Below are positions 1 through 64,000 of a stretch of 64,000 nucleotides of DNA, in pieces. A program made the position numbers and the translations under genes. The stretch lies in NCBI GenBank assembly GCA_963736855.1, contig CAVTQK010000009.1, positions 352,001 through 416,000 of the forward strand. The letters run 5' to 3'. Each line of letters opens with the position of its first letter. Position 1 is the first letter of the stretch. The notes under the pieces are model-generated. The model made no database searches and was not told the DNA's origin. It saw only the letters and a program-made list of their open reading frames with translations. Source of the DNA: an uncultured delta proteobacterium (GTDB lineage Bacteria; Desulfobacterota; Desulfobacteria; Desulfobacterales; UBA2156).

Positions 1-3000
1 ATACCGGCCGCAACCGCTTCCTCGCCGTGCGCGAGCTCAAAATCCAAGGCGTACGGGTACCGCACTATAACCGGCGCGCGGACCTGGTGTGTTTCGTGAA
101 CGGTCTGCCCATGGTCTTCATCGAGCTCAAGGCGGTCTACCGCAACATCCGCGCCGGCTTCGACGACAACCTGACCGACTACATGAGCGAACACAGCATT
201 GCCCAGGCCTTTCATCATAACGCCTTTCTGGTGGTGAGTAACGGCGACCAGGCCCGCTACGGCTCGATCACCAGCCAATGGGAACACTTTGTCGAGTGGA
301 AGCGAAACGCCGAGACGGATAAGGCGAGGCTGGATGCGCAGGCCCTCCTCGACGGCATGCTGGCCAAGGAACGGCTTTTGGACCTGCTTGAAAACTTCAT
401 CCTCTTTGACGACAGCCGGGCGGGCGGTACGCGCAAGATTGTTGCGCGCAACCATCAGGTGCTCGGCGTCAATAGCGCCGTAGGAGCCGTGGTGCGGCAG
501 GAGGAGCTCAAGCGGCAATTCCCGCCGACCGAGCGGCTGATTTCGTACCGTATGCCCAAACCGGAGTTCCTATTGGCCGCGGATGCGCCTTCGGCCGATT
601 CGGCCTATACGACGGCCGCGCGATCCGATAACGCCAAGAACAATGAGCTGCCGCTGGTGAAGCGGGCCCATGAAGATCTGGGGCGCCTGGGTGTTTTCTG
701 GCACACGCAGGGAAGCGGCAAGTCTTACTCCATGGCTTTTTTTGCGGAGAAGGTGCGGCGGGTGGTGCCCGGAAACTTCACCTTCCTGGTGATGACCGAC
801 CGCGAGGACCTGGACGACCAGATCCGGCGCACCATGATCGGCTGCGGCATCACGGACGAGAAGACGCCGCGGGCAGGCTCAGGCAAGGAGCTTAATGAGA
901 TCCTGCGCGCTAATCACCGCTTTGTCTTCAGCCTGATCCACAAGTTCAACCAGCAGGTTGTAGAGCCCTACAGCGAGCGCGACGACATCATCGTCATTTC
1001 GGATGAGGCGCACCGGACCCAGGCGGGCAGGTTCGCGCGCAACATGCGCCTGGCGCTTCCCAACGCATCGTTCATCGGTTTCACCGGCACGCCGCTCTTC
1101 AAGCACGACGAACTGACCAAGCGCATCTTCGGCGGCTACATCTCGCGTTACGACTTCAAGCGCTCCGAAGAGGATCAATTCCACCGTCAGGCTGGTCTAC
1201 GAGAACCGGGGCGAGAAGCTGGGAATCGCCCGGCTCGACCTGAACGACCGCATCGCCGACGCCGTCGAACAGGCCGATCTCGACCCGGATCAGCAAGCCC
1301 TGCTGGAGAAACTGCTCGGAAAGGACTACGAGGTGATCACGGCCGACGACCGTCTGGACAAACTGGCCGAGGATTTTGTGGAGCACTGCGCCACGCGCTG
1401 GGAGACGGGAAAATCCATGCTGGTGTGCATCGACAAGATCACCTGCGCGAGGATGTTCCAGCGCATCGAGCCGCGCTGGAAAGCCAAACTCGCCCGGCTG
1501 CAAGGGAGCATATTGGATTAAGGAGGCAACCCTTGCCGCTGCCAGCCGACACTGACCTCCGGGAGCGTTTGGGAGCGGAACTCGATGCCTTGCGGCGGAC
1601 AGGTGCGGTGGATGGAGAGTACGATCATCGAGATCGTCATCAGCGAGGCCCAGAACGAGGTCCGCGATTTTGCGAAATGGGGATTTGACATCATCCCGCA
1701 CCGGGTGGTGATGAAGACCGGCTTCGAGACACCCGACGGCAAGCGCGTGCCGGTGGAGGATGCCTTCAAGGACCCGCAACACCCTTTCCGCATCGCCATC
1801 GTCTGCGCCATGTGGCTGACCGGTTTTGACGTCGAGTGTCTGGCGACACTCTACATCGACAAACCCATGAAGGCCCACAACCTGATGCAGGCCATCGCCC
1901 GGGCCAACCGCGTGTTTCCCGGCAAAGACTGCGGCGTGATCGTGGACTACAACGGCATGCTCAAGAGCCTGCGCGAGGCCCTGGCGCAGTACGCCTTGGG
2001 CGACGAAGAAGGCGAAGGCGGGTCCGGCGGCATCGTGGCCCCGATCGAGGAACTGGTCGCGAGCCTGCTCCAGGCCATCGAAGCGGCCGAAAATCACCTG
2101 CTCGGCCTGGGCTTCGACTCCAACCCGGCTGAAGGGCGCGACCGGGTTTGACCGGATCGAGGCGCTGCGTGACGCGGTGGACGCACTCTACACCTCGGAC
2201 GAAGCCAAGCGCCGCTTCGAGATCATGGCTCGGCAGGTCTTCATCCGCTTCAAGGCCCTGCTGATGGAGCCGAGCGCGTTTGCCTATGCCGAGCGCCACG
2301 ACAACATCGAGGCCATCTACAAGAAGCTGCAGGACCGGCGCGACACGGCCGACGTGACCGAGGTGCTCAAGGCGCTGCATCGCATCGTCAACGAGGCGAT
2401 TCGCGCGGCAGCCCCGGGCGATGACCACGCCGAAGGGTTGACGGTGGACCTGAGCCGGATCGACTTCGAAAAGCTCCGGAACGAGTTTGCGAGAAAGGTA
2501 CGCCGCAAGCAGGCAGCTCTTCAGGACATCCGTGACGTGGTCGAAAAGAAGCTGGCGCAGATGCTCGCCCGAAATCCGATGCGGATGGACTATTACAAGA
2601 AGTACCAGGAGATCATCGCGGATTACAACCGCGAGAAGGACCGCGCAACGGTCGAAGACACTTTTGCGAAACTGATGGACCTTGCGGAAAGCCTCGATGC
2701 TGAACAGAGGCGGGCCGCGGAGGAAGGGCTGAGCGATAACGAGTTGGCGCTGTTTGATCTTCTGTTCAAGGAGAGCATCAGCAAGAAAGATCGTGAGCGT
2801 TTGAAGCAGGCCAGCCGGGGCCTGCTCTCGTCTCTGCGAGAGCTTCTAACGCCCATGCCGGGATGGCTGCACAACGTCACGACGCAGGCCGAGGTCAGAG
2901 TATTCATCCTCGATCGCCTGTACGATTCGCTGCCTCGTCCGCCATTCACCGACGATGAGACCGAGGATATTGCGTCCCGTGTCTATGACTATGTCTGGCA

Positions 3001-3034
3001 GAGAAGCGCCAGCGGAGAGCTGCTCGCCGCATAG
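1..3034 (+). pseudogene. hsdR: Type I restriction-modification system restriction subunit HsdR, 5' partial, broken by about five +1 frameshifts (real decay or sequencing error)
   Basis: ORFs 27-1688, 1333-1521, 1585-2151 and 2177-3034 carry consecutive HsdR motifs: FIELK (nuclease), WHTQGSGKS (Walker A), DEAHR, FTGTP, MWLTGFD, LMQAIARANR. The frame is open to the window start. Shifts are near 1177, 1516, 1544, 1600 and 2124. Confidence 0.93.
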
Positions 3035-3094
3035 CGCCGTGAAAAAAGGGCGGTCAGCCTTGAACTACGCCGCTGGATATATGAAAAGCATACG

Positions 3095-3427
3095 ATGAAA
3101 GCAACGCTCAAGCCGTTTATCGGTAAATGGTTCATTGTGGAGATGGAGGCGTGGGACCAGGAATACGTCAATATGGAGGTTCCGGGACATTTCACATTCA
3201 AGAAAGACGGAACGGGACATTTTCAGTTCGGACTGGTCCAGGGGGAGATGGACTGCCGGCTGGAAAACATGGATGGTAAAGCACGGATCGACTTCTCCTG
3301 GGAAGGACAGGACGAGCTGGACCCCGTGAGCGGAAGGGGATGGGCCGTGATCGAAAATGAAGAACTGCACGGCCGGATCTTCTTCCACATGGGAGACGAT
3401 TCCACATTCCGGGCTATAAGATCATAA
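3095..3427 (+). CDS. Hypothetical protein (110 aa, predicted beta-rich)
   Basis: Clean ORF with protein-like composition (Trp/Gly/aromatic alternation), co-oriented between hsdR and the next gene. Confidence 0.75.
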   Translation: MKATLKPFIGKWFIVEMEAWDQEYVNMEVPGHFTFKKDGTGHFQFGLVQGEMDCRLENMDGKARIDFSWEGQDELDPVSGRGWAVIENEELHGRIFFHMGDDSTFRAIRS

Positions 3428-3440
3428 AAGGCAAGCTTCC

Positions 3441-4595
3441 ATGAGCGAATACCAATACTACGAATTTCTCGCCATTGACCGACCGCTGACGGCGGATGAG
3501 ATGGCGGCGCTGCGGGCGATTTCCACCCGGGCGCGTATTTCGCCTGTGAGTTTTACCAATGAATACCATTGGGGCGATTTGAAAGCGAATCCGGAAGATC
3601 TGATGAAGCGGTTCTTTGATGCCCATGTCTATGTGGCCAACTGGATGACGGCCATATTCATGGTGCGGTTGCCCATCGAAGCGTTGCCGAAAGAAACGGC
3701 GAAGGCTTTAGCCGTGCCTTACACTTTGGATTTCAAGGCCACTCAAACCCATTGGATCATCGCATGGCATCTGGAAGAGTCCAAAAACTACGACCGCTTC
3801 GGCATGGAAGACGGCCGGGGATGGATGGCACGCCTGGCGCCGGTGCGGGACGAGTTGCTGCGCGGGGACATTCGCAGCCTGTATATCGGATGGCTGGCGG
3901 CCTTGTCCGAGAGATAATGGATGATGACGAATTGGAGCCCATCGCTGTGAATGGGCTGGGACAATTGACATCGGCCCAAAAGGCGCTAGCGGAATTTTTA
4001 GAGGTGGACCAGGACCTGCTGATCGGCGCCGGAATGGGTAATCCGGCTTCGCAAGATGAGGGGATATCCCAACAGCAGATGGATAAATGGATCGACGAAC
4101 TGCCCGACGATGAGGTAAAGGCGGTCCTTAAACAGCTCCTCAATGGCCAGGGACAGCAGGCCGAGCGGACCCTTAAAAACCGGTTTGCGGCATGGCGGCG
4201 TGGTTTGCAAAGCGATGACGGCAAGTCACCCCGGCGGTCGATAGGCAGACCTTTTGGCCAACGCCGGGACGGCTGAAAAGATCCGCCTGGAAAAGCAAAA
4301 TCGCGAAAAGCGGCAGCGGGAGGTCAAACGTCAAAAGGAACGCGAGGTATACCTTAAAAATATAGCCAAGGATTTTCCTAAGGCGTGGAAGTCGGTTCAG
4401 CGGACCGTCGAACGGGGATCGGGCTCGGCCTATGACGAGGCCTGCGGTGCTCTCGTCGATCTTTCCGAAGCCTATGCGCTTCACGCGAGCAAGGAGCGAT
4501 TCCAAGAGGAATTGAAAAAATTCATGGCCGACCACATGAGGCGCAGGGCGCTGGTCCAGAGACTGGTGAAAGCCGGCATCTGGAATGATAAATGA
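3441..4595 (+). pseudogene. Conserved hypothetical protein (MSEYQYYEF... family), split by two frameshifts
   Basis: ORFs 3441-3917, the 3' part of 3752-4276 and 4254-4595 join into one ~385-aa protein with shifts near 3910 and 4250. Confidence 0.7.
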
Positions 4596-4620
4596 GGCGG
4601 GTAGAATTTGGAGATAGCCG

Positions 4621-4977
4621 ATGTCCGGGTCGAATATCAAAACGGATAAAATTGAATGGTCGGGCCGTATCGTGGCTGTCCAGCCCCACATCCGGCTCAT
4701 GCGATCCTCCGATGAGCGGCACCACAGCTACCAGGACTTTGTGCTTCGTATGGACGGAACATGTGCCGGTGAGAGCGGCGAATTCATCATCGCCATCGGG
4801 AAGGCCGCACATCAAAAGCATCAGTTTCGCGTCGGTATGGAAGTGTGCGGCCTATCGAATCCTTTTCCCGATCCGCGAATGGAGATGACTGGATTTTACA
4901 AGACAAGCGGTCTTAACATACTGAAGAAGGTGGAAAATGGGTCACCTCCCGGTCCGCACGGAGGGGAAAGGCCATGA
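4621..4977 (+). CDS. Hypothetical protein, probably C-terminally truncated
   Basis: 118-aa ORF whose stop overlaps the fic start (ATGA). It ends abruptly in a Pro/Gly-rich stretch. Confidence 0.55.
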   Translation: MSGSNIKTDKIEWSGRIVAVQPHIRLMRSSDERHHSYQDFVLRMDGTCAGESGEFIIAIGKAAHQKHQFRVGMEVCGLSNPFPDPRMEMTGFYKTSGLNILKKVENGSPPGPHGGERP

Positions 4978-6041
4978 TGACCCTGCGGCTGTTTTCCCGG
5001 AAGTTCGAATCCGTCCCCGCTGCCACATCCTGGTACCTTGCTGACCTCGGTGAGGCGCGGGGAAAGCAGGAATTATTCACCCGCCAATCGCCGCAGCGTC
5101 TCAAGGTTCTCCGTGAGCACGCCCTTATTGAAAGCGCCGTATCGTCCAACCGGATCGAGGGCGTGGAAGTCGATCAATCACGAATCGCCACCATCGTCTT
5201 CGGCCAGCCGCTCCTGCGGGATCGTGATGAAGAGGAAGTCCGAGGATACCGGCAGGCGCTGACATGGATTCATGAGCAGAGTACGAAACTCCCTATATCG
5301 GAAGAGACCGTTTTACAACTCCACCGCCTGACACGCGGAGAGATCTGGGATGCCGGGAAATACAAGGAAAAAGACGGCGACATCATTGAAAAGTTTCCGG
5401 ATGGCAGGTCGCGGGTCCGCTTTAAAACGGTTTCTGCGGTGGACACGCCAATCTGCATGAAGGACCTGGTGGAGCTTTACGACGACGCCATCAAGGAGCG
5501 TAAAGTCCCACCTCTTGTTCTTTTAGCGGCCTTCAATCTGGATTTTCTCTGCATCCATCCTTTTCGTGACGGCAACGGTCGTGTTTCCAGGCTGCTTCTG
5601 CTCCTGCAATGCTACCATCTGGGGTTCGAGGTCGGCCGATATATCAGCCTGGAGCGCCTTATCGAACAGAACAAGGAACGGTATTACGAAACCTTAGAGC
5701 AAAGCTCCCAGGGCTGGCACGAGGGCAAACATGACCCCTGGCCATACATCAATTACATTCTTTCCATCATCAAGATGGCATATCGTGAATTCGAGCAGCG
5801 CCTTGGCCAACTTCAGAGTCCCAAGGGCGATAAAACAAGTCTCGTTCTTCACGCTATCGACAGAACTCTTGGTCCTTTCAGCGTGGCCGAAATTCAAAAC
5901 AGGTGCCCGAACGTCAGTGTGGATATGGTCCGCCGTGTCCTGAAAAATTTGCGGGCGAAAAATCAGATTGAATGCCTTGGACGCGGCCAGAATGCCAGGT
6001 GGCAAAAAACCGAAAAGTGGCAATTGGGTAATGTCGAATGA
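4974..6041 (+). CDS. Fic family protein (AMPylase fold) with probable C-terminal HTH
   Basis: Catalytic motif HPFRDGNGRVSR and N-terminal SNRIEG inhibitory-type motif; upstream GGAGG SD. Confidence 0.92.
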   Translation: MMTLRLFSRKFESVPAATSWYLADLGEARGKQELFTRQSPQRLKVLREHALIESAVSSNRIEGVEVDQSRIATIVFGQPLLRDRDEEEVRGYRQALTWIHEQSTKLPISEETVLQLHRLTRGEIWDAGKYKEKDGDIIEKFPDGRSRVRFKTVSAVDTPICMKDLVELYDDAIKERKVPPLVLLAAFNLDFLCIHPFRDGNGRVSRLLLLLQCYHLGFEVGRYISLERLIEQNKERYYETLEQSSQGWHEGKHDPWPYINYILSIIKMAYREFEQRLGQLQSPKGDKTSLVLHAIDRTLGPFSVAEIQNRCPNVSVDMVRRVLKNLRAKNQIECLGRGQNARWQKTEKWQLGNVE

Positions 6042-6081
6042 AATGGGTAACGAATTGGGTAACGATAGGAGATCGTAATCC

Positions 6082-6570
6082 ATGACAAATCTTCCGGACA
6101 AAGCACCTCGTTCCAACTTGCTCCTCTACCAGACGGAAGACGGCGGCACGCGCATCCAAGTTCGGCTGGAGAATGAGACGGTCTGGCTGACGCAGAAGAT
6201 GATGGCCGAGCTGTTTCAAAAAGATGTCCGCACCATCAATGAACATATCCGCACCATCTACGATGAGGGGGAACTCAAACCGGAGGGAACTATCCGGAAA
6301 TTCCGGATAGTTCAACCCGAAGGCACCCGACAGGTTTCGCGGGCAGTCGATTTCTACAACCTGGACGTAATAATCTCCGTCGGCTACCGGGTGAAATCCC
6401 ACCGAGGCAGCGAATATGAAAAGTTCCGGAAACAGATGTTGGAAGAGCCGACTCCCGTGGAACGGCATTTTATTGAAGCGATCCGAGAAGTTAAAAAACT
6501 CGAGAGAAGCAAACCAGCAAGCGCGAAGAAGCAAAAGGATAGCGGCGCAAAGAGGTCAAAGGGGATATAG
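6082..6570 (+). pseudogene. RhuM-like (virulence RhuM family) protein with in-frame internal deletion
   Basis: RhuM N-terminal signature (LYQTEDG..ENETVWLTQKMMAELF..YNLDVIISVGYRVKS) is joined directly to a C-terminal-type segment (SEYEKFR..VERHF); only 162 aa. Confidence 0.75.
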
Positions 6571-6718
6571 GGTGAAACACTGCGAAACGGCTCGGCCATG
6601 CGGATCAGCCCTATCACCCGGAAGTTTATGGAGATCCACGCGGAACGCGACGAAGCTAAAGCGTCATAGAAAGATTTAGGCCACCGAGTCGTTTACCTGT
6701 TGCTCAAGGATGTTTTAA

Positions 6719-7834
6719 ATGCCATTCAAAATCAAAATGTATTGGATCCTTTGGATTTTCTTGGGTTTGATCCTTGCAGGAAGTTGGGGAAATTTTTCTT
6801 TTGCAAAGATTTACAAATACCGGGATCCAAGCGGAAACTGGCATTACACGGATACACCCTCCGATGAACAAAGAGCTGAAGAAGTTGAAGGCAACAAAAG
6901 CGAATCCCATCCGATCAGCTGGGATCTGGATCGACACCTCGAAGAAAAATTGCACCCGAGAAATTCACTGGAAAAAGCCAGAAATTTTACAGTCACGATT
7001 CAAACCCCCATCGGGCTGGGTTCCGGATTTTTCATCGATGAAAACGGTTCCATAGTCACCAATCGGCATATCTTCGAGGGAGATAGGAATCAAATTGCGG
7101 CCGCGAGTCAGGTTTTCAAGGTCGAAAAGGCCCGATTGGAGCAATTTAGAAAAGAATTATTTTTATTTGCCGTCAATTTGGTCCAATACGAGGGGCTCGG
7201 TGAGGACCCGCAAATGGCTCACAGCCTGAAAAATCAGGATTTGGATTCTTTTTTAAGGCTGTACAAGGAAATCAACCGAAAAGACGCCGCTTATAAAATC
7301 AACTCGGAACGTTTCGACAAGCTGATGAAGGATTATCATCAAAGGCAGGAAAAACTCGATAAACTGAAAGAATATCTTCAAGATGCAGAAGTTCAAGCCG
7401 ACAACCCGCCGGGTTATGTGACCGTCATACTGGCCGATAATACGACTTTCGAGGCGAAATTCGTCACAAAAAGCCCTGATCACGATCTGGCCTTGTTCCA
7501 ATTGTCCGGGTATAAAACGCCGATGCCGAAAATTGGAGATGTTCTCGGTCTTCAGGCTGGGTCTCGCGTTTTTGCCATCGGAAGCCCCTTGGGCTTGAGC
7601 CATTCGGTCTCCGAAGGAATCTTTTCAGCCTTAAGAAAAGATAAGCTGGGCGCATGGATCATCCAAAGCACGGCCAAGGTCAATAAAGGCAACAGCGGCG
7701 GCCCGTTAATCGATGAACAAGGCAGGGTTTTGGGTGTCAATACGGCAAAGGTGATGGGTCCAGGGGTCGAAGGCATCAGTTTTTCCATCTCCATCCACAC
7801 GGTCATGGAAGCGTTTAAAAATGAGCTGAAATAA
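6719..7834 (+). CDS. Secreted trypsin-like serine protease with N-terminal DUF4124-like domain
   Basis: Signal peptide; IYKYRDPSGNWHYTD; catalytic triad motifs TNRH, HDLAL, GNSGGP. Confidence 0.85.
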   Translation: MPFKIKMYWILWIFLGLILAGSWGNFSFAKIYKYRDPSGNWHYTDTPSDEQRAEEVEGNKSESHPISWDLDRHLEEKLHPRNSLEKARNFTVTIQTPIGLGSGFFIDENGSIVTNRHIFEGDRNQIAAASQVFKVEKARLEQFRKELFLFAVNLVQYEGLGEDPQMAHSLKNQDLDSFLRLYKEINRKDAAYKINSERFDKLMKDYHQRQEKLDKLKEYLQDAEVQADNPPGYVTVILADNTTFEAKFVTKSPDHDLALFQLSGYKTPMPKIGDVLGLQAGSRVFAIGSPLGLSHSVSEGIFSALRKDKLGAWIIQSTAKVNKGNSGGPLIDEQGRVLGVNTAKVMGPGVEGISFSISIHTVMEAFKNELK

Positions 7835-8716
7835 ATGAACCTGGACCTCCAAAAAAAATTTAGCGAGACTGAAAAATCATTAAAAAAACTCCCTGAGAGA
7901 TGCGCCGTGTGCGGAAACGACACGGGTTCGGTTTTGATGCGGCACGATCCATGGCGGGTTCTGGCCTGCACCCGATGCGGTCTCGGGGTTCTCGATCCGC
8001 GTCCTTCCGAAGACGATCTTCAAAAACTCTACGAAGCCGATTATTTTTTAAGACAATACGACGCCGGCCTGGATCCGTCATCCGCGGAGTTTCAAAAGCG
8101 GATTCAAAGCGAGGATCACCGGGTTCGATTCATCCGGAAAGCAGCCTTTTCCGGAAAAATTTTGGACATGGGTTGCGGATACGGGTATTTCCTGGAAGCC
8201 GCTCGGAAAGCCGGGTTCGAGGGAGTGGGCTATGAAATTGCGCAATGGGCTGCCCGGTATGCCTCTGATAGCCTGGGGATCCCCATCGCCATCGGCCCCT
8301 TATCGGCGGATTTGTTCGCGGCGAAGCACTTCGATATCATCTCCATGTGGCATTTTCTGGAGCACACTTCGGACCCGAACCTTACCATCGCTGCCGCGGC
8401 CGGCTGGCTGAAAGAAGACGGTGCGTTGGTGATCGACGTCCCCAACTATGAAGGGACGGATGCCCAAAAAAGCGGGGAATCCTGGGTCGGATGGCAGCTG
8501 CCGTATCACTTATACCATTTTTCACCGATTAGCTTGAAGGCGCTTCTCGAAAAGCATGGATTCACGATTTACGCGTCCAAGGATTACCACTCGGAAGTCG
8601 TCAAAAAGAAACTGGGTCGGATCCCTATCCTCCGATGGGTGGCCCGTCCCATCGCGAAATTATATTCGGGGACGAGCATCGCCGTCATCGCCCGGCGAAA
8701 AAATCCTTCGGCATAA
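7835..8716 (+). CDS. Class I SAM-dependent methyltransferase with N-terminal CxxC..CxxC motif
   Basis: ILDMGCGYG motif I, FDIISMWHFLEH, CAVC/CTRC. Confidence 0.85.
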   Translation: MNLDLQKKFSETEKSLKKLPERCAVCGNDTGSVLMRHDPWRVLACTRCGLGVLDPRPSEDDLQKLYEADYFLRQYDAGLDPSSAEFQKRIQSEDHRVRFIRKAAFSGKILDMGCGYGYFLEAARKAGFEGVGYEIAQWAARYASDSLGIPIAIGPLSADLFAAKHFDIISMWHFLEHTSDPNLTIAAAAGWLKEDGALVIDVPNYEGTDAQKSGESWVGWQLPYHLYHFSPISLKALLEKHGFTIYASKDYHSEVVKKKLGRIPILRWVARPIAKLYSGTSIAVIARRKNPSA

Positions 8717-8728
8717 AAGGAGGAAGAC

Positions 8729-9574
8729 ATGATCATCGATTTTCACACGCACCTTTTCCCGGAAGAGATCCGGAACAATCGGGAGCGCTTTTTCGACGGC
8801 GAGCCGGCGTTTCAACTCCTTTATAAATCCCCTTCATCCCGGCTTGCCGGGATGAATGACATCCTGAAGGTCATGGATGAAGACGGAGTCGGTGTCTCCG
8901 TGATATTCGGCTTTCCATGGAAAAACCTTGAGACCGCAAGGCGCCACAACGACTACATCATGGAAGCCGTCTCGAAGCACCCGGATCGGCTGGTCGGATT
9001 GTGCTGCCTGGAAACGATTTCGGATCCGTCCGGGCAGGAAGTGCGGCGTTGTCTGGACGGAGGGCTTTCCGGCGTGGGGGAGATCGCCTTTTACGATTCC
9101 GGTCTTGACGAAAAGGTTTTGGAAAGCCTCAATTCAGCCATGGAGGTCTGTAAAAACCGGGATATGCCCGTGCTGATCCATGTCAACGAACCCGTCGGAC
9201 ATGCGTATGCGGGAAAAACAAGGGTAACGCTTGCCCAGATCGAGACGCTTGTCCGGCGATACCCTCAAAACAGGATTGTGCTGGCTCATTGGGGCGGCGG
9301 AATCTTCTTTTTTCACCTTTTGAAAAAAGAAATCAAGGAAGCGCTAAAAAACGTTTTTTTCGACACCGCTGCCTCCCCTTTCCTATACGATCCCAAAATC
9401 TATCGGGTGGCATCCGACATCATCGGGCCTGAAAAAATACTTTTCGGAAGCGATTTTCCCCTCATCCGGCCCAAAAGGGGATTGCAGGAAATGGAAAAGG
9501 CGGGATTGAACCCGGAAGAAATCGTCCGGATTCAAGGGCAAAATGCGGCCGGGCTTTTGAAATTAAACCTTTGA
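8729..9574 (+). CDS. Amidohydrolase family protein
   Basis: IIDFHTH, LAHWGGG, ILFGSDFP; AGGAGG SD. Confidence 0.88.
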   Translation: MIIDFHTHLFPEEIRNNRERFFDGEPAFQLLYKSPSSRLAGMNDILKVMDEDGVGVSVIFGFPWKNLETARRHNDYIMEAVSKHPDRLVGLCCLETISDPSGQEVRRCLDGGLSGVGEIAFYDSGLDEKVLESLNSAMEVCKNRDMPVLIHVNEPVGHAYAGKTRVTLAQIETLVRRYPQNRIVLAHWGGGIFFFHLLKKEIKEALKNVFFDTAASPFLYDPKIYRVASDIIGPEKILFGSDFPLIRPKRGLQEMEKAGLNPEEIVRIQGQNAAGLLKLNL

Positions 9575-10249
9575 ATCCAGTTTCTTGATCAGGTCTTGGA
9601 TTTTTTCCCGATGCTCCCAGGGGACCATGAGACGGCGCAAGGGACGATTGGGTATGACAACGCGCCGGACAGCCGATGGCTGAGTGAGATCTGCCCGATA
9701 AACGCCGTCGGATTCTGCAAGTTCCAGAAATACATCCGATAAGTTGCCCGAAAATCCTTTGACATCCAGGTGTTCGACATACTGCATCAAGACATGGGCA
9801 ACGGTAAGGACAAAGGGATTCATGGTGGCATGCCCCAAATCCCGGCATGAGATTTCCGAGACCATGGATCGACACATGAAGGGCCGAAAGGCATAGATCG
9901 TGCATTTCCCTTCCTCCAGCAAGGGGCATATGTCCCAGTCCGGATTTCCCTCTTCGTCGGGCACGTCCTCTCCCGAATCAAGAAGATCGGCCATCTGGTT
10001 GAGGGTGAGAGTGGGTTGAAACCGGGGTAGGTTTTTCAGGCCGATGATGCGGTCAAAAAGGCCCCCGGTTGCTGAAGCATCCAGGTTCTGAAGGATCCAC
10101 TCCCCTTCCAGAGCGGTCATCACCACATTTCGGGTGCAGCATGCCGCGCATCCTTTTTCACAGGCCAAGGGATGCGGCTGTATGAACCCGTCGAAGAGCC
10201 GATAAATTCGTTGCAGTTGCATCAGTCGCTCATTCATGTACAGGTTCAA
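9563..10249 (-). CDS. YkgJ-family cysteine-cluster (Fe-S/Zn) protein
   Basis: CEKGCAACC...CPLL...CTIYAFRPFMCR. The start may be 10237 (AGGAG SD upstream). Confidence 0.8.
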   Translation of the reverse strand: MNLYMNERLMQLQRIYRLFDGFIQPHPLACEKGCAACCTRNVVMTALEGEWILQNLDASATGGLFDRIIGLKNLPRFQPTLTLNQMADLLDSGEDVPDEEGNPDWDICPLLEEGKCTIYAFRPFMCRSMVSEISCRDLGHATMNPFVLTVAHVLMQYVEHLDVKGFSGNLSDVFLELAESDGVYRADLTQPSAVRRVVIPNRPLRRLMVPWEHREKIQDLIKKLDSKV

Positions 10250-10300
10250 GCTCCTTTCAGGGTTTTTTGCCGGATCGTCAAAGGGGAAAAAGGGTCAGAA

Positions 10301-10338
10301 AGTTTCCAAATGGAAACTGATAATTTCCAGACGGAAAC
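10301..10338. promoter_or_regulatory. Tandem palindromic sites, candidate enhancer (UAS) for a sigma54 activator
   Basis: AGTTTCCA-AA-TGGAAACT (10301-10318, perfect) and ATTTCCAG-ACGGAAAC (10323-10338), ~135-170 bp upstream of the -24/-12 motif. Confidence 0.5.
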
Positions 10339-10469
10339 ATGGCGGTGTGTTTTGGGATGCTCTTTGGCTTTTCTTTGGGAGTTTCCGATAAATCCAAATC
10401 ATAATTAAGATTTTGATATCATTGACTATTATAATCAATAAAATATTTTGGAGTCTATTTTAATGTTTC

Positions 10470-10485
10470 AGGCATGGTATTTGCT
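10470..10485 (+). promoter_or_regulatory. Sigma54 (-24/-12) promoter
   Basis: AGGCATGGTATTTGCT: GG and GC at the required spacing, preceded by an AT-rich spacer. Confidence 0.65.
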
Positions 10486-10495
10486 TGCTATTAAT

Positions 10496-10564
10496 GGTAC
10501 GTGCATTTCTTCATCTTCATTTTCTCCTTAACGGCTGGCCATGGTGACCGGCCGTTTTTATTTT
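10496..10564 (+). ncRNA. Putative sigma54-dependent small RNA (~65-70 nt) with pyrimidine-rich anti-SD segment
   Basis: Lies between the sigma54 motif and a terminator hairpin; contains CUUCAUUUUCUCCUUA; no credible + strand gene follows. Confidence 0.45.
10530..10564 (+). terminator. Intrinsic terminator
   Basis: AACGGCTGGCCA-TGG-TGACCGGCCGTT hairpin followed by TTTATTTT on the + strand. Confidence 0.6.
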
Positions 10565-11250
10565 GCACCCCCGATTTCTTCCTTGACCAAGGTGCTGTAG
10601 AAGGAATCCGGAAAATCGGCAAGGATTTGCTTGAATTTTTCGGACCTGGCTTCGGTGTTTCCCGCTTTTCCGGACAGATTTGCCAGAATAAAGAGGGCTT
10701 CGTCTTTCAGTAAAGGTACATCCCCCGAGGCGACCTGTTCGAAGTACTTGGCCGCCTGATCGGGTTGTTGCTTTTTCAAATAGGCATGGCCGATGCTGCT
10801 CAAAATGACGTTTCTCAACAAAGGGTTGTCCTTGTAATCATCGAGGGCATCCTGATAAGCAGTGATTGCGCTGTCCTGATCGCCACCTTGAAAACAGAGG
10901 TTTGCATACAAAACCCGTCCCATTTTCCCGGAGCCGGTGCCCGGATATTCTTTGAAAAATGCCGCCAGCATCTCCTTTGTCTGGCCCATCTTCTCACCGG
11001 AGACAGTGCCTTCATCGACCTGACGATAGGTCGCCATGATCTTTCCAAAAGCCTCGATCGCTTTTTTTTCTCTTATATTCCGGTAGTACATCCACCCGGA
11101 ACCGGCCGCTGCAACGAAAATCAAGGCTGCCGCGCCCCAAAAAATCCGATCCTTGTTTTGAAGAATCCATTGAAGCATCCGGGCCGAAAATGTGAGGAAT
11201 TCGTCCGGTTCTTTCAAAAGCTCTTTTCGGGTGATTTTCTTCTTTAACAT
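10558..11250 (-). CDS. Membrane-anchored tetratricopeptide repeat protein (YfgM-like)
   Basis: KELLKEPDEF, a single TM helix and TPR-like helices; start set at ATG 11250 with GGAGG SD. Confidence 0.8.
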   Translation of the reverse strand: MLKKKITRKELLKEPDEFLTFSARMLQWILQNKDRIFWGAAALIFVAAAGSGWMYYRNIREKKAIEAFGKIMATYRQVDEGTVSGEKMGQTKEMLAAFFKEYPGTGSGKMGRVLYANLCFQGGDQDSAITAYQDALDDYKDNPLLRNVILSSIGHAYLKKQQPDQAAKYFEQVASGDVPLLKDEALFILANLSGKAGNTEARSEKFKQILADFPDSFYSTLVKEEIGGAK

Positions 11251-11543
11251 ATATCCTCCGGTCAACCGGTATATTCTGTGATTTTGAAGCTTCCCGCTAA
11301 AAAACGTGTGGCTTCCTTCCACCCCGTCTTTGAAGGCGGAGCTTGAGCGAAGCATGCCGATCAAACGGCTTTACAAACCTTCCGGCATCCTGTATATTTT
11401 TTATTATGCCTCATAGGATATTCTGAAGGTTGGGGCAATAGAAAAGCGACTCTCCTGGGCGTTTCTGCCTTTCCATTCGTACCCGCAGCCCCGATATTTG
11501 GGTGTGACTTGCTTTTTTCCAGGAGGTGATTATCGTGACAGGT

Positions 11544-13313
11544 ATGAAAACAAGATACGAAAAAATGCCTGACCCTAAAGAGCTTGAAAAAGAAATCGGT
11601 GATTTTTTAACCAAGAAGTTCGGGGACTCGGTGAAGATTGCCGGTCCCATCATCTTTTCCCAGGAGCTTCCTTTTGAAAGTGAAAAACCCGGTCCGAGCA
11701 AGAAGAAGAAAAAAATCAACTTTGATCTTAAACCCGAAGACCTGATCGACTACCTGGATCGATATATCGTCAAACAGGACAACGCCAAGGCTATCCTTGC
11801 TACCAAGATTTGCACCCATTTCAACCGAATCAGACGGTCGCAAAACGGCGATGGCGACATCAGTGACATGGTGGGGAGCATCAAGAACAACGTCCTGATG
11901 ATCGGGCCTACCGGTGTGGGAAAAACCTACATGGTGAAGTTGATCGCCAAGAAAATCGGGGTGCCGTTCGTAAAAGGGGACGCCACCAAGTTCAGCGAAA
12001 CCGGATATGTCGGCGGAGACGTGGAAGATCTGGTGAGGGATCTGGTTCGCGAAGCGGATGGGGATATCGAGCTGGCCCAGCACGGAATCATCTACATCGA
12101 TGAAATCGACAAGATCGCCTCGAGTCGCTACATCATCGGCGCTGACGTATCCCGGACCGGGGTCCAACGGGCCCTGCTCAAGCCGCTGGAAGAGACCGAA
12201 GTCGATCTGAAGGTGCCCCATGACCCCATCTCTATGATCCAGGAGATCGATCGCTTTCGCAAGACCGGGAAACGCGATAAGCGCAGCGTTAATACAAGAA
12301 ATATCCTGTTCATCGTCAGCGGTGCCTTTACGGATCTGTCGGAAATTATTAAAAAGCGAATGATCGACCAGAAAATTGGTTTCGGCGCCAAGATCCAAAG
12401 TGGTAAAGACCAGATGGATATCCTCAAACATGTTAAATCGGAGGACCTCATCGCCTTTGGGTTCGAAACCGAATTCGTCGGCCGTCTCCCGGTAAGAGCG
12501 ATCTTCGAGCATCTGACCGATGCGGATCTTTTCGACATCCTGAAAAATCCCAATAATCCCATCATGTTGGGGAAAAAATTCGATTTTGCCGCTTACGACA
12601 TCGACATTCGTTTCGAGGAAGGCCTTCTTGCCCGCCTGGCCAAACTGGCATTTCAGGAAAACACAGGAGCCCGGGGGTTGGTCAGCGCAGTGGAAAAGGC
12701 GCTTTTGTTGTTCGAACGACGGCTTCCCTCCACCCAGGTGCGGCATTTTCCAGCGACGTCTGCCATCCTTGAAGATCCGCAAAAGGTCCTTGAGGACCTC
12801 GTCGACCCTGAAAACCGAGAAAATGTGCTGAAAACCCACGAGGTGCTCTTCCAGGCAGAGAGGGAGCACATTAAGGCCTATTGTTTTGCCAACCGGAAGG
12901 AACTGTCCGAAAAGTACAATCTGACCCTTTCCACATCCCGCATCGATAATATCGCCACCTGCTATTGCAAGAACATCATGGACGTGGGGAGCGCCGTAGA
13001 GAAGATCAAGTCTTCCTATGATGAGATCAAAAAGATAGAGCTTTACTTTTACAAGAGCCACGATATCAATATCGTTTTGGAAGAAGACGCCGTTGATTAC
13101 ATTATCGAACAATTGATCAACACCCCGCTTGATATCAAGGCATTTTATAAAAAGCTGACGACGGATTTTCAACTGGGACTCAAGCTGGTCAGAGAAAAGA
13201 CCGGGAAAAACCGGTTTTTCATCACCCGTGAAGCGCTGCTGAATCCGGAAACCCATATCAGCACCCTTATCAGGGATGAACTTAAGCTGCTCAGCATCGA
13301 TCGGACTCCCTGA
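11544..13313 (+). CDS. ClpX-like AAA+ ATPase with C-terminal extension
   Basis: GPTGVGKT, DATKFSETGYVGGDVE, IYIDEIDKI, GVQRALLK, IGF loop, TGARGL. Start could be 11526. Confidence 0.85.
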   Translation: MKTRYEKMPDPKELEKEIGDFLTKKFGDSVKIAGPIIFSQELPFESEKPGPSKKKKKINFDLKPEDLIDYLDRYIVKQDNAKAILATKICTHFNRIRRSQNGDGDISDMVGSIKNNVLMIGPTGVGKTYMVKLIAKKIGVPFVKGDATKFSETGYVGGDVEDLVRDLVREADGDIELAQHGIIYIDEIDKIASSRYIIGADVSRTGVQRALLKPLEETEVDLKVPHDPISMIQEIDRFRKTGKRDKRSVNTRNILFIVSGAFTDLSEIIKKRMIDQKIGFGAKIQSGKDQMDILKHVKSEDLIAFGFETEFVGRLPVRAIFEHLTDADLFDILKNPNNPIMLGKKFDFAAYDIDIRFEEGLLARLAKLAFQENTGARGLVSAVEKALLLFERRLPSTQVRHFPATSAILEDPQKVLEDLVDPENRENVLKTHEVLFQAEREHIKAYCFANRKELSEKYNLTLSTSRIDNIATCYCKNIMDVGSAVEKIKSSYDEIKKIELYFYKSHDINIVLEEDAVDYIIEQLINTPLDIKAFYKKLTTDFQLGLKLVREKTGKNRFFITREALLNPETHISTLIRDELKLLSIDRTP

Positions 13314-13382
13314 GACGGTGGCCACCCCCCGGCGTTGCACGGATCCTGCCGAAAGACAGGTTGATATAAAGAACAATTCATC

Positions 13383-14561
13383 ATGATCGGCATATCCAAA
13401 TTATATTGCAATACGGTGGAGCCCTCCGATGCGCTGCGCTACGACAGACACTCCTCCCGCCTCCCGTCCCACTTATTGCAATTTTCCGAAGACAAACGAC
13501 CGGTGGTGGTCTGGAATGTCACCCGGCAATGTAATTTGAGTTGCATTCACTGCTATGCCCATGCCAAGCATACGACCACCGAAAACGAGCTGACCCTGGA
13601 AGAAAGCCGGCAGATCATGGACGATCTGGCCCGGTTCGGCGTGCCGGTCCTCCTTTTTTCCGGCGGCGAGCCTCTGGTCCGAAAAGACCTTCCGGACTTA
13701 GCCGCCTATGCGGTTGAAAAGGGGATGCGGGCGGTGATTTCAACCAATGGCACCCTGATCACGCGGGACATTGCCCGTATCCTTCAAGAGATCGGGCTTT
13801 CATACGTGGGGATCAGCCTGGACGGCATGGAAGCGGTTAATGATCGCTTCAGGGGGATGACCGGAGCGTTTCAAATGGCTTTGGAAGGAATCCGGAACTG
13901 CCAGGAGGCCGGCATCAAGGTAGGATTACGCTTTACCGTCAACAAGTTCAATGTACAAGAGATCCCCAAGATATTCGCCCTCCTCGAAGAGATGGATATA
14001 CCCAGGGTTTGCTTTTACCACCTGGTTTACGCCGGCCGCGGATCTAAGCTCTTGGAAGAAGATCTTTCCCACAAGGAATCCCGGGCGGTTGTGGACCTGA
14101 TCATGAATCTGACCCGGGATCTTCACGATCGGGGAAAACCCAAAGAGGTTCTCACCGTGGATAACCATGCAGACGGACCCTATCTCTACCTGCGCTTGTT
14201 AAAAGAAAACCCGAAACGGGCGGCCGACGTCCTTCAGCTTTTAAAAATGAATGAGGGGAACAATTCCGGCAGGGGGATCGGGTGTATCAGCTGGAACGGA
14301 GAGGTCCACGCCGACCAATTCTGGCGGCATTACAGTTTTGGAAATGTCAAGGAGCGCCCCTTTTCACAGATCTGGACGGATCTTTCGAATCCGCTGATGC
14401 AAAAATTGAAAGAAAAGAAAAAGCACATGACGGGACGGTGCGCCAAATGCCGCTGGCTTGACATTTGCGGAGGCAACTTCAGGGTGAGGGCCGAAGCCGT
14501 GACCGGCGACGTGTGGGCCCCGGACCCGGCTTGCTATCTTACCGACGAAGAAATCGCTTGA
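13383..14561 (+). CDS. ahbC: Radical SAM Fe-coproporphyrin synthase (12,18-didecarboxysiroheme deacetylase)
   Basis: MIGISKLYC N-terminus, CNLSCIHC, TVDNHADG, SPASM CAKCRWLDICGG; adjacent to hemB. Confidence 0.88.
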   Translation: MIGISKLYCNTVEPSDALRYDRHSSRLPSHLLQFSEDKRPVVVWNVTRQCNLSCIHCYAHAKHTTTENELTLEESRQIMDDLARFGVPVLLFSGGEPLVRKDLPDLAAYAVEKGMRAVISTNGTLITRDIARILQEIGLSYVGISLDGMEAVNDRFRGMTGAFQMALEGIRNCQEAGIKVGLRFTVNKFNVQEIPKIFALLEEMDIPRVCFYHLVYAGRGSKLLEEDLSHKESRAVVDLIMNLTRDLHDRGKPKEVLTVDNHADGPYLYLRLLKENPKRAADVLQLLKMNEGNNSGRGIGCISWNGEVHADQFWRHYSFGNVKERPFSQIWTDLSNPLMQKLKEKKKHMTGRCAKCRWLDICGGNFRVRAEAVTGDVWAPDPACYLTDEEIA

Positions 14562-14678
14562 GCGTTTCCAATTTGGAAACCCTTCGGATCGCGTAATCTA
14601 TGCTGAAAGTGGATTCTTTTCCATTACAAAGTCTTATGAAACCTATTAACCCTCAACTCGTTTTAAAAGGAAAAACAG

Positions 14679-15653
14679 ATGTTGTTTCCCGATTACAGGC
14701 CCAGGCGGTTGCGACAAAATCCGGCGTTTCGGCGGATGATCCGCGAAACCCGTCTCAGTGTCGATGACCTCATCCTTCCCCTTTTTGCCGCGCACGGCAA
14801 AGGGGTTAAAGAACCGATCTCTTCCATGCCCGGCCAGTACCACCTGTCTACGGACAACCTGGTCAAGGTCGCCAAGGATGCGTTGGATATGGGGATTCCG
14901 GCCATTTTACTTTTCGGCATCCCTCAGAAAAAGGACGCCCTGGGCACCGAGGCCTATTCCAAAGACGGCATCGTCCAGAAAGCAGTTCGGGCTGTTAAGG
15001 ACAAGGTTTCCGGAATAGCGGTGATCACCGATGTCTGCTTATGCCAGTATACGGATCATGGACATTGCGGGATCTTAAACGGAAAAACGGTAGACAACGA
15101 TGCGTCCCTGGAGCTTTTAGCCAAAGTTGCGCTTTCCCATGCCAAGGCCGGCTCCGACATGGTGGCGCCTTCCGACATGATGGACGGCAGGGTGGCGGAG
15201 ATACGGGATACCCTTGACGAGGATGGATTTGAACATATTCCCATCATGTCCTACGCGGCCAAGTACTGCTCGGCCTATTATGGCCCCTTCCGACAAGCGG
15301 CCGATTCCGCCCCCAAGTTCGGAGATCGACAAACCTACCAGATGGATCCGGCCAATGCCCTGGAAGCCATCCGGGAGGTAACCATGGACATTGAAGAAGG
15401 GGCGGACATCATTATGATCAAGCCCGCCCTGGCCTACCTGGACATCATCTACCGGGTCCGCGAAGAGATCGATCTCCCTGTCGCCGCTTATAACGTCAGC
15501 GGCGAATATGCTATGATCAAAGCGGCCGACAAATTGGGAGTTCTCGACGGCAAAAAGGTAATGATGGAAACCCTGACAGCCATCAAACGAGCCGGCGCCG
15601 ACATGATTCTCACCTACTTCGCAATGGAGGCCGCAAAGGCGCTTCAGGAGTAA
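14679..15653 (+). CDS. hemB: Porphobilinogen synthase
   Basis: [42 protein letters not shown]. Confidence 0.97.
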
Positions 15654-15678
15654 TTGTGCGTTGAAAGAGACAAACGGC

Positions 15679-16788
15679 ATGACTGCAAACCGCCATCATC
15701 CCTCGCCCAGTCATGACCCTGGAAAAGCTCACCAGGATATGGGGTCCGGCCCGCGATTGGTGGCGTGGGAGATCACGCGCAATTGCAACCTCGCCTGCGT
15801 CCATTGCCGGGCGTCGGCCACCTCCGGGCCTTACAGCGATGAGTTTGACACTGATGCAGCCCTGACGTTGGTGAACCAGATCGCCCAGACAGGAAGCCCC
15901 ATCGTCATTTTAACGGGCGGAGAACCCCTTTTACGGAAAGATATTTTCGAGATCGCCACTTTTGGGACGAAAAAGGGTTTACGGATGGTCATGGCACCCA
16001 ACGGAACCCTCGTTACTGAGGAAATTGCCCGGAAACTAGCCGACTCCGGTATTAAACGGGTCAGCATCAGCCTGGACGGGGCATCTGCCGAAACCCACGA
16101 CCGGTTCAGGGGTGTCGACGGTGCATTCCAGGGGGCCCTGAGAGGTATCCGCCATATCCAGTCGGCGGGAATCGAGTTTCAAATCAACACCACCATCACC
16201 CAGATGAACCTCGACCAGATTCCCGAAATCCAGGACCTGGCTGTCGAACTAGGAGCGGTGGCGCATCACATTTTCCTGCTGGTTCCCACCGGCCGAGGAA
16301 AATACATCGTGGATCGTGCCATCACCGCCGACCAATACGAATCCACCCTGAACTGGTTTTATGACCAGCGGAGCCGAACCCTCCTGCAACTCAAAGCCAC
16401 CTGCGCACCCCATTACTATAGGATCTTGAGGCAACGCGCCAAACAGGACGGAATCTCGGTGACTTTCCAGACTCATGGCCTCGACGCCGTCACCCGAGGA
16501 TGTCTGGGCGGGGTAGGTTTTTGCTTCATCTCCCACCAAGGCATTGTCCAACCCTGCGGATTTCTGAACCTCAATTGCGGGGATGTCACGAAAAACCCTT
16601 TCCCCGAGATTTGGAATCACTCGGAAATCTTTTTATCCCTTCGAGATTTCGGCAAATTGAAAGGGAAATGCGGAGTTTGCGAATATCGGAGGGTCTGCGG
16701 CGGTTGCCGGGCCAGGGCCTTTGAGGCCACCGGCGACTACCTTGCCGAAGAACCGCTCTGCAACTACCTGCCGCGTTCTCTCTCCTGA
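15679..16788 (+). CDS. ahbD: Radical SAM heme b synthase
   Basis: AWEITRNCNLACVHCRA, KATCAPHYYR, GCLGG, CGVCEYRRVCGGCRARA. The start codon is uncertain (15661 or 15679). Confidence 0.88.
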   Translation: MTANRHHPSPSHDPGKAHQDMGSGPRLVAWEITRNCNLACVHCRASATSGPYSDEFDTDAALTLVNQIAQTGSPIVILTGGEPLLRKDIFEIATFGTKKGLRMVMAPNGTLVTEEIARKLADSGIKRVSISLDGASAETHDRFRGVDGAFQGALRGIRHIQSAGIEFQINTTITQMNLDQIPEIQDLAVELGAVAHHIFLLVPTGRGKYIVDRAITADQYESTLNWFYDQRSRTLLQLKATCAPHYYRILRQRAKQDGISVTFQTHGLDAVTRGCLGGVGFCFISHQGIVQPCGFLNLNCGDVTKNPFPEIWNHSEIFLSLRDFGKLKGKCGVCEYRRVCGGCRARAFEATGDYLAEEPLCNYLPRSLS

Positions 16789-16942
16789 AAATGCCATTTC
16801 ACTGCTCTTGTTATCCGCGGTAGTAAAAAGAAAGTCTTGCAATTTTTGCGCCATTGGTATTTATTCGATTCGGTCGCATCGTTATCACTCCTTGCGCTCA
16901 AAGTCCGGCCGGTCCCAGCACCCGGAATAAAAGGAACACCCA

Positions 16943-17548
16943 ATGAAGATCAGCGAATTAATGATTCCGAATCCGATCACCATCACCGAAGAGGCCTCCA
17001 TCCAGGATGCCATCTACCTCATGAAGACCAACTCCATCCGTCATCTTCCGGTTGTTTCCAGGGGCAAAGCGCTCAAAGGCTTCGTCACCCTGGCCGATCT
17101 GAAACAGGGCCTGATCCCTTCCATGGTTGGGGATCTTTCACTTTCGGATCTGATGATCAAAGATCCCATCACCGTGGACCCCGATGACGACATCGAAATC
17201 GCTGCCCAGCGGATCTACAAATACAAGATCGGGGGGATTCCGGTGGTGAAAAAAAAGAGGTTGGTGGGAATCATCACGGAAAGCGACATCCTGCGCGCCT
17301 TCATCGATATGATGGGTTTTCTCAAGGCGAGCTCCCGCATCGACGTCACCATCAATGACGTACCCGGCCTGTTCCGAAAAGCCCTCGATATCATCAATGA
17401 CGCAGGGGGCGATATCATCAGTGTCGGTATGGGTGTTCAGCAAAAAGGAAAAAAAACATACTACTTTCGTCTTTCCCCCTGCAAGACCCGGCCCATCCGG
17501 ATTGCACTGGAGGCCCAAGGGTTTACGGTCCCTACCGCAACGGATTAG
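16943..17548 (+). CDS. CBS-pair plus ACT domain protein (AcuB-like)
   Basis: Two CBS repeats (IRHLPVV, LVGIITESDIL) and a C-terminal ACT-like region. Confidence 0.82.
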   Translation: MKISELMIPNPITITEEASIQDAIYLMKTNSIRHLPVVSRGKALKGFVTLADLKQGLIPSMVGDLSLSDLMIKDPITVDPDDDIEIAAQRIYKYKIGGIPVVKKKRLVGIITESDILRAFIDMMGFLKASSRIDVTINDVPGLFRKALDIINDAGGDIISVGMGVQQKGKKTYYFRLSPCKTRPIRIALEAQGFTVPTATD

Positions 17549-17596
17549 GCGGCACCTCCGAACCGATGACCCTTCGGGACCGAATCTGCGGCAACA

Positions 17597-18634
17597 TCAG
17601 ACATTGAACCGGATTTGAATAATATCCCCATCTTGTACCTTGTAGGTCTTGCCTTCTAAACGGACCGTACCCCGCTTCCTGGCTTCCGGGAGGGACCCCA
17701 CTTCCATCAGATCCTTGTGGGCGATCACCTCAGCCCGAATGAATCCCTTCTTCATGTCGGTGTGAATGGTTCCGGCCGCATCCAGGGCACTGCCCCCTTT
17801 TTTTAAAGTCCATGCCCGGACCTCGTCGCTGAGGACCGTGAAAAAGGAAATCAGTCCTAAAAGGGTATAGGAGCACCGGATGACCCGGCGGGCAGCGGGT
17901 TCGCGAATTCCGAATCCCGATAAAAATTGCCGGGCTTCTGTCTCCTCCATCTGGGCGAGCTCTTGTTCGATCTTGCCTCGGATCGCCAGAGTCTCTTCTG
18001 AAAAAACCGAACCCGGCGGCAGCGCCGGGGGCTCGGAATCGTCTTCCCCATTGTTGAAGACTACGAGCATCGGTTTTGCGGAAAGAAGGGCATACCCTCT
18101 CAGGCGGCCATGGGAAGCCAGTTCCGGGGCTTTTCTCAACGGCTGTCCGGTCTCCAGTTGCCGATGGCAGGCTTTCAGCAGGACCGGTTCCTCCTCGTCG
18201 GGCTTTTTCCCCCGCTTTCGATCCGCTAAAAGGTGGTTGATGCGGTTTTCCAGCACGATGAGGTCATTCAGGGTAAGCTCCTGATCCAGCCTTGCAAAGT
18301 CTTCAAAGGGGGAAGGATCCGGAAGGCCCGGAAAAGAAAAATTCCGGAGTACATGAATGAGGGCGTCGCAATCCCGTATGCGGTTGCCGATCCCCTGGTC
18401 GTAAACCCGGTCCTGCTGATGAGGCCCAAGCTGCGGCAAAAAGTAGGTGACCTGGGCAAAAACCACCTTTTTAGGCTTGAAAATACCGGTCAAGTCATTG
18501 AGACGCTCATCCGGTACGCTGACGGTGCCGATCCGATCCTGACCTTTGTGACCGGGCTCCTCCCAAGCTTGAGTGAGGGCCTCAAAAACCGTCGACTTAC
18601 CGGAGCCCGGAAGACCGATGATCCCGATTTTCAT
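17597..18634 (-). CDS. YchF/Obg-like P-loop NTPase, divergent paralog
   Basis: MKIGIIGLPGSGKST, VPDERL, TGS domain (AAGTIHTD..GFIRAEV..EGKTY.VQDGD..RFNV). Confidence 0.85.
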   Translation of the reverse strand: MKIGIIGLPGSGKSTVFEALTQAWEEPGHKGQDRIGTVSVPDERLNDLTGIFKPKKVVFAQVTYFLPQLGPHQQDRVYDQGIGNRIRDCDALIHVLRNFSFPGLPDPSPFEDFARLDQELTLNDLIVLENRINHLLADRKRGKKPDEEEPVLLKACHRQLETGQPLRKAPELASHGRLRGYALLSAKPMLVVFNNGEDDSEPPALPPGSVFSEETLAIRGKIEQELAQMEETEARQFLSGFGIREPAARRVIRCSYTLLGLISFFTVLSDEVRAWTLKKGGSALDAAGTIHTDMKKGFIRAEVIAHKDLMEVGSLPEARKRGTVRLEGKTYKVQDGDIIQIRFNV

Positions 18635-18721
18635 GGGGCAGACCTCCTTTGCGGCTATAAGAGATACCCCCATTTCCTGCATACTCCATCCTTAACCGGG
18701 GTGCAAGCCATGACCGCCGTT

Positions 18722-19771
18722 TCACTTGCGCCACGAAAATAAAGCCGCCCCGGTAACAAGGCATACCACTGCGATGGATATCAACACGGTCAGCTCAAGG
18801 GCTACTTCGCTAAGACCCACACCGTCGTTCATCACTTTTCGGGCGGCTTCGACCATGTGAGTAAGGGGGAGCGCTTTGGAAGCAAGCTTGATCCATTCGG
18901 GGGCGCTGTCGATGGAAAACCAGACCTCGGATAAAAACATCATGGGCCAGGTGATAAAATTCAGAACTCCGTCTGTGAATTCTTCACTGGATCCCCTGGA
19001 AGCGAGCAGAAGCCCCAGGGCGCACATACTCAGGCCTCCCACAGCAAAAACGATGAAAAGGTCCAGGTAGGATCCTTCCACCGTAAAGGAAAAGAAGAGA
19101 TTGCATCCGATCCAGACCACGGTAAGGGTGAAGATCAACAGGAAAAGGCGGGACAGGATCTGGGCTAAGAGGTATTCCAGGGCGGTGAGGGGCGTTGCGT
19201 GCAACCGTTTCAGCACCCCGTTTTTCCGGTACCGGACCACGATGTAGCCTACGCCCCAGAGTGCGCTGAACATCATATTCATCGACAGGATTCCGGGGAA
19301 AAACCAGTCGATGTAGCGGATTTTCTTCCCCTGGATCTCTTCTTTTTGCACCAGAGTTTCAACGTCCGCCGGACTTAGGCTTCCTTTGAACACCCCCTCT
19401 ATGGCATATGCTTTCGGAGAAGAATCATCGATCCAATAGCGATGAGGTGCAAGACCGGTTTCAAGTAAAAAATCGATCCGATGGTGCCTAAGTTTTTCCA
19501 GTCCCTCCTCCAGACTGTGGATGCCGATGAATTCCGCATAGGGGATCTCCTTGAACCCTGCGGGGATCTCCACACGATCCAGGGAAACGATTCCGGACGG
19601 ATGAGGGAATATCCCGATCCGGTACTCCTTGAACCCTTTTCCGCTAAAAATAACCCCGAAACCAAGCACAATCAGGAAGGGAAAGATGAAATTCCAACCC
19701 AAGGCGCTGCGATCCCTGAAAAATTCCAGGTTCCTGGCGTAAAACACAGCCCAAAGACGCTCGAATCTCAT
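18722..19771 (-). CDS. ABC-2 type exporter permease
   Basis: Multiple TM helices; YIDWFFPGIL, GVLKRLHATP, LPLTH. Confidence 0.88.
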   Translation of the reverse strand: MRFERLWAVFYARNLEFFRDRSALGWNFIFPFLIVLGFGVIFSGKGFKEYRIGIFPHPSGIVSLDRVEIPAGFKEIPYAEFIGIHSLEEGLEKLRHHRIDFLLETGLAPHRYWIDDSSPKAYAIEGVFKGSLSPADVETLVQKEEIQGKKIRYIDWFFPGILSMNMMFSALWGVGYIVVRYRKNGVLKRLHATPLTALEYLLAQILSRLFLLIFTLTVVWIGCNLFFSFTVEGSYLDLFIVFAVGGLSMCALGLLLASRGSSEEFTDGVLNFITWPMMFLSEVWFSIDSAPEWIKLASKALPLTHMVEAARKVMNDGVGLSEVALELTVLISIAVVCLVTGAALFSWRK

Positions 19772-20661
19772 TTTTCGTTTTTCAATTGATGGCCGGTCAG
19801 GTTCAAGAATACATCTTCCAGGTTGGGCGAGCGAATGACCATCTCATCCAACCGAGCACCATTTCGCATCAGTACCGCCAAACATGAGTTAACGTCGTCC
19901 GTATGGATAACCACCCGTTCCCGGATCTTTTGAACCGGCCAGGGGAATCCTTCTTGGATTTCCGGAAACCCCGATTGCGGCAGGGAAACAGTCGCCCCTT
20001 TGCAGTGCGCAGACACCAGGGCTTCCGGGGTTCCCCGGGCGATGATTTTTCCATGGTCCATGATGGCCACCTCATCGCAGAGGTGCTGGGCCTCTTCCAT
20101 GTAGTGAGTAGTCAGGACAAGGGTTTTTCCGAGGCGTTTCTGTCTTTCGATGATTTCCCACAGGTCTCTTCGGGCATGGGGATCCAGGCCGGTGGACGGT
20201 TCGTCCAAAAAGAGCAATTCGGGATCGTTGACAAGGGCAAGTGCGAGGAGAAGCCGCTGGCGTTGCCCGCCGGAAATCCTGTCGTTGTACCGGTCGGCGA
20301 TCTCTTCCAGACGGCATTCCCGGATTAACCCCTTCAGGTCACGGCTCTTACGGTATAGCCTCTTAAAGGTCCGAAGGGTCTCTCTGACGGTGAGAAAGGA
20401 AAGCAAAGCGGTCTGCTGAAACTGGATTCCCACCTCCTCGCGAAAGGAAGCCGGACGGGATTGCCCCTTGTATAGAATCTCCCCCGCGCTCTGCGGGAGG
20501 ATCCCCTCGATGATTTCCAGGAGGGTGGTTTTTCCGGCACCATTGGGGCCCAACAACCCGAAACAGGTCCCCTCGTCGACGGCAACACTGACCCCATCCA
20601 CCGCGGCGATTTCTCCGTAGTGTTTCGTAATGTCGATGATCTCCAGAAGCGGCTGCACCAT
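19768..20661 (-). CDS. ABC exporter ATP-binding protein
   Basis: GPNGAGKT, ISGGQRQR, LDEPSTGLD, TTHYMEEA. Confidence 0.93.
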   Translation of the reverse strand: MVQPLLEIIDITKHYGEIAAVDGVSVAVDEGTCFGLLGPNGAGKTTLLEIIEGILPQSAGEILYKGQSRPASFREEVGIQFQQTALLSFLTVRETLRTFKRLYRKSRDLKGLIRECRLEEIADRYNDRISGGQRQRLLLALALVNDPELLFLDEPSTGLDPHARRDLWEIIERQKRLGKTLVLTTHYMEEAQHLCDEVAIMDHGKIIARGTPEALVSAHCKGATVSLPQSGFPEIQEGFPWPVQKIRERVVIHTDDVNSCLAVLMRNGARLDEMVIRSPNLEDVFLNLTGHQLKNEK

Positions 20662-20757
20662 TCAGCTCATCGATAGGGGTTTTCACGCAAGAAGGCCGCC
20701 CAGAACCTGTGCCGGACGGCCTATCCGTTTCTTTTACTTCCCGGGGATATCTCCTCT

Positions 20758-21477
20758 TTAATCGAATGCCATCTCCGTTTTCCAGACTTCCCAGACCTTG
20801 CCGACCAGATCCGGACCCGGCTTGAGGGTCAATTTGCCGGGTTTCCAGCCTGAGGGTGTAGCTTCTTTTCCTTTGGAGTCTCTGACAAGCTGGAATGCCT
20901 GGACTTGCCGCATGGTCTCCTGGATGTTCCGGCCCACCGGCGGAGTCAACACCTCGTATCCTTGCACGACACCTTCGGGATCGATAATGAACCTGCCGCG
21001 GGTTTCGACACCGGCATCCTCGTCGAACACGCCGAAGACCTTTCCGACCTTTCCGCCGGCGTCTGAAAGCATCGGGAAGGGAACCCCGCCTTTCACCATT
21101 TTGGACAGCTCGTTGTCATTCCACATTTTATGAACGAAGATACTATCGATGCTCATGGAAAGGACTTCAACACCCAGCTTTTGATAATCCGCATATTTTT
21201 CGGCAACTGCCGAAATTTCGGTGGCTCAGACAAAGGTAAAATCGCCCGGATAAAAACAGAGCAATACCCATTTCCCTAAATATTCCGATAGCTTGACAGA
21301 AACAAACCCGCCCTTGTAGTAAGCGGGCGCTGCAAAATCCGGGGCTTTTTTTCCAACTTGAATCATAGCGGAGACCTCCTTTATCGATGCGATTGGCTTT
21401 TCTTTCTCTTTTTCAACGCCTTCTCCCACCAGTCCGCCGGTGGGCCGCGCACATCCGATCTTCATCTCTTCCGGCAT
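20758..21477 (-). CDS. prxU: Selenocysteine-containing peroxiredoxin (AhpC family); in-frame TGA at 21226-21228
   Basis: ORFs 21226-21483 and 20758-21156 are in the same frame. Read-through gives [13 protein letters not shown], with TGA at the peroxidatic Cys position of DFTFVCPTE. Confidence 0.92.
21198..21215 (-). promoter_or_regulatory. Bacterial SECIS hairpin
   Basis: mRNA UUUCGGC-AGUU-GCCGAAA starts 10 nt after UGA; perfect 7-bp stem with G in the apical loop. Confidence 0.75.
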
Positions 21478-21509
21478 AAGCACCTCCTGTTCTGAATTTT
21501 AACCCGAGA

Positions 21510-22049
21510 CTATTTTCCCGCTTGACCAACGGCAAACCCGCTGGGCACCAGACCGGTTGAGGAGGGCGTTCCGGCGATTTTCGCCAGGAAGGTTTCCCCG
21601 AGCTTCTTGATATGGTTGTCGATATTGTCGAAATAGGTGAAATGGATCTGCTCTTCAGCAATGATGTCTTCGAAAAGCTTCATGCTGATGCTGTCGCCGC
21701 TGTCCCGACAGGTGAGGAGAAACTGATTATAGACATCGATGGTATCATCTTCGAGGGTGGCGTCGAACGGGAAGATCACTTCCACCTTCTGTCCTTTTTC
21801 AATCTTGCCGTCATGTCCGGTCACCGGCTCGCCGCCCAGTTCCTTGATGCGCTCGGCAAACATCTCCGCGTGTCTCATTTCATCGATGGCGATGAGCTTC
21901 ATTTTGGCTGCCAGCTCTCCGTAATCCATATTGTCCAGATTGTAGTGCTGATTCATGTACTGATAAATCGCCTTCAATTCCATGGCGCGCGCCTGGTTCA
22001 ACACTTCAATGACCTTTTCCTTTTTTTTCCCCCTTTGCGTGTTTCCCAT
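21510..22049 (-). CDS. bfr: Bacterioferritin
   Basis: ELKAIYQY..H, IDEMRHAE..ERI..LGG.P and EEQIH ferroxidase motifs; AAGGAG SD. Confidence 0.85.
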   Translation of the reverse strand: MGNTQRGKKKEKVIEVLNQARAMELKAIYQYMNQHYNLDNMDYGELAAKMKLIAIDEMRHAEMFAERIKELGGEPVTGHDGKIEKGQKVEVIFPFDATLEDDTIDVYNQFLLTCRDSGDSISMKLFEDIIAEEQIHFTYFDNIDNHIKKLGETFLAKIAGTPSSTGLVPSGFAVGQAGK

Positions 22050-22175
22050 TGTCTTTCTCCTTTGATCGATTGGCGTTTTGTAAATGGATCGAAATACTAC
22101 CTTAAAAGCTTTCCCTGAACAATACCTTTCGCCTCGCTAAAAGGCCTCTACCGTCATGTCTGAAGGTGGAGACCT

Positions 22176-22853
22176 TCAGCCCATCCCAGCATTCAAGGGA
22201 TGGTCGACGATATTAGATTTTTTTCTTTGCTTTGGCAAGCCGGGCCAAGGCCGCGCGGACCGGCGGTGAGCGCGTTTTGATTGTCCGAAAAAATCTAAAC
22301 GATGGGTCAGGATCTGAAAACCGGTTTCCTCAGCCACCAGTTGCGTCAGGTCTTCAAGGTCGTCCAGTGCCGGATCGACGATGGTTCCGCACTTGATGCA
22401 GATCACATGAGGATGCGGATAGGGCCTGTTTCCGTCGTATCGGTTGCTACCGTCCGGAAAACCGAGTTCCAGGACTTCTCCAAAGGATTTTAAAAGAAGG
22501 ATATTGCGATAGACCGTAGCGAGGCTCATGGTGGGAAAAGTCATTTTGAGCTGTTCAAAGATCTCCTCCACGCTCGGGTGTCCCTTGCTGAGAGCCAGTA
22601 TTTTCGCTATGGCCAGGCGCTGAGACGTCAGCTTCAAACTTGATGACTTCGTAAAAAGCCCATCTGCTGCGTTGCACTGCATCCTTCGTCATTGCGGCGT
22701 ACCCATATGTACGCCTCATTCCTCAGGATTTGCGCGCCTTGCATCTGAAGCTTTTTACTTTGCCATCCTAATTTTGAGTTTTTACGATTTCATCAAAATT
22801 CCCTTGCGAAACTTTTCGACGATTATCGCATATCGCTCTTCTGGATTAGCCAT
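22176..22853 (-). pseudogene. perR: Fur/PerR-family repressor interrupted by a MITE near its 5' end; C-terminus also aberrant
   Basis: ATG 22853 gives MANPEERYAIIVEKFRKGI, then the MITE, then LKLTSQRLAI..HPSVEEIF..SLATVYRN..RYD..HPHVICIKCG. The terminal CxxC is not in frame. Located upstream of bfr-prxU. Confidence 0.8.
22642..22794. mobile_element. 153-bp MITE-like element, copy 1
   Basis: Ends GATGACTTCGTAAAAAG / GTTTTTACGATTTCATC (imperfect TIR); flanks AAACTT / AAAATT; near-identical to 35240-35392 and 44763-44915. Confidence 0.88.
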
Positions 22854-22872
22854 TTCGATGCTAGAAAAAATA

Positions 22873-22933
22873 AATAGTTATTATTCTTAAAAGATAATAA
22901 TTATTATTTATTATTGAATTCAAATCAAGTCAA
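22873..22933 (-). promoter_or_regulatory. Promoter with Fur/Per-box-like operator upstream of perR
   Basis: TTGACT (-35, 22933-22928), AT-rich -10 region, perfect palindrome ATAATAATTATTAT at 22894-22907. Confidence 0.55.
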
Positions 22934-22991
22934 GCGGTTTTTTAGGGTGCTTGCGGATCCGTTCGAGGCGTTTTACCGGAACAAAGCTTCC

Positions 22992-24108
22992 TTAAGGGTT
23001 TATCGGCCCGGAATCCGGACGCGGTACCGGGAGGGTTGAGGCAGGCATTTCGATCCCATTATCATCGGCCTGGCGCTGATACAAGATGGATGACACCGGA
23101 ACCAGCGTCACTCCTTCTGCAATTTGAGGAAGTCGGGCCTGAAGCACCCGGTAGGTCGCCTCATTGGGATGGGCGATCCCGATGGCCGTGCCCTTTCGCC
23201 GGGCGTATTCCAAGAGTCGATCGATCTGTTTTTCCACAAACGCTGTCTTCGGGATGTGATCCAAGAAATACATCGCGCTGGGCAAAATCAAGATTTACGG
23301 TCCGGGCGATATCCCCGGCCACGCTCCGGGGAGTGGTGAGGCTGTCTACAAAGAACATCCCTCTTTCCTTGAGTATGGAGAAAAGAATCGTCATTCGATC
23401 CCGATCCGAAGTGATCCGGGACCCCATGTGGTTGTTAACCCCCTTGATGGAAGGAACTGCCTCGAGATCGTCGAAGAGCTGTTTCACAAACGCTTCCGGA
23501 GTCATGTCCATGAGTAGCGCCCCCGGACCCGGGTCTACCTTTGGATACTCTCTGGGCTCCATAGGAAGATGGAGAATGATTTCGTTTCCAGCGAGAGACG
23601 CCGAACGGGTGATCTCTTTTTGAAAGGGGCTGTGCGGTAGAACGGAAAGGGTGAGCGCAACGCCCAGATCGATGAATGCCTGGGCCTGTTGTCGATCATA
23701 ACCCAGGTCGTCGATAATGATGGCGACTTTTGGAATCCGGTCCGGGGTGTGGACTTCCGGAAAAGGAACATCATCCTTTTCCAGCGCCGTGTCTTCGGGA
23801 AAGATTTCGAATGGGGGAATGGCATCCGATGGCAATCGATCCCCGTTTTTCAGGGTTTCTCCAGGATGCGTCTTAAACGACACATGTTGCCGTTCCATTC
23901 CAAGCAAAAACAGCACGGACAGCGCCACCAACAGGAGGAGAACGGTCCAGGTCCCGATAAACAGAAGGATGGCCGTGCGTCGGGATTTGAAGCGCTTCAA
24001 TCCGCCCGAAAGTCTATCGTCCTTTCCGGCAATCGTGGCCACCTCACGGGAGCCTTTTTTCCTATCCCCGGATTTTCTTGAAGATCTCGAAACTGATGAG
24101 GGTTTCAA
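22992..24108 (-). CDS. Divergent polysaccharide deacetylase (YibQ family); +1 frameshift near 23262
   Basis: AIIIDDLG, LHLPMEP, GVNNHMGS, FVDSLT, RDVFL|D, AIGIAHP across ORFs 23161-24108 and 22992-23291. Confidence 0.85.
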
Positions 24109-25429
24109 GCGCCCGCCGGATCTGATAATCCTTTTTGAGCGCTTCGACGTCCAGGGACCCGAAGCGCGACCGGTTTTCTTTCATCTTTTCCTTATCCTGC
24201 ATGGAATCCTCCTTTGAATCCCGGCCTTCTTCTTTCTCATCCGGCGCAGCCTCGAGATGGTTTTTCAGATCTTTTTCCCTTAATAGTCCGGATCCCGGCC
24301 CCTCTTTTTTCTTTTCCTGGATAGCGATGGGCTTGACCTCAATATCCGGGACAATACCCTGGGCCTGAATGGATCTGCCGCTGGGTGTGTAATAAAGGGC
24401 AATGGTGTATTTAAGGCCATAGCCGTCCCTGAGCGCTTCCACCGTCTGGACCGAACCCTTCCCGAAAGACGTCGTTCCCATGATCACCGCCTTTTTCTGG
24501 TCCTGGAGGGCACCGGCCACGATCTCGGAGGCACTGGCACTCCCTTCGTTGATCAAAACCACAATGGGATATTTTCGTGCTTCCGCGTCGCGATGGGCGT
24601 TGTAAACCTTGTTATGTTTTGCACCCCGGCCTTTGATGGAAACAATGACGCCTTCTTCAACAAACAGGTCGGTCACATCAATGGCCTGGTTCAACAGTCC
24701 CCCGGGATTATCCCGAAGATCGAGTACAAGTCCCTTGAATCCCCCTTTATCGGACTCCAATTCCTTTAGGGCAGCAATGAGGTCTCTGGTGGTATTTTCG
24801 TTGAAATTGGTAATCCGGATATAACCATATCCGGGAGACAAGATTTTGTGTTTGATACTTTCAATGGGAATGATATCCCTGACCAGAGTATATTCTTTGG
24901 GCTCGGCTTGTCCTTCCCTGAAAATGGTGATTCGGACGGTGGTTTTCTTGGGACCCCGCATCTTCTTGACCGCTTCCCAAAGCGCCATACCCTTGGTGGA
25001 ATCGTCGTTGATTTTAATGATCTGGTCCCCGGCTTTTATTCCTGCCTTATGGGCCGGCGTCCCTTCAATGGGCGAGATGACGGTGAGAACCCCTTTTTCA
25101 AGGCTGATCACGATACCGACCCCTCCGAATTCACCTCGGGTGTCGACCTGAAGCTCGTTGAACGCTTCAGGGGGAAGAAAGGCTGAATGCGGATCCAGAC
25201 TGTTCACCATGCCTTGAATGGCCTTGTTGATCAAATCCTTTGAATCGACCGGATCCACGTAATTTTTCTCGATCAGCTCGATGACGTCGGAAAAAATCTT
25301 GAGACCCTTGTAGGTTTCTTCATTCCCTGTCGAGGGATTGCGTGCCATCGATGGCGCGATTGCCCAGCATACCGCAACGATCCCGACAATCAGGCACCAT
25401 TTCCACGGATTCATTTTTTTAAGAGTCAT
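24062..25429 (-). CDS. ctpA: Carboxy-terminal processing protease (S41, PDZ)
   Basis: LDPHS, DLRDNPGGLL, SASASEIVAGALQD, SFGKGSVQ. Confidence 0.93.
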   Translation of the reverse strand: MTLKKMNPWKWCLIVGIVAVCWAIAPSMARNPSTGNEETYKGLKIFSDVIELIEKNYVDPVDSKDLINKAIQGMVNSLDPHSAFLPPEAFNELQVDTRGEFGGVGIVISLEKGVLTVISPIEGTPAHKAGIKAGDQIIKINDDSTKGMALWEAVKKMRGPKKTTVRITIFREGQAEPKEYTLVRDIIPIESIKHKILSPGYGYIRITNFNENTTRDLIAALKELESDKGGFKGLVLDLRDNPGGLLNQAIDVTDLFVEEGVIVSIKGRGAKHNKVYNAHRDAEARKYPIVVLINEGSASASEIVAGALQDQKKAVIMGTTSFGKGSVQTVEALRDGYGLKYTIALYYTPSGRSIQAQGIVPDIEVKPIAIQEKKKEGPGSGLLREKDLKNHLEAAPDEKEEGRDSKEDSMQDKEKMKENRSRFGSLDVEALKKDYQIRRALETLISFEIFKKIRG

Positions 25430-25441
25430 GGAATTCTCCTT

Positions 25442-26860
25442 TTAATTCATTTTCAGCCAGGTCAAAGGATCAACGGGTTTTTCATGCTGGCGAATTTCAA
25501 AATACAGGTTCGCCCTCTCACGGGAACCGGGGACTCCAACAGTGGCAATGACTTCCCCGGTTTCAACCCTTTCCTCCTTTTGCTTGAATAATTCCAAAGC
25601 ATGGGCGTACACCGTGAAAAAACCATCCCCATGTTCGATGATGATCAGGTTCCCATAGCCCCTGAACCAGTCTGAAAAAATGACCTTTCCATTGAAGACC
25701 GCTTTTACGGGAAATCCCCTTCCTGCTTCGATTTCGATCCCATTACGCTGAGCGTCCATCTGGAGATGGGGAATCTTGTAAACCCCGAATCGTCCGATTA
25801 TCTTACCTTCAACAGGCATTTCAAGCAACCCTTTCATGGCAGAAAAAGAGCCGGTTTCCGATATTGCCGGTTCGATACTTGTTGCTCGGCGCCGAAGGGC
25901 CTTCAGGGTGTCTTCCAGCCGGTCGGCGGAACACTTAAGATCTTGAACGGCAGCCAGTTGAAGGGTCTTTTGACTCCGGATTTCTTCCAGCAGGCTCGCC
26001 CGTTTGGCTTTTTCCGCGGCCATGGTTTGCATTTGAAGTCGGTGCGTCTGTTCCAGGGTTTGTTTCTCCTGTCTGTTTTTCTTTAAATCATTGAGTGTCA
26101 GGTTCAGCATCCGGCTCTTTTCGGAAAGAATGGAAAGGATGGTCTCGTCTTGTGCCAGAATCCGCCTGAACCCCTCTTCCATGTAGAGATATTCATGAAC
26201 GGATCGGGCTGAAATCAGGTAATGAAAGCTTCCTACCTGGCTCAGTTTGTAAAGGGCCGTAAGCCTTTTTAAGGCATGATCCCGGATCCCTTCCACCTGT
26301 TGGGTTAATTTTAATGAATGCTTTTCAAGAGCATCAATCTTTTTTTGAAGCCCGTCCATCTGAGACTGGATGCGGATCCGCTGCTGATCCATGCGATTCA
26401 AGGCATGCTCGGTTTCGTTGAGGGTGTCCATTACCTCGGATTCTCTGCCTGAGAGATTGCGCACCTTCCCCTGGACCATTTCGATTTCATGCTCGATGTG
26501 GGAAGCCCTCTCTTCCAGCAGCCGAATACAGGCCTTGTCTGGATCTGTTTTGAGATCCCCCGAAAGGATTTTCATATATTCAGGCAAATAGCGCACATAC
26601 CCCGTTGTTTGACCATGAAGCACTCGAAGCCAACCCTTTTTCTTACCCAATATCATCACACAGGTACCGGATTCCAGGATACCGACGGAAGAATGCATAA
26701 TACCAGGGCCACCCCTCAAGATCAGCCGACTCGCCAGGACGATTCCCACCGGTGTCGCCTTCTCCGCTCCGAGGGATGCATACACGGTGCCGAGAACCAC
26801 CAAGGTGCATGCGATCAGCGCTTTAGAAATCCTTTGAGTGAAAGGTAGCATCCGATCCAT
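25442..26860 (-). CDS. envC: EnvC-like murein hydrolase activator (SH3b + coiled coil + M23/LytM)
   Basis: Long coiled coil, GYGNLIIIEHG, YAH, LYFEIR; follows ftsEX. The start is uncertain. Confidence 0.8.
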   Translation of the reverse strand: MDRMLPFTQRISKALIACTLVVLGTVYASLGAEKATPVGIVLASRLILRGGPGIMHSSVGILESGTCVMILGKKKGWLRVLHGQTTGYVRYLPEYMKILSGDLKTDPDKACIRLLEERASHIEHEIEMVQGKVRNLSGRESEVMDTLNETEHALNRMDQQRIRIQSQMDGLQKKIDALEKHSLKLTQQVEGIRDHALKRLTALYKLSQVGSFHYLISARSVHEYLYMEEGFRRILAQDETILSILSEKSRMLNLTLNDLKKNRQEKQTLEQTHRLQMQTMAAEKAKRASLLEEIRSQKTLQLAAVQDLKCSADRLEDTLKALRRRATSIEPAISETGSFSAMKGLLEMPVEGKIIGRFGVYKIPHLQMDAQRNGIEIEAGRGFPVKAVFNGKVIFSDWFRGYGNLIIIEHGDGFFTVYAHALELFKQKEERVETGEVIATVGVPGSRERANLYFEIRQHEKPVDPLTWLKMN

Positions 26861-27693
26861 CCCACCAGCATAGTACACGCCATGATCGAAAGTATCATTA
26901 TCGGGGAAAAATACCGGATGCCTTTAAAACCGATCGGAAGGTGTTCCCCGATGCGAATGGAGGCGACTCTGAATAATCCGTAAAGGATGGCAAGACCCAA
27001 AGCGCCGCCGAGAAAACCCTGAATCAACCCCTGAATATAAAACGGCAATTTAATAAAGTGATCCGATGCACCGATGAGACGCATGATCTCGATTTCCTGT
27101 TGCCGGGAATAAAGCATCAGCCGGATGGTGTTAGCCACGATGAAGATGGCGGCCATGATAAAAAGCCCCCCCATGGCCATCCCTGCGACACGAAAAAGAT
27201 TCATCAATCCTGTGAATCGATCCAACCAGATCTTCCCGTAGGTCACCTCTTCGACCGATTCCATCTTTTGTATTGCTGAAAGGATCTCATCGATCCGAAC
27301 CGGTTCCAGAAAGGCGGCATCCAGACTGACTTCAAAGGTATCGGGAAGCGGGTTTTTATCCAAATCCGCCAGGATGGCCTCAAGGATCTTCATCCGCTCC
27401 TTCATTCGGACCAGTCCTTCTTCTTTGGAAATAAATGCGATTCCTGAAATACCTTTTATCCGTCGGATTTGATCTTCCAGGGTCCGCCGGTTTTCATCAG
27501 ACACGCCAGCCTTGAGATAAACCAAAACCCGAATGCCGTGTCGCCATTTATCCATGAGTTCGTTTAAATTGACCGCAAAAAGACCAAAGGCACTCACCAT
27601 CATCACGGCCAGGGCTATCGTGATGATGGTGATGGTGTTTAGGAATTTCTTGGCCGAAATGTCCTTCTGGGCTCTTTGCCAAAAACGATACAT
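26815..27693 (-). CDS. ftsX: Cell division permease FtsX
   Basis: NPLPDTF, NTIRL..RQQEIEIMRLIGA..FIKLPF; follows ftsE. Confidence 0.92.
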   Translation of the reverse strand: MYRFWQRAQKDISAKKFLNTITIITIALAVMMVSAFGLFAVNLNELMDKWRHGIRVLVYLKAGVSDENRRTLEDQIRRIKGISGIAFISKEEGLVRMKERMKILEAILADLDKNPLPDTFEVSLDAAFLEPVRIDEILSAIQKMESVEEVTYGKIWLDRFTGLMNLFRVAGMAMGGLFIMAAIFIVANTIRLMLYSRQQEIEIMRLIGASDHFIKLPFYIQGLIQGFLGGALGLAILYGLFRVASIRIGEHLPIGFKGIRYFSPIMILSIMACTMLVGWIGCYLSLKGFLKR

Positions 27694-27721
27694 CTTATTT
27701 ATGGTCAGATCACCCGCCCCG

Positions 27722-28405
27722 TCACGGGTTGGCGTCCAGCCGTCCCTGATCCAGGTGGATCACCCGGCTGCCGGCGTTTCGGATCAGTTCTTGGTCGTGC
27801 GTGGCAATGACAAGAGTGGCGCCTTTCTGGTGATATCGGTTCAACAGTGCCAGGATCACACTTGCGGAATCCGGGTCCAGGCTTCCGGTGGGCTCATCGG
27901 CCAGGATAATTTTAGGGTCTCCCACAACAGCTCGTGCCACAGCCACCCGCTGCTGCTCCCCTCCCGACAGGCTTGCCGGAAGCGCATTCGCCTTTTCCTC
28001 CATCCCCGCAAACCTCAAGACGCTCCTGACCCTTTTTTCAATGAACCGACGATGATGTCCCGCCACTTCCAGAACCAGGGCTACGTTTTCAAAAGCCGTC
28101 TTGTCCGGAATCAGTTTGTAATCCTGGAAAATAATCCCCAGCTTGCGCCGAAGCTCGGGGATCCATTTTCGTGAAATTCGCGATAAATTCATGCCGTCAA
28201 CCAGCACTTGTCCTTCCGTCGCCGACTCTCCCAGGTAGATCAGCTTTAAAAGGGTGGTTTTTCCGGCGCCGCTGGCGCCGCTGATAAGGACAAATTCATT
28301 CTCTTGAATTTCAAGGGAGATATCGGTTAAGGCCTTCTTGGGACCGTAAAACTTATGGACATGGTACATGCGGATGATCGGAGGCTTTTCTTCTCCGTCG
28401 GTCAT
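27722..28405 (-). CDS. ftsE: Cell division ATP-binding protein FtsE
   Basis: [39 protein letters not shown]. Confidence 0.93.
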
Positions 28406-29784
28406 TCCAGGGTTTCCTGGCCCATTGCCCGATGCAAAGATGCCTTGGCGATCTTGAAGAAGTAAAGTGCCCCGAAGTAGTTGGTCATCGCCCTGGAAAG
28501 GAGTGTCTGGGCATCAAAGACTTCCAGTGAAGTGGCCATCTGGGCCTTGTAGCGCTCCTGGGTGATCCTAAAATTCTCTTTGGCCTGTTCAATGGCTTTT
28601 TGAGCGGTGACGATGGCCTTTTCGGACTCGACGGTATTGAGGTAGGCATCCGTCACCTCCAGACGGATCTGGTCCAAAACCGCCGCCTTTCGGTGCCGAG
28701 CCTGCTGGAGACGACTCAACCTCTCTTTGACACCGTAATGTGTGCGGCCCCACTGCCACAAATCCCATGACGCCACCGCCTTCACATTCCAGCCGCTGGA
28801 GTCGCTGTAAAGGCCCGCGCCGCCGGTGGCATCCCAATCCGTTCCCTCCTGATAATAGGTCCAGTTCAAATACACCGATGGGTAATAATCTTTTTTCGCG
28901 ATCTCCATGTCCTTTTCGGCGAGATCCGCCTCCAGGCCCGCGCGCGTGATCTCGACCCTGGAATCTTCCGCAGTTTTTAAACATTCATTCAGACCTGCGC
29001 TGAAGGACGTGTAGTCCGGGATATCTTCGATGTTCACCGGTTCGGTGACGGGGCGCCGCAAGAGGGTGTTGAGGTTGGCTTTAGCCACATCGACGCTGTT
29101 GGTGGCTGCGATGAATTCCTGCCTATCATTGGCGAGCTCCACCTGGGCCTTCAGGAGATCGTTGAGGGGCGTCATCCCCACTTCATAAAACTGCCGGGCC
29201 ACCTCTTCCTGGTTTTGGCCGAGGGCCACCGCCTCCCGGGCCACTTCCATCAGCTTTTGGGACCGAAGCAGGGTGAAATAAGCCTTCTTGGCCGCCAGGA
29301 TGACATCTTGACGGGTCAGGGTTTCGACAGCCTGGGCAACCTCTAGGCCCATTTTTGAAGCCTCATACCGCCTAAGAATCGAGAAGCCGCTAAACAGAGG
29401 CTGGCTGACGGAAGCGGCAAATGTGTATTTATTTTCAGGCGTAATGATACCAAACCCCGGGATGCTGAACTCCTCATCATTTCCCTGATACTGGTAGGAA
29501 AGATTCGCCGCAGGAAGGAAATAGGATCGAGCGACCCGCCTGGAATATTCAGCAGCTTGAATTTCCTCTTGGGCTGTCTTTAGGTTCAAATTGACATCGA
29601 TGGCCAGTCGGATGGTCTGCTGGAGCGTCAGGATTTGATTTTTTCCTTCCGAGGCAACACTCATTCCCTGAAAGATCCAAATCTCTGCAAACAAGTATAA
29701 CAGGAGAACAAGGGTCTTCATCAAAGGGCTCCGGTTTGACGCCGAAGACCGTTTTTTCATTTTTTTATCCTGTGTCTTTTTCAT
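28402..29784 (-). CDS. TolC-family outer membrane efflux protein
   Basis: Signal peptide and two OEP repeats (QPLFSG, YEVG..LNDLLKAQ, RYKAQ..SLEVFDAQ). The start may be further downstream. Confidence 0.85.
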   Translation of the reverse strand: MKKTQDKKMKKRSSASNRSPLMKTLVLLLYLFAEIWIFQGMSVASEGKNQILTLQQTIRLAIDVNLNLKTAQEEIQAAEYSRRVARSYFLPAANLSYQYQGNDEEFSIPGFGIITPENKYTFAASVSQPLFSGFSILRRYEASKMGLEVAQAVETLTRQDVILAAKKAYFTLLRSQKLMEVAREAVALGQNQEEVARQFYEVGMTPLNDLLKAQVELANDRQEFIAATNSVDVAKANLNTLLRRPVTEPVNIEDIPDYTSFSAGLNECLKTAEDSRVEITRAGLEADLAEKDMEIAKKDYYPSVYLNWTYYQEGTDWDATGGAGLYSDSSGWNVKAVASWDLWQWGRTHYGVKERLSRLQQARHRKAAVLDQIRLEVTDAYLNTVESEKAIVTAQKAIEQAKENFRITQERYKAQMATSLEVFDAQTLLSRAMTNYFGALYFFKIAKASLHRAMGQETLE

Positions 29785-29974
29785 TTGACCCTCAAGTTTG
29801 CAGCTGTTATGGAAGATGCACGAACAGGGAGTGCCGTTATCGGTTTTCCCTGTGCCACGCCTCCACTGAAACCCAATCCATTGGCTTCTTCCATTTCGGT
29901 GGAGGCTTTATTATCCGATTGGTTCCTTTTAATCAACCCCTTCTTGAAGGCATTTGGTAAAGCGGACGGCAAAA

Positions 29975-30562
29975 ATGAACACGTTGGATGCCATGAAGCA
30001 GGAACTGATCCGGCTGCTTTGCGACAAGTCCTTCCAGTACAGCCGGGAACCGAAATTCAAACTGGTCTCGGGAGGAACAAGCCGGTTTTACGTAAACTGT
30101 AAACCGGTCACCCTGAGCCCCCGGGGGATGATTCTTATCGGGCATTTGATTTATAGCCAAATTCAGGGATTATCGGCGGACGCCGTCGGCGGCATGACCT
30201 TCGGTGCCGATCCCATAGCATGTGCCGTTGCTTTTGTCTCGGGTTTGAAAGAAACACCGATCAAGGCCTTTTCCATCCGCAAGAACCAAAAGGATCATGG
30301 GATCGTCCGCTGGATCGAGGGCGACGTTTATCCCGGTGAGCGGGTGGTGGTCATTGACGATGTAGCCACCACAGGTGGATCTACCATTCAGGCTATTGAG
30401 CGGTCCCGCTCGGAAGGGCTTACGGTCGTCAGGGCGGTGATCTTGGTGGACCGGCAGGAGGGCGGCCTCGAGAATATCCGAAAGGTGGTTCCGGAGGTCT
30501 CGGCCGTCGTTACCCGAGAAGAGCTGATGGCCTGCCGGATATCCTTACACAAGACCGATTAG
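29975..30562 (+). CDS. pyrE: Orotate phosphoribosyltransferase
   Basis: [41 protein letters not shown]. Confidence 0.92.
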
Positions 30563-30571
30563 ACCGACCAA

Positions 30572-30952
30572 TCAATCGACAGCCACGGTATAGGTGGCAC
30601 AGGCATCATCCGATTCCCATGCAGTAACCCGGGTCACCCGGAGGCCGGGTTCCCGGATGGCCGCCTGAAGTCGCTTCGCAATCAGGGCCGCAATGTTTTC
30701 CGAAGACGGTGCGACCTGATCCTGGAATCCTTCGAGCTCGTTTAAAAACCGATGGTCCAGCTCTCCAACAATTTCGGACAGATGTTTTTTAATCTCCCCG
30801 AAATCGATCAGCACTCCGGTATGGTTTAGATTTTCCCCCGCAACACAGGCCTCAATCTTCCAGTTGTGTCCATGCAGGTTTTCACATTTTTTGGACACCA
30901 TTTTCAGCTGATGGGCGGCAGCAAAGCGGGTGATCACTTTCAATTCATACAC
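30572..30952 (-). CDS. queD: 6-carboxytetrahydropterin synthase
   Basis: FAAAHQL, CENLHGHNW, LDHRFLN, PSSENIA, WES; GTG start inferred. Confidence 0.92.
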   Translation of the reverse strand: MYELKVITRFAAAHQLKMVSKKCENLHGHNWKIEACVAGENLNHTGVLIDFGEIKKHLSEIVGELDHRFLNELEGFQDQVAPSSENIAALIAKRLQAAIREPGLRVTRVTAWESDDACATYTVAVD

Positions 30953-31023
30953 GTCAAGGGTCCTTTGAAGGATCGGGTCTATCCCATGATACGATCCGGA
31001 TGGATGAGGTGTTTTAACCGCCA

Positions 31024-32139
31024 TCAATTCCGGGTGCTCAGGGTCTCCCCTTTAAGGATATTTTTCAATTTATTGGAAAACTTGCCGGCTTCCAGTTTGG
31101 CGAACTCCCTTAAAAGCGATTCCTGTTTCTTGCTCAAGTGGGTGGGGGTCTTGACAAGGACCTGCACAACCTGGTTCCCCCGCTTTCCGTTGCGCAAAGA
31201 CGGGATTCCTTCTCCCTGAAGCCGGAAGATATCTCCCGGTTGGGTTCCCTTGGGAATCTCGAGTGATTTCTTTCCATTAAGGGTAGGAACACTGATGGTG
31301 TCGCCCAGGGCAGCCTGGACAAATGATAGAGGGATCTGGCAGAGGATATCCGTATTTTCCCGGTGGAAGAACTCGTGGGGTCTGACATGAATGAAGACGT
31401 ATAGATCTCCCGGAGGTCCGCCGTACATACCGGCTTCTCCCTCTCCTGTGAGGCGTAGCCGGGAGCCGTTGTCCACGCCCGCGGGAATTTTCACAGCCAC
31501 CTTTTTCCGGACTTGTTCCTTTCCCGAGCCTCGGCAGCCGGTGCAGGGATTCGGAATCGTCTGCCCGTTTCCATTGCAGCCGGGGCATGTCGTCCGGACC
31601 GTGAAAAATCCCTGGTTCCTGGAGACCTGGCCGGACCCCCCGCAGTAGCGACATTTTTCCGGAAAGGTGCCGGGGGCGCATCCGCTGCCTGAACAGGCAG
31701 AACAAACCTGTTCCTTTTCCACCTCGATTTGGGTGTCCACACCCCGTGCGGCTTCCATGAAGTCGAGTTCGAGGTCGTAACGCAGGTCCGTCCCACGGTC
31801 GGATCTGGATCTAGCGCTTCTATTACCCCCAAAACCGAAAAAGTCCTCGAATATATCTCCAAAGCTTGAGAATATGTCATCAAATCCCCGGAAACCGGAG
31901 AAACCGGACCCTTCAAGGCCCCGATGGCCGAATTGATTGTAAATGTCCCGCTTTTGGGCGTCCCGGAGGACATCGTAGGCCTCGGCCGCTTCTTTAAATT
32001 TTTCTTCGGCGGATTGGTCCCCGGGATTCCGGTCCGGGTGGTATTTCAAGGCCAATTTTCGGTAGACGGCCTTGATCTCATCTCCTGTGGCGTCGCGGCC
32101 GACACCCAAGACTTCGTAATAATCCCTTTTGGTTCCCAT
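31024..32139 (-). CDS. dnaJ: Chaperone DnaJ
   Basis: DYYEVLG, HPD, G/F region, four CxxCxGxG repeats. Confidence 0.97.
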
Positions 32140-32266
32140 ATTTTTAACGGTCTGATACAATTGAATTATAACGTATAATTCTTTAACTTAATGCATAAAT
32201 GCCGGTTGTCAATTGAATCGGGTTATCTTAAAAAACGGCATGCTGGAATTTTAATGTCAGCAGGGT

Positions 32267-33925
32267 TTACCCCAGAAATGGCCGCCGTAAGATGGTATCT
32301 TTTTTCCATCGATGATCGTCCTGTAAGGGATAGGCGATGTTATAATGAAGTCCGCGGCTTTCCTTGCGATGCAAGGCACTGCGGATGATCAGTTCGGCCA
32401 CCGTGGCGATATTTCTCAACTCAATGAGATCTGGATCCACCTTGAAATCCCAATAATATTCCTGGATTTCATTGACGATGAGTTCGATACGCCGCTTGGC
32501 CCTGGCCAGCCGCTTATCGGACCTGACGATACCCACGTAATTCCACATGAGCCTTCGAATCTCGTCCCAGTTCTGGGACACCACGATCCTTTCGTCGCTG
32601 TCGGAGGTTCCCATCGGATCCCAGGGCGGCAGGTCCGGGAAAGGTTCTCCGGGCAGCACCGCTTGATCCCGGACTGCCTGGCAGGATGCGTTGTGAGCAT
32701 AAACGAGGGCCTCGAGCAGCGAGTTGCTGGCCAATCGATTCGCACCGTGGAGGCCCGTACAAGCAGTTTCGCCGATGGCATACAAACGGTGGATATCGGT
32801 CTTCCCGTTCATGTCCGTAACGATCCCTCCGCACATGTAATGGGCAGCAGGCACCACCGGTATGGGCTGACGGGTCATATCGATCCCGAATTCAAGGCAC
32901 TTTTGGTAAAGGTTGGGAAATCGCTCGCGGATGAAATCCGAGTTTTTATGAGAGATATCCAGAAAGACGCAATCCTGGCCGCTGGCTTTTAGCTCTGTGT
33001 CGATGGCCCGAGCCACAACATCCCGACAGGCTAAGTCCTTACTTGGATCGTAGTCTCCCATGAACGCCTTGCCCGATGCATCGACGATCACCCCGCCTTC
33101 CCCCCGAACCGCTTCCGAGATGAGAAAGTTTTTAGCCTGTGGATGAAAAAGGCATGTGGGATGAAATTGCACAAACTCGAGATTGGCTACCGTGGCACCG
33201 GCACGATAGCCCATGGCAATACCGTCCCCGGTGGCAATATCCGGATTGCTGGTATACAGATAGACCTTTCCCGCTCCTCCGGTTGCAAGGACCGTGACTT
33301 TGGCCGAAAATGTTTTTACATACGCTCTTTTTCGATCCATCACGTACGCGCCACAGCAGATTGCTTCATGAGTGGTGGTGATAAGCCCCCGCTTCATCCT
33401 TGTGGAAATGGTGATCAGATCGACGGCGATGTGGTTCTCGAATAATCGGATGTTGGGGTGGCTTTTCACTCGGTCGACAAGAACCCGCTCCACCTCCCGG
33501 CCGGTCATATCACGGGCATGAACGATCCGCTTTCGGGAATGTCCCCCTTCCTGTCCCAGATGAAAAGGAAACGGTGAACCCGAGAATTCGCTCTGTTCTT
33601 GACCTTTCTGCAGGCTGAATGAAACGCCCATCTCCATCAACTCGCGGATCCGTTCTGGACCTTCTTTCACCACCATCTCCACCACGTCCGGATGACACAA
33701 CCCGGCGCCTGCAGCCAGGGTGTCCTTAATATGCAGGTCAAAGGAATCCGTATCCCCAAGGACGGAGGCGATACCGCCCTGGGCCAGGTTGGTATTGCTT
33801 TCCACTGCCGCTTTCTTGGTCACCATGGCCACCCGGCCGTGATCTGCAACCTTTAAGGCAAAAGAAAGCCCGGCGATCCCGCTGCCGATGATCAGAAAGT
33901 CCGACTGAATCTCTTCTTCCATCAT
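32267..33925 (-). CDS. nadB: L-aspartate oxidase
   Basis: GSGIAGL, AQGGIA, EGGHS..RIVHA, QFHPT, LISEAVRGEG, GLHGANRLASNSLLE. Confidence 0.96.
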   Translation of the reverse strand: MMEEEIQSDFLIIGSGIAGLSFALKVADHGRVAMVTKKAAVESNTNLAQGGIASVLGDTDSFDLHIKDTLAAGAGLCHPDVVEMVVKEGPERIRELMEMGVSFSLQKGQEQSEFSGSPFPFHLGQEGGHSRKRIVHARDMTGREVERVLVDRVKSHPNIRLFENHIAVDLITISTRMKRGLITTTHEAICCGAYVMDRKRAYVKTFSAKVTVLATGGAGKVYLYTSNPDIATGDGIAMGYRAGATVANLEFVQFHPTCLFHPQAKNFLISEAVRGEGGVIVDASGKAFMGDYDPSKDLACRDVVARAIDTELKASGQDCVFLDISHKNSDFIRERFPNLYQKCLEFGIDMTRQPIPVVPAAHYMCGGIVTDMNGKTDIHRLYAIGETACTGLHGANRLASNSLLEALVYAHNASCQAVRDQAVLPGEPFPDLPPWDPMGTSDSDERIVVSQNWDEIRRLMWNYVGIVRSDKRLARAKRRIELIVNEIQEYYWDFKVDPDLIELRNIATVAELIIRSALHRKESRGLHYNIAYPLQDDHRWKKDTILRRPFLG

Positions 33926-33942
33926 TTTTCAAGCCTGTTTCA

Positions 33943-34597
33943 TCACAAAAAAGAAGACCGTTTCCGCTGGCGCTTCGAACTGAAGCCGATGAGAAATCCC
34001 ACGACCAGCACGCCTGCGCCGCTCAGAAACCACCAAATATTTTGACGCAATTGCAGCCTTGTCAGATCTTTATCGTAATTCTCGGCCCGTTGAGTTATCT
34101 CTTTTAGTGCAGCCGCAGATTTTTCGTATTTGCCTTTCAGATCCAAATAATTCGAAGACCCCGTCTTCAGGGCTTCATGCTCCGATTTGAGTGCGGCCAG
34201 CTCGGCCCGGGTTTCTTCGAGCTCTTTTGTAAATTGCTTGACTTCCCCTGAAAGTCGAGTGTTTGTCGATGAAAGGTCGGCAAGTTTTTCCTTTTGACTT
34301 GTATTTTCCCGCCTGAGAGCCTCCACCAACAAGATGCTTGGAGGGTCAGTAGTCAGATGACGGGTCGACATCCACCCTTCTTTGCCATCCAATACTTGAA
34401 CTCTATTCCAATCTTCACGTTTTTCCAGCGATTCCACTTTCTGGCCGGCATTGACCATGTCGATAATCCGATAATCCATCCCCGGTCCGGATCTTAACGG
34501 CATTCGTGACAGAATCGCTGACAAACAACGTTTCGCCCCATGCATTCCAAGCGATCAACATCAAAGATGCAAAGAAAACCAAAAGCCGTCTCATCAC
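33943..34597 (-). CDS. SH3 domain protein (TIGR04211/YgiM-like); +1 frameshift near 34504
   Basis: Signal peptide in ORF 34415-34597; LRSGPG..YRII, coiled coil and C-terminal WFLSGAGV TM in ORF 33943-34545. Confidence 0.82.
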
Positions 34598-34815
34598 CCC
34601 TATACTCCTTTTGGATCCATTTTTTCTCTATGGGTTTGAATGTTTTACCTTTTATCGTTGACGCACCTTTCATTTAGCATTATATATAGAATTTGGTCAA
34701 CCCCGCCTTCTTAAAAAAGGCGGGATATGAAGGGAACCCGATCGGTCCCGGCGCAATTTCCGGGAGAAATTTATTCATTTCAGCCCTATAAATCGATAAG
34801 ACACGCTGAAACGCC

Positions 34816-35235
34816 ATGATTATTTTCGATTTGAAATGTTCCAACGGGCATGTCTTCGAGGGATGGTTCGAAGATGCGAAAGCCTTTGAAAAACAGTGCC
34901 GCGAAAACCTTGTTACATGCCCGGTTTGTGAGGATACCGATATATCAAAAATTTTTTCTCCGTTTGCAATTAAATCGTCTCCCGGTTTCCAAGATTCCAC
35001 CCCCCCGTTAAAAGAAATGGAGCAGATGGGGGAAAAAATCGCTGAATTCGTGGAAAAGCACTTCGATAACGTGGGGTGTAATTTTGCAAGTGAAGCCCTG
35101 AAGATTCACTACGGGGTCATCGAACCGAGAAACATCCGCGGCGTCAGTACGGAGCAGGAAGAAAAGACGCTCAAAGAAGAAGGCATCGAATTTTTCAAAA
35201 TCCCCGCGCTTCCCTCGGAAAAAACCGACGCCTAG
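34816..35235 (+). CDS. DUF1178 family protein
   Basis: MIIFDLKC..GH.FEGWF, CPVC, VG.NFASEALKIHYG..RNIRG. Confidence 0.85.
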   Translation: MIIFDLKCSNGHVFEGWFEDAKAFEKQCRENLVTCPVCEDTDISKIFSPFAIKSSPGFQDSTPPLKEMEQMGEKIAEFVEKHFDNVGCNFASEALKIHYGVIEPRNIRGVSTEQEEKTLKEEGIEFFKIPALPSEKTDA

Positions 35236-35239
35236 CCAT

Positions 35240-35392
35240 GATGGCTTCGTAAAAAGTCCATCTGCTGCGTTGCACTGCATCCTTCGTCATTGCGGTGTAC
35301 CCACATGTACGCCTCATTCCTCAGGATTTGCGCGCCTTGCATCTGAAGCTTTTTTCTTTGCCATCCCAATTTTGAGTTTTTACAATTTCATA
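35240..35392. mobile_element. 153-bp MITE-like element, copy 2
   Basis: Same sequence and length as copy 1; flanks AGCCAT / AACCGT (degenerate duplication); between convergent genes. Confidence 0.88.
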
Positions 35393-35955
35393 AACCGTGA
35401 CGGCTTTTAAATAGAATCCATTGTGCGGCGCCGTACAGATCCGGTGCCACATAGTCGGACATTGACCCTTTTTCCACAAGCCGCTTTTCGGTTTCGCAAC
35501 CGCTTTCCTGTTCGAACCAAAACAGTATATCTGCAGCCTGCAGCCCTTGCGCAGAGGATATCCTTCTCGCTGTCCCCTACCATAAAAGCCGTCGACAGAT
35601 CGATTTCATACCGCTCTTGTGCCGTAATGATGAGGCCGGGTTTCGGCTTTCGGCAGGTGCAGCCGTCCTCTGGGAGGTGGGGACAGTAAAAAACATCCCG
35701 AATTTTTCCACCGCGACTCTGAACGGCAGCAAGCATCTTTCGGTGAAGTATTTCCAGGTCCGGTGCCGTCATCAACTTCCGGTTGACGACTGACTGGTTG
35801 GTGATCACAAAAAGTTCCAATCCACCGGCATAAAGATCGGCGATGGCCTCCAGACTTTTCGGGATAAAGAAAAATTCCTCCCAGCTTTTTACATAGTTCG
35901 GGGAGTCCTCGTTGATGACGCCATCGCGATCCATGAAAACAACTTTTTTCAGCAT
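35388..35955 (-). CDS. gmhB: D-glycero-D-manno-heptose 1,7-bisphosphate phosphatase; +1 frameshift near 35505
   Basis: DRDGVIN, TNQS, CPH..C.CRKPKPG, MVGD. The shifted frame continues ..DYVAPDLYGAAQWI.. to a stop at 35388-35390. Confidence 0.88.
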
Positions 35956-35970
35956 GCCGTCCCTTGGCTG

Positions 35971-36726
35971 CTATTCGGCCACTACAAAAGCCTGGGTAAA
36001 CCCGTTTTCAATGAGATAGGCTTCATACTGGGTGGCCTCTTCCAGATTATTGGTGCGGCCTAAACGAATCCTGTAAAAGGTAGAACGGCCGTCAAAATAT
36101 TCCGAGATATGAACGTTTTTATACGTCTTGGAGAGCGACTGTGCCAGATGCTCGGCATTGGACCGGTCTGAAAAGGCCCCCACCTGGATCGTAAAATTAC
36201 CAGAAAAGTAATTGGGTGCGACATAAGACCCCGTTTGAGGGGGCGCGCCAACCCCAGATTCCGGTTTACCTAGGGCCACGATCTCCACGGGTCCGGTTCC
36301 CGAATTAAAGATTCCGATCTCCTTTGCCGCCCGGGCGGAAAGATCGATGACTCTGTCCCGGACAAAGGGTCCCCGATCGTTGATCCGCACCTTAATTTCC
36401 CGCCCGTTTTCCAGGTGTTTTACACCTACCATGGTGCCCAGAGGAAGGGTTTTATGGGCAGCAGTCAGTGCATTCATATCGTAGGTCTCGCCGTTTGACG
36501 TGCGTTTTCCGTGAAAATCGTCGCCGTACCAGGATGCGGTTCCGTGCTGCCGAAATCCCCTGGCATCGGGAATCGGCTGGTACCATTTCCCCATGACCCT
36601 ATAGGGTCTAGGGTATCCAGGTGGCGCCTGAGGGGGGGGAGCGGTACCGCAGGCGTGGAGAAAGACCGCCAGATATCCGGCAGCCGTCAGAATAAAAAAT
36701 CCGGTAAGGAAACGACGCTTTCTCAA
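35971..36726 (-). CDS. rlpA: Septal ring lytic transglycosylase RlpA (lipoprotein, SPOR)
   Basis: Lipobox LHAC, ASWYG, TAAHKTLP, INDRGPF, C-terminal SPOR (IQVGAF). Confidence 0.93.
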   Translation of the reverse strand: MRKRRFLTGFFILTAAGYLAVFLHACGTAPPPQAPPGYPRPYRVMGKWYQPIPDARGFRQHGTASWYGDDFHGKRTSNGETYDMNALTAAHKTLPLGTMVGVKHLENGREIKVRINDRGPFVRDRVIDLSARAAKEIGIFNSGTGPVEIVALGKPESGVGAPPQTGSYVAPNYFSGNFTIQVGAFSDRSNAEHLAQSLSKTYKNVHISEYFDGRSTFYRIRLGRTNNLEEATQYEAYLIENGFTQAFVVAE

Positions 36727-36740
36727 GTTAATCCCATAGA

Positions 36741-39086
36741 CTACTTTTGGAGGGCCAGTTTGAGAACGTCCATCATCCTGTCGACAAATTGGAACTGGAT
36801 CTGACGTTGGACCTTTTTCGGAATGTCTTCCAAGTCCTTTTTATTCTGCCTGGGTAGGATCACCGTCTGAATTCCCATACGATGCGCAGCTAAAACTTTT
36901 TCCTTTATCCCGCCCACCGGCAATACTTGGCCTCTGAGGGTAATCTCCCCGGTCATGGCCAGGTCGTTTTTAACCATTTTCCCGGTTAAAAGGGATGCCA
37001 GGGAGGTGAGCATGGTGACGCCGGCAGAGGGTCCGTCTTTGGGAATGGCACCGGCCGGCAGATGAATATGCACATCCATATTCGCATAGAAATCTTCAGC
37101 GATGCCCAGTTCTACGGCATGGGAACGGATGAAACTCAAGGCGGTAGTGGCCGATTCCTTCATGATATCACCCAGTTGTCCGGTGAGGGTCAGGCCGCCT
37201 TTTCCTTTCATGACGGTTGCCTCCACGAACAGAATCTCCCCGCCGGCCTGGGTCCAGGCCAACCCTGTGGCGACTCCCGGTGCCTGGGTACGAGTGGTCT
37301 CCTCTGTCGTGAATCTCACATGTCCCAGGTACCGAGAAACATCTTTGACCCGAATGGAGATCGCTTCGGATTCTCCTTCGGCGATCCGGCTGGCCACACC
37401 CCGGCAGATGGATGCGATTTCGCGCTCAAGATTCCTCAAGCCCGCTTCCCGCGTATAGCCGTTAATGATGCGGCGAATGACCCCCCTGGAAAATTCGATC
37501 TGTTTCTCTGAAAGGCCATGGGCTTCACGCTGCCGGGGGATCAGGAACTTCTTGGCAATCTTGATCTTTTCGTCATCCGTGTAACCCATGAGCCTGATCA
37601 CTTCCATCCGATCAAGCAAGGGTGGAGGAATGGTGTCCAGGATATTGGCCGTGGTGATAAACATGACCTTGGACAGGTCAAAGGGGACATCGAGATAATG
37701 ATCCGAAAAGGAGAAGTTCTGCTCCGGATCCAAAACTTCCAGCAATGCCGAAGACGGGTCTCCCCTGAAGTCGCTTCCCAGTTTGTCGATCTCATCGAGC
37801 ATGAAAACCGGGTTATTCGACTCGCACCGGCGGATCCCCTGGATAATGCGGCCGGGAAGAGCCCCGACATAGGTCCGGCGATGCCCCCGGATCTCCGCCT
37901 CGTCCCGAACCCCACCTAACGAAATCCGATGGAATTTTCTTCCCATCGCCCGGGCGATGGATCGACCCAAGGAGGTCTTCCCGGTTCCAGGGGGACCGAC
38001 GAAACAGAGTATGGGTCCCTTGGAGTCCGGTTTGAGCTTTCGAACCGCCAGGTATTCGATGATGCGTTTTTTGGCCTTATCCAGGCCGAAATGGTCTTCG
38101 TCCAGAATTCTTCTTGCCTTTTTAATGTCCAGGACATCCTCGGTGCTCTCGTGCCAGGGCAGAGAAACCAGCCAGTCGAGATAGGTGGAGGCCACTGTAT
38201 ATTCCGACGAAGACGGATGCATGCGGGATAGACGATTCAGTTCGCGATCGGCTTCTTTCCGGACTTCTTCCGGGAGATTTTTTTTCTCAATCTTGGCCCG
38301 ATACTCTCCCACTTCGAACTGGGTTTCGTCCTTTTCTCCCAATTCTTCCTGAATGGCCTTCAACTGCTGGCGCAGATAGTAATCCCGCTGCTGTTTGTCC
38401 ATTCCCTCCTTGACCTGGCTTTGGATCTTATTTCCAAGCTCCAGGATCTCCTTTTGACGGTTGGCCTGCCGCAGAAGTTCCTTAAGCCGTTGCTTTAATT
38501 CTAGGGTCTCCAGGATCCTCTGCTTTTCTTCGAGAGTTGAGTTGATGGTGGAGGTTACCATGTCCGCCAGAGTACCGGGCTCCTGGATGGACTTGGCCAT
38601 TTGTATCATTTCCGACGGCAGACCCGGTGAAAGTTCCACGATTCGGATGAAAAGACCAACGAGGTTAGCCATCATGGCCTCGATCTCCGTGTCCTTTTTA
38701 TCTGCTTCCTGGATGTACTCGACGCGGGCCTGGAGGTAAGGTTTTCCATCAACAAATTCTTTGACCCGAAACCGCTTCATCCCCTGAACCAGAAGCTGGG
38801 CATGGTTCTCATCGGGTTTGGCCATCTTGAGAATCATGGCGCTGGTTCCCATCTGAAATAAGTCTTCCGGACCGTACTTGTCCTTGGAAGCTTGCTTGGA
38901 CACCAAGAGTCCGAAAATGCGATCCCCTGTCATGGCCTCGTCGACGAGCCGGATGGAATCCTCCTGTATGACCATCAAGGGAAGAACCATCTTCGGGAAA
39001 AGGACTGCATCAAAAAGAGGAAGAATGGGAAGGAGTTCGGGTAGCTTGTCGATATTCACATTAATGGGTGACTGCTGTTCGGTCAT
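36741..39086 (-). CDS. lon: ATP-dependent protease La
   Basis: [36 protein letters not shown]. Confidence 0.97.
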
Positions 39087-39301
39087 GGTTACCTCCGACC
39101 TTCAATATCACTTGAGTTCGCTTCAATCACATCTTCGGCCAACAAATCTGTTTGAGGCAGAATCGATATCATTATAAGTATTTCCAAATTGAGAGGTTAC
39201 TCTGAAAAGAATGCCGCGCTAAAAATCGAATCGTTCGATAAACCGCTTTGATGGGAGCGCCAGCGTGAAATGACAGATACCATGAGCACCCAAGGGTCAT
39301 G

Positions 39302-39754
39302 CTATCCTTCTGAGATAGGGATCTTTATGACAATATCCCGTGGAACTTTGGCCAGATGAATCCGAAGCAACCCATTGGAAAAGGAAGCGCTCACCGTTTC
39401 GGTATCAATAGGTGTAGGAAGAAATAAAACGCGCTCAAACCGGCCGTACTGGATCTCTGCCAGACGGTAGGTGCTATTTTCAACCTTGGACAGATATGAT
39501 CGGTTGCCGTGGATCCTCACCGCCTTACTGTTGATTTCCACTTCCAGCTGATCCTTTTCCACCCCTGCCAATTCGGCAAGAATAATGATTTCCTCCGGTG
39601 TTTCGTAAATATCCATCTGGGGCAGCCAGCTTCGTTCCGAAGTGGTGAACATGGGGCTGACCGGCCGGGGTCGGAAGATATTTTGGAACGCTTTCTCAAA
39701 ACCGACACTCAACCGCTCGAGGTCGTCTCCAAAGCGAATTTTGATGTAATCCAT
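39302..39754 (-). CDS. Hsp20/alpha-crystallin small heat shock protein
   Basis: P.MDIYET, ELAGV, EIQYGRFER, NGLL; upstream of lon. Confidence 0.9.
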   Translation of the reverse strand: MDYIKIRFGDDLERLSVGFEKAFQNIFRPRPVSPMFTTSERSWLPQMDIYETPEEIIILAELAGVEKDQLEVEINSKAVRIHGNRSYLSKVENSTYRLAEIQYGRFERVLFLPTPIDTETVSASFSNGLLRIHLAKVPRDIVIKIPISEG

Positions 39755-40179
39755 TTCATTCTCCTTGTCGCCGTCGGATTCGTGTAAATTCCCCGCCGGC
39801 TGAAACCGGTATCTTTAAGAGCCGGGGGATTCAAGAACTCAAGGATTCCTTTTTATTACCCATATTTCCTTGGATCTTGAACCCCTTTAGGACAAAAAAC
39901 GATCAGAAAGCATCGTATTAGAGCCATTAAAGCAGATTTATTTCTCCCAATCTCCAAAAAGGACACCGAATAAATGGAACGAATAAACCTCAATAAAATA
40001 GCATCCCTTGTAGGATTTGTAAAGGGCAACACGCTTATGACTTTGCTCTGGAAGGAGTGCGCTTGGCCCTGGGTAAGATTCCGAACGACGGGCGTGATAT
40101 CGGCTTCCGGACTGATTATCCATTATGAACCGGAGTGTTCCTCCTTGCTTTTGGAAGTCGAATACTCTATTCCCAAGCT

Positions 40180-41340
40180 ATGCATCCGACCGTCTCCGGT
40201 TCCGGGCGCCTGATGCTCGGTTTCCAGTATTTCCTGCACTTCAGCGTTATGGGAATCGTCCTTCCTTATTTCAACCTATATTGCTTTCACATCGGCTTGA
40301 CCGGGTTTGAAATCGGAGCGTTATCCGCCCTGCGTTCGGCGACCTTGGTTCTCTTCTCTCTGGTGTGGAGTACCCTGGCCGATCGGTACTCGGCAAGAAA
40401 ACCCATATACATCCTCTGCATTTTTACCAGCACCGGAATTTGGTCCCTTTACCTTTTCACAGTCGACTTCTGGATGATCCTGGCCATCACGCTGATTTAC
40501 GGCATCTTCTATTCCTCGATCATCTCATTTTTGGAAGCTTTTACAATGGATGCCCTGGGTGTCGAAAAGACGCGCTATGGATCTATCCGAGCCTGGGGCT
40601 CTGTTTCCTTTATCGCAGTGGTCATTTTAATCGGGAAGATCATCGACCTTTACCGTATCGACATCATCCTCGTTCTAGTTCTTTTAGGCACCTCCTTACA
40701 AAGTATGGCCTCTTTCAAGATACCGGAAGTCAAACGATCCCGAAAACATCAGCCTTTCCTTTTCCCCATCACCCTTTTTCGGAAAGAGGTCATCGTATTT
40801 TTAGGCTGCGCATTCTTAATGCTGGCCAGCCACGGCGCCTATTACGCTTTTTTTTCCATTCATCTTGAAAGCCTCGGTTATACCAAGACCTTCATCGGAT
40901 TCGCCTGGGCCTTGGCTTCGCTGACCGAGATCGGGGTCATGATCCGTTCTAAAGCCATATTTGAAAACTACTCCCTGCATACCGTCTTGGTTTTTTCCTT
41001 CCTGGTGGCGGCCCTGCGGTGGGGATGCCTCATCTTTTTCCGGTCGGCCTTCACGATCCTGCTTTCCCAATGTCTTCATTCAATCACCTACGGTGCGTTT
41101 CATATGACCAGCATTCTTTACATGGACACCCTGGCCCCCGACGAGGCCAAGACCGTGGGTCAAGCCGCCAACAACGCCGTGACGTACGGACTTGGCCTGA
41201 TGGCCGGTTTTTTCGTGGCGGGCGCCTTGTATGAACCCATCGGCGCTAAAGGCCTTTTTGCCATCAGTGGGATCATCGCTCTTTCAGCGGGGGCTATTTT
41301 TCAGACCATGGGAAAACGAATTAAAGTTTTTCCACCTTGA
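40180..41340 (+). CDS. MFS transporter (HcaT/nucleoside permease-like)
   Basis: About 12 hydrophobic helices, YGSIRAWGS, SQCLHSITYG. The start is uncertain (40135-40213). Confidence 0.82.
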   Translation: MHPTVSGSGRLMLGFQYFLHFSVMGIVLPYFNLYCFHIGLTGFEIGALSALRSATLVLFSLVWSTLADRYSARKPIYILCIFTSTGIWSLYLFTVDFWMILAITLIYGIFYSSIISFLEAFTMDALGVEKTRYGSIRAWGSVSFIAVVILIGKIIDLYRIDIILVLVLLGTSLQSMASFKIPEVKRSRKHQPFLFPITLFRKEVIVFLGCAFLMLASHGAYYAFFSIHLESLGYTKTFIGFAWALASLTEIGVMIRSKAIFENYSLHTVLVFSFLVAALRWGCLIFFRSAFTILLSQCLHSITYGAFHMTSILYMDTLAPDEAKTVGQAANNAVTYGLGLMAGFFVAGALYEPIGAKGLFAISGIIALSAGAIFQTMGKRIKVFPP

Positions 41341-41418
41341 CTTGACATGGCTGTCGGCATTAATATTCAATTATAGTCGGAAACCAAAATCCCTAATTCC
41401 AACTGAAAGGAGGAAAAG

Positions 41419-41634
41419 ATGGGTGACAGTGTTTACAAGGTAATAGAGCTGGTGGGAACCAGCACGGTGTCATGGGAAGACGCGGCAAAAAATGCCATTG
41501 AACGCGCGTCCAAAACCTTGAGAGATCTAAGGATCGCAGAAGTTTCCAAGCTCGATATGAAGGTGGAAAACGGTAAGGTGGTCGCCTATCGGACCCGGGT
41601 ATCGCTCTCGTTCAAATACGAAGGCGGAGAATAA
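41419..41634 (+). CDS. Dodecin family protein
   Basis: VYKVIELVGTS..SWEDA..A.KTLR; AGGAGG SD. Confidence 0.9.
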   Translation: MGDSVYKVIELVGTSTVSWEDAAKNAIERASKTLRDLRIAEVSKLDMKVENGKVVAYRTRVSLSFKYEGGE

Positions 41635-41731
41635 AGCGAATCCCCAATGAACCGGTGATTTGGAAGCTGCCGGGCAACGGGGAATCCTCTGATGAGCGCC
41701 GGTTCAATACAATTTTTTTAGATTATACCCC

Positions 41732-41768
41732 AAAGGCTCTCCGGTACGCATACCGGTGAGCCTTTTTT
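41732..41768 (+). terminator. Intrinsic terminator after dodecin
   Basis: AAAGGCTCTCCGGTA-CGCA-TACCGGTGAGCCTTT followed by a T run. Confidence 0.8.
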
Positions 41769-41884
41769 ATTCCTTATTCCAATATCCTTTCCCTTTTGCT
41801 TTGACAATACCACCGAAATTGCATATCCATTACATGACGAATATCCAGTCCGGCACCAAAAATAATTTGTCGGGGGGAAAGACC

Positions 41885-43898
41885 ATGAATCCAAAAGCCT
41901 TTCGAAACGCTAAGTTCCTTTATATGGTTTTGATCGCCTGCATTTCCTTTTCAATACTTGGAAACCATCTCCTTGCTGCTCAACTTCCAGGCTCCCTCCC
42001 GGATATCGTGGTTAAAATAAGCCGTCTCGACAGAAGCCTGGAAGTGATCGATTCCCTTACGGCTGCCGGCGGCGGTGAGCCCGAAACTTCTCCGAGCGCC
42101 ATGGTAAAGGGTTTACTCCATGGAACCGACTGGATCGACTTTTCCCGTCCCATCGTGATCGGAATCGAAATCAAGGACCCGAAACCGGATGCAACCCTTT
42201 TGATTCCTTTCAGCAAACCCAACCCCGAATTCCTGGCCGGCTTTCAAGGTATTGCCGGGCCCGATTATTATCTTCTTGCACTTCCGCCTGGAGGAAAAAA
42301 ACCATCGGAAGCCCTGGGATCGGTCCTGGCGGCCGCCGCCCGGTCCAAACTCGGAGCGTCGGCGAGTGCCGAAATCGCCATGGATAACCTATTGAAAAAA
42401 GTCGACCCCAAGATTCAGCAGGCCTTGTCCTCCTTGAAGTCCCTCCCTCCGGAACAGATTCCTGAAAACATGCCCCTTTCACCGGACCAGCTACGGGCGA
42501 TGATCGAAAAAAGTATCGACACCGCCAGGCAAATCAAGACGCTGGATATCCGCCTCGATCTTTCATCCGACACGGTTGCCTATGAACTATCGCTTATCAC
42601 CAAGGCAGGCACCGAAATGGCCGAGCTATTCACCAAAGGGAAGGAAACCGGCCGGCTGGAAGGGTATCGCCCTCGGCTTCAGATGAACTTCAAATCCCGC
42701 TCTTTTCAGGCGGAAAAAATGCTTGCCCTCATCGGGAATACCTTCGGAAAGTTTTATCAGAGCATGGGAATCGATTTTGCCAAGAGTCGTTGAGCTTTGC
42801 ACCCATTTCACCGGCGAGATGGCGGGAGGAATGTCTATCGGTGAAAAGCAAATCACCCTCGAAATGATCTACGTCCTTAAGGGAGAAAAACAAAGGGACG
42901 ATTTTATCGAAAAGATCTATCTGCCCTGGCTGACCGATTTTGGTAAGGTCATGCAAGATGCCATGGAAAAACAACTCAACACTCCCGTGGAACCCATTTT
43001 TTCCCGGATGCCGGATTCCACGGTGGCCGGCCGTCCGGTCTATGGCATCCAATTTCGGGTACCCATACCTCCCGGCGCTCAAACAACACCCGATCCGCTT
43101 CTCTTCAAAGTACTTAGTAACTATGCATTTCGGATGACCATGGTCGACGACCTCCTGCTCGCCGCATCCACCGATGAGCAGCTGGGACGGCTGATTCAGG
43201 TTGCGGGCAAGTTACGACCTTCGCCGGAAAAGGGCCCTCTAATGACCGTTGACTACGATTTGGCCGCCTATGTCGAATCCCTCAGGAAAATACTCCCGGG
43301 ATTTCCCGGCACAAACCAACCCCTTCCCCGGCTGGGAAAAATGGTAATGATACTCGACGCAGACAAGGGTCGGGCCTCCCTGAAGTCCACGGTAAAAACA
43401 AAAGACATTCAAACTCTGGCCGGCTATTTAAGGGGCGTTCCTCCTTCCGGTATCCATGCAAGCAAGAAACAGGGCACCGGTCCGGAACCTGCAAAAGCCA
43501 AAACATCTGCCTCAGACCAGAAGGCGGGGCAGACCCCAAAAACCGAGGCCTCCGGTTGGTTGAAAAAGGGGACCCTCGCTGTCGTTTCAGGGGACAATCC
43601 TTCGGCCGTAGCGCACTTCAATAAAGCTATTGAACTCGAACCGGAAAACGGCGATGCCCATTTTCAACTCGGAGTGACTCTCGGTGAGATGGGTGAATAT
43701 TCTAACGCCATCGAAACCCTGAATCGCGCCATTTCCCTGAATCCGAAAAAAGGGGCTTATGCTTATGCCCGGGGTCGTGTATATTTGCTGTCCGGAGAAA
43801 AAGAAAAGGCCATGATCGATTTAAAACGAGCGGCTGAACTGGGAGATTTGGACGCACGGCACTATCTGGAAAAGGTTGTGACGTATCCTGGAAATTAG
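41885..43898 (+). CDS. Exported protein with C-terminal TPR repeats; +1 frameshift near 42784
   Basis: Signal peptide in ORF 41756-42793, continuing in ORF 42723-43898 (FNKAIELEP..AHFQLG..AYARG). Confidence 0.7.
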
Positions 43899-44707
43899 GG
43901 GAGGATTCCGGATGTTCTCAAGAATTCCCCCACATCCCTGAAAAAAACGCTCCAATCCGGCGGACAGTCATTATGCCCGGCGGGATAAGTGATCATTTTC
44001 CCTTTTTTTGCATTTTCAAAAAGGGTTAACCCGTGCCGATAGGGGATTGTTTCGTCCTTGTCCCCGTGAATGACGAGCACCGGACCTTCAAAGGAACGAA
44101 CAACCGACAGGTTATCAAAAGGATCTCGGACCAGCACCGTCGGCATCAGATAGCGGCGTGCAAAGGAACGGATACTGGTAAACGTAGACATTAAAATAAG
44201 CGCTTTTACCGGCCTCTTGGCAGCCAATGCACAAACGGCGCCACCGCCGAGGGATCGCCCGACCGGAATGATCCGCTTGGAATCCACATCTTTTCGAGAC
44301 ACCAAAAAGTCGTAAGCCTGAACAAAAACTTCGGTAACCGCCTCCTGGGAAGGGGAACCCGCACTCTTTCCATATCCCGGGTACTCCACCATAAACACCC
44401 CCATTCCCAAATCTAAAAAAGGGTAAAAGACTTCGGGCCAGAAATCGATCCGTTCCCCGTTACCGTGGGCAAACAGGACCATGGGGACCGGTTCCTTTGC
44501 CGAATCCCTATCCGGAAGCATCAAATAGGCCTCCACAGGGCCGAAGGACGTTTCGATCCACACGACATGGACGTTTGGGGGAAGCGTCAGGTTCTCAGGC
44601 GGCGGACCGACCATAAAACGGGGAAAAATCATCTGGCGCTGGAGAAGAAACAATAGTCCGCCGTAAACGGCGTATAACCCACCGATTCCGATAAGGATTT
44701 TTGCCAT
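43895..44707 (-). CDS. Alpha/beta hydrolase
   Basis: AHGNGE, YPGYGKS, GRSLGG nucleophile elbow, HGDKD, AGHND. Confidence 0.88.
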   Translation of the reverse strand: MAKILIGIGGLYAVYGGLLFLLQRQMIFPRFMVGPPPENLTLPPNVHVVWIETSFGPVEAYLMLPDRDSAKEPVPMVLFAHGNGERIDFWPEVFYPFLDLGMGVFMVEYPGYGKSAGSPSQEAVTEVFVQAYDFLVSRKDVDSKRIIPVGRSLGGGAVCALAAKRPVKALILMSTFTSIRSFARRYLMPTVLVRDPFDNLSVVRSFEGPVLVIHGDKDETIPYRHGLTLFENAKKGKMITYPAGHNDCPPDWSVFFRDVGEFLRTSGILP

Positions 44708-44762
44708 TGTCGATCGCTTCACGAAGGGGTGAGTTCCGCTTGTAAAAGCCTTTAACAATTTT

Positions 44763-44915
44763 GATGAAATTGTAAAAAGTCAAAATTAGGATGGCAAAGT
44801 AAAAAGCTTCAGATGCAAGGCGCGCAAATCCTGAGGAATGAGGCGTACATATGGGTACGCCGCAATGACAAAGGATGTAGTGCAACGCAGCAGATGGACT
44901 TTTTACGAAGCCATC
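44763..44915. mobile_element. 153-bp MITE-like element, copy 3 (inverted)
   Basis: Reverse complement of copies 1 and 2; perfect 6-bp duplication AATTTT at 44757-44762 and 44916-44921. Confidence 0.9.
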
Positions 44916-44920
44916 AATTT

Positions 44921-45829
44921 TTATTTTGCTATTAAAGACCGAAGCCGATCCAGATTAATGCGGTCATAATCGATGTCGCCCTCGAGTTTGGGCGTTTCGA
45001 TGATCTTGGGAACCTTTTCAAATTTAGGATCCTGCATGATAAATCCGAATGCGGGAAGGCCGATGCTTCCTTCTCCGATGTGTTCATGCCGGTCCACCCG
45101 GGAGCCGAGTTCCCGTTTGGCATCGTTGAGATGGATCACGAAAAGCCGGTGCAGGCCGATGATTCCTTCGAACTCGGTCAGGGTCCTTTCATAGGCGCTT
45201 CTGGTGCGGATGTCGTATCCGGCTGCAAATATGTGGCACGTATCCAGGCAGGCTCCCACCCGCTTTTGATTCGCTATTCCATTCATGATCGATTGAATAT
45301 GCTCAAACCGGCCCCCCACACTTGAACCCTGATCGGCCGTCGTTTCGAGCAGTAATCGTGTCTCCGATCCATGGATCGCATCGAAGATTTCGTTGATCCC
45401 GTCTGTAATCCTCCTGATCCCCTCGGTCACGCCGGCGCCCATGTGATTGCCGGGGTGTAAGATCACAAAGGGAATGGACAGAGCCGAAGACCTTGCAAGC
45501 TCCTGGGTCAGTGCATGGACGGACATCCGGAACTTTTTGGACTCCGGGGATGCCAGATTGAGCAAATACGCGGCATGGGATGCAATATGAGTGATGCCGG
45601 TTTCGATTTTTGCCCGCTCGAAGGCATCGATTTCCTTCTGAGAGAGGGTTCGCTCTTTCCAGGTGCTGGCGTTTTTCGTGAAAATCTGCAGCGCGTTACA
45701 TCCGTAAGAAGCGGCCTCATAGACGGCCCTGGAAAGCCCGTCTGCGATGGAAAAATGGGCTCCCATCAGGTATGGGCGGAGTCGGGTTTTTCCGATTTTG
45801 TTCTCTGAGTGCTGAAAAAGCGTTGTCAT
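44921..45829 (-). CDS. nfo: Endonuclease IV
   Basis: GAHFSIA, QIFTKN, HAAYLLNL, HPG, CLDTCHIFAAGYD, HLND, DRHEHIGEG, IETP. Confidence 0.95.
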   Translation of the reverse strand: MTTLFQHSENKIGKTRLRPYLMGAHFSIADGLSRAVYEAASYGCNALQIFTKNASTWKERTLSQKEIDAFERAKIETGITHIASHAAYLLNLASPESKKFRMSVHALTQELARSSALSIPFVILHPGNHMGAGVTEGIRRITDGINEIFDAIHGSETRLLLETTADQGSSVGGRFEHIQSIMNGIANQKRVGACLDTCHIFAAGYDIRTRSAYERTLTEFEGIIGLHRLFVIHLNDAKRELGSRVDRHEHIGEGSIGLPAFGFIMQDPKFEKVPKIIETPKLEGDIDYDRINLDRLRSLIAK

Positions 45830-45939
45830 TTATTACATTTTTGTATTATCTAAAAAACAGTCGGATACAAAACTTCTTTCCGCGGCATTGGCAAGCCGTG
45901 ATAAAAGGAAACTCGGCAGAATATTCACCGGAGTCTTTG

Positions 45940-47463
45940 ATGCAGCGTATTGAACAAGTCACCCTGTTGTATGAGATCAGCAAGACCCTCCACGAGCACC
46001 TGGACCTTCGCAAATCCTTATACAAGGTTTTGGAGATCCTGTCCAATTCCATGAACATGGCCCGGGGGACCGTTTCCATCCTGGATCCGGTCAGAGATGA
46101 AATCAGCATCGAGGTCGCTCACGGTCTTTCTCGCTCCGCCATCGAGCGGGGCAAATATAAACCCGGGGAAGGTATCACCGGGCGGGTCATCCAAAGCGGA
46201 AAGTCCGTTATCATCCCTAAAATCAGCCAGGAGCCCCAGTTCTTGGACCGTACCGCCTCCCGAAGATCGCAAAACGGCCAGGAACTATCCTTCATCTGTG
46301 TGCCCATCAAAAAAGGAAAACAGGTCATCGGCGCCCTAAGCGCCGATCGACCCTATGATCCGGAGTATCCATTGAAGGACGGACTTCAGTTACTTTCCGT
46401 GATCGCCACAATGATCGCCCAGCACGTCATCAACCTGGAAACCATCCGGCTGGAAAAAGACCAACTCAGGGAAGAAAACCTCCGTCTCAGAAATGAACTG
46501 ACGGACAAATATCGGTTCGCCAACATCGTGGGAAACAGCAACAAGATGCGGGAGGTGTTTCAGATGATCTCGCACGTTTCCCAGAGCAACGCCACGGTCC
46601 TGATCCGGGGAGAGAGTGGAACCGGGAAGGAACTCGTGGCCAACTCCATCCACTACAACAGCCTGCGGTCCAAGAATTCGTTCGTCAAGGTCAACTGTGT
46701 GGCCCTTCCCGCTAACCTCATCGAAAGCGAGCTGTTCGGACATGAAAAAGGCGCCTTTACAGGTGCCGTCCGGCAAAAGTTCGGGAAATTCGAGATGGCG
46801 GACAAGGGCTCCATTTTCTTAGACGAGATCGGTTCCATCGATGTGGATGTTCAGGTCAAATTGCTTCGTGTGCTCCAGGAAAAGGAGTTCGAAAGGGTCG
46901 GGGGTCATAAAACCCTGAAAGTCGACGTCCGCATCATCGCAGCCACCAACAAGGATCTGGAAAAAGCCGTGGAAGAAGAAACCTTTCGGGGTGATCTATA
47001 CTATCGCCTCAACGTGTTTCCCATTTATATGCCGCCACTGAGGGAACACAAAACCGACATACTCCTTTTAGCCGATTTCTTCTTGGAAAAATACGCCCGG
47101 GAGAATAAAAAGGATATCCGTCGCTTTTCCACGCCTGCCATCGACATGCTCATGCAGTACCATTGGCCCGGCAACGTCCGGGAACTCGAAAACTGCATCG
47201 AGCGAGCGGTGTTGTTGTGTGAGGAAGGAGTCGTCCACAGCTACCACCTTCCCCCGACACTACAGACCGGTACCGAATCCGACACGCTCCCGGCCCGCTC
47301 CCTGGAGGAGGCCGTGGAAAACCTGGAACGGGAGATGATCATCGACTCCTTGAAAAACACCCGGGGAAACACCACCCAGGCCGCTGCCCTCCTCAAGACC
47401 ACCCTCCGCAGGTTCGCCTACAAGGCCAAGCGGTACGGCATCAATTATCGGCAGTATCGCTGA
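45940..47463 (+). CDS. GAF-domain sigma54-dependent transcriptional activator (NifA subfamily)
   Basis: GAF (GEGITGRV), GESGTGKE, GAFTGA, FLDEIG, WPGNVRELEN, C-terminal HTH. Confidence 0.9.
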   Translation: MQRIEQVTLLYEISKTLHEHLDLRKSLYKVLEILSNSMNMARGTVSILDPVRDEISIEVAHGLSRSAIERGKYKPGEGITGRVIQSGKSVIIPKISQEPQFLDRTASRRSQNGQELSFICVPIKKGKQVIGALSADRPYDPEYPLKDGLQLLSVIATMIAQHVINLETIRLEKDQLREENLRLRNELTDKYRFANIVGNSNKMREVFQMISHVSQSNATVLIRGESGTGKELVANSIHYNSLRSKNSFVKVNCVALPANLIESELFGHEKGAFTGAVRQKFGKFEMADKGSIFLDEIGSIDVDVQVKLLRVLQEKEFERVGGHKTLKVDVRIIAATNKDLEKAVEEETFRGDLYYRLNVFPIYMPPLREHKTDILLLADFFLEKYARENKKDIRRFSTPAIDMLMQYHWPGNVRELENCIERAVLLCEEGVVHSYHLPPTLQTGTESDTLPARSLEEAVENLEREMIIDSLKNTRGNTTQAAALLKTTLRRFAYKAKRYGINYRQYR

Positions 47464-47576
47464 ACCGAACGCTGGGGCAGTGGAAAAATACGGCTTCCTT
47501 CGAATCGGAACTAGCCGATCAGACTGTGATTTGATTCAGATGAAACAACGATGAGAATGGAAGAAGGGTCGGGTTT

Positions 47577-47610
47577 GTCCGGGCGGTCCGGTGATCGGGC
47601 CGCCCGAGAC
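47577..47610. terminator. GC-rich hairpin between convergent activator gene and glnA
   Basis: CGGGCGGTCCG-GTGAT-CGGGCCGCCCG; no strong U tract. Confidence 0.5.
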
Positions 47611-47618
47611 GATGGTGC

Positions 47619-49034
47619 TTAAATGTCGAAATACAGCAAAAATTCATGGGGATGGGGTCGCAGCCGGACCGGATTTATTTCATGTTTTTGCTTGTAATCG
47701 ACCCACATATCGATGACATCCTGGGTGAAGACATCCCCTTTCATGAGAAACGCGGTATCTTCTTTCAGGGCTGCAAGGGACTCGTCCAGGGAACCTGGGG
47801 CGGATTCGATTTCAGCCAGTTCTTCCGGGGGTAAGTCATAGATATTTTTATCCAGGGGATCGCCGGGATCCATCTTGTTTTCGATGCCATCTAAAACCGC
47901 CATGAGAACGGCTGAAAAGGCCATGTAGCCGTTGCACGAAGGGTCCGGAGTCCTGAATTCAATGCGTTTGGCCTTGGGTGATGTCGAATACATCGGTATC
48001 CGGATGGCCGCGCTCCGGTTCCGGCTGGAGTAAGCCAGGTTGACGGGCGCCTCGAAGCCGGGAACCAGCCGCTTATAGGAATTCGTCGTAGGATTGGTGA
48101 AAGCGCACAGCGCCTTGCAATGTTTCAAGATCCCGCCGATGCCCCAGAGGGCTTCCTGGGAAAGGCCGGCATACTTGTCCCCGGCAAAAAGTGTTTTTCC
48201 CCCCTTCCAGATGCTGACATGGATGTGCATCCCGGACCCGTTGTCTTCAAACAGGGGCTTGGGCATGAAGGTTACGGTATGGCCGTGCCGAGTGGCTACG
48301 TTCTTGATCACGTACTTGAACCACATGAGCTGATCGGCCATCTCCACCAGAGGTTTAAATCGCATGTCGATTTCCGACTGGCCTGCCGTAGCCACCTCGT
48401 GGTGCTGGGCCTCAATGGGAATCCCGAGCTTCTCGAGGGTCATCAGCATCTCAGTGCGCAGATCCTGGAACTTGTCCATGGGCGGCACCGGGAAATAGCC
48501 TTCTTTTTGCCGGGGTTTATACCCCAAGTTCGGACATTCATCCCGGCCGCTGTTCCAGATCCCTTCCACGGAATCAATCTCATAAAACGCCCGGTTCCGC
48601 GACGATTCGAACCGGATATCGTCGAAGATGAAAAATTCGGCTTCGGGACCGAAAAAGGCCGTATCACCAATCCCGGTGCTTCTAAGATAGGTTTCCGCTT
48701 TTCGGGCAATGAAGCGCGGATCCCGCGAATAACTTTCCCGGGTCACCGGATCAACGATGTCACAGATCAAAACCAAAGTGGAAACCTCGAAAAAGGGATC
48801 CATTTTTGCAGTTTTAGGGTCCGGTATCACCAGCATGTCGCTGGCGTTGATGGGCTGCCAGCCGCGGATGCTGGAAGCGTCGAACCCGAATCCGTCTTCG
48901 AAACTGGATTCTTCCAGTTCGCCGATGGGCACCGTAAAATGCTGCCACAATCCCGGAAAGTCCATGAACCGAAGATCTACGACCTTGGCCCCGTTTTCCT
49001 GGGCCATTTTTAAAACGTCCGTTGATGTTGCCAT
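47619..49034 (-). CDS. glnA: Glutamine synthetase type I
   Basis: [42 protein letters not shown]; adenylylation site KNIYDL. Confidence 0.98.
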
Positions 49035-49143
49035 AAAAGCACCTCCTTTATTGTATGTTATTTGGGTGATGATTCATTTGAAACCGTTCTCGCTCGTTTG
49101 TCATTTCAAATTCATTTGAAACTTTCCCTGTACCGATCTTGCA

Positions 49144-49527
<384 letters not shown>

Positions 49528-50832
49528 TCAGACGATCTCAAATGCCCTCTCGCCATGAATTGAACTGTCGAGACCTTCGATTTCCTTCTCCGCCGGAACC
49601 CTCAGGCCGCCGGTTATCAAACTCGTCACTCCGATGACGATACCCGTACCCACGAGCGTGAACGCCGCGGTAGCCAGAATGGAAAGCACTTGGATCCAAA
49701 GCTGTTTCGGATTCCCATAAAAAAGCCCTTTCCCGGTTTCAATAATGGCCGGATTGGCAAAAAGGCCGGTAGCCAAGGCGCCCCACATGCCACACATCCC
49801 ATGAACGCCGAAAGCATCCAGGGAGTCGTCGTACCCTGCCCGACGTTTCAGTATGGCCACGGAAAAAAAGCCCAAAAGACCTGCGACCAGCCCGATCACC
49901 AGGGATGCCGGAAGATCCACGAAACCGGCCGCCGGCGTGATGGCCACCAGCCCTGCGACGATTCCGGAGGCGATTCCAAGTACCGTCGGCTTCCGGGTGA
50001 CGATCCACTCGGCGAACATCCACACCAGGGCTGCGGTAGCAGCCGATGTGTTGGTCACCAGAAAAGCCGATCCGGCCACCCCGTCTGCCGCCAACTGGCT
50101 TCCGGCATTGAAGCCGAACCACCCGAACCATAGCATGGCTGCCCCCAACGCCGTCAGGACGACGCTGGAGGGAAACATGGCCTCCTTACGATACCCGATC
50201 CGCTTCCCCACCACCAGTGCCAGAACAAGGCCTGCGAATCCGGCATTGATGTGCACCACAGTTCCGCCGGCAAAATCGAGGGCGCCCATCTTGGCCATCC
50301 ATCCCCCTCCCCAAACCCAGTGGGCTATCGGACAATAAACCAAAGTGACCCACAGCAGCGTGAAAATGATCCATGAGGAAAATTTCATTCGGTCCACAAT
50401 GGAGCCCAAGACGAGGGCCACGGTAATCCCGGCAAAGGTCATCTGGAAAAGGGCGAAAACCGACGTTGGGATGGTACCGTACATGCTCCCCACTCCGATA
50501 TCTTTCATGAAGACATGGTTCAGCCCGCCGATGATGCCCGCCTTGTCCGGCCCGAAGGCTAGTGTGTAACCCCACAGCATCCAGATCACGCTGGCCAGAC
50601 AATAAGCCACCAAGGTCATGGCAAGGGTGTTGAGCATATTCTTGTAACGGGACATGCCGCCGTAAAAAAGCGCCAACCCCGCCGGGGTCATCATCATGAC
50701 TAGGGCCGTGGAAACGATCATCCAGGCGGTATTTCCGGAATCCAATCCCTCTCCGGCAAAGGCATATGATATCGGCATTGCGGATAAAAGGGCTGCCGAC
50801 AGAATTTTTTTCAAACCAAAGTATCTCTTCAC
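49528..50832 (-). CDS. amtB: Ammonium transporter
   Basis: FQMTFA, DFAGGTVVH, WFGWFGFNAGS, DDSLDAFGVHG; GTG start with AAGGAG SD. Confidence 0.96.
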   Translation of the reverse strand: MKRYFGLKKILSAALLSAMPISYAFAGEGLDSGNTAWMIVSTALVMMMTPAGLALFYGGMSRYKNMLNTLAMTLVAYCLASVIWMLWGYTLAFGPDKAGIIGGLNHVFMKDIGVGSMYGTIPTSVFALFQMTFAGITVALVLGSIVDRMKFSSWIIFTLLWVTLVYCPIAHWVWGGGWMAKMGALDFAGGTVVHINAGFAGLVLALVVGKRIGYRKEAMFPSSVVLTALGAAMLWFGWFGFNAGSQLAADGVAGSAFLVTNTSAATAALVWMFAEWIVTRKPTVLGIASGIVAGLVAITPAAGFVDLPASLVIGLVAGLLGFFSVAILKRRAGYDDSLDAFGVHGMCGMWGALATGLFANPAIIETGKGLFYGNPKQLWIQVLSILATAAFTLVGTGIVIGVTSLITGGLRVPAEKEIEGLDSSIHGERAFEIV

Positions 50833-50872
50833 GACCGCTCTCCTTCTCAATTAATGGTTTTGGGTTTTATCT

Positions 50873-53557
50873 TCAAAATCGGGCCTGCTTTCCTTCTTTT
50901 TGTCCATCTCGCGCCGCCAAGGGGCGCTGCAATGCAGCCTCCAGCGCTTTCCGGATCGATGCTTCCTGTTCCTGACTGTCGACCTTTTGTCCCTCCAGGT
51001 CCTTGACGTAAAAAACATCCACCACCTGATCCACCTTCGTAGAAATCTTGGCCACTCCGATATCGAGGCCGCACTGGAAAATGGCATTGCTGACGACATA
51101 TAAAAGTCCGGGGAAATCGTCGGCAAAAACCTCGATGAGGGTGAAAAAGTTGGAACTGGCGTTGTCCACCTTGATCTTTACCGGCCGCTTCGCCCCCCGA
51201 ACCCGGGTCGGTCGACCGGAAAAAATTTTATTTTCCAGGGCTTTTGAAAGATTCAGTACTCCGGAAAGTGCCCCATCCAGATGTTTTCGAGCCCGCTCCC
51301 ATCGTTCCTCTTCAAACAGGGTATCCGGCGGCGGCTTCACCGTGAAGATATCCAGGGCTGTTCCATTTTTCCAGGTGAAGGCCTGGACATCTAAAATATC
51401 GATGCTATTGAGCGTCATTACTCCGGCAATCTTTGAAAAGAGACCGGGACGATCCTTGGCGCACAGAGTGATCTCTCTTGTCTCTGGATCTTCCCCTTTG
51501 GCTACTTTCCAGATGAACTCTTTTTCGGCCAACCGCCGGTACATGAACACGTGACTCAAGATGGCTTCCGTTGAAACGGAGATCAGGTACCGGGGAGACA
51601 TGACGCTCAAAAGCCTGGCCATTTCGGCTTTTTCTTCGGTGCTTTTGACTGTCTGAACCAGGGCTAATCCTTTGGACTCCACCCTTTCCGTGACCTCCCG
51701 GGTTGCCAGTTCTCCCTTTTCGAGAATCCTCAAGGTCTTTAAAAACAGATCTCTCAAAAGGGCGTCCGCCCAGCCTGTCCATGCCTTGGGGCCAGTGGCC
51801 ATGGAGTCGGCTATCGTTAAAAGATAGAGCATCTTCAAGCATTCAGGATCCCTGATTCGGCGGGCGCAGAAAATGGCTGTTTCTTCATCCTGAAGATCGC
51901 GACGGGTGGCTGATTTCATCAGGAAGAGATGTTCCTTGATCAATAAAAAAACGGTCTCGGTATCCCCGGAGGAATAGCCTTTGTCTTCCAATACCGCCCG
52001 GGCCATGACAGCCCCCTCTTGGGCGTGATCCCCCTTCGAAGTCCCCTTCCCGATGTCATGAAGCAGGGCCGCCCAGAAAAGCAGCTTCTTTTTTTTGATC
52101 TCCGAAAAAAGCTTGGCTAAGATCGGATCCTTCGAACCGTTTTCTTTTTCCCCTAAACGATGCAAGGCCTTCACGGTGTGCAAAAGATGCAGATCCACGG
52201 GAAACAGATGATAGGCGTCATACTGAATGCGATGGATCACACCTTTAAGCTGAGGGATAAAAGCCGTCATGAATCCGGAATCCATCATCTCCTTGAGCAC
52301 CGGAAAGGCCCTGGAGGATGTGAGGATGCGCTCAAAGGAACGGAGGATGATCTGAGAACTTGCGTCGATAAGATGGGCAAGGTCCTGAACCAACCTCTTG
52401 GCCTCCCCGCTCAAGGGTATGTTCAAGCGAAGACTCTCTTCAAAGATCTCAATCAAAAGCTTTGGAGATTTCAGAACCGCCTCGGTTGATGTAAAAGAGA
52501 GCATATCGTTTTCCACGAACAGATCTTGAATCCGCGCCTGTTTTCGGGACCTTTTCTTCCGGCCGGAGGGTCTGTCAAGGCCTTGTTCGTATAGAAATCG
52601 AAGATGCTGTTGTTTGATGAAATCCATCTGGCCTTGCAAGGTGCTCAGAAACACCTCCACCGGCTCCTGACCGTTGATTTTTTTAAACCCCATGGAATCC
52701 GCCAGGTGGATCTGATTTTCGAAAAGGAGTCGGTCCCATTTCCTTCCCGACATGAGATGGAGGCGATTCCGGACATCCCAGATAAAGGCCAGCGCCTTTT
52801 TCAGAGATTCGAATTCCTTGTGGGAGAGGTATCCGATATATTCCAGTTCCCTGGGCTCTTTGAGATCGAACCGAATCCGCGCAATCCACAACAGCGTGTG
52901 ATAATCCCTTAAGCCGCCTTGCCCCTCCTTGAGATTCGGCTCTAAAAGATCGCTGGAATCGCCGAATTGGTAATGTCGGTTACGGTTGGTCTGGACCAGC
53001 CATTCGATTACCGCCTTTCCGTGTTTGGCCAGGACCTTCTCCCTAAGGCTTTCAGAAAGACGCGATGCCACCGGAGACATGCCGCAAACGAATCGGGCGT
53101 CCAAAAGGGGTGTCAGCATCTCGAAATCCTTTTTACACAATAAGAGACACTCCTTGAGGGTACGCACGGCATAACCGACGTCCATACCGATATCCCACAA
53201 GGGATAGACCACCTCTCGAATCAGGCCATCGGCCTTTTGCGGGATCCTGTTTTCAAATAAGAAAAGGAGGTCCACGTCGGAATGCACACATTGCTCCTGC
53301 CTGCCGTAACCGCCGAGGGCGATGATGGCGTAAGGATTGGCGCTGATTCGGATGGCAGGGCCGATGGTGGAGGCCTCGAAAGACGTCCGGAAATATTCAT
53401 CCAGCAACTGAGCATGACGTTTTAAAAAATCCGGCGATGAAACGGAAATAAGCTCCTTGAATAACGCACTCCGCTTCTTTTTGAGTATGGCGGCGGCATC
53501 TGTCCGGGTTTCCCCTTTCAGATTGCTTCCGTTGAAGTCCGATTTTTCCCTTTTCAT
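50873..53557 (-). CDS. glnD: PII uridylyltransferase/uridylyl-removing enzyme
   Basis: GGYGR..SDVDL, EPNLKEG.GGLRD, HD (LLHDIGKG), two ACT domains; start placed downstream of the sigma54 promoter. Confidence 0.95.
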   Translation of the reverse strand: MKREKSDFNGSNLKGETRTDAAAILKKKRSALFKELISVSSPDFLKRHAQLLDEYFRTSFEASTIGPAIRISANPYAIIALGGYGRQEQCVHSDVDLLFLFENRIPQKADGLIREVVYPLWDIGMDVGYAVRTLKECLLLCKKDFEMLTPLLDARFVCGMSPVASRLSESLREKVLAKHGKAVIEWLVQTNRNRHYQFGDSSDLLEPNLKEGQGGLRDYHTLLWIARIRFDLKEPRELEYIGYLSHKEFESLKKALAFIWDVRNRLHLMSGRKWDRLLFENQIHLADSMGFKKINGQEPVEVFLSTLQGQMDFIKQQHLRFLYEQGLDRPSGRKKRSRKQARIQDLFVENDMLSFTSTEAVLKSPKLLIEIFEESLRLNIPLSGEAKRLVQDLAHLIDASSQIILRSFERILTSSRAFPVLKEMMDSGFMTAFIPQLKGVIHRIQYDAYHLFPVDLHLLHTVKALHRLGEKENGSKDPILAKLFSEIKKKKLLFWAALLHDIGKGTSKGDHAQEGAVMARAVLEDKGYSSGDTETVFLLIKEHLFLMKSATRRDLQDEETAIFCARRIRDPECLKMLYLLTIADSMATGPKAWTGWADALLRDLFLKTLRILEKGELATREVTERVESKGLALVQTVKSTEEKAEMARLLSVMSPRYLISVSTEAILSHVFMYRRLAEKEFIWKVAKGEDPETREITLCAKDRPGLFSKIAGVMTLNSIDILDVQAFTWKNGTALDIFTVKPPPDTLFEEERWERARKHLDGALSGVLNLSKALENKIFSGRPTRVRGAKRPVKIKVDNASSNFFTLIEVFADDFPGLLYVVSNAIFQCGLDIGVAKISTKVDQVVDVFYVKDLEGQKVDSQEQEASIRKALEAALQRPLAARDGQKEGKQARF

Positions 53558-53605
53558 GCACACTTCGCCTTTGAGTTTCTTTCGAACCAATAACCGGTTC
53601 AATCA

Positions 53606-53621
53606 AGCAAACACCGTGCCA
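53606..53621 (-). promoter_or_regulatory. Sigma54 promoter of glnD-amtB-glnK-glnA
   Basis: TGGCACGGTGTTTGCT on the minus strand, matching TGGCAC-N5-TTGC. Confidence 0.88.
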
Positions 53622-53697
53622 GAAATCATCATGTTCATTTTAATCAAGGACACCTGCATGTTAAGGCTCATTAAATCATAATGAAAACAAAATATAA

Positions 53698-53743
53698 ATT
53701 ACAATTATGTAATAAAAAATGATAAATATTACAAATATGGAAA
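53698..53743. promoter_or_regulatory. Tandem palindromic enhancer candidates
   Basis: ATTACA-ATTA-TGTAAT (53698-53713) and ATTACA-AATA-TGGAAA (53728-53743), 30 bp apart. Confidence 0.6.
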
Positions 53744-53757
53744 TAACTTCGGTCCGG

Positions 53758-56658
53758 CTATTCTTCCAGGAGTTCGGTCCAGATGCGGCGAACCCCTTTA
53801 CGGAGCGCGACGAATCGGTCCGATGGAACCCGGTCGGGTTTTTCCTGAAGGTTGAGGCGGTGGAGGGTAGCGCGGTAGGTCAGAAATGCCCTCCTTAAGA
53901 AGTAAGCAGTTTGCTCATCGATGACCCCGCTCTCCATGAGAGACTGAAGGAGACGCACGTTATCGGTCCACTCAACGATCTGCGGATATCGGTTCGCACA
54001 AAGCAACACCAAATACTGGACGAGAAATTCCACATCCACCATTCCGCCCCGGCCTTCCTTGAGGTCGAACATTTCGGGCTCCGGCTTGACGTGTTCCTTA
54101 CGCATGCGTTCCCGCATCTCCCTGATGGCCTTTTTCAGGATGTCTCCCTCCCGGGGCAAGACAAGAATCTCTTTCCGAATCTCTTCGAAGTGCTGCACCA
54201 GGACCGGATCCCCGCCGATGGCTCTGGCGCGAACCAGGGCCTGATGTTCCCAGGTCCACGCCTGTTTCAACTGGTATTCCCGAAACCCCTCGATGTGGCT
54301 GACTAAAATCCCCGAAGCCCCGCTGGGACGAAGGCGCATGTCTATCTCATAAAGCGTTCCGGCCCGGGTGTTCGCGGTTAGGATGTGGATGACCCGCTGC
54401 CCCAAACGAGCAAAAAATTGGACGTTCTCTACGGGGCGGCTGCCCCCGGTTTGTCCTTCGTCCCCGGCATGGATAAATACCAGATCCAGATCCGATCGAT
54501 ACCCCAGCTCAATACCGCCGAGTTTTCCGTAGGCGATCATCACAAATCCCCGATCGCATTTCTTCCCATCCAGGCGGCACCGAGGTTTTCCGTGTTTTTC
54601 CACCAAATGAAGCCATGCCCATTCCAGCACTTCACCCAAAATGACCTCGGCGATGTAAGTCAGATGATCGCTGACCTTCATCAAAGGAAGCACGCCGGTA
54701 ATATCGGATGCCGCTACGCGCAGCATATTGACCTGTTTGAAGATACATAGGTTTTCGATCAAGTACTCAAGGTCTTCGGGGCCCAATGCCGCAATCCGAT
54801 CTTTCAATTCTTTTTGAAGGGCCGCCTTCTGCGGCGGCTTATAGAGGACACGGGTGTCCAGGAGCTCATCCAGCAGCACCGGATGCTGCCGCAGGAAGGC
54901 GGCAATCCATGGGCTGGAGTTGATCAGATTCATGAGATGAGTCAGCGCCGCGGGATTTTCCAGAAGCAGGGCGAGATAACTGGTTCGGCGCTCTATGGTG
55001 CGAACGAGGTCACAAACCCGGCTCAAGGTCGTCAGGGGTGTGTCTCCGCCGGTGATCGCATCGAGAATCATGGGCATCAGGCGGTCCAGCCGCCTGCGCC
55101 CTTCATGACTGAGGGCCCTCGTGGCCGGATCGGCTTTGAGATGATCTAAAATCTTGAGAGCCTGATCCGGATCCGTGAATCCGCTTGCACTCAACACTTT
55201 TCCGGCCCGTTCAGGGCTCATCATTCCCTGCCACACACCCGCGAGGTCGGATAAATGCTCATCCGACCGGGAGGGGGCCATCCGGGCGTCATCGGCCCGG
55301 AAAAGACCCTGGAAATGTCTATGTACGGATCCCCTTTGTTCGTCCAGCCGCCCGGCAAAGGCATTCCAGTCCGGAAAACCCATGGAAACAGCCAACCGCA
55401 GTCGGTTAAGGGATTCTTGGGGAAGCTTATGGGTCTGCTGATCGGAAAACTCCTGCAGTCGGTTCTCCGTTGTTCGAAGAAAAATATATGCTTCGCAAAG
55501 GATCTCACAGGTATTTTGCGAAATGACTCCCTGTTCGGAGAGAATGTGCAACACGTCCATAATCCGGCGGGTTTGCAGGGCGGGGATAACACCGCCGCGG
55601 ATGAGCTGAAAGACTTGTCCGAAAAATTCGATCTCCCGGATCCCCCCAGGACCCAACTTTACATCATCGCCGAGTCCTTTTCTTCTGACCTCCAGGGAGA
55701 TCTTGTGCTTCATATCCCTGAGTGATTCGAATGTGCCGTAATCCAGATACCGCCTGAAGACGAAAGGAGTTAGCCGATGAAGAAGGGCCCTTCCCTCCGC
55801 AATATCCCCGGCCGCGGCCCGGGCCTTGATCCAGGCGTATCGCTCCCATTCACGACCGTGGTTCTGGTAGTAATATTCCATGTTGTCGAAACTCATCACG
55901 ATGGGGCCGTTCTCCCCGTCGGGTCTGAGACGGATGTCCACACGAAAGATGAACCCGTCCGGGGAAGGGTTCCCGAGAAGCCGGATTAGTCGACGGCACA
56001 AGCGGCCGAAAAACTCGTCGTTGCTCATGTCCGTCGCTCCCCCTTGGGTATTGCCCGCTTCCGGAAAAGCGAAAATGAGATCCACATCCGAGGAAAAATT
56101 GAGTTCCTCCCCGCCGAGCTTCCCCATGGCGATGACTGCCAGGGACTGGGGCTCCCCCTTTTTGTTGATCGGAGTCCCACATTCCGTACACTGCCTCTGG
56201 TAGAGAAAAAAGAGGGTCTGATCGATAAGGGTATCTGCCAGGTTTGTCAGTTCTGCCATGGTCGCAAAAAGGTCGGAAAGGCCTAAAAGATCCCTCCATG
56301 CAATCCGAACCATTTCCCGGGACCGAACCCTTCTGAGGGATCGGGCCAGGTCCGATTCGTCGGAAACCCCATCAAAGAAATGCTTCACCCGCAAAGCATA
56401 TTCCGTTTTCGGATACGCCCTGTCCAAATCGCCTGATTGAAATAAATCCATGAGGATTTCCGGATTCCGAAAAGCGCATCGCGTCACAAAATCGCTCATG
56501 GTGAACACACGGGCGGCATCCTCCAGAAATCGGGAAGGAGGGGACATTTGAATTCCGGCATTACGGGCTGCGGTCAGAAATGCCTTCAGCTTCTCCTCCC
56601 CGTCCGATCGGAGAGGCTCGGGGAGGCTTTTCAAGTTTTTCAGGGTTCCCTTTTCCAT
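53758..56658 (-). CDS. glnE: Glutamine synthetase adenylyltransferase
   Basis: Two NT domains: MGKLGGEELNFSSDVDL and YGKLGGIELGYRSDLDL; WERYA, WEHQAL. Start inferred at ATG 56658. Confidence 0.95.
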   Translation of the reverse strand: MEKGTLKNLKSLPEPLRSDGEEKLKAFLTAARNAGIQMSPPSRFLEDAARVFTMSDFVTRCAFRNPEILMDLFQSGDLDRAYPKTEYALRVKHFFDGVSDESDLARSLRRVRSREMVRIAWRDLLGLSDLFATMAELTNLADTLIDQTLFFLYQRQCTECGTPINKKGEPQSLAVIAMGKLGGEELNFSSDVDLIFAFPEAGNTQGGATDMSNDEFFGRLCRRLIRLLGNPSPDGFIFRVDIRLRPDGENGPIVMSFDNMEYYYQNHGREWERYAWIKARAAAGDIAEGRALLHRLTPFVFRRYLDYGTFESLRDMKHKISLEVRRKGLGDDVKLGPGGIREIEFFGQVFQLIRGGVIPALQTRRIMDVLHILSEQGVISQNTCEILCEAYIFLRTTENRLQEFSDQQTHKLPQESLNRLRLAVSMGFPDWNAFAGRLDEQRGSVHRHFQGLFRADDARMAPSRSDEHLSDLAGVWQGMMSPERAGKVLSASGFTDPDQALKILDHLKADPATRALSHEGRRRLDRLMPMILDAITGGDTPLTTLSRVCDLVRTIERRTSYLALLLENPAALTHLMNLINSSPWIAAFLRQHPVLLDELLDTRVLYKPPQKAALQKELKDRIAALGPEDLEYLIENLCIFKQVNMLRVAASDITGVLPLMKVSDHLTYIAEVILGEVLEWAWLHLVEKHGKPRCRLDGKKCDRGFVMIAYGKLGGIELGYRSDLDLVFIHAGDEGQTGGSRPVENVQFFARLGQRVIHILTANTRAGTLYEIDMRLRPSGASGILVSHIEGFREYQLKQAWTWEHQALVRARAIGGDPVLVQHFEEIRKEILVLPREGDILKKAIREMRERMRKEHVKPEPEMFDLKEGRGGMVDVEFLVQYLVLLCANRYPQIVEWTDNVRLLQSLMESGVIDEQTAYFLRRAFLTYRATLHRLNLQEKPDRVPSDRFVALRKGVRRIWTELLEE

Positions 56659-56738
56659 AAGATTTGCGTTCCCATAAAGGTCAGCGGCAGAAGGGACATG
56701 TAGGACCGCAATCAAAATCTTTTCGTGGAAAAATTGTA

Positions 56739-56767
56739 TTGACAGCTTAGACAATAAAGGTTAAAAG
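56739..56767 (+). promoter_or_regulatory. Sigma70-type promoter of the mvhD-metVF-glt operon
   Basis: TTGACA-N17-TAAAAG. Confidence 0.55.
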
Positions 56768-56779
56768 GGCAAGAAATAC

Positions 56780-56873
56780 GACGCACAGTGCCGTGCGTCA
56801 CTTTGTGGCCAATGTCGGCCATACAGACAGGGACGTCTACCACTCCAAGGGGGAGGTAGGCGTTTTTTTTTTT
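56780..56873 (+). promoter_or_regulatory. Leader attenuator: three A..G.. hexaloop hairpins (ANTAR-type) plus intrinsic terminator
   Basis: Loops AGUGCC, AAUGUC and AGGGAC; the third hairpin overlaps the 5' arm of the terminator ACGTCTAC..GTAGGCGT + T run. Confidence 0.72.
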
Positions 56874-56912
56874 AGCAAAGAACCATCGGGCCTTTTCAGG
56901 GGGAGAGGTAAA

Positions 56913-57398
56913 ATGAAAAAATCCCATAAACTGTCGGTCTTTTTTTGTACCCGCACATTTGAAAATGAATCGGTCTTTTTGCCCAATGCTCCGGATTCTT
57001 TGGAGGTGCGGGGAGTCTCCATGGCATGTTCCAGCATGGTCAAAGACATTTTTTTGCTCAAGGCCTTCGAGGCCGGCGCCGATGCAGTGACCGTGTGGGT
57101 CTGTCCGGAGGGTGCATGCCGGCATGTCGAAGGAAATCTTCGTGCCCGAAAACGGGTAGAACGAGTCAAGGCACTTCTGGAGGCCATCGGCTTTGACAGC
57201 CGGCGCTTGACCTTTTTCAACATGGTCCCTGGAGATCTTGCATCGGCTTCGGACATCCTCGAAGGAATCGTTGCCGCATTCAACATCATCGACGGTAGTG
57301 CTTCGAAGGTATCGGGGTACTGTTTTCCCGGAAATGCCGCCTTGAAGATTCAAAGCACGTTTGGATCCAACCATTCGATTCAAACCGATTTAAGATAA
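56913..57398 (+). CDS. mvhD: MvhD/FlpD-like iron-sulfur subunit
   Basis: FFC, MACSS, AFEAGADAV, CPEGACRHVEGN, LLEAIGFDSRRL; start after the leader terminator. Confidence 0.8.
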   Translation: MKKSHKLSVFFCTRTFENESVFLPNAPDSLEVRGVSMACSSMVKDIFLLKAFEAGADAVTVWVCPEGACRHVEGNLRARKRVERVKALLEAIGFDSRRLTFFNMVPGDLASASDILEGIVAAFNIIDGSASKVSGYCFPGNAALKIQSTFGSNHSIQTDLR

Positions 57399-57412
57399 AG
57401 GAGAATCGATTC

Positions 57413-58081
57413 ATGATTGTCGGCGAACAGAAACCCGTAATGGAAATCCTTCAAATGGTTTCGCCCAATAAGAAGCTCCTTATTTTAGGGTGCGATACCT
57501 GCGTTAAGACGTGTTTTGCCGGTGGCGAAGACGAAGTAACGACGCTGGCTTCGGTTTTGAGATTGGCTTTGAAGACAAAAGGCATTTTCGTTCAAATTGA
57601 AGAATTGACGGTTGAGCGTCAGTGCGAGGATGCTTTTATAGCGGAAGCCGCCGACGCCGTATCTCGTAACGAAGAGGTTCTTTCCCTGGCCTGCGGTGCC
57701 GGGGTACAGGCGGTGGCCCGCAGATTTCCTCGATCTCTGGTGTTGCCAGGCGTCAATACCACTTTCCTCGGAGTATTAGAACGCCGGGGTATGTTCACCG
57801 AAGAGTGCTCCGGGTGCGGGGATTGCCAGCTGGCTGTGTTTGGCGGAGTTTGCCCTTTTACCCGATGCGCCAAAAAGCTGCTCAACGGCCCATGCGGGGG
57901 ATCCCGAAACGGCAAATGCGAGGTGAATGCCGATACGGATTGCGCATGGCATCTCATCATCGAACGGTTGAGCGCCCAGGGGCGCCTGAACCAGCTGAGG
58001 GCCTATGTTCCCCCGAAGCAATGGCAGACCAGCCTTTCCGGAGGTCCCAGAAAATTGATCCGGGAGGATCATGTTATATGA
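57413..58081 (+). CDS. metV: MetV (methylene-THF reductase Fe-S/Zn subunit)
   Basis: GCDTCV..C..GG, ERQCE, LACGAGVQ, CSGCGDC, CP.TRCAK.LLNGPCGG, CAW. Confidence 0.88.
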   Translation: MIVGEQKPVMEILQMVSPNKKLLILGCDTCVKTCFAGGEDEVTTLASVLRLALKTKGIFVQIEELTVERQCEDAFIAEAADAVSRNEEVLSLACGAGVQAVARRFPRSLVLPGVNTTFLGVLERRGMFTEECSGCGDCQLAVFGGVCPFTRCAKKLLNGPCGGSRNGKCEVNADTDCAWHLIIERLSAQGRLNQLRAYVPPKQWQTSLSGGPRKLIREDHVI

Positions 58082-59001
58082 AGACGGAACCGATCAGCCA
58101 TCTGGAGCGCGTCCTTTCCGAGGGTCGGTTTGCCGTCACTGCGGAATGCGGCCCGCCCCGGGGAGCAAAGGCGGAAGTCATCCGAAAAAAAGGGGCCTTG
58201 CTCAAAGGGGTCGTGGATGCGGTGAACGTCACGGACAACCAGACCGCCATCGTTCGCATGTCCAGCATCAGCTCCTGTGCACATCTCCTTGCACAAGGTT
58301 TAGAACCGGTAATGCAAATGGTGACGCGGGACCGCAATCGCATCGCCTTACAGTCGGACATTCTGGGGGCTTATTCTCTGGGAATTCAAAACATTCTCTG
58401 TCTTTCGGGAGATCACCAGCGCTTCGGCAGCCAACCGGACTCCCTGAACGTCTTCGACATCGACTCCATGAACCTCATCCGCACGGTTTTCACCATGAGA
58501 GAAGAGGGAATGGACATGAGCGGGTACCTTCTTGATGGAGCTCCCCGGATGTATATCGGCGCCGCCGCCAATCCGTTTGCAGACCCCTTCGAGTATCGGG
58601 TCATACGCCTGGCCAAGAAGATTGATGCCGGAGCGGACTTCATCCAGACCCAATGTGTCTATAACCTGGAACGCTTCCGGCAGTGGATGAACATGGCTTC
58701 CGGCGAAGGACTGACCGAGAAGGTGCATATATTGGCAGGTGTCACCCCCATAAAATCCGCCGGGATGGCGCGGTATATGGCCAAAAACGTCGCCGGGATG
58801 GATGTCCCCGAATCGATCATCCGTCGCATGGCCGGAGTTTCAAAAGAAAAGGCCTCGGAAGAAGGGATCACCATTTGTCTGGAGACTGTCGCAGCGCTTC
58901 AGGAGATTTCGGGTGTCCACGGCATCCACATCATGGCCATTGAATGGGAAGAACAGGTCAAGACCATCGTTGAAAGGGCGGGCCTTTTACCGAGGCCTTA
59001 A
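58078..59001 (+). CDS. metF: Methylenetetrahydrofolate reductase MetF
   Basis: ECGPPRG, NVTDNQ, RDRNRIALQSD, LCLSGDH, KKIDAGADFIQTQ; ATGA overlap with metV. Confidence 0.92.
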   Translation: MKTEPISHLERVLSEGRFAVTAECGPPRGAKAEVIRKKGALLKGVVDAVNVTDNQTAIVRMSSISSCAHLLAQGLEPVMQMVTRDRNRIALQSDILGAYSLGIQNILCLSGDHQRFGSQPDSLNVFDIDSMNLIRTVFTMREEGMDMSGYLLDGAPRMYIGAAANPFADPFEYRVIRLAKKIDAGADFIQTQCVYNLERFRQWMNMASGEGLTEKVHILAGVTPIKSAGMARYMAKNVAGMDVPESIIRRMAGVSKEKASEEGITICLETVAALQEISGVHGIHIMAIEWEEQVKTIVERAGLLPRP

Positions 59002-59012
59002 GGTAATCGAGC

Positions 59013-60425
59013 ATGCCGAAAAAATATCATGTCGCCGTTAAACCCGCTCCGCCGCGGTTCCCCGCCATCGGTAAATATGCGACCATCGAGTTTAAGGAAG
59101 ACTGTGCGGGAAGCTGTCGGGAATGCGTCAAGAAAAAGTGCGTCTACGGTGTATTCAGGGAAACACACGAACATGCATTGAAGATGATCGAACCGGAATA
59201 TTTGTACATCTGTCAGAGTTGTTTTCGATGCGTCCAGGAATGCACCAAGGGAATCTTTTCCCGGGTTATCAACCCGGCGTATCGAAATCTGGGAGACGAC
59301 TATTGGAGCCGGGACATCCTCCATCGCCTTTGGTACCAGGCGCACTTCGGAAAAATTCCGGTCTCCGGCGCCGGCTACCGCGGCCCTTTCACCGGAAAGG
59401 GGTTCGACAATATGTGGACGGACATGTCGGAAATCGTCCGCCCCACCCGTGATGGCATCCACGGCCGGGAGTATATCAATACGTCTATCGAACTTTCCCG
59501 GAGGAACACGTTTTTATCGTTTGCGCCGGATGGCTCGCTGGACTGTGAGCCTCCTCCCATCCTGGAAATCCCGATCCCGGTTCTTTTCCAGTGGCCCGGG
59601 AACATCGTGAAAAATAGATCCCTCATCCTTTCCACTGCCATGGCGGCCGTCGAACTTGGGACTCTGCTATTTCTGGATCCCGAAGACTTTTCCGAAGCGC
59701 TCTACCCTTATGCCGGCAACATAGTTTGCCGGATCAACGGCGACGATTTTTCGGACTTCTTACCTCTTTTACAACAAAGCCGCATGGTGGAAATCTCCGA
59801 TGGCCCAGAGCTTGCCCGCCTCATCGCAGATCTCAGAGAGTTACGGCCGGGGCTTATTGTGGCGGTGGGTGTCCCCCTCACCCCGGAAGCATCATCCACG
59901 GCTGCAAGGCTTGCCGAAGCCGATGTGGATTCGATCCACTTTTATGCCACGGAAAACGGATATGAAAAACATACGGCGTCCCCGCGGTTTCTCAAGGATT
60001 GTATCCGATCCGTTCACCTCGAACTCGTGGACCATTCCCTACGCCAAAAGGTCAACCTCCTTTTTTCAGGAGGGATCGCAATGGCCGAACACATGGCCAA
60101 GGCCATCATCTGCGGCGCGGATGGAGTCGTCGCAGACACCGTTTTACCGGTAGCCCTGGAGTGCCGCCTGTGTTCCCGGTGCCGGGAAGGTCTCTCCTGT
60201 CCGGTGAAGCTTGACGATGTCATCAATCCTCAATGGGGGAAGCAGCGCATCGTTAATCTAATGGGTGCCTGGCACGGCCAACTACTGGAGGTCATGGGCG
60301 CCATGGGTATCCGGGAAACCCGCAGGATCCGGGGAGAGATCGGCCGATCGATGCATTTCTACGAGCTGGAAAGAGAAATTTTCGGCCCCATTTTCGGGGA
60401 AAGAAAAGTGCCGGAGTGTGCTTAA
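59013..60425 (+). CDS. Glutamate synthase FMN-domain paralog with ferredoxin-like N-terminus, apparently degenerate
   Basis: Cys clusters CAGSCRECVKKKC / CQSCFRCVQEC / CRLCSRC..CP; SGAGYRGPF..GFD; SGGI..AKAIICGAD; MGAMG. Core MSFG/GEGG/QGAKPG motifs absent. Confidence 0.78.
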   Translation: MPKKYHVAVKPAPPRFPAIGKYATIEFKEDCAGSCRECVKKKCVYGVFRETHEHALKMIEPEYLYICQSCFRCVQECTKGIFSRVINPAYRNLGDDYWSRDILHRLWYQAHFGKIPVSGAGYRGPFTGKGFDNMWTDMSEIVRPTRDGIHGREYINTSIELSRRNTFLSFAPDGSLDCEPPPILEIPIPVLFQWPGNIVKNRSLILSTAMAAVELGTLLFLDPEDFSEALYPYAGNIVCRINGDDFSDFLPLLQQSRMVEISDGPELARLIADLRELRPGLIVAVGVPLTPEASSTAARLAEADVDSIHFYATENGYEKHTASPRFLKDCIRSVHLELVDHSLRQKVNLLFSGGIAMAEHMAKAIICGADGVVADTVLPVALECRLCSRCREGLSCPVKLDDVINPQWGKQRIVNLMGAWHGQLLEVMGAMGIRETRRIRGEIGRSMHFYELEREIFGPIFGERKVPECA

Positions 60426-61980
60426 AATGGAAGTTCAAGCGGTTGAACAACACGTTTTGCCGGAAACCCGAGTAACGCCGTCGCGCTTTCGCAACCCCAT
60501 AGGCAAGCACATGATCATCCGAAGCGATCGATGCACCAACTGCGGGCTTTGCGCGACCCTTTGCCCTTACGATGTGCACCCCGAATACGATGCGTATTCA
60601 CGAGCCCTCAAGCCGAGGAGTCATCGCTGCATCGGTTTTTCCTGCCGACAAAACGATTTTTATTGCATCGAACAGTGTCCTGAAGAGGCCCTGACGCTTA
60701 AATTCAACCCGATCCTGGAGACGTTGGGAGACTTTCGCTGGTCTGCCGAAATGCTCATCGGTCACTGGGAAATGGCTGAAACCGGGCGCTTGCCCTTGGT
60801 TGACCTGGAATATAACTTGGGTTGTTCCGGAGGCGGATTCGATAAAATGCGGTTCCGATACCCGGACCCTGAAGCCTATCTGGATCTTCCGGATGAGGCC
60901 ATCGACACCGAGATCGACCTTAACCGGCGCAGGGACGGCCGTCCCGATAAGAGACTCTCCCTCCCCTGTTACGGCGGCGGTATGTCCTTCGGTTCCACCG
61001 CTTTGTCGGTTATCGTCGGCAGGGCCCGCGCCGCCAAGCGTCTCAACACGCTGACTTGCACGGGAGAGGGGGGATACCCGGTGGAATTCATCCCTTACGC
61101 TGACCATGTCATCACTCAGGTCGCCACCGGTCTGTTCGGCGTCCGGGAAGAGACCATCCTTTTTGCTCCCGTGGTGGAATTCAAGTATGCCCAGGGAGCC
61201 AAACCGGGTTTGGGGGGTCATCTTCTAGGAGACAAGGTCACTCCCGAAGTGGCCGCCATGCGAGGGACCGTGGTGGGTAACGCCCTCTTTTCACCCTTCC
61301 CGTTTCACAGTGTCTACTCAGTAGAAGACCATAAAAAACATGTAGACTGGGTCAAGGAAATCAATCCCAGGGCACTGATTTCGGTAAAGGTCTCCACACC
61401 TACGGACGTGGATATGGTGGCGGTGGGGAGTTACTATGCCGGAGCCCACATCATCCATCTGGACGGAAGTTACGGCGGCACCGGCGCTGCCCCCGACATC
61501 GCCAAAAAGAACATCGCCATGCCCATCGAGTATGCCATTCCCAAGGTACACCGATTCTTGATCCAGGAAGGCGTCCGAGATGAGATCTGTCTCATCGCCA
61601 GCGGTGGAATCCGGAATGCCATGGATGTGGCCAAGGCCATCGCTTTGGGAGCGAACGGGGTGGTCATCGGCACAGCAGAACTGGTGGCACTGGAGTGCGT
61701 TCGATGCGGAAACTGTGAAAGCGGCCGGGGTTGCGCCCGGGGCATCGCCACCACCGACCCGGAGCTAGGAAGCATGATCGCCGAAGAGTGGGCCGAACAG
61801 CGCATCGTCAACATGTATTCGGCATGGCGAAAACAATGGTGCTCTCTTTTGAGACAGTGCGGACTCAAGAGCATCAATGAATTGGTGGGACGGACAGATC
61901 TTCTTGTCCATCTCGATTATCTGGACGAGGCCGAATGCGCCACCTATGCGCCGTCACCTCAAGGACAGGTGATCATCTGA
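60418..61980 (+). CDS. Glutamate synthase FMN-binding subunit (GltB2-like) with N-terminal ferredoxin domain
   Basis: CTNCGLCATLCP, GMSFGS, TGEGG, QVATGLFG, KYAQGAKPGLGGHL.G.KV, GGTGAA, CVRCGNCE..C..GIAT. Start is 60418 or 60427. Confidence 0.9.
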   Translation: MLKMEVQAVEQHVLPETRVTPSRFRNPIGKHMIIRSDRCTNCGLCATLCPYDVHPEYDAYSRALKPRSHRCIGFSCRQNDFYCIEQCPEEALTLKFNPILETLGDFRWSAEMLIGHWEMAETGRLPLVDLEYNLGCSGGGFDKMRFRYPDPEAYLDLPDEAIDTEIDLNRRRDGRPDKRLSLPCYGGGMSFGSTALSVIVGRARAAKRLNTLTCTGEGGYPVEFIPYADHVITQVATGLFGVREETILFAPVVEFKYAQGAKPGLGGHLLGDKVTPEVAAMRGTVVGNALFSPFPFHSVYSVEDHKKHVDWVKEINPRALISVKVSTPTDVDMVAVGSYYAGAHIIHLDGSYGGTGAAPDIAKKNIAMPIEYAIPKVHRFLIQEGVRDEICLIASGGIRNAMDVAKAIALGANGVVIGTAELVALECVRCGNCESGRGCARGIATTDPELGSMIAEEWAEQRIVNMYSAWRKQWCSLLRQCGLKSINELVGRTDLLVHLDYLDEAECATYAPSPQGQVII

Positions 61981-62042
61981 ACCGCTTACAAAAATGCGGG
62001 ACACAACCTGCAGCCATTCACGACAGGGAGTTCAAGACATCC

Positions 62043-64000
62043 ATGGAACCAAGAGCATCCATCATCGACAACCTCTTCAGGTCTCGAAAAAACCTCCCCC
62101 GGCCGAAAGGAGACCATGAAGAGCCTGCCGAAGAAGGCGGGTGCGGGGTTACCGGGTTCATCGCGTCGGTACCGGTATCCGGCCGCCATATCTACGAACC
62201 CTCGGTCCAGATGCATAACCGGGGTAACGGAAAGGGAGGGGGTATCGCCGCCGTGGGCATTTCCGCCGAAAGCCTGGGGGTTCCCCAGAACATCCTGGAT
62301 ACCCATTACCTGCTTCAGATTGCCCTCCTTGACCCGGAATCTCGAAAAAGCGTGGAAGCGGGCTATATCGACGGGCTTCTGGAAGTATACAAAGCCGAAA
62401 AAGTGCCCACCATGGAAAATTATCGCGATGTGGAAGGCCTTACGATCCGGCCGCCCGACGTGTGGCGTTATTTCGTTCGCGTGAAACCGGCGCACCTGGA
62501 TCGGTTTATGACCGAAAACAACCTTCAGGGTATGGACCCCTTGAGGGCCGAGGACGAATTCATCAACCAAAATTCCTTTCGACTCAACCGGGAATTTTAC
62601 GCCTCCACGGGGAAACAGCACGCATTCGTCCTTTCTCACGGAAAAAACATCATGGTCCTCAAGATCGTGGGATATGCCGAACAAGTCGCCCGGTACTACC
62701 TTCTGGAAGACTTCAAGGCTCACGGCTGGATCGCCCATCAGCGTTATCCCACCAAGGGTCGAGTATGGCATCCCGGCGGCGCACACCCTTTCATCGGAAT
62801 GCACGAAGCCCTGGTTCACAACGGTGACTTTGCAAACTATCATGCCGTCAGTGAATACCTTAAGCAGCATGGCATCCTTCCGCTCTTTCAGACGGATACG
62901 GAGGTCTCCATCCTCCTTTTCGACCTGTTGAACCGAACTTTCGGATATCCGCTGGAATACATTATCGAGGCCATGGCACCCACAACGGAATATGATTTCG
63001 ACCTTTTACCTCCCGATAAACAGCGAATTTATCGGCATATCCAATCATGTCACCTGGCGTCGTCTCCGGACGGCCCCTGGTTTTTCATCATCGCCCGAAA
63101 CGACGTGTGTAAGAAGCGCTTTCAACTGATCGGCATCACCGATACCGCCATGCTCAGACCCCAGGTTTTTGCCCTTCAGGAAGACGAAGTTCAAATCGGC
63201 TTGATCTGTTCGGAAAAGCAGGCCATCGATGCAACACTTCAAAGCCTTTCATCGGAAGACCCCCGCTTCGAGCCTATTGCGGATCGGTATTGGAATGCCC
63301 GGGGTGGAAGTGCCGCGGACGGGGGGGCCTTCATCTTTTCAGTCACGGACACGGAGGGGAAGGATAGCGGAAAACGGTTGACATGCACCAATAAATTCGG
63401 GGAACCGGTCAGGATCAACGGACATCTGACATCTTCTGCCGGAGCGATCCGCCTGACCGGGCCGACGGCCGACATGATTTTTAAAGAAGCATTTGAAAAG
63501 CCGACCTCCGGCTCCGTAGAAACGCTGATGGCACGCTGCCGAGAATTTTTGGGCACATGCGACGAGGATGGGCTCCGGGCTTTTTGCAGAAAACTCGAGG
63601 CAGCGGCTAAAAGCGGTGATTTCGAAAAAGAAAGAGGAATTGAAATATTATCTCATCTCATGGACCATCGCTTTCCCCTTGGACAAAAAAGGCGATGCAC
63701 CGTGCTGCGGATTCTCCGGGAAAGCCTTTCCGCCATTTTCGATGCATCTGCAAGGCTTGTAGAATCGGGCTCCGGCGCATACCGATACATCGACTGGTCT
63801 CTTCGCCACACTATCCGGGAGCCCCGAGACGGAGAAAGCACACTGGTGATCCACACCGAAGCGTTTCCGGCCGAGGGAGAAGAATGTGATGCCACTTTCA
63901 TTCGTCGCGCCTATCATTTGGGATGGAAAAGGTTCATCTGTTATGGGTATCGGGGACAGCGGTTTTGTGGGTGCGGGCTTTCAAAAGGATCCGACGGCGT
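62043..64000 (+). CDS. Glutamate synthase-type class II glutamine amidotransferase subunit, continuing into a GXGXG-like domain; 3' partial, absent from the ORF track
   Basis: Translated by hand at the start, middle and end, all in the same frame: MEPRAS..EEGG-C34-GVTG, MHNRGNGKGGG, AHQRYPT, AHPF, VHNGD, ..YRGQRFCGCG at the window end. Confidence 0.88.
   Translation, partial: MEPRASIIDNLFRSRKNLPRPKGDHEEPAEEGGCGVTGFIASVPVSGRHIYEPSVQMHNRGNGKGGGIAAVGISAESLGVPQNILDTHYLLQIALLDPESRKSVEAGYIDGLLEVYKAEKVPTMENYRDVEGLTIRPPDVWRYFVRVKPAHLDRFMTENNLQGMDPLRAEDEFINQNSFRLNREFYASTGKQHAFVLSHGKNIMVLKIVGYAEQVARYYLLEDFKAHGWIAHQRYPTKGRVWHPGGAHPFIGMHEALVHNGDFANYHAVSEYLKQHGILPLFQTDTEVSILLFDLLNRTFGYPLEYIIEAMAPTTEYDFDLLPPDKQRIYRHIQSCHLASSPDGPWFFIIARNDVCKKRFQLIGITDTAMLRPQVFALQEDEVQIGLICSEKQAIDATLQSLSSEDPRFEPIADRYWNARGGSAADGGAFIFSVTDTEGKDSGKRLTCTNKFGEPVRINGHLTSSAGAIRLTGPTADMIFKEAFEKPTSGSVETLMARCREFLGTCDEDGLRAFCRKLEAAAKSGDFEKERGIEILSHLMDHRFPLGQKRRCTVLRILRESLSAIFDASARLVESGSGAYRYIDWSLRHTIREPRDGESTLVIHTEAFPAEGEECDATFIRRAYHLGWKRFICYGYRGQRFCGCGLSKGSDG

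Follow-up and report, generated by a model that had tools for sequence, protein, structure and literature searches.

A family of predicted sigma-54-type small RNAs in Desulfobacterales with complementarity to a porin translation start

Anatomy of the RNA Locus

The window, a stretch of 64,000 nucleotides from the genome of an uncultured delta proteobacterium of the order Desulfobacterales (here G000; contig CAVTQK010000009.1), contains a predicted small RNA gene flanked by a CxxCxxCC gene and a convergent TPR_21 gene, the latter presumably YfgM-like (Table 1). Re-extraction of the sequence located all the parts that the original prediction had described, i.e. a −24/−12 promoter, an unstructured body, a pyrimidine tract and a terminator with its U tract, each in its place on the + strand. 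The GG-N10-GC core of the promoter is kept in 96 of 98 aligned homologues, a count that is partly circular in that the box belongs to the model used for the alignment. An RpoN box is present in G000, and the strict motif GGCAYG-N3-WTTGCW occurs six times in this 3.9-Mb genome. The AT-rich stretch preceding the sigma-54 box (10422–10457) carries sigma-70-like boxes on both strands, of which that on the minus strand may serve the CxxCxxCC gene.

Table 1. Predicted features of the locus, numbered from the first letter of the window, and the candidate target on contig C20 of G000
Feature	Position	Strand	Description
Enhancer site 1	10302–10317		Palindrome GTTTCC-N4-GGAAAC; predicted site of sigma-54 response regulator
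Enhancer site 2	10323–10338		21 bp after site 1
IHF-like site	10406–10418		Matches the IHF consensus YAANNNNTTGATW; outside the RNA model
sigma-54 −24/−12 promoter	10470–10485	+	AGGCATGGTATTTGCT; GG (10471–72)-N10-GC (10483–84)
Predicted small RNA, ~65 nt	10496–10562	+	Ends placed provisionally by promoter spacing and U tract
5′ segment	10499–10508	+	ACGUGCAUUU; complement of AAAUGCACGU, which lies shortly before the porin SD
Anti-SD/anti-AUG/anti-codon 1–5 tract, 28 nt	10506–10533	+	TTTCTTCATCTTCATTTTCTCCTTAACG; predicted to pair with the porin start, one G-U
Intrinsic-terminator-like hairpin and U-rich tail	10530–10564	+	Stem 10530–10556, tail to 10564
Convergent TPR_21 gene	10558–11250	−	PF09976; stop codon within the U tract of the RNA
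Porin start complementary to the RNA tract	G000:C20, first ATG 113601	−	Gene outside the window

Folded as a single sequence, the RNA has an unpaired 5′ body starting from about 10496 and an unremarkable folding z-score of −0.84, and its hairpin was not called by a simple terminator scan; the case for the RNA therefore rests on comparison. Independent short-read contigs from three runs span the element with at most two substitutions inside it. The comparative evidence presented below indicates that the promoter-tract-terminator arrangement is more than a chance one.

Conservation of the RNA Family and of Its Predicted Switch

A plain, model-free DNA search of 41 genomes recovered the succession of promoter, tract and hairpin in all five same-genus genomes, in two of six other genomes of the same family, and in one genome from another family. 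A covariance model built from those nine sequences (R1) matches 96 of 151 Desulfobacterales genomes. With the model R2, built from 98 matches, the search of relatives proposed with the original prediction recovered the promoter-tract-terminator unit in 120 of the 151 (92 of 113 genomes of good quality). In a sample of the phylum, 28 of 151 genomes match the covariance model at E values up to 0.05, many of them weakly. An exact pattern scan returned at least 120 stretches; among 80 matches listed, 75 bear the names of Desulfobacterales taxa or deltaproteobacteria, including Desulfosarcina cetonica, Desulfatitalea alkaliphila and Desulfamplus magnetovallimortis. Three pattern matches outside the group (L134, L136 and L177) gave no match to the covariance model. 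One record titled Cyanobacteriota (L180) carries a full model match of 52.6 bits, for which mis-binning is the likely cause.

In an alignment of 95 distinct hairpin sequences fitted to the structure, 97.8% of cells are paired and all 11 base pairs have changes on both sides; slid controls fall to 5–52% paired. A MAFFT alignment of the nine initial sequences has both-side changes at only two of the 11 hairpin pairs. An Rfam scan assigned no family at the gathering score, either to positions 9500–11500 of the window or to homologous loci: the best match for the former against Rfam 15 is RF00519 (20.4 versus 41 gathering bits, E 0.3), and the best overlap with the element at eight named homologous loci is RF02877 (28.7 versus 52 gathering bits, E 0.22). 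A literature search, with subscription journals and bioRxiv supplements outside its range, did not turn up this RNA, which may therefore be listed without a name in a transcriptome supplement. Comparison across genomes thus points to a real, uncatalogued and order-wide family of predicted RNAs.

Additional copies occur in some genomes. G000 carries a second one on the minus strand of contig C21 (619614–619716; L130), with the order-wide, ancestral type of 5′ segment; its predicted pairing with the porin leader is worse (−26.6), neither enhancer type lies upstream of it, and it abuts what appears by eye to be a transposase remnant. Tandem or closely spaced duplicates are found at L026 (G155) and in G060 and G109, and G100 has up to four matches.

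Upstream of the promoter, one of two enhancer types is present at 55 of 58 loci. The class A enhancer, to which that of the window belongs, comprises two copies of GTTTCC-N4-GGAAAC at a spacing of 21–22 bp (12 of 58 homologues), and the class B enhancer comprises GTTCA-N6-TGAAC motifs that are mostly 75–80 bp apart (43 of 58). Four relaxed class A tandem pairs exist in G000, of which only that in the window has a sigma-54 box nearby. An IHF-like site with at most one mismatch accompanies 38 of 58 homologues, compared with a mean of 9.9 and a maximum of 22 in 200 rounds of shuffling.

In 25 of the 49 loci with enough flanking sequence, the gene immediately upstream of the RNA encodes a sigma-54 response regulator. 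At one position of the recognition helix of this regulator the residue is lysine in all eight class A loci, and glutamine or tryptophan in all 17 class B loci, counts that include kin and are not independent. The orthologue in G000 (67% identity; the next paralogue has 44%) is encoded on contig C20 and has lysine at this position, as the class A enhancer of the window predicts. The promoter, described in the original prediction as an orphan, is thus one only locally, as its likely activator is encoded on another contig of G000 and, in about half of the relatives with sufficient flank, directly upstream. Outside the order, a model match (E up to 0.005) lies beside 11 of the 26 best loci for regulator orthologues. 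In G000, genes similar to mlaE, mlaF and mlaD are immediately followed by those for the histidine kinase and the regulator (C20:31356–25171), and this block adjoins type IV pilus assembly genes. The sensor domain of the kinase gave no named ligand; its atlas matches are hypothetical proteins, with one cluster 20% sCache_3_2.

The features of small RNAs driven by sigma-54 and an enhancer-binding protein, i.e. a −24/−12 promoter, an enhancer, an IHF-like site and a linked activator gene, are thus all present at the level of sequence. Together with the family-wide conservation and the covarying terminator, they support the original proposal of a trans-acting small RNA on the + strand that is signal-controlled and directed against SD and AUG.

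Complementarity to a Porin Start and Covariation with Its Leader

The weaker matches of the initial DNA search proved to be reverse complements at gene starts. In G000 the best non-self ungapped complement of the RNA is a gene start on contig C20 (score 63.5, the next being 41), where 28 contiguous pairs, one of them G-U, span the SD sequence, both AUGs and the first codons. In a genome-wide ranking performed for G000, the duplex with this start has a computed energy of −45.7 kcal/mol; among 7,963 other SD-bearing starts (mean −17.0, SD 4.2 kcal/mol) the best, which belongs to a predicted lipoprotein, reaches −37.3 kcal/mol. The porin start was scored alone in the same window as the 7,963-start scan, which had missed it because a frameshift shortens its frame below the cut-off. 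The original prediction had named bfr and hsp20 as possible targets, which we reject since their start regions rank 1,739 and 4,366 among the 7,963 and the porin start is far better; the porin itself could not have been seen at that stage because its gene lies beyond the window.

The protein from a genome of the same genus folds in a predicted model as a β-barrel with a signal helix (pLDDT 93.5), for which the top Foldseek matches are DcaP, OmpT, Omp32 and PorB. Several of the porin homologues carry PF13609; two porins scanned against Pfam gave no family, and an NCBIfam scan gave only a weak DESULF_POR1 match below the cut-off. The predicted fold thus suggests that the target is an outer-membrane porin. 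A search with one query found the porin in 55 of 151 genomes, so that the targets examined represent a minority of the RNA-bearing genomes. In three genomes (L099 in G140, L100 in G012 and L101 in G086) the RNA gene lies about 2–7 kb from a porin match on the same contig. Outside the order, the best complements in G282, G315, G245, G299 and G331 are signal-peptide proteins ending in phenylalanine, some of which have weak porin or β-barrel matches, and in two of three families tested there the best complements lie mostly on such proteins; this speaks for the porin reading. Against it, target searches gave nothing convincing for family f120 (four genomes), and the top non-self match in G347 does not resemble a porin.

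As assembled, the porin gene of G000 has two single-base frameshifts (L021:9215–9217 and 9480–9482). These are probably assembly errors, because contigs of related strains lack the extra bases: one base is absent at or beside the 5′ break in four of four runs, and at the second break in three of four. A sigma-70-type promoter lies 159 nt upstream in the G000 leader. Far upstream of the porin start, 28 of 46 leaders carry another strong SD-like sequence, A(A/G)GG(A/G)GGTG (for example at about L021:9695–9683, minus strand), which could be a stabilizing ribosome site. The leaders of G000, G001 and G002 contain an upstream frame of 13–17 codons with a stop overlapping the porin SD; such an overlap occurs in five of 21 leaders, and the sequence of the frame is poorly kept.

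Side-by-side comparison of the RNA and the porin leader in 39 genomes revealed that the 5′ segment of the RNA matches a motif upstream of the porin SD, often present in two or three copies. The common type combines the segment ACCUAAUAAUUU with the leader motif AAAUUAUUAGGU, the window RNA has ACGUGCAUUU with AAAUGCACGU, family f12 has ACCUGAUAA with UUAUCAGGU, and G124 and G140 have CCUCAA with UUGAGG. RNA and leader were also altered together in the genus of G000. A test for covariation employed 36 of the 39 pairs, leaving out G000 and G002, which were lost to a wrongly placed anchor, and G088, which has a 4-nt segment; G051, with no located start, was left out of both this test and the separate comparison mentioned below. 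For the 5′ segment, the genome's own leader beats the median leader from other families in 33 of the 36 pairs and fails to do so in three; for the ribosome binding site the corresponding number is 28 of 36.

When a single genome was drawn from each of 25 families, no permutation reached the observed sum (0 of 5,000 in each of 20 draws), with z-scores of −4.8 to −6.3 for the 5′ segment and −6.0 to −7.6 for the ribosome binding site. The reverse-complement control gave z-scores of −0.06 to 1.0. Composition controls, employing reversed sequence and coding regions, gave −1.0 to −2.7, with −1.4 to −2.7 for the reversed leader and −1.2 to −2.6 for the coding region; as these are weaker than the −4.8 to −6.3 of the segment, base composition explains part, but not most, of the signal. 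Among 19 variant 5′ segments, 13 match their own leader exactly, and at most three of 33–35 leaders from other families do as well; in a separate comparison, the segments of G000 and G002 are each equalled by one of 36. The other six variants (G027, G041, G066, G110, G119 and G137) do not single out the tested porin copy; with seven porin matches in G137, the comparison there may have used the wrong paralogue. These observations suggest that the 5′ segment is a lineage-variable second pairing site.

Proposed Mechanism, Alternatives and Related Systems

We propose, with a probability of nearly 0.8, that the RNA is a two-component-controlled repressor of a porin, similar to MicF and VrrA in its action but independent of Hfq. 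A membrane histidine kinase would phosphorylate the NtrC-family regulator (G000:C20:27962–25171, downstream of the mlaEFD-like genes), which would then bind the tandem enhancer (10302–10338), as suggested by genomic linkage and by the covariation of helix and site. Bending of the DNA by IHF at its predicted site would accompany opening of the promoter, and the resulting RNA would have an unpaired 5′ body and end in a terminator. The 28-nt tract, whose complementarity to and covariation with the leader are shown, would mask the porin mRNA from its SD through the AUG to the first codons, while the 5′ segment may also engage the leader motifs 5–70 nt upstream. Ribosome loading would be blocked and porin levels would fall, with no need for Hfq or ProQ. 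The signal may be an envelope cue, which is a guess based on the gene neighbors of the regulator.

Hfq (PF17209) was found in none of the 151 Desulfobacterales genomes, with five of 14 controls positive, and ProQ was not found in G000. A Jag/KhpB gene is present, and its product could assist the RNA. A more far-reaching reading, which we advance tentatively and regard as possible rather than probable, is that sulfate reducers have, in this module, an envelope-stress circuit of their own. Such a circuit, an ancient counterpart of sigma-E/MicA built on sigma-54, would be chaperone-free because the array of landing sites upstream of the SD captures the 5′ segment and hands it to the ribosome binding site. 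If so, co-evolution across the phylum would run in three layers, coupling the activator helix to the enhancer, the 5′ segment of the RNA to its landing sites, and the tract to the start region.

The RNA might alternatively be real but act as a broad anti-RBS regulator of many mRNAs for exported proteins that begin with an SD and MKK, the porin being simply the best target. The tract, which is of low complexity, mirrors a generic signal-peptide start and would fit many exported-protein starts, the start ranked second in G000 is that of the predicted lipoprotein, and several different barrel proteins match outside the order. However, in G000 the porin start lies 8 kcal/mol clear of the next start, and the upstream motif co-varies specifically with the porin leader, so we consider a broad regulator unlikely.

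It is much less probable that the shared motif is a site for a DNA- or RNA-binding protein at both loci, which would place them under a common regulator with no RNA-RNA contact. The two or three repeats of the leader motif are of a kind often seen for protein sites, but the match is antisense only, the reverse-complement control shows nothing, and the motif lies inside the predicted transcript beside the anti-SD tract with no same-sense copy seen.

We give a similarly slender chance to a functional product of the minus strand, either a short peptide or, by read-through from the convergent TPR gene, a decoy for the porin ribosome binding site. The minus strand does have a perfect SD and ATG, and the frame MKMKKCTYH, put forward earlier as an alternative to the RNA, exists in the window. 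Nevertheless, among 59 homologues the peptides range from 4 to 63 residues in all three frames relative to the promoter, and in five no ATG was found at this place; for these reasons a small protein or type I toxin gene is rejected. The TPR_21 gene is convergent downstream of the RNA in 26 of 47 homologous loci, where read-through transcripts could sequester the RNA in cis, acting as an antisense sink, but the other 21 lack a convergent TPR gene, and the promoter, the enhancer and the U tract are all indicative of the + strand. That the circuit in G000 is a relic, with a conserved RNA and a pseudogene target as the two porin frameshifts might imply, is scarcely credible given that contigs from closely related strains are free of the extra bases, that same-genus porins are open frames, and that in this genus changes in the RNA go along with changes in the leader.

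Desulfobacterales are major sulfate reducers in marine and freshwater sediments, and literature searches for this order found no small RNA with an assigned target. The preferred reading, i.e. repression of the porin by a two-component-controlled RNA, describes a complete and testable circuit derived from sequence alone, comprising kinase, regulator, enhancer, promoter, RNA and porin target, with the RNA family present in about 80% of the sampled genomes of the order and, as the exact pattern scan indicates, in cultured species, for example Desulfosarcina cetonica and Desulfatitalea alkaliphila. It predicts that a small RNA controls a porin in a lineage in which no Hfq was found; the compensatory RNA-mRNA changes and regulator-enhancer switches provide a natural series for studies of network evolution.

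The trans-encoded enterobacterial RNAs MicF, MicA and RybB pair with the 5′ region of porin mRNAs and block translation; the principle of porin repression by small RNAs, exemplified by these and by VrrA, is already known. The present family is not homologous to them by Rfam, as no match to MicF, MicA, RybB or VrrA was obtained at E values up to 10 for the window and up to 1 for the eight homologous loci. The suhB/MmgR (RF00519) and NmsR (RF02877) RNAs have, as here, a CU-rich anti-SD stretch before the terminator, a likeness of composition and not of membership. With Pxr of Myxococcus xanthus, which is under sigma-54 control, this RNA shares only the sigma-54 logic, and the Qrr RNAs of Vibrio require Hfq.

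Like MicF, MicA, RybB and VrrA, the RNA described here is complementary to the translation start of a porin mRNA, on which it is predicted to act. VrrA of Vibrio cholerae is likewise encoded in trans and prevents translation of a porin mRNA by pairing in its 5′ region, with Hfq not strictly needed (PMC2628432). Unlike VrrA, which is 140 nt long and sigma-E-dependent, the present RNA is ~65 nt and has a sigma-54 promoter with an enhancer; it differs from all four in belonging to an order in which Hfq was not found, in a predicted pairing of ~28 nt, and in a second, co-varying leader site. The Qrr RNAs are likewise switched on by a sigma-54 enhancer-binding regulator (PMC10162802), but their sequence, structure and targets (quorum regulators) are unlike those here, as are the sequence, structure and developmental target of Pxr (PMC5568312).

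A matching layout is described in the same phylum: Desulfovibrio vulgaris has the modules DVU0679/Dv_sRNA2 and DVU0653/ncRNA, each with a sigma-54 response regulator gene, its sites, a sigma-54 promoter and a small RNA whose function is stated there to be unknown (PMC3333781, PMC4641369). The binding sites of these modules (CGTGCGTATTCGCACG; TtTCtGtGATtaCGGAat) and, by eye, their DNA-binding domains differ from those described here, and by these features the modules are not orthologous. DVU3305, the D. vulgaris protein with the most similar DNA-binding domain by eye, is reported to have another site (TGTTGC-N5-GCAACA) and protein-coding stress targets (PMC3333781, PMC4641369). On the differences in their sites, DVU0653, DVU0679 and DVU3305 were rejected as orthologues. 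Relative to these systems, what appears to be new here is an order-wide family of predicted RNAs with a specific candidate porin target and a putative cognate activator.
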